Made by a program: the position numbers and the translations under genes. Of a stretch of 20,000 bases of DNA, positions 1 through 20,000 are shown piece after piece. Every line of letters starts with the position of its first letter. Position 1 is the first letter of the stretch. The DNA is taken from IMG/VR virus record IMGVR_UViG_3300025769_000004; one strand, 5' to 3'. The notes under the pieces are model-generated. The model saw only the letters and a program-made list of their open reading frames with translations, searched no databases and had not been told where the DNA came from. The DNA comes from an uncultured virus (IMG/VR IMGVR_UViG_3300025769_000004). Taxonomy: Duplodnaviria > Heunggongvirae > Uroviricota > Caudoviricetes > Crassvirales.

Positions 1-137
1 TCACCATCAAAGATTTTCCTTGCTTGGTTGTGAGCGTATTGCCACTTTTGAGTTTCTGTACCACATTTCTGTGTAGTACCGTAGTATCCGGCTAAGATAT
101 CTTTTGTTATAGCCTCTATTTTTTGTATTTCAGTCAT
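1..137 (-). CDS. hypothetical early protein, truncated by window edge
   Basis: Hand translation MTEIQKIEAITKDILAGYYGTTQKCGTETQKWQYAHNQARKIFDG..., open to the edge; start overlaps the end of 130..243. Confidence 0.7.
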   Translation of the reverse strand, partial: MTEIQKIEAITKDILAGYYGTTQKCGTETQKWQYAHNQARKIFDG

Positions 138-243
138 AATCGTATATTAATTCTTGTATTTCCATAAATAGCATGTCATCTATTTCATCTTTCGTGTACC
201 TATCTTTGTGTAGTTGGTAAGCTACTTCCCATGGACATTTCAT
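130..243 (-). CDS. small hypothetical protein (37 aa)
   Basis: MKCPWEVAYQLHKDRYTKDEIDDMLFMEIQELIYDYD; ATGA overlap with the stop of 240..524. Confidence 0.7.
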   Translation of the reverse strand: MKCPWEVAYQLHKDRYTKDEIDDMLFMEIQELIYDYD

Positions 244-524
244 ATTAATTCTAGTTTGTTTAATAATTCTTGTGACTTTTTCTTTAACATAGCATCTTCA
301 TGAGCTGAATGTAGCATTCTACATAGTAGAGTTTCCATTTCGTGCCATTGTATAGCAAACGATCTTTCATCACTATTTGTTCTAGAAATATCGTAGAAAC
401 TACTATTATTGTATGGATCTCTAAACTTTTTTTCTATATTACTTACAAATGCTTTTACTTCTGTTCTTATTTCTTCAGCTATTTTTTGTTGTAAAGCTTT
501 TTCTATTGCATTAGTACTAGTCAT
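240..524 (-). CDS. hypothetical protein (94 aa)
   Basis: ORF track; ATGA-coupled to neighbours on both sides. Confidence 0.8.
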   Translation of the reverse strand: MTSTNAIEKALQQKIAEEIRTEVKAFVSNIEKKFRDPYNNSSFYDISRTNSDERSFAIQWHEMETLLCRMLHSAHEDAMLKKKSQELLNKLELI

Positions 525-673
525 TTCTTTTTATTCTTTAGTTCGTTAATCACATTTTTAAGCGTGTGAATATCACTTTGACACTTCTTCATTGCTATTT
601 TATTACCCGTGCCTTGGTAAAACTCATTCCATGAGTATAGGTTTTGTAGTTGTTTTATTTTTTTACTTATCAT
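521..673 (-). CDS. small hypothetical protein (50 aa)
   Basis: MISKKIKQLQNLYSWNEFYQGTGNKIAMKKCQSDIHTLKNVINELKNKKK; fills the gap, with an ATGA overlap at 521-524. Confidence 0.7.
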   Translation of the reverse strand: MISKKIKQLQNLYSWNEFYQGTGNKIAMKKCQSDIHTLKNVINELKNKKK

Positions 674-866
674 TTTGTTTTTTATTTAAGTCGTATATTA
701 CTGTTTCAATTATTAAATAGTATGTTTTTGCATTAGAATGAGGTATTTCACCGTATTCATAGTCTTCTTTGATCCACCTTTTCAATGTTTCTAGATTTTT
801 GACTGTTTTGTCATGCTTTTGCACATTACAACTTGTTAATGCTATTATTAGTATTAGTTTCTTCAT
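663..866 (-). CDS. putative lipoprotein (67 aa)
   Basis: MKK + hydrophobic LILIIA + lipobox LTS-C. Confidence 0.65.
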   Translation of the reverse strand: MKKLILIIALTSCNVQKHDKTVKNLETLKRWIKEDYEYGEIPHSNAKTYYLIIETVIYDLNKKQNDK

Positions 867-1018
867 TAAAAGAAAGTTTGTATTATTTCAACAACTACCA
901 TTACCATTGCCGGTATCCATATTGACAAGAATATACCTGTCATACAGTAAGCATATATTTTTAGCATCTTTTCTTCGACTGCTTTATAACAAAACTTTAT
1001 TATTGCTTGTTTAACCAT
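866..1018 (-). CDS. small membrane protein (50 aa)
   Basis: MVKQAIIKFCYKAVEEKMLKIYAYCMTGIFLSIWIPAMVMVVVEIIQTFF; TAATG overlap with the next gene; hydrophobic C-terminal half. Confidence 0.7.
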   Translation of the reverse strand: MVKQAIIKFCYKAVEEKMLKIYAYCMTGIFLSIWIPAMVMVVVEIIQTFF

Positions 1019-1271
1019 TATTATATTGTTTTACTTTGGTTATTAACTCGTGTATTTCTTCGTTTGGAAAGGTAGAATACACCTCGTCTACCTTATTACT
1101 TACAAAATCGTAAGTGAATGCTTTTGTTTTTACACCGAATGGTGACAATATCATATCTCGTTTAGTCCAACCGTAAGGAGATTTTTGTACTCGGTTGATC
1201 ACTAACTTGATGTAGTCGTCATCGAGAATGATGGCGTCGAGATATTTAGTTGATATGTATTTGTTATTCAT
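1011..1271 (-). CDS. hypothetical early protein (86 aa)
   Basis: ORF track; ATG directly follows motif copy 1; FTYD...DEVYSTF segment resembles 1866..2102. Confidence 0.8.
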   Translation of the reverse strand: MNNKYISTKYLDAIILDDDYIKLVINRVQKSPYGWTKRDMILSPFGVKTKAFTYDFVSNKVDEVYSTFPNEEIHELITKVKQYNNG

Positions 1272-1272
1272 A

Positions 1273-1306
1273 TTATATTATCTTTTACTTATTGTATTTA
1301 GTTTGT
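1273..1306 (-). promoter_or_regulatory. repeated putative phage early promoter, copy 1
   Basis: Minus strand ACAAAC-TAAATAC-N11-GATAATATAA. Confidence 0.8.
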
Positions 1307-1399
1307 GATATATGCCCATAGTATTGTTACTACTGCGCATAGTATGAAGTATAACATTACTTCGCCACCTGTTGTTGAAAAATCAGTTTTCTTTTTCAT
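1298..1399 (-). CDS. single-TM peptide (33 aa)
   Basis: MKKKTDFSTTGGEVMLYFILCAVVTILWAYITN; ATGA-coupled; its stop is the TAA of the motif's TAAATAC. Confidence 0.7.
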   Translation of the reverse strand: MKKKTDFSTTGGEVMLYFILCAVVTILWAYITN

Positions 1400-1476
1400 T
1401 TTATTATTTCTCTTATTATATCGATTAGTATTATAGTAGTAATTGTTAATGGTGCTATTGATATTAGTAAAATCAT
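1396..1476 (-). CDS. hydrophobic peptide (26 aa)
   Basis: MILLISIAPLTITTIILIDIIREIIK; ATGA overlaps at both ends. Confidence 0.6.
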   Translation of the reverse strand: MILLISIAPLTITTIILIDIIREIIK

Positions 1477-1667
1477 AGTATTTGAGTTAATATTTCATAG
1501 TGATCTTCTTGTTGAGATTTACTTAGTTCAAGGAATTTACCTTCTACTTTATACCCATGAAGATGGTTTATAATTTGCTGTTCGAGTTCAGCTCTGTTTA
1601 CTGTCTTTTCCATTTCTTTGAATGCTTTCGACCATGACCAATTACTTGGTGAGTTAGGATTATACAT
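1473..1667 (-). CDS. hypothetical protein (64 aa)
   Basis: ORF track; TAACTATG start context. Confidence 0.8.
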   Translation of the reverse strand: MYNPNSPSNWSWSKAFKEMEKTVNRAELEQQIINHLHGYKVEGKFLELSKSQQEDHYEILTQIL

Positions 1668-1669
1668 AG

Positions 1670-1849
1670 TTATTTTTTGTTTTTAGTTATATACTTAGCA
1701 ACTTGTAGTTCAATTGCCATATTTAGTTCATCAAAGAGTTTAGAGTATTTACTTTCATATACATTGTCAAGTGAATATCTTTCTTCACCATTTATAATCA
1801 TCTCATAAATGTCATTATCTTCATCTATTTTTATAGTTATAGTTTTCAT
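1670..1849 (-). CDS. small hypothetical protein (59 aa)
   Basis: MKTITIKIDEDNDIYEMIINGEERYSLDNVYESKYSKLFDELNMAIELQVAKYITKNKK; TAATAACTATGAAAA start context shared with neighbours. Confidence 0.75.
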   Translation of the reverse strand: MKTITIKIDEDNDIYEMIINGEERYSLDNVYESKYSKLFDELNMAIELQVAKYITKNKK

Positions 1850-1865
1850 AGTTATTAGTTTAAGT

Positions 1866-2102
1866 TTAAACTATTTCTGCTAAGTTTCTAGCGAAAGCTG
1901 GAACAGTATTAGAGTTAGTATAACTTTTGTATTCTTGAAAACACTTCATTGATTCAAACTTTTCTTGAAATGTTGAGTAAATCTCATCATGGTCATAAGT
2001 AAAAGTTACATCTTTATTATTAGTGAAAGTTATTATTGCATTCTCGCCGATTAGTGACTTTCTTATTACAAATCTTTTTGTTGTTAAATTATTAGTTTTC
2101 AT
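1866..2102 (-). CDS. hypothetical early protein (78 aa), paralog of 2750..2962
   Basis: 31/70 identities in an ungapped manual alignment with 2750..2962. Confidence 0.9.
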   Translation of the reverse strand: MKTNNLTTKRFVIRKSLIGENAIITFTNNKDVTFTYDHDEIYSTFQEKFESMKCFQEYKSYTNSNTVPAFARNLAEIV

Positions 2103-2142
2103 AGTTATTATATTTATTTATTTATTAATTAGTTTGTTATAT

Positions 2143-2176
2143 TTATATTATCTTTACTTGTTTGTATTTACATTGT
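2143..2176 (-). promoter_or_regulatory. repeated putative phage early promoter, copy 2
   Basis: Minus strand ACAATG-TAAATAC-N11-GATAATATAA. Confidence 0.8.
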
Positions 2177-2275
2177 AATATAGTCTATTACTATTATTAC
2201 ACAAAATACTACTACCATTGCTATTAATACTTCATTTGCAGTTTTTTCTTCTTTTTTATTATTATATTTATTCAT
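2168..2275 (-). CDS. single-TM peptide (35 aa)
   Basis: MNKYNNKKEEKTANEVLIAMVVVFCVIIVIDYITM; resembles 1298..1399; stop lies within the motif. Confidence 0.7.
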   Translation of the reverse strand: MNKYNNKKEEKTANEVLIAMVVVFCVIIVIDYITM

Positions 2276-2384
2276 TTGAATTTAGTTTAAAGGTGTATAT
2301 TTGTTTATTAGTTTAAAAGTTAGTTATAGTTCTACACTTGTTATCTCAATATCTTACATAGATATTAAAATAAATTAGTTATTT

Positions 2385-2439
2385 TAAGTGTGACATTAGC
2401 TAGTTAATATATAATAGTAACAGGCTATTGTCATAGTTT
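2385..2439. repeat. 55-bp imperfect palindrome, copy A (22-bp arms, 11-bp spacer)
   Basis: TAAGTGTGACATTAGCTAGTTA-atatataatag-TAACAGGCTATTGTCATAGTTT. Confidence 0.85.
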
Positions 2440-2683
2440 ACTCTTGATTAGTATTAATTAGTAAATAAGACTCGTCAGACAAGTGACATGAGTGATGAGT
2501 GAATTCTATATTATACTTTATTAATTCTTTAGCTACTTTCATTATATTATGAATAAACGAGTAGACGATGAGATAATCTTCAGTATTATAGTTTAGTCGC
2601 TCGAATAGTTCAGAGTAATCTGGATTATCGATGAGGTATTCGTGGTTTTCATTTAGTATTGGTAATTTAGTTAAATTTATCAT
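2438..2683 (-). CDS. hypothetical early protein (81 aa)
   Basis: ORF track; downstream of motif copy 3. Confidence 0.75.
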   Translation of the reverse strand: MINLTKLPILNENHEYLIDNPDYSELFERLNYNTEDYLIVYSFIHNIMKVAKELIKYNIEFTHHSCHLSDESYLLINTNQE

Positions 2684-2707
2684 TGTTATTAGTTTTTATT
2701 AGTTATA

Positions 2708-2741
2708 TTATATTATCTATTGATAGTCGTATTTACATTGT
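2708..2741 (-). promoter_or_regulatory. repeated putative phage early promoter, copy 3
   Basis: Minus strand ACAATG-TAAATAC-N11-GATAATATAA. Confidence 0.8.
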
Positions 2742-2749
2742 AATTATTA

Positions 2750-2962
2750 TTAAACCCAGTTTGGTAGTTTATTTGAATTCGTATAGTTACCATACTTAAT
2801 AAAGCAATTCATGCTTAGTAATCTTGTTTCATTGTTAGCAAACACTTCATCATGATTGTATGTGAATGATTCGCCTTTTTTGTTAGTGAATGATATGATT
2901 AATGATTTTCCGAGTAATGAGTTTGAGATGATGAATCTTGATTTAGTTATTTGATTTTCCAT
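2750..2962 (-). CDS. hypothetical early protein (70 aa), paralog of 1866..2102
   Basis: Shared RFxI, SLxG, FTNxK, FTYxHDE, SMxCF and YTNSNxxP motifs. Confidence 0.9.
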   Translation of the reverse strand: MENQITKSRFIISNSLLGKSLIISFTNKKGESFTYNHDEVFANNETRLLSMNCFIKYGNYTNSNKLPNWV

Positions 2963-2986
2963 GATTTAGTTATTTAGTTTGTTATA

Positions 2987-3020
2987 TTATATTATCTTAT
3001 TATGTATGTATTTACTTTGT
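2987..3020 (-). promoter_or_regulatory. repeated putative phage early promoter, copy 4
   Basis: Minus strand ACAAAG-TAAATAC-N11-GATAATATAA. Confidence 0.8.
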
Positions 3021-3026
3021 ATTTAT

Positions 3027-3128
3027 TTATAATGCGATTGATAATAAGAATGTTAAGTAAGATATGAATATGATATTCATTGAGATAGAAATTGAATTTA
3101 ATTTGATAGTTGTTATTAGATTTTTCAT
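3027..3128 (-). CDS. hydrophobic peptide (33 aa)
   Basis: MKNLITTIKLNSISISMNIIFISYLTFLLSIAL; TAATAACTATGAAAA start context; downstream of motif copy 5. Confidence 0.65.
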   Translation of the reverse strand: MKNLITTIKLNSISISMNIIFISYLTFLLSIAL

Positions 3129-3170
3129 AGTTATTAGATTTTATTTATTTTGTTATTAATTTTTGTTACA

Positions 3171-3204
3171 TTATATTATCTTTTATACTCTGTATTTACA
3201 TTGT
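3171..3204 (-). promoter_or_regulatory. repeated putative phage early promoter, copy 5
   Basis: Minus strand ACAATG-TAAATAC-N11-GATAATATAA. Confidence 0.8.
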
Positions 3205-3385
3205 TGTTTTTCGAAACATGAATCATAAATGTCAACACAATATTATACTGAAAACGTAAAAGATATTTCATAAAAATTTTAAATGTGGACCGGGCTGGGC
3301 AATTTAATATCGTTTTCTCTAGACATTTTACAATTATATTTTGGGGTGTAGTAAAAAATATCTATATATCTAATTATATTCGCAA

Positions 3386-3440
3386 AAAGTAGGACATTAG
3401 GTTGTTAAATTAGTAGAATAACAGGCTAGTGTCACACTTT
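3386..3440. repeat. 55-bp imperfect palindrome, copy B (22-bp arms, 11-bp spacer)
   Basis: AAAGTAGGACATTAGGTTGTTA-aattagtagaa-TAACAGGCTAGTGTCACACTTT; 1001 bp from copy A. Confidence 0.85.
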
Positions 3441-3467
3441 AAAGTAATTAAAAGCTAATTTAGCATG

Positions 3468-3490
3468 TAAAAAGCGAGTATATCGTGTAA
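3468..3490 (+). promoter_or_regulatory. putative rightward (late-type) promoter
   Basis: TAAAAAGCGAGTATATCGTGTAA; matches 7357..7379 at TAAAWA-x-C-N5-TATCRTGTRA; upstream of the first + strand gene. Confidence 0.45.
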
Positions 3491-3543
3491 ATAACTAATA
3501 ATATACGTATAAACAAAAAACAATTACAAAAAAAAGAGCAATT

Positions 3544-3765
3544 ATGCCAAAAATGACAAGTTATCAAGACAAAGAATCTGCGAAAGATGACTATTCGCAC
3601 GAAAAAAAACTAGCCCATGATGGCAGATATGAATTAGTACATGGAAACGAGGCTGCAGCTAAGAATGATTTTGATCATGCACATGCTTTAAAGAAAGATG
3701 CGCACTATGATCACATGAATAGAATGTCACCTCATCCAATATTAAAACATTCACACAAATATTAA
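3544..3765 (+). CDS. His/Asp-rich small protein (73 aa)
   Basis: ORF track; 10 His; internal two-fold repeat. Confidence 0.8.
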   Translation: MPKMTSYQDKESAKDDYSHEKKLAHDGRYELVHGNEAAAKNDFDHAHALKKDAHYDHMNRMSPHPILKHSHKY

Positions 3766-3841
3766 AAATCAATATGTTTATATTAGTTAAATCTAACTAC
3801 TTCTAAAAATATAAACTTATTAATTCCAAAAAAAATAAAAA

Positions 3842-6010
3842 ATGGATTGTATAGAAAAAAAAATAGATGATGTAATAACCTTAGAACAGGTACAAGAAGC
3901 TAAAGCGGAGTTGGATAATAAATTGGAAGAATTAAACAGCGGTGGTTTACAGCGCCAAGTAAGAGATTCTCAAGATAGATGGGCTAATTCAGTTAGAACG
4001 TTAGGAGTTTGGAAAACAGCTCTAGCTGAAAATCAAAATATTAAAGAAGGTCTTCTGGCTCAAATAGAGGCATTGCAAGCAACTAAAGCTCAATACGAAG
4101 CTGAACTTAAGTCTTTAGAGGCTATACCACCTTCTGAAAGAACAGAAGCTCAAGAAGAGAGAATAACTGAATTACAGGCATTAATAACGGCAACAGAGAA
4201 GGATATACTTTCATTAGAAGTTGATGTTGCTAATATAGATGCTTATTTAGCAGAGATTAATGTTAACATAATTAATACTCAAGCTGAGGTTGATAATGAT
4301 TATAAAATTTATCTAGATAACAAATCACAACTAGACGAGCTTACACTGGAAGTAGAAGCTCTTGAAACAGCTTACTTTGGTCTTAATGCTGGATATCAGT
4401 TATCACAACAAGGGATACAAAACAGAATAGATGGAAATGAAGAAATAAACTTTCCAAATGTATGGGAGACTATATGTGCTTATGGTAGATCAGTAGAAAC
4501 TTTTAATGAGCTTAAAGGTAAGGCTGAAAAAGATTCTATAGTAGCTATTGACGACTTAGCATATTACAGTGTGTTAACAGCAAGACAACCTATACTATTT
4601 AGATATAGTGAAATGATAGTAAGTAGATTTGCTGATATAGACTTAGACAGTCCTCCAGAATTTGAAAATTTCTTTAATAATGTACTAACGAGCGAGGAAA
4701 GAGAAATATTTGGTAATGACGTAAGTGAATTTATAGACGCTTTTGATGGATCAGATCCTGCTGCGCAAGATTTAGCAATTAGTCTCGGTATTAACGAAAA
4801 TCTTATACAATATTGTGGTGGCGATCAATATACTACTCAAAGAGCTACGAAAGATGCTTACTTAAAAGCTAGTAATGAATATGCAGGTGGTGGTTATCTT
4901 TTTGATTTTCTAGTGATTGGGCAGATAACATCAGAAGCTGGATGGAATTCTAGCTACATAGATCCAAGTGATGCAGCTACGTATCCTATAAGCGCTAATG
5001 ATGCAGAAAGAGTAAGAACATATATTGAAAACTGGTGTAATACATATTACATACCTACTTTTTTTGGTACTTTAGCACCATACTCACCTGTTGAGGTTAG
5101 TACGTTAACTTTTCAAAACATAATTAATGGAACATCAGGTTTACCGCCTGGTTTAGAATCTGACCTTCAAAACTATTTAAACCCGATTGTTGGTGATGCT
5201 GGTGTACAGATGGGTCTTTCTAGTTTTATGATTATGTGGTATGAGCAAATCGCAGAACTAACCCCATACTACAATGATGTTGATAGAGCAGATTGGGATA
5301 CTACTATTAGAGCAAAAGGAGATGCAAGAGCTAAGCAAACTAACGAAAGAGTATTGGCTACAGCTCCAGTTACAGGAGGACCTATATTACCTAATGGAGA
5401 TGTTGGTGTTTTAGGATCGTTTAATTACGGTGCTGGAGGTGATCCAGAAGATCCTAATGTAGCTAAAGTGTTAGCTTATTTACCAACTTTACAAAAAAGT
5501 CTAGATGAGTCTGCTGTCACTGCCGCTAATGAAGTTGTAGTTTATACTGATGTAATAAGTAGTATCGCAAACTTAACAAAACACACAGAGGAAATTGCTG
5601 TTTACTTGAAGGCTTATGTTAACATGAATCCAGACAATGAAAATGAAGAAACTGTATTTAACAACGCGGTTGCAGATTCTTCTACTAGTATAGCGAATCC
5701 TTTTAAATGCATAAGCCCAGGTCAGGAAGGTTATTCTGAATGCCAATTGCCATCTCAGACAGCTGAGCCGATAGATATGCTAAATGCTAGTAGAGCTCAT
5801 AAATTTTCTTTAGCAGAAATTAAAGATGAATTAATGGCTGCTGTTTTAAAAGGAGAATGTTGTGCTACTTTTTCACAACCACTTAAATGGGAAACAGTAA
5901 CTGTGTTACTAAATAAAGGTTATAAAATACTTATAAACTTTACACCTAGTGGAATTGGAAACATGATAACTGTTACATGGAACCTTGCAACATCACCAGC
6001 GGAAGCATAA
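3842..6010 (+). CDS. large acidic hypothetical protein with long N-terminal coiled coil (722 aa), possibly virion-associated
   Basis: Long ORF; heptad-like L/E/Q/A-rich first ~200 aa; no recognised family. Confidence 0.8.
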   Translation: MDCIEKKIDDVITLEQVQEAKAELDNKLEELNSGGLQRQVRDSQDRWANSVRTLGVWKTALAENQNIKEGLLAQIEALQATKAQYEAELKSLEAIPPSERTEAQEERITELQALITATEKDILSLEVDVANIDAYLAEINVNIINTQAEVDNDYKIYLDNKSQLDELTLEVEALETAYFGLNAGYQLSQQGIQNRIDGNEEINFPNVWETICAYGRSVETFNELKGKAEKDSIVAIDDLAYYSVLTARQPILFRYSEMIVSRFADIDLDSPPEFENFFNNVLTSEEREIFGNDVSEFIDAFDGSDPAAQDLAISLGINENLIQYCGGDQYTTQRATKDAYLKASNEYAGGGYLFDFLVIGQITSEAGWNSSYIDPSDAATYPISANDAERVRTYIENWCNTYYIPTFFGTLAPYSPVEVSTLTFQNIINGTSGLPPGLESDLQNYLNPIVGDAGVQMGLSSFMIMWYEQIAELTPYYNDVDRADWDTTIRAKGDARAKQTNERVLATAPVTGGPILPNGDVGVLGSFNYGAGGDPEDPNVAKVLAYLPTLQKSLDESAVTAANEVVVYTDVISSIANLTKHTEEIAVYLKAYVNMNPDNENEETVFNNAVADSSTSIANPFKCISPGQEGYSECQLPSQTAEPIDMLNASRAHKFSLAEIKDELMAAVLKGECCATFSQPLKWETVTVLLNKGYKILINFTPSGIGNMITVTWNLATSPAEA

Positions 6011-6033
6011 AACAATAATTAAAAAAATAAACT

Positions 6034-7359
6034 ATGGCAATAATATACACATATCCATTAAAGTCTAGTCCACTTAGTGGCAGTGACTTAATGTTGATAT
6101 CAGATATGACAGCCAGTGATAAGCCAACTAGAAGTGTTACACTACAACAGGTCGCGGATTTTTCTGCGGCCAGTGGTGCTTCTGGTGTTGGGCAGATAGT
6201 TGCTGGAAATAATATAACCTTAACTTCAACAGGGCCTAGTGGAACTGGTATAGTAACTATAAATTCAGAATCAGATTCAGTAACATATACGTTTAATAAC
6301 ACATCGACAATTGATGACATCGCGACACTGTCGTTAAATGGAAGTGATGCAACGGTTAATGCTGTAAATATAAACGCTGGTGCTAATGTATCTATAACAA
6401 ATAACGCAGAAGGAAGTTTTACAATAAATTCTGACAGCCCTCCGTGTTACTCAATAGAAAGTGTTAATTACGAAGAAAATCCAGCTATAAGGTTAAGTCC
6501 TGACAGCGGGGCTTGTCCTGACTCAATAGTTTCTTTTGAAGAAGGTGACAATATAACAATAACTCAATCAAGCAATATTATCACTATTTCAGCTGCAGGT
6601 GGTTCAGGAACTGGAATGACTAGCTGGGATTTAAGAGCTGACAATAGTACAGTATTTGCTGTTGGTGACCAAGGATTAGTTGACATATCTGGAGGAGTAG
6701 ATTTAACAACTTCAGTAGGTACTAGTGGTACTGATAGAATATTAACAATTAACCATGATTCTTTTGGAACTGCAGGAACTTATAACAATATAAATTCTAT
6801 TACTACAAATTCCACTGGACATGTTATAGGTGTTAGTGTTTCTAGTGGTACAAATGGTTTTACACCATTAGACATAGCTCAAGGAAACGCTAGTCTAAAT
6901 GCTGTATCAGAAGGTACTATAATAAATACTTATTGGTTCCAGACAATATCAGATGCAACGTTCGCACTGAACAAAGCTAAAATATATTTACTAGATGGAT
7001 TATCAAACGGATTTGCTTTCGCTATATATGAAGGTGATTTTGCAAACGCGTCTTTAATAAGTGGTAAACAATTTTCTCAAGCAATGATTCCTGGAATTCA
7101 TGAATTTTCAATAATAGGCGAAATACAGGCAAATCTTACTTTAGGCGAAAATTATGTAATAGCTTTATCATTGCCTTTTGCGGAAGAAGGAAATGAAGGA
7201 ATACTAGGGATAAACGATGCTATCGCAAATATTAACTTAGCCGCAACTACTGGCACTAACTACGTAGGTAATCCTTGGCCTAGTGACATTAATTCAGCAT
7301 TTTTTGAAGGTGCAGGAGCTCAGTTAACAGACAAAAGACCTTGTGTACATATTTATTAA
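6034..7359 (+). CDS. putative fibre/virion structural protein (441 aa)
   Basis: N-terminal MAIIYTYP...DLMLISD...TRSVTLQQV; shaft-like repeats AGNNITLT / AGANVSIT / EGDNITIT; GTAGTY...ITTNSTGHV fibre motif; G/S/T/N-rich. Confidence 0.7.
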   Translation: MAIIYTYPLKSSPLSGSDLMLISDMTASDKPTRSVTLQQVADFSAASGASGVGQIVAGNNITLTSTGPSGTGIVTINSESDSVTYTFNNTSTIDDIATLSLNGSDATVNAVNINAGANVSITNNAEGSFTINSDSPPCYSIESVNYEENPAIRLSPDSGACPDSIVSFEEGDNITITQSSNIITISAAGGSGTGMTSWDLRADNSTVFAVGDQGLVDISGGVDLTTSVGTSGTDRILTINHDSFGTAGTYNNINSITTNSTGHVIGVSVSSGTNGFTPLDIAQGNASLNAVSEGTIINTYWFQTISDATFALNKAKIYLLDGLSNGFAFAIYEGDFANASLISGKQFSQAMIPGIHEFSIIGEIQANLTLGENYVIALSLPFAEEGNEGILGINDAIANINLAATTGTNYVGNPWPSDINSAFFEGAGAQLTDKRPCVHIY

Positions 7360-7379
7360 ATAACCGAACTATCATGTGA
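7357..7379 (+). promoter_or_regulatory. putative rightward promoter of the chaperonin cluster
   Basis: TAAATAACCGAACTATCATGTGA, similar to 3468..3490; occupies the gap before 7420. Confidence 0.45.
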
Positions 7380-7419
7380 TAGTATAAATAACCAACGTTA
7401 AACATAAAACCAAAACAAA

Positions 7420-7707
7420 ATGACGTTTTTATACACCAGTAGAGATTTTACTTCTACTACACGACCAGATCAAAGAATGATCAACCTTTGGAAACACATA
7501 ACCACGAAGAGCAATTGGAGAATTGTTCAGTTACCAAATGGATTTTTTCAAACAGAGTATTTGCATCCAGAAGAAGAAGACTGGATCGATGTAACTAGAA
7601 GAGAAACAATGGACGGCGCTGAAGCTGCAATTGATGGATCTATAGAACACTACTCTAAAAAACTTGAATTTTTAAAAGGACCTAAAGTAGTCAAAACATT
7701 CGAGTAA
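7420..7707 (+). CDS. hypothetical protein upstream of groEL (95 aa)
   Basis: ORF track; A-rich leader before the ATG. Confidence 0.85.
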   Translation: MTFLYTSRDFTSTTRPDQRMINLWKHITTKSNWRIVQLPNGFFQTEYLHPEEEDWIDVTRRETMDGAEAAIDGSIEHYSKKLEFLKGPKVVKTFE

Positions 7708-7735
7708 AAAACCAAATCTAATTTAATTAAATCAA

Positions 7736-9277
7736 ATGAACGAAACAATAGTAAAGCATCTAAACTTCGGTGAAGATGCAAAATCCGCTATATTTAGTGG
7801 TATAGAAAAACTCACAAAAGCCGTTAGCTCTACACTAGGAGCTAGCGGTAGATGTGTTATATTAGAAGACTCAGCAGGTAATCCTCAGATTACAAAAGAT
7901 GGTGTAACAGTTGCAGACTCAGTTATATTATTAGACCCAGTTGAAAACATGGGTGCTAAACTTTTAAAAGAAGCAGCCAGAAAAACAGTAAGAGAAGCTG
8001 GTGATGGTACAACTACAGCCACAGTATTGGCCCATTCAATATTAGTTGAATCGTATAAGTCTCTTAAAAATCATAGTCCTAGAGATATAAAAGAAGGTAT
8101 AAACTCAGCTGTAGAAAAAGTAATAAAATATTTAGAAAAAACATCTTCTGAAGTTAAAGGTGATAAAATAGTAGATGTAGCTACTATATCAGCTAATAAT
8201 GATAAGAAACTAGGTGTTACAATTGCTGAGGCATTTAAAAGTGTTAATGATACAGGTATAGTCATAATGGAAACACATGACGATCCTGACACCGTTATAG
8301 AAAAGGTAGATGGAATACAATATGAAGGTGTATTAAAAAATCCTCATTTTATAACAGACAAGGAAAAAGGTGTTGCCGAACTTCAAAACCCGTTAGTTTT
8401 AATAGTTGAAAGTAAAATAGAAAACATTAGAAAAATACAATCTATTTTAGAGTACATTATTAAAAACAAAAAGTCACTATTAATAATTGGCGATGCAGAT
8501 AACCAGGTAATGACAGCTTTAGCAATGAACAAGGTTAAAGGTAATATAAATGTTAATATAATAGATGCTCCAATGTATGGTATTAACAAGAAAGACACTT
8601 TAGAAGATTTAGCATTACTTACAGGAGCGACTGTTATAAATGAACACTTAGGCGATGACTTAGACCTAATAAGTCCTGAACATTTAGGTAACTGCATCAA
8701 ATCTACAACAACAGACAAAGAAACAATTATACAAGTAGACTCAAGTCCTGATGAAGTAGAAGAATTAGTTAGTTCAATAAAAGTGCAAATAAAAGAAACT
8801 AATAATCCTAATTTAAAGGTTAGGCACGAAAAAAGACTAGCTAGATTATTAGCTAAAGTAGCAATAGTTAAAGTAGGAGCAAACTCTAGTGTAGAGTTAA
8901 AAGAAAAAAAGGATAGAGTAGAAGACGCTATTTGCGCTACAAAAGCCGCTATTAAAGAAGGCATAGTGCCAGGAGGTGGGATAGCATTACTTAATGCATC
9001 TCAAAATATTGTTGCAAAAACAGATACAGAACAAATATTATTAGATGCTATTAAAGCTCCTTTTAATGTTATATTGCACAATGCTGGTATATTAGATTAT
9101 GAAGAGTCTAATATAAAAGGTAAAGGATTAAATGTGGTTACAGGGAAAACGGTAAATATGGTAAAGTCCGGAATAATAGATCCTTTATTGGTCACTAAAT
9201 GTGCTTTGCGGAATGCGGCTTCTGTAGCTACAACTATAATATCTACTGATTGTGTAATTAATAATTTAAGAGCATGA
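7736..9277 (+). CDS. groEL: phage-encoded chaperonin GroEL (Cpn60)
   Basis: ITKDGVTVA, GDGTTTATVLA, RVEDA..ATKAA..EGIVPGGG and GIIDP motifs; lacks the C-terminal GGM tail. Confidence 0.98.
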   Translation: MNETIVKHLNFGEDAKSAIFSGIEKLTKAVSSTLGASGRCVILEDSAGNPQITKDGVTVADSVILLDPVENMGAKLLKEAARKTVREAGDGTTTATVLAHSILVESYKSLKNHSPRDIKEGINSAVEKVIKYLEKTSSEVKGDKIVDVATISANNDKKLGVTIAEAFKSVNDTGIVIMETHDDPDTVIEKVDGIQYEGVLKNPHFITDKEKGVAELQNPLVLIVESKIENIRKIQSILEYIIKNKKSLLIIGDADNQVMTALAMNKVKGNINVNIIDAPMYGINKKDTLEDLALLTGATVINEHLGDDLDLISPEHLGNCIKSTTTDKETIIQVDSSPDEVEELVSSIKVQIKETNNPNLKVRHEKRLARLLAKVAIVKVGANSSVELKEKKDRVEDAICATKAAIKEGIVPGGGIALLNASQNIVAKTDTEQILLDAIKAPFNVILHNAGILDYEESNIKGKGLNVVTGKTVNMVKSGIIDPLLVTKCALRNAASVATTIISTDCVINNLRA

Positions 9278-9534
9278 AAGCAGTAGGAAGAAATATACTT
9301 ATATTACCAGTAAAAAGAGAAGATAATAAAACAAAAGGTGGGTTAATATTAACAGATGCTCACCGAGAAGACTTAAGATATAACTTAGCTAAAGTTGTAA
9401 CAGTAGGAGATGATGTAAAAGGTTTAAAAGATTCTGACACTATCTATTACGACAGCAACTCTGGCTTTGGTATTGAAATTAATAAAGAAAAGTTCAAAAT
9501 AATAAAAGACCATGACGTGGTTATAATACTTTAA
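9274..9534 (+). CDS. groES: co-chaperonin GroES (Cpn10)
   Basis: 86 aa; mobile loop KTKGGLIL; AKVVTVGDDV; ATGA overlap with groEL. Confidence 0.93.
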   Translation: MKAVGRNILILPVKREDNKTKGGLILTDAHREDLRYNLAKVVTVGDDVKGLKDSDTIYYDSNSGFGIEINKEKFKIIKDHDVVIIL

Positions 9535-9536
9535 AA

Positions 9537-10175
9537 ATGGATCCAAATAAAAAATACGACGCAGGAGCAGAAGCTCAAAAACGCTTAATGAGCATGGCTA
9601 CTGCAGCACAACAATCAGCAAAGCCCTGGACGCCTTCAGCTTCTCAAGCTAAAGGATCAAATAACCCAGAAAGTGGAAGATTTAAAACGGCAGTTAAAAA
9701 CTTTTTAGACCCTTCAGTTAATATAAAAGGTCATAATAAAGCACAAATGAAAGCTGTTAAAAAAGATATTAAATCTGGAACATATGCAGAAACCGCAGCT
9801 GTAAAAGCTAATATGTCTTTGGATAATTCAGAAGGTTCTGCTTATAACAAAGTGCTAAGTAGTAGAGCTAGAAAGAAAAACGAAGCTGATCAAAGAGGTA
9901 TATCAGTTAGAAAAATGAAAAAAGGCTACAAGCACAAAGATGCTGCACTTAATGCTCAAAACAGTGGTAAAGTAAGTAGCAATGATGCACACGAACTTAC
10001 ATACAAGCAAACAGCTAAAGCTGCAAAAATGGTTGATAAAGGTAAAGACAAAAAAGCTAAGAAGTTTATAAGTAACAAGAAGAATAAAAATGAACGTAAG
10101 ATTATTAGAAAAACTGGAAATGATCTTTCTACAGTTTCTACTACGGATCATCAACGTGTTCTTAATAAACTATAA
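9537..10175 (+). CDS. Lys/Ala-rich basic low-complexity protein (212 aa)
   Basis: ORF track; strongly basic composition. Confidence 0.75.
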   Translation: MDPNKKYDAGAEAQKRLMSMATAAQQSAKPWTPSASQAKGSNNPESGRFKTAVKNFLDPSVNIKGHNKAQMKAVKKDIKSGTYAETAAVKANMSLDNSEGSAYNKVLSSRARKKNEADQRGISVRKMKKGYKHKDAALNAQNSGKVSSNDAHELTYKQTAKAAKMVDKGKDKKAKKFISNKKNKNERKIIRKTGNDLSTVSTTDHQRVLNKL

Positions 10176-10622
10176 TTGAGAAAACCCACAGCTTCTGAAC
10201 TAAAAGATCTGCATTTATTAAAACATTACAGGATTGTACGTAAATGGGCGTGCAAAACCTGTGATATTAAAGATGCAGACCTTGAGTTATTAATATACTT
10301 AGACGCTATAGAGCACTTTACAAAACAAGATTTTAAGACAGGTACTTATTCATATAGCTGGGATAACAGGCGTTGGAATAGGTTGTTAAAAGAAGGTTGG
10401 ATTATAGTTTGGAGAGAAAGAAATAGAACTACTCAAAAGTACAATATATACAAAGTTTCATTTAAGTGCAAGCAGTTGATAAGCCGAATGTACAGAATAA
10501 TGCTAGGTGAAGAAGATATACCAACAACAGAGCGCAGTAACATAATAATGAAGAAAAAAACATATATAGATAAAGTTCTTTCTCACTCTATATTAAATTT
10601 AAACAACGATAAAAATAGATGA
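10176..10622 (+). CDS. putative winged-helix (MarR-like) DNA-binding protein
   Basis: TTG start abutting the upstream stop; pattern DLELLIYL...RLLKEGWI...R...YKVSFKCKQLI is MarR-like. Confidence 0.6.
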   Translation: MRKPTASELKDLHLLKHYRIVRKWACKTCDIKDADLELLIYLDAIEHFTKQDFKTGTYSYSWDNRRWNRLLKEGWIIVWRERNRTTQKYNIYKVSFKCKQLISRMYRIMLGEEDIPTTERSNIIMKKKTYIDKVLSHSILNLNNDKNR

Positions 10623-10623
10623 T

Positions 10624-10977
10624 ATGGATCCAATGACAGCCATGATGGCAATTCAAGGAGGAATAGCAGCGGGAAAAGCTGTAGAAGAAGGAGTAAATAA
10701 GCAAATACTTGGTTCAGAGACTGGTGGTAGTAATGTAAACAAGCCAAAGGAAGAAATGAAAAAATCTCAAACCGTTTCATTTTCTGATCCTAACAAAGAG
10801 TTTAGCCCAAATAATTATAGTAGACCAATGACAAGTGGTACATCTTCAATAGAGCCAAGTGTTGATTCTAATTATAATCAAAAATTTAATGACTTAAGTA
10901 TGGGTACAATGGATAATACGTCTGTTCCAGAAAACGATACTATAAATGACGGTAGTATCTTCACTAAAAATGTTTAA
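10624..10977 (+). CDS. hypothetical protein (117 aa), likely disordered
   Basis: ORF track; MDPMTAMMAIQGGIAAG N-terminus; tiles the operon. Confidence 0.75.
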   Translation: MDPMTAMMAIQGGIAAGKAVEEGVNKQILGSETGGSNVNKPKEEMKKSQTVSFSDPNKEFSPNNYSRPMTSGTSSIEPSVDSNYNQKFNDLSMGTMDNTSVPENDTINDGSIFTKNV

Positions 10978-10994
10978 TAATAAAACTAAATAAA

Positions 10995-11168
10995 ATGCCA
11001 AGTTACGGAGAAAATCAAAAGCCAGCAGGATATGCTAAAAAATGTGGATGTGGACCAGTAGGTACAAGAACAATGATGAGCAATAAGTCCAACGTTACAC
11101 CAACGTTAAAATCAATTGACAACATACCTTACAAAGGTAACGCTGTATTAAACGCAAATAGATCTTAA
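10995..11168 (+). CDS. small basic protein with CGC motif (57 aa)
   Basis: MPSYGENQKPAGYAKKCGCGPVGTRTMMSNKSNVTPTLKSIDNIPYKGNAVLNANRS; A-rich leader. Confidence 0.7.
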   Translation: MPSYGENQKPAGYAKKCGCGPVGTRTMMSNKSNVTPTLKSIDNIPYKGNAVLNANRS

Positions 11169-11169
11169 A

Positions 11170-11340
11170 GTGGGCGTTGATGATTTAAAGTTATATTGTT
11201 TTAATATAACTTCTTTCACAATTGCAAGTTTAGATTGGTTAGAACCTGTGTTAAAAATAACTTTATTGTTAGTTACTATTGGCTACACTGTTAATAAATG
11301 GTGGGCTATGAAAAAAAATAACGATGAGAGCGATAAATAA
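11170..11340 (+). CDS. putative holin / small membrane protein (56 aa, GTG start)
   Basis: MGVDDLKLYCFNITSFTIASLDWLEPVLKITLLLVTIGYTVNKWWAMKKNNDESDK; hydrophobic with a charged tail; overlaps the endolysin start. Confidence 0.6.
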   Translation: MGVDDLKLYCFNITSFTIASLDWLEPVLKITLLLVTIGYTVNKWWAMKKNNDESDK

Positions 11341-11737
11341 GATTATAGTTCACTGCTCTGCTACTCGCGAAGGTCAAGACGTTTCTGTAGAAACAATCAG
11401 GAAATGGCATGTAGAGGGCAGAGGTTGGACTGACATAGGCTATCATTTCTACATTGACATACATGGTGATATATATAAAGGTAGAGATATAGCTAAAATT
11501 GGAGCTCACACTAAGGGGTATAATAGAAATTCTATAGGAATATGCTATGCTGGAGGCGTTGAGAGTGATGGTAAGACTCCAAAAGATACTAGATATGATT
11601 GTCAAAAAGAAAGTCTCTTAGCGGTGCTAAGAACACTAAAGGCGATGTATCCAAATGCTGAGATACATTCTCATAATGATTTTGCTAATAAAGCATGTCC
11701 TAGTTTTAACGCTACAGAAGAATATAAACATTTATGA
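11324..11737 (+). CDS. N-acetylmuramoyl-L-alanine amidase endolysin (Amidase_2, T7 lysozyme-like)
   Basis: IIVHCSAT, GWTDIGYHF, GAHTKGYN..SIGICY.GG and H.D..NKACPSF zinc-ligand motifs. Confidence 0.95.
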   Translation: MRAINKIIVHCSATREGQDVSVETIRKWHVEGRGWTDIGYHFYIDIHGDIYKGRDIAKIGAHTKGYNRNSIGICYAGGVESDGKTPKDTRYDCQKESLLAVLRTLKAMYPNAEIHSHNDFANKACPSFNATEEYKHL

Positions 11738-12009
11738 AAATAGGCGAAGGTACTGAATTTAAGATAGATCTTAAAACAGTTATAGCTATTATAATGATAA
11801 CATCAACTTTTGTAGGTATGTATTACACTTTACAATCAGATATTGACGATGCTAAGAAGCTACCACCTGCGGAAGTTAAACGCATGGAATACGATTTGAA
11901 GCAAGAGTGGCAGACAAACCATATTGAAAAGTTAGAAGGAAAAGTAGATGAAATACTAGATTGGTGTAGGCAGATAGATTCTGAACTACACAATAAAAGA
12001 AATAAGTAA
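11734..12009 (+). CDS. membrane-anchored coiled-coil protein (91 aa), possible lysis accessory
   Basis: N-terminal TM segment VIAIIMITSTFVGMYY followed by a helical region; ATGA-coupled to the amidase. Confidence 0.6.
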   Translation: MKIGEGTEFKIDLKTVIAIIMITSTFVGMYYTLQSDIDDAKKLPPAEVKRMEYDLKQEWQTNHIEKLEGKVDEILDWCRQIDSELHNKRNK

Positions 12010-12164
12010 TGGCAAGAAAGGCAACTCGCAGAAAGAAAACTTCATGTTGGCCTGGTTACAAGGCTGAAGGTAAAAAGAAATCTCCTAGTGGAAAAAAAGT
12101 TAACGGTAAGATAAAAATGGTTAACAATTGTGTTAAAATAGGAAAAAAGAAAAAGAAGAAGTAA
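12009..12164 (+). CDS. small basic protein with CWxGY...VxNCV motif (51 aa)
   Basis: MARKATRRKKTSCWPGYKAEGKKKSPSGKKVNGKIKMVNNCVKIGKKKKKK; TAATG overlaps at both ends. Confidence 0.8.
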   Translation: MARKATRRKKTSCWPGYKAEGKKKSPSGKKVNGKIKMVNNCVKIGKKKKKK

Positions 12165-12424
12165 TGGACGATGCTAGTTATGAAAAATCAAATCGCGAGA
12201 TGCGAGCTAAGTACACTAAAGAAACTAAAAGAGTTTTAGGTAAAAGACAAACTAAAGGCAAAGGTAAACGTAGAGTCTCTTTTGCTTGTAGATTTGCAGG
12301 CATGAAAGGGCCTATGAAAAAACCTAATGGTAAGCCAACTAGAAAAGCTAGAGCTTTAAAAAAGTGGGGATTTGGAAGTGTTGAAGCGGCTAGAAAATTT
12401 TGTAATGCTAATAAAGAAAAATAG
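12164..12424 (+). CDS. small basic phage protein (86 aa; RRxSFxxR...RKAxALxKW, DUF6321-like)
   Basis: RRVSFACRFAGMKGPMKKPNGKPTRKARALKKWG; family label recalled, not searched. Confidence 0.7.
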   Translation: MDDASYEKSNREMRAKYTKETKRVLGKRQTKGKGKRRVSFACRFAGMKGPMKKPNGKPTRKARALKKWGFGSVEAARKFCNANKEK

Positions 12425-12426
12425 TT

Positions 12427-12513
12427 ATGGGTAAAATAAAAAAAACATATTCAAAGCCAAAGCCAAAGTGTAAAACTTGTGGCAAGTCACATTCTGGTAA
12501 ATGTAAAAAATGA
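12427..12513 (+). CDS. 28-aa basic CCHC zinc-knuckle peptide
   Basis: MGKIKKTYSKPKPKCKTCGKSHSGKCKK; starts 3 nt after the previous stop; ATGA overlap with the next gene. Confidence 0.7.
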   Translation: MGKIKKTYSKPKPKCKTCGKSHSGKCKK

Positions 12514-12665
12514 AGTCAAAAGGACTAGGAGACACTATACATAAATTCACCACAGCCACAGGGATTAAAAAGTTAGCAGACAAAATACCTGGAGGTTGTG
12601 GTTGTAATAAGCGTAAAGACTGGTTAAACAACAACTTCCCGTATAGCAAAAATATAAAAAGATAA
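12510..12665 (+). CDS. small phage protein GLGD...CGC..R..LN..FPY (51 aa)
   Basis: MKSKGLGDTIHKFTTATGIKKLADKIPGGCGCNKRKDWLNNNFPYSKNIKR. Confidence 0.8.
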   Translation: MKSKGLGDTIHKFTTATGIKKLADKIPGGCGCNKRKDWLNNNFPYSKNIKR

Positions 12666-12667
12666 TT

Positions 12668-12868
12668 ATGAGTAAACTATCAACTGAAGCTAGGAAAAAA
12701 CTAAGAGACGATCAATTCTGTGGACCAGATAGATCTTTTCCAGTAAATGATTGTGACCATGTTACAGCGGCTAAAAGAATGATTAGTAGATATAAAGGTC
12801 CAGGAGATAAAAATTCAATAATGACTTGTGTTAAAAATAAAGAAAAAACACTAAGTTGTAAAAAATAA
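12668..12868 (+). CDS. small basic phage protein (66 aa; DUF6582-like)
   Basis: RKKLxDxxFxxPxRxFPxxDxxHVxAA pattern; family label recalled, not searched. Confidence 0.65.
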   Translation: MSKLSTEARKKLRDDQFCGPDRSFPVNDCDHVTAAKRMISRYKGPGDKNSIMTCVKNKEKTLSCKK

Positions 12869-12871
12869 GTT

Positions 12872-13030
12872 ATGGAAAAAGCAAAAGCAATTATAAATCA
12901 CCCATTATCTAAAGCTGTTTTAGCTGGAGCATGTGGTGCTATGTTACTATTAGAATCTCACCCAATGTACGCTGGTGTAGCATTTGGATATTCATTAAGA
13001 GAAGTTTTATTAGCGTTTAAAGCAGATTAA
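12872..13030 (+). CDS. small hydrophobic protein (52 aa)
   Basis: MEKAKAIINHPLSKAVLAGACGAMLLLESHPMYAGVAFGYSLREVLLAFKAD; fills the gap exactly. Confidence 0.75.
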   Translation: MEKAKAIINHPLSKAVLAGACGAMLLLESHPMYAGVAFGYSLREVLLAFKAD

Positions 13031-13032
13031 TC

Positions 13033-13413
13033 ATGGATGTTAATTCAATTGACCAGAGCGGTCCTATTAAAAGTTGGTTTAAAAATACTTTTAGTAAATT
13101 AGGCAAAAGAACTAGACTCAACGATGGTGGACATCTTAAAGCAAAATCAAGAAAAAGCTCTATTAGTTTTAGCCAAGCTGCTAAAATGTACGAAGATAGA
13201 CCTACTAATCCTCCTGTTCCTAAAGAAATGAAATCATGGAAAGAAAAAGGAATAAGCGTAGATGATGCTAAAGCAATATCTAACTATAAAAATCAAATTG
13301 GAAATACTTCTTTTGGTGAACAAACATACAATAAAGAAAAAGGAATAAAACCAAAACCATCTACCACAAAACCTCTTGTAGATCCAATAGCTAAAGAAGA
13401 CGATAATAACTAA
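13033..13413 (+). CDS. basic hypothetical protein (126 aa)
   Basis: ORF track; tiles the operon. Confidence 0.75.
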   Translation: MDVNSIDQSGPIKSWFKNTFSKLGKRTRLNDGGHLKAKSRKSSISFSQAAKMYEDRPTNPPVPKEMKSWKEKGISVDDAKAISNYKNQIGNTSFGEQTYNKEKGIKPKPSTTKPLVDPIAKEDDNN

Positions 13414-13424
13414 TAAAATTAATT

Positions 13425-14348
13425 ATGCCAGATCTAAATATACTATCTAAAGATGCATTTGACGAGCATGAGGGAAAGCAGGTTGGTAATAAAAAATATA
13501 TTTCAGCTAACACCCCTGAAAAAAATTATGAGTCAAAAGGTAAAGCAAAAAACCAATCTACATTATCAGAGGATGAATACATGCAGAAATATAATAAGAG
13601 ACATCCTGGTATGTCTGCTCAAGAGATAAATAACCATTATGAAAGTAATGTTATTGGAGAAAATAGTTTTAAAAAGTTTAATGATTTAGCTGGATTAAAC
13701 CAAGTAGTTACATATGAGGAAAATGGTATAGTAAATAGAGAAACTCAAACAAACGTTACTAATGATGGAGGGAGCAGTACGGATATTATACCCAAAAAAG
13801 AATATACATATTCAGTGACTGGGGGAAAAAGCAAAACTGGTGAAGGAAATAAAAAGTCAAGTGGCTCTGGGAAAAAAAGATTATTTAAAAGAATAAAGGA
13901 AAAGTTTAACAACGAAAAGGTAGAATCTAAAACAGGTAAATACTGCACTAACAGCAATGAGCATGGATGTGATATGGATGTTAGTAAGTTACAAGGAGCA
14001 AGTGACAAAGCAGACGACAAAGCATATAACAAAGCTCAAAAAGATAGAAGTTATAGAGTAAAAAAAGATGGCACTCAAGTTTTGAAAAAAGAATTTGCAC
14101 CAGGCCAATGGTTTAGCGAAAAGATGGAAACTCATAGAATCAACAAATCTAAAAGTCAAGCTCAAAGTAGTAGAAAAAAACAACAAAGGCAAATAAATAG
14201 AGAAAGAAATAAAAGAAATAGAGTTAATTCTAGAGAGCATCAACACAATAATCCTCAAAATTATAACAAGGTTAGTAATTTCTTTAACGAACTGTCTTAT
14301 AAAAAAGACAAGCCAAAAGGGTCAAGAACAATTGAAGCTTCATTTTGA
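13425..14348 (+). CDS. hydrophilic basic low-complexity protein (307 aa)
   Basis: ORF track; K/N/S/E/R-rich, likely disordered. Confidence 0.75.
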   Translation: MPDLNILSKDAFDEHEGKQVGNKKYISANTPEKNYESKGKAKNQSTLSEDEYMQKYNKRHPGMSAQEINNHYESNVIGENSFKKFNDLAGLNQVVTYEENGIVNRETQTNVTNDGGSSTDIIPKKEYTYSVTGGKSKTGEGNKKSSGSGKKRLFKRIKEKFNNEKVESKTGKYCTNSNEHGCDMDVSKLQGASDKADDKAYNKAQKDRSYRVKKDGTQVLKKEFAPGQWFSEKMETHRINKSKSQAQSSRKKQQRQINRERNKRNRVNSREHQHNNPQNYNKVSNFFNELSYKKDKPKGSRTIEASF

Positions 14349-14800
14349 TGAGTAAGAAAAAGAAAAAATTTAAAGAAACTAAAGTTGGAGTATTTTTAAA
14401 AGAAAAAGCTCCTAACATATTAAATACAGTAGGTGAGTTTCTTCCTGATCAAGGAGGACTTGGTATTGTAAAAAATCTTATATCAGGTGATTCTAGTATA
14501 GAGCCGCGTGATAAAGAAACTGCTTTAAAACTTTTAGATCAAGACATAGCAGAAATGAATAACATCTCAGAAAGATGGGCTAGCGATATGAAAAGTGACT
14601 CCTGGTTAAGTAAAAATACAAGACCTATGACACTTATATTTCTAACATTAGCTATGACAATATTTATAATACTAGATTCTACAGTGTTATTAGAAATTAA
14701 GACAGGTTGGGTTTCACTATTAGAAGCTTTACTTATTACAGTATATGTAGCGTACTTTGGGTCTAGAGGCGCTGAGAAAATAACAAAAATAAAAAAATAA
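14345..14800 (+). CDS. holin of the GTA 3TM-holin type
   Basis: RWxxDMxSDSWLSKNxRP, two hydrophobic segments and C-terminal YFGSRGxEK. Confidence 0.75.
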   Translation: MMSKKKKKFKETKVGVFLKEKAPNILNTVGEFLPDQGGLGIVKNLISGDSSIEPRDKETALKLLDQDIAEMNNISERWASDMKSDSWLSKNTRPMTLIFLTLAMTIFIILDSTVLLEIKTGWVSLLEALLITVYVAYFGSRGAEKITKIKK

Positions 14801-14802
14801 CA

Positions 14803-15057
14803 ATGGGATACGCTAAAGGAGATTTCTCAAGTCAAGCAAGAGTATTTGCTCACGACGCACAAGCTATAGTTGTAGGTGAAGATCTAGACGATGTTTGTGT
14901 ATATGTTGGTACAGGTGGTGATATAACTGTCACTATGCAAAGTGGTAGAACTGGTGTGGTTTTTAAAAATGTTCCAGCTGGAGCGTTTTTACCAGTGCTA
15001 GTTAAAAAAGTTGAAGCTGTAGGTAATGGAGCAGCTGATCTATTAGCACTATACTAG
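14803..15057 (+). CDS. putative head-spike base protein (RcGTA Rcc01079-like)
   Basis: 84 aa with VYVGTGGDITV...FKNVPAGAFLPVLVKKV...AADLLALY signature. Confidence 0.7.
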   Translation: MGYAKGDFSSQARVFAHDAQAIVVGEDLDDVCVYVGTGGDITVTMQSGRTGVVFKNVPAGAFLPVLVKKVEAVGNGAADLLALY

Positions 15058-15058
15058 C

Positions 15059-15208
15059 ATGTGGTTAGGTATTGGCTACACTATCCCCATGGTTGGAGAC
15101 AGGAATTTAAAGATTCCAGTAGATGGTGGATTTATAGAATTAGAACCTAACTCTTTTTTAATAGAGCTAGAGGGCACTGGAGTTACTGATAAAATCACAT
15201 TAGAATAA
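15059..15208 (+). CDS. 49-aa putative spike adaptor peptide
   Basis: MWLGIGYTIPMVGDRNLKIPVDGGFIELEPNSFLIELEGTGVTDKITLE; three IxLE repeats; fills the gap. Confidence 0.7.
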   Translation: MWLGIGYTIPMVGDRNLKIPVDGGFIELEPNSFLIELEGTGVTDKITLE

Positions 15209-15218
15209 AACAAACAAA

Positions 15219-16685
15219 ATGGCAAATGAAAAAATAAGTGCATTTAGCACTATATCAACTATACCAGGCGGACCTATACAAATAAAAGAGGTAGAAGGTA
15301 TTGCAGCGTACTGTGATGATCCTAATAATCCGGGTACTAAAGTAAATGTTTCTTTCTCAGGTTCTGATATCGAAGACCTGTATTTACAAGATTTAAACTC
15401 AGTACTAAATCAAGGAAATGAAAGTCCTAATGGTGGCGAAATAAAAATGTTAGACGCTGGCGGATTTAATCCTTTAACTTTCAGCCAAACAGGTTTAGCA
15501 GCTTCTCCTTCTTCAAACATAGCTTTTACAGGTAGTGGCTTTATAACTATGGTCGCTAGTGGTAATGCGGGAGGTATTAGTTTAAGCACAGGTTTTAACA
15601 CTGGATCAGCTAATGTTATTGTTACAGCTGGTGCAACAGGTGGAAGATTAGAATTAAGATCTGAAGGACTTTTAAGATTTAATTTTGAATCACCTACAGC
15701 TAATCAAGTGTTACAAACTATTAACACTTCTGGTGATATGGAGTGGGTTGATCTTCCTTCAGGAGCAGCATCAGGCCTTGGAGATGTTTTAACTACTGAC
15801 AACGAAAGCGATGATGGTCAAATATTAGCAATGATAGATGGCGCTGAACGATTAGAAGTTTCAAAAGATATAATAAGACACACAGGCGTTTCAGGTGATT
15901 TTGATATTATAAATGCAAACGGAACGTTAAGACTTTCTGCTAATGGTGGTTTGGGCTTAATACTAAATTCATCTAATACTATAAAAGTACTTGACGATGT
16001 TGAATTTGATGTTAACGGAATTATAGATAGATTAGGAAATTTAGGTACTGGAGGACAAGCATTACTTAGTACCGGAAGTGCTCTAGAGTGGACAACTTAC
16101 GGTCTTGAACAAGTGTTACAAACTAGTAGCGCTGCTGGAACTGGTCAATCAATAACATTTACAGATGGAACTAATATAAATGTATTAAGTGTAACAGGTT
16201 TTGACTCAGCTTCAACGGCTACTTTAGAAGTGAAAAGCAGTGGAGCAAACGTTGAGGTAAATTCTGTAAACAATGACGTAATACTAAAAGGTGGTGGTGA
16301 TCTTGTTTTAGAAAATACAGGACTAGGCACTCCAGTCTCTGGTGATTACTTAGTAGCTGACGGAGTAACTGGAAAAGCTAAATGGCAAACAGATCCAAAA
16401 GCTTTTGTTACATTAACTGGATCTCCAACTTGGGTTATAAGAAATGGGTACAACGCAACTTGGAATATAGCCGCTGGATCAGAAACACTCAGCATAACTG
16501 CTGATGATGGAGACTCTGGAACATTAATTGTGATAAACAATGGTGGTGAAATTACTTGGCCGGCAAACTCTAATTGGCCTGACGCTACAGAACCTACATT
16601 AACAGCCACAGGTACAGATGTATTTAGCTTTATTTATGATGGAACTAATTATTACTGGAGCTTTGGTCAAAACTTTGGCGCGTAA
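15219..16685 (+). CDS. putative fibre protein (488 aa)
   Basis: MANEKIS N-terminus; three modules opening with LxxVL and closing with (Q/D)xL...G...W; C-terminal ITWP..WP..PTLT..DVFSFIYDGTNYY fibre-type domain. Confidence 0.75.
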   Translation: MANEKISAFSTISTIPGGPIQIKEVEGIAAYCDDPNNPGTKVNVSFSGSDIEDLYLQDLNSVLNQGNESPNGGEIKMLDAGGFNPLTFSQTGLAASPSSNIAFTGSGFITMVASGNAGGISLSTGFNTGSANVIVTAGATGGRLELRSEGLLRFNFESPTANQVLQTINTSGDMEWVDLPSGAASGLGDVLTTDNESDDGQILAMIDGAERLEVSKDIIRHTGVSGDFDIINANGTLRLSANGGLGLILNSSNTIKVLDDVEFDVNGIIDRLGNLGTGGQALLSTGSALEWTTYGLEQVLQTSSAAGTGQSITFTDGTNINVLSVTGFDSASTATLEVKSSGANVEVNSVNNDVILKGGGDLVLENTGLGTPVSGDYLVADGVTGKAKWQTDPKAFVTLTGSPTWVIRNGYNATWNIAAGSETLSITADDGDSGTLIVINNGGEITWPANSNWPDATEPTLTATGTDVFSFIYDGTNYYWSFGQNFGA

Positions 16686-17365
16686 TGAGTAGTCGTAAAC
16701 AAACAATGTTTAGAGCTATGCTACCTAACGGTGGTGGAGCTGGTCCATTACCACCTCAAGGTCTTTCACTAGATATATTTACTTCAGGGACGAACTCTAC
16801 AGACACATCATCCACTACTGTTAGTAATTATAATCAATACTTTAGATATAGCTGTATGCACATGTTTATAAGTGATACAGAACTAAATGCTGCTAACTCA
16901 GGTTCAAAAACTTTAACAGGAATACAAGTTGAGGGAGCCTCAAGCACAAATACTGACTCTTGTCCCGATATGAGAATATATGTAGCTCATACTAATGAAG
17001 TTTTTTTAAGCACATTAATGGAAACTGATATATCTCAATCCTCTAGCTTTAGTTACTTTGATAGAGCACAAGTGTATGACGGTTCAGAGTTTTTAGATTC
17101 AGGATGGAACACTATAGATTTTGATACCAACTTCGTGTATGATGGGACAAGTAATGTTGTTATAACAATGGAGAAAAGATATGGATTTTACGATGTGGGC
17201 TCTAGCAGATGGAAGGCATTGTATGGGTCAAGATTTAATTCTTTTAGATCAGCGGTCTATAATTCAGATTCTACAGCTAGTTCAAACTTTCCACAAAGCT
17301 CTTCAGCAATGACAACTTTAGGTGGGAATACACAAAATACTATAAATTTAAAAATCAACTATTAA
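16685..17365 (+). CDS. putative fibre tip / adhesin-like protein (226 aa)
   Basis: TAATG-coupled to the fibre gene; YFRYS...TEL...LTGI...IYVAHT...GWNTIDFDTNFVYDGTSNVVI beta-rich domain. Confidence 0.6.
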   Translation: MSSRKQTMFRAMLPNGGGAGPLPPQGLSLDIFTSGTNSTDTSSTTVSNYNQYFRYSCMHMFISDTELNAANSGSKTLTGIQVEGASSTNTDSCPDMRIYVAHTNEVFLSTLMETDISQSSSFSYFDRAQVYDGSEFLDSGWNTIDFDTNFVYDGTSNVVITMEKRYGFYDVGSSRWKALYGSRFNSFRSAVYNSDSTASSNFPQSSSAMTTLGGNTQNTINLKINY

Positions 17366-17610
17366 TGACTTTAACAGAAGAAATAGAAGGAACTGGAGCT
17401 ACTGTTGTATATATGGACGATACTGATCTTAAAATCTCGTCGGTTATAACAACAACTAGTTACACTAATTTCCATGCTTGTTTAGGTATAATGGAAAATT
17501 ACGCAGCAGACAACAGCTATTCTAATACTTTAGATGTTTCGTTTGCTTCTAATAGTTTCAAACCAACAATATTTAAACAAGAAAACGAAGACGGAACTCC
17601 CGTTAGATAA
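17365..17610 (+). CDS. hypothetical protein (81 aa)
   Basis: ORF track; TAATG overlap. Confidence 0.75.
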   Translation: MTLTEEIEGTGATVVYMDDTDLKISSVITTTSYTNFHACLGIMENYAADNSYSNTLDVSFASNSFKPTIFKQENEDGTPVR

Positions 17611-17639
17611 AACAAAAACAAACAATTAAATTTAATAAA

Positions 17640-17891
17640 ATGAATAAAATATCAGAAGAACATTTAAAAAAAGTTCAAGATCAGCAAAAAGAATTAAACG
17701 AAACAATAAATCAAATAGGATATTTAGAAAGTCAAAAGCATGCTTATCTGCATAAAATGGCTGAGACTAATCAAGCTATAAATGAATTCAAAGATCAACT
17801 TGAGGAAGAGTATGGTCAAGTTAATATTAATGTTGAGACAGGAGAATATACTAAATTAGAAGTTAAAGAACCTGAGTTAACAGCAGTATAA
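17640..17891 (+). CDS. small coiled-coil protein (83 aa)
   Basis: Helical Q/E/K-rich region followed by YGQVNINVETGEY. Confidence 0.8.
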   Translation: MNKISEEHLKKVQDQQKELNETINQIGYLESQKHAYLHKMAETNQAINEFKDQLEEEYGQVNINVETGEYTKLEVKEPELTAV

Positions 17892-18118
17892 TGAATAACG
17901 TTATTAGAAAAATTAGCATTGGTTCTGATTATAAAAACGAAGCGATGCATTATTCTGTAGGACAGCAAGTATATGGAGGACATACTATATCTAATATATT
18001 ATATAGACAAAACGATAACTCTTATAATATATTCATTACTAAAAAGGATGAAGAAATGCCGTGGAAAAAATTTAATTCTAATATGGCTATTTCTGTTGAG
18101 TATGATTTAGAATACTAA
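17891..18118 (+). CDS. hypothetical protein (75 aa)
   Basis: ORF track; TAATG overlaps at both ends. Confidence 0.85.
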   Translation: MNNVIRKISIGSDYKNEAMHYSVGQQVYGGHTISNILYRQNDNSYNIFITKKDEEMPWKKFNSNMAISVEYDLEY

Positions 18119-18723
18119 TGAAGTCTTTATATAAGTTTATTATATCTCCTTTAAATGAAAGATATGATAATACTATAAAAGTGGAGGGAGTTGATTTAAT
18201 AACAAATACTAGCGTTGAAGATTACCAATCAGTTAGTAAAAAAGCTATTGTTATAGAAACTCCTTCAGCTTTTGAAACGAAGATTAAGAAGGGAGATCAT
18301 GTTATTGTTCATCATAATATATTTAGAAGATATTATGATATGAAGAACAGGGAGAAAAACAGTGGATCATACTTCGCTGAAGATAAATATTTCTGTACTA
18401 ATGAACAAATATATTTAATTAAAAGAGAAGATACCTACGAGACTAATTTAAACTACTGCTTTGTTAAGCCTGTTTTAAACACTGATGTTTTAAGCATTAA
18501 TAAAGAATTACCATTAAGAGGTATTGTAAAATATTCTAATAAATATCTATCAAATAAAAATATAATAAAAGATACATTAATAAGTTTTAATCCAAATAGT
18601 GAATTTGAATTTATACTTGATGAGGAAAAATTATATTGTATGAAATCTAATAATATCGTATTAACTCATGAATACCAAGGAAACGAAATTGCAAATAATC
18701 CAAGCTGGACAAAAAGCCGTTGA
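18118..18723 (+). CDS. protein with two tandem GroES-like domains (201 aa)
   Basis: Domain 1: MKSLYKFIISP...AIVIETP...IKKGDHVIV. Domain 2: NYCFVKPV...RGIVKY...FEFILDEEKLYCMKSNNIV. Confidence 0.65.
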   Translation: MKSLYKFIISPLNERYDNTIKVEGVDLITNTSVEDYQSVSKKAIVIETPSAFETKIKKGDHVIVHHNIFRRYYDMKNREKNSGSYFAEDKYFCTNEQIYLIKREDTYETNLNYCFVKPVLNTDVLSINKELPLRGIVKYSNKYLSNKNIIKDTLISFNPNSEFEFILDEEKLYCMKSNNIVLTHEYQGNEIANNPSWTKSR

Positions 18724-18946
18724 GGAATTAATAAAGGTGGCAAAAGAAAAGATCGTAGACTCAGACGACGATGTAAGCGCTGACAGACTTAAAAATGCTG
18801 CCGCTACTAAAAAATTAGCTATCTTCGACGCTTTTGAAATATTAAATAGAATACAAGAAGAAGAAGAAATGCTAAGCGATAAACCTAAAGAAGTTAACAA
18901 ACAAGAAAAGACTTTTAAAGGATTTGCAGAGGGGAGGAGCAAATGA
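18668..18946 (+). CDS. terS: putative terminase small subunit (92 aa)
   Basis: Helical protein just upstream of TerL; positional call only. Confidence 0.5.
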   Translation: MNTKETKLQIIQAGQKAVEELIKVAKEKIVDSDDDVSADRLKNAAATKKLAIFDAFEILNRIQEEEEMLSDKPKEVNKQEKTFKGFAEGRSK

Positions 18947-19239
18947 AGTTTATTTGTTCAGGTTGTGGAGGATGCTGTGTAAGCGCTGGAAGATTAGAAG
19001 GAGCTAAATATGGTTTACCAATAAAAGAAGATGGGTCTTGTGCTAATCTAGTAGGGTCTAAGTGTTCTATATACGAAGATAGGCCAGATATTTGTAGAGT
19101 AGATAAAATGATGTTTAATTATGAAAATCTAAGTAGAAAAGATTATTACAAGAAAGCTAATAAAAATTGTAATTATTTAATAGATGAATTAGGTATTGAT
19201 CCAAAGTACAAAATTAATTTAGACGATTATGACGTATAA
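18943..19239 (+). CDS. YkgJ-family cysteine cluster (CxxCxxCC) protein
   Basis: FICSGCGGCC...CANL...CSIYEDRPDICR. Confidence 0.88.
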   Translation: MKFICSGCGGCCVSAGRLEGAKYGLPIKEDGSCANLVGSKCSIYEDRPDICRVDKMMFNYENLSRKDYYKKANKNCNYLIDELGIDPKYKINLDDYDV

Positions 19240-20000
19240 TCAAAGTCTTTGGAAAGAAGTTAAGGATATTGTTAATCCTAAAATATTATCTAAACAAAAT
19301 AGGTATAAAAAATGGGATTATGGCTATAACTCAGAATACGATTTTATAGTAATTAGTAAAACTGGACAAATTGGACAGATCATTGAGATTCAAAACCTCC
19401 GTATTGCATTACCAGCAGAACATGAACCGTTTAAACGAAGCGAAAATCAAGCGGAACAATACTGGGAAAAAAAAGAGTATCCAAAAGAACTAGCTAGAAT
19501 CAAAAGCAGATTTGATTGGGAAGAATATCCTACGGATTTTAAAGAAAAATGGTTTGATTATATAGATGAAGAATTTAAGAGAAGAGAAGAAGGTTACTGG
19601 TTTTATAATAATGGTGTTCCTACTTATATTACAGGCACTCATTATATGTACCTGCAGTGGTCAAAAATCGATGTTGGCTCAGCCGACTATAGAGAAGCAA
19701 ACAGATTATTTTTTATATTCTGGCAGGCTTGCAAAGCTGACGATAGATGCTACGGAATGTGTTATCTTAAAAACAGACGATCAGGATTTTCGTTTATGTC
19801 GTCCGCTGAACTTGTCAACCAAGCCACAATATCTTCAGACGCTAGATTCGGTATCCTTTCAAAATCTGGAGCAGATGCTAAAAAAATGTTCACAGATAAA
19901 GTTGTCCCGATATCCGTTAACTATCCGTTTTTCTTCAAGCCGATCCAGGATGGTATGGATCGTCCTAAGACCGAACTGGCATATAGAGTCCCAGCTTCAA
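19229..20000 (+). CDS. terL: terminase large subunit, N-terminal part (runs off window)
   Basis: Open frame MTYNQSLWKEVKD... to the edge; YITGTHYMYLQW and variant Walker A GMCYLKNRRSGFSFM. Confidence 0.85.
   Translation, partial: MTYNQSLWKEVKDIVNPKILSKQNRYKKWDYGYNSEYDFIVISKTGQIGQIIEIQNLRIALPAEHEPFKRSENQAEQYWEKKEYPKELARIKSRFDWEEYPTDFKEKWFDYIDEEFKRREEGYWFYNNGVPTYITGTHYMYLQWSKIDVGSADYREANRLFFIFWQACKADDRCYGMCYLKNRRSGFSFMSSAELVNQATISSDARFGILSKSGADAKKMFTDKVVPISVNYPFFFKPIQDGMDRPKTELAYRVPAS

Follow-up and report, generated by a model that had tools for sequence, protein, structure and literature searches.

A palindromic site at the early/late switch and at an HTH gene start of marine phages, with its predicted binding protein

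Two palindromes (A and B) that flank the early/late switch of an uncultured marine phage, together with a third copy (C) present in near-complete relatives, are very probably binding sites of a ~207-aa HTH protein, rather than the limits of a terminal repeat or recombination sites. This prediction, made from sequence comparison, gives a large and unannotated family of phage proteins a DNA target. No published description of the sites or of the protein was found in the literature searched, outside of which most subscription papers fell.

Palindromes A and B in the window

The window is the whole stretch of 20,000 nucleotides that was analysed. Two 55-bp palindromes had been reported in it by an earlier note and both were present, site A at 2385..2439 and site B at 3386..3440 (no strand assigned), each with two 22-bp arms around an 11-bp AT-rich, polar spacer, and B with the same polarity as A. 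The palindromes are imperfect (arm-to-arm complementarity 16/22 and 17/22 for A and B, respectively) and identical to each other at 41/55 positions, with 5/11 in the spacer. Arms of A read TGTGACA-NNN-G-N5-TA. Searching with a 16-nt half-site gave 4 matches at three mismatches or fewer, against 0.64 expected; 4 matches were reached in 1/200 shuffles. Using a half-site matrix derived from relatives, A and B were the only palindromes found in the window, and none was found in 20 shuffles of a 70-kb genome. Positions 1-8000 contained no terminator-like site and positions 1-6000 no Rfam match.

Site A lies directly past an 81-aa early ORF (2438..2683, minus strand), the stop codon of which reaches the site's outer edge. 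Site B adjoins a conserved element, S, ahead of the first late gene; the first late-strand ORF after it (3544..3765, plus strand, 73 aa) has no PHROG family. The strand switch and three early-promoter-like repeats are enclosed by the two sites, as had been described. These repeats, of the form TAAATAC-N11-GATAATATA, were located on the minus strand at 3172..3198, at 2988..3014 upstream of a 70-aa ORF, and at 2709..2735 upstream of the 81-aa ORF, positions that suggest a promoter role. Two further copies were found outside A-B (2144-2170 and 1274-1300, minus strand). The five-copy motif does not resemble the Bacteroidetes promoter consensus. The 70-aa ORF (2750..2962, minus strand) is conserved across the clade, has no PHROG family and was used as bait for relatives. 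It has a paralog at 1866-2102 on the same strand; ORFs of this kind (70-78 aa, no known family, clade-conserved) are often duplicated near the switch, and site A frequently follows directly after one.

Conservation of the site and of the switch element

A DNA search of window positions 1200-4200 among annotated phages returned no real relative, and the nearest related record starts at window position 1965. Related loci were fetched via the 70-aa early ORF (n = 76) and scanned for the half-site, as the earlier note had suggested. The site was conserved across relatives, with one copy in 47 loci, two in 26 and none in 3. The A-B distance had been given as exactly 1001 bp; start to start this holds in the window and in a 99.95% identical neighbour (G001), but it ranged from 473 to 1649 bp in 22 pairs from the 76 loci. 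In two further loci the copies were just 103 bp apart (L060, 6206-6360; L061, 6208-6362), and in two others ~4 kb apart.

Comparison of 83 distinct sites established the anatomy of the palindrome. The near-invariant bases of each arm are TGACA, a G lying three bases inward of it and an inner TA, and the spacer is AT-rich and polar, beginning with CTA on the early strand. Its length varies from 9 to 14 bp across relatives. No compensatory changes between the arms were found, and pairing at variable positions was at or below that of independent columns, both in these sites and in a second comparison (784 vs 819 of 1160 and 932 vs 951 of 1460 Watson-Crick pairs), so each arm is conserved as sequence. 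A and B are thus, judged by sequence, protein-bound DNA sites; the lack of covariation and of an Rfam match agrees with the polar protein-bound site, as opposed to a hairpin, that had been suggested for them.

Element S (3274..3374, minus strand) is a ~100-bp polar conserved non-coding element with a single copy per genome. It is AT-rich with C-runs, an A-tract, a T-tract and CCAGCCC on the minus strand, and is C-rich on the early strand. A strict pattern matched only 17/129 loci and was replaced by a profile. With this self-built nhmmer model, whose seeds are among the matches, S was detected at the divergent switch in 120/129 loci (not deduplicated), always on the same strand, and one significant copy was present in each of five near-complete genomes. 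The switch regions of Calle_1 and MW202828 gave weak matches that did not reach significance. Candidate roles for S are a packaging/terminus signal, part of an origin, or a promoter.

Among the 120 S-bearing loci, which likewise were not deduplicated, 43 had A only, 32 had B only and 31 had both; B with a truncated early side was found in 10, no site in 1, and no site with truncation in 3. A single site without flagged truncation was therefore seen in 75/120 loci. A-type copies lay 164-2111 bp to the early side of S, and B-type copies at a fixed 72-112 bp from the S midpoint to its late side (73 loci). A switch copy is nearly always kept and its position is free. Variable spacing and single-site loci rule out a fixed 1001-bp spacing with obligatory pairing. 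A terminal repeat or a recombination pair should keep both sites, yet many loci keep one, so A and B are not an obligatory pair.

The third copy and the HTH gene

The comparison also established a third site, C, of opposite polarity, in near-complete relatives. In 5/5 of them, the ATG of a 206-212-aa gene falls within the gene-proximal arm of C. This gene heads the replication operon (79/80 loci with C) and encodes a ~207-aa product with a C-terminal HTH; in the annotated genome G002 the genes that come next are those for a sigma-70-family protein, ERF, exonuclease VIII and a T7-type primase-helicase. Across 80 HTH-gene loci, 75 were flagged with a site over the start, four had a site at -60 or -74, and one had a weak site by eye. 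The palindrome therefore lies over or next to the gene's own start in 79/80 loci, as for the operator of an autoregulated HTH gene, and the four displaced sites indicate that it is kept even when uncoupled from codons. No site was found downstream of the HTH gene start in 513,342 bases from the 80 loci, and the nearest switch copy was 4.5-9.6 kb upstream of the gene (49 loci). In 78 more distant HTH-gene loci, 53 sites passed the matrix, six loci carried a variant site, and most others looked degenerate by eye. Genome G010, whose wHTH protein is 79% identical to that of the window, contains A, B, C and the HTH gene. Of the two arms of C, the weaker is usually the upstream arm. One large subgroup (L140-L199) has this arm inside a short GGGG...CCCC inverted repeat, which may be an RNA hairpin or a terminator that overlaps the site.

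The HTH protein consists of an N-terminal helical domain, a basic linker and a C-terminal three-helix HTH. The HTH resembles those of TetR-type regulators and the N-terminal domain has no clear known fold; a weakly PriCT-like domain was also noted in the protein. Searches of the PDB gave nothing significant by sequence and, with Foldseek and both models of the protein, no match at E 0.001. No homologs were found among annotated phages or plasmids, and no PHROG or Pfam family was matched beyond weak HTH matches. The family is large, with 7966 of 8000 scored 90%-identity clusters passing. A distant homolog was observed directly after GroES in another phage group (L212-L244), facing a convergent wHTH gene. 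A TGTGACA site near this homolog was absent in 33/33 loci, and a de novo palindrome scan of 12 such loci and Calle_1 found no shared site.

Recognition helix and site change together

R186-T187-R190 is present in the recognition helix of 136 of 146 distinct HTH proteins. The gene-proximal arm accompanying those 136 carries TGAC in 128, CGAC in five and TGCC in two, with one mis-picked. In one clade of five proteins, both arginines are lost, and all five have TGTAAA in both arms and keep the inner TAG. Comparison thus established that TGTGACA was replaced by TGTAAA in both arms of C, and equally of B, in the helix-variant lineage. The variant palindrome gave seven exact matches in IMG/VR, all in six contigs of this clade. 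In G011 the second copy is at the switch, in position B, with a weak S match to one side of it and the first late gene to the other. Two GTGAC remnants, possibly of a decayed old-type site, were seen just ahead of this copy (L323; G011 49230-49260).

The co-change was seen a single time, on a long branch in a tree that was built quickly; long branches with the standard helix kept TGACA. GGAC was found with 2/5 K186 proteins. No further helix variants were obtained among 66 new metagenome proteins, all of which had the standard helix. Since the changes of helix and site coincide, A, B and C are most likely sites of the HTH protein, and the TGTAAA lineage provides a natural specificity swap ready for testing.

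Other candidate binders

The wHTH protein (10176..10622, plus strand), which the earlier note had put forward as a binder, was dropped as the likely one, since Calle_1 and MW202828 encode homologs of it although their whole records contain no site. Its homologs were also found in 32/33 loci of the site-less group. The record of the helix-variant genome G011 ends in GroEL. Homologs of the ~207-aa HTH gene are likewise absent from the Calle_1 and MW202828 records. The phage sigma factor was rejected on one locus, the variant L245, which keeps the site with no sigma-length ORF after the HTH gene. In this locus ~730 bp (10748-11474) contain no long ORF where relatives carry the sigma-70-family gene. 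The TerS candidate (18668) had no PHROG match.

Proposed function and alternatives

For the role of the sites, autorepression at C combined with a replication origin at A/B is given an even chance. An origin at A/B is favoured because of the weakly PriCT-like domain and because none of five near-complete genomes matched PolA or PolB, the two families searched. The window does not include the HTH gene, which in relatives is located 4.5-9.6 kb along the early arm and whose product would bind up to three sites. One protomer would occupy each arm, head to head, with the HTH reading the outer TGTGACA and with the inner G and TA probably contacted by the linker and the N-terminal domain. Occupancy of C would repress the operon to which the protein's gene belongs (sigma factor, ERF, exonuclease, primase-helicase). 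The replication origin would be A and/or B, located at the switch between the divergent early and late genes, where the paired protomers may open the AT-rich spacer in the way that ColE2 Rep opens its own origin with a PriCT-HTH module. The opened spacer would let the phage primase-helicase load, and a host polymerase would copy the genome. We infer autorepression, PriCT identity, melting and origin function. Circumstantial backing for the origin comes from the missing PolA/PolB, from the switch copy being kept, and from the other modules carried by relatives without the HTH gene (PolA in Calle_1; BT4734-like/PriCT-1/ATPase in MW202828). We put forward only tentatively the complete scheme, in which uncultured marine phages of a very large group would have a stand-alone, primase-less PriCT-like-HTH initiator. 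Bound head to head to a palindromic origin, it would melt the 10-13-bp spacer and load a T7-type primase-helicase to work with the host polymerase; it would also repress itself at its own start codon and use a movable origin copy beside S. If the origin reading is true, it explains how replication starts in widespread marine GroEL-carrying phages without PolA/PolB, and the PriCT-HTH unwinding module works apart from its primase.

Of the alternatives listed by the earlier note, operator and origin survive and recombination sites were not supported. The same protein on the same sites could be a transcription regulator only, a possibility we consider less likely. Its own operon would be repressed at C, and the early-to-late switch would be made at B/A by activation upstream of the first late promoter, by a roadblock, or by an A-B loop over the strongest early promoters. 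This agrees with the overlap of C and a start codon, the three early-promoter-like repeats enclosed by A and B in the window, the TetR-type resemblance of the HTH, the unproven PriCT identity, and the position of B, which in many loci is closely followed downstream by a TGTNATAAT-like motif that recurs shortly ahead of the first late start codon (by eye). However, B is absent in 43/120 loci and A in 32 untruncated loci, so a late activator at a fixed position cannot be required, nor can an A-B loop; moreover, A drifts over 2 kb, and the palindrome is unusual in its length and has a variable, AT-rich spacer. A pure regulator would probably make this the early/late control circuit of the group, a more ordinary outcome. 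Alternatively, C at the initiator gene start could be the main origin, in a lambda O-like layout, with A and B auxiliary or titrating. We regard this as improbable. C is nearly universal, the keto fraction is higher downstream in 77/85 loci, and genes from the switch to C differ in fourfold-site skews from late and post-C genes, but these skews track gene length and the shift starts ~2 kb before C. The usually weaker upstream arm of C also speaks against it, as do the cumulative GC-skew minima of four genomes, which lie near the switch though confounded with gene strand. The turn in GC skew falls ~0.5 kb from A, to its early side.

The earlier note had suggested that A and B are terminase recognition/cut sites delimiting a ~1-kb direct terminal repeat. 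Genome ends could plausibly lie where A and B do, on either side of the divergent switch and of the first early genes, and short DTRs are predicted for Gundel, a podovirus of the related Pachyviridae (PMC8776804). This reading is nevertheless very unlikely and was not supported: both sites occur in just 31/120 loci and 75/120 are single-sited, the spacing varies (473-1649 bp), a third copy is found over the HTH gene start at a distance of 4.5-9.6 kb, and the site follows the HTH gene instead of the terminase module. Single-copy S is a better candidate for a packaging/terminus signal than the palindromes, and a terminus may still lie somewhere in this region. Site-specific recombination (A-B excision, B-C inversion) or a structured RNA/ssDNA hairpin (for example, one cut by RNase III) is the remotest of the readings and is largely refuted. 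The direct A-B and inverted B-C orientations, an arm length suiting both mechanisms and the variability of the early region would be compatible with it. Against recombination, Phage_integrase (PF00589) or Resolvase (PF00239) was matched in 0/5 genomes 96-100% complete, although a host enzyme might act instead, and the spacer varies in sequence and in length (9-14 bp), which bears out the earlier argument against a tyrosine recombinase; against a hairpin, arm pairing does not exceed independent expectation and Rfam gave no match.

The TGTNATAAT-like motif lies ~6 nt before the first late ATG, after site B, in L064, L065, L067, L088, L097 and others, and suggests leaderless late transcripts. At site C the distance from the spacer end to the ATG is similar.

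Relation to known systems

ColE2-P9 and RepA-PFP Reps, of class C theta replicons, are AEP primase-PriCT-1-HTH proteins, whereas the phage protein has no primase domain: no primase family was among the Pfam matches listed for the ~207-aa proteins, and no longer homolog was found among 8000 scored candidates, which is a weak test. Profile comparison by hhalign gave no detectable similarity to ColE2-type Reps. Origins of RepA-PFP are placed at the rep gene's 3' end or after it (PMC5304414), unlike the phage site, which is a two-arm palindrome at the gene's 5' end with remote copies. Also unlike ColE2-type Rep, the phage encodes a separate T7-type primase-helicase. A C-terminal HTH, apparently sequence-specific given the co-change of helix and site among other points, is common to both. 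Lacking a primase domain and having its site at the 5' end, the HTH protein is outside the ColE2 Rep family; by analogy, it may work like the DNA-binding half of that Rep.

Plasmid and phage initiators with Rep_3/RepE-type inverted-repeat operators or lambda O-type modules are autorepressed. The phage arrangement is alike in that an initiator-like gene heads a recombination/replication operon and has its own start covered by an inverted repeat, which is also present in copies elsewhere. It differs in having no tandem iterons, all copies being the same palindrome, and no Pfam match to these initiators was among the families listed. Compared with autoregulated TetR-type repressors, the HTH is C-terminal and the N-terminal domain has no clear known fold, and in contrast to their operators the phage site spans ~50 bp with a variable 9-14-bp spacer.

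Phage context

The window is from a tailed marine phage with GroEL, two GroES, an amidase and a holin. It is distantly related to Cellulophaga phi38:1, with a wHTH protein 31% identical to those of phi38:1 and Calle_1. GroEL/GroES, portal, terminase and wHTH homologs are shared with these Pervagoviridae; unlike the window's group, Calle_1 has PolA and a serine recombinase and is without the HTH gene and the sites. The terminase of G002 is 47% identical to that of Flavobacterium elemo phages. Marine 'group 2' phages, putatively of Flavobacteriaceae, are reported with GroEL and a sigma-70 gene (PMC5332604). The window fits this group, of which it would be a presumptive member with a presumptive Flavobacteriaceae host. 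Terminal overlaps in G002 and G003 are at different places and look like assembly overlaps.
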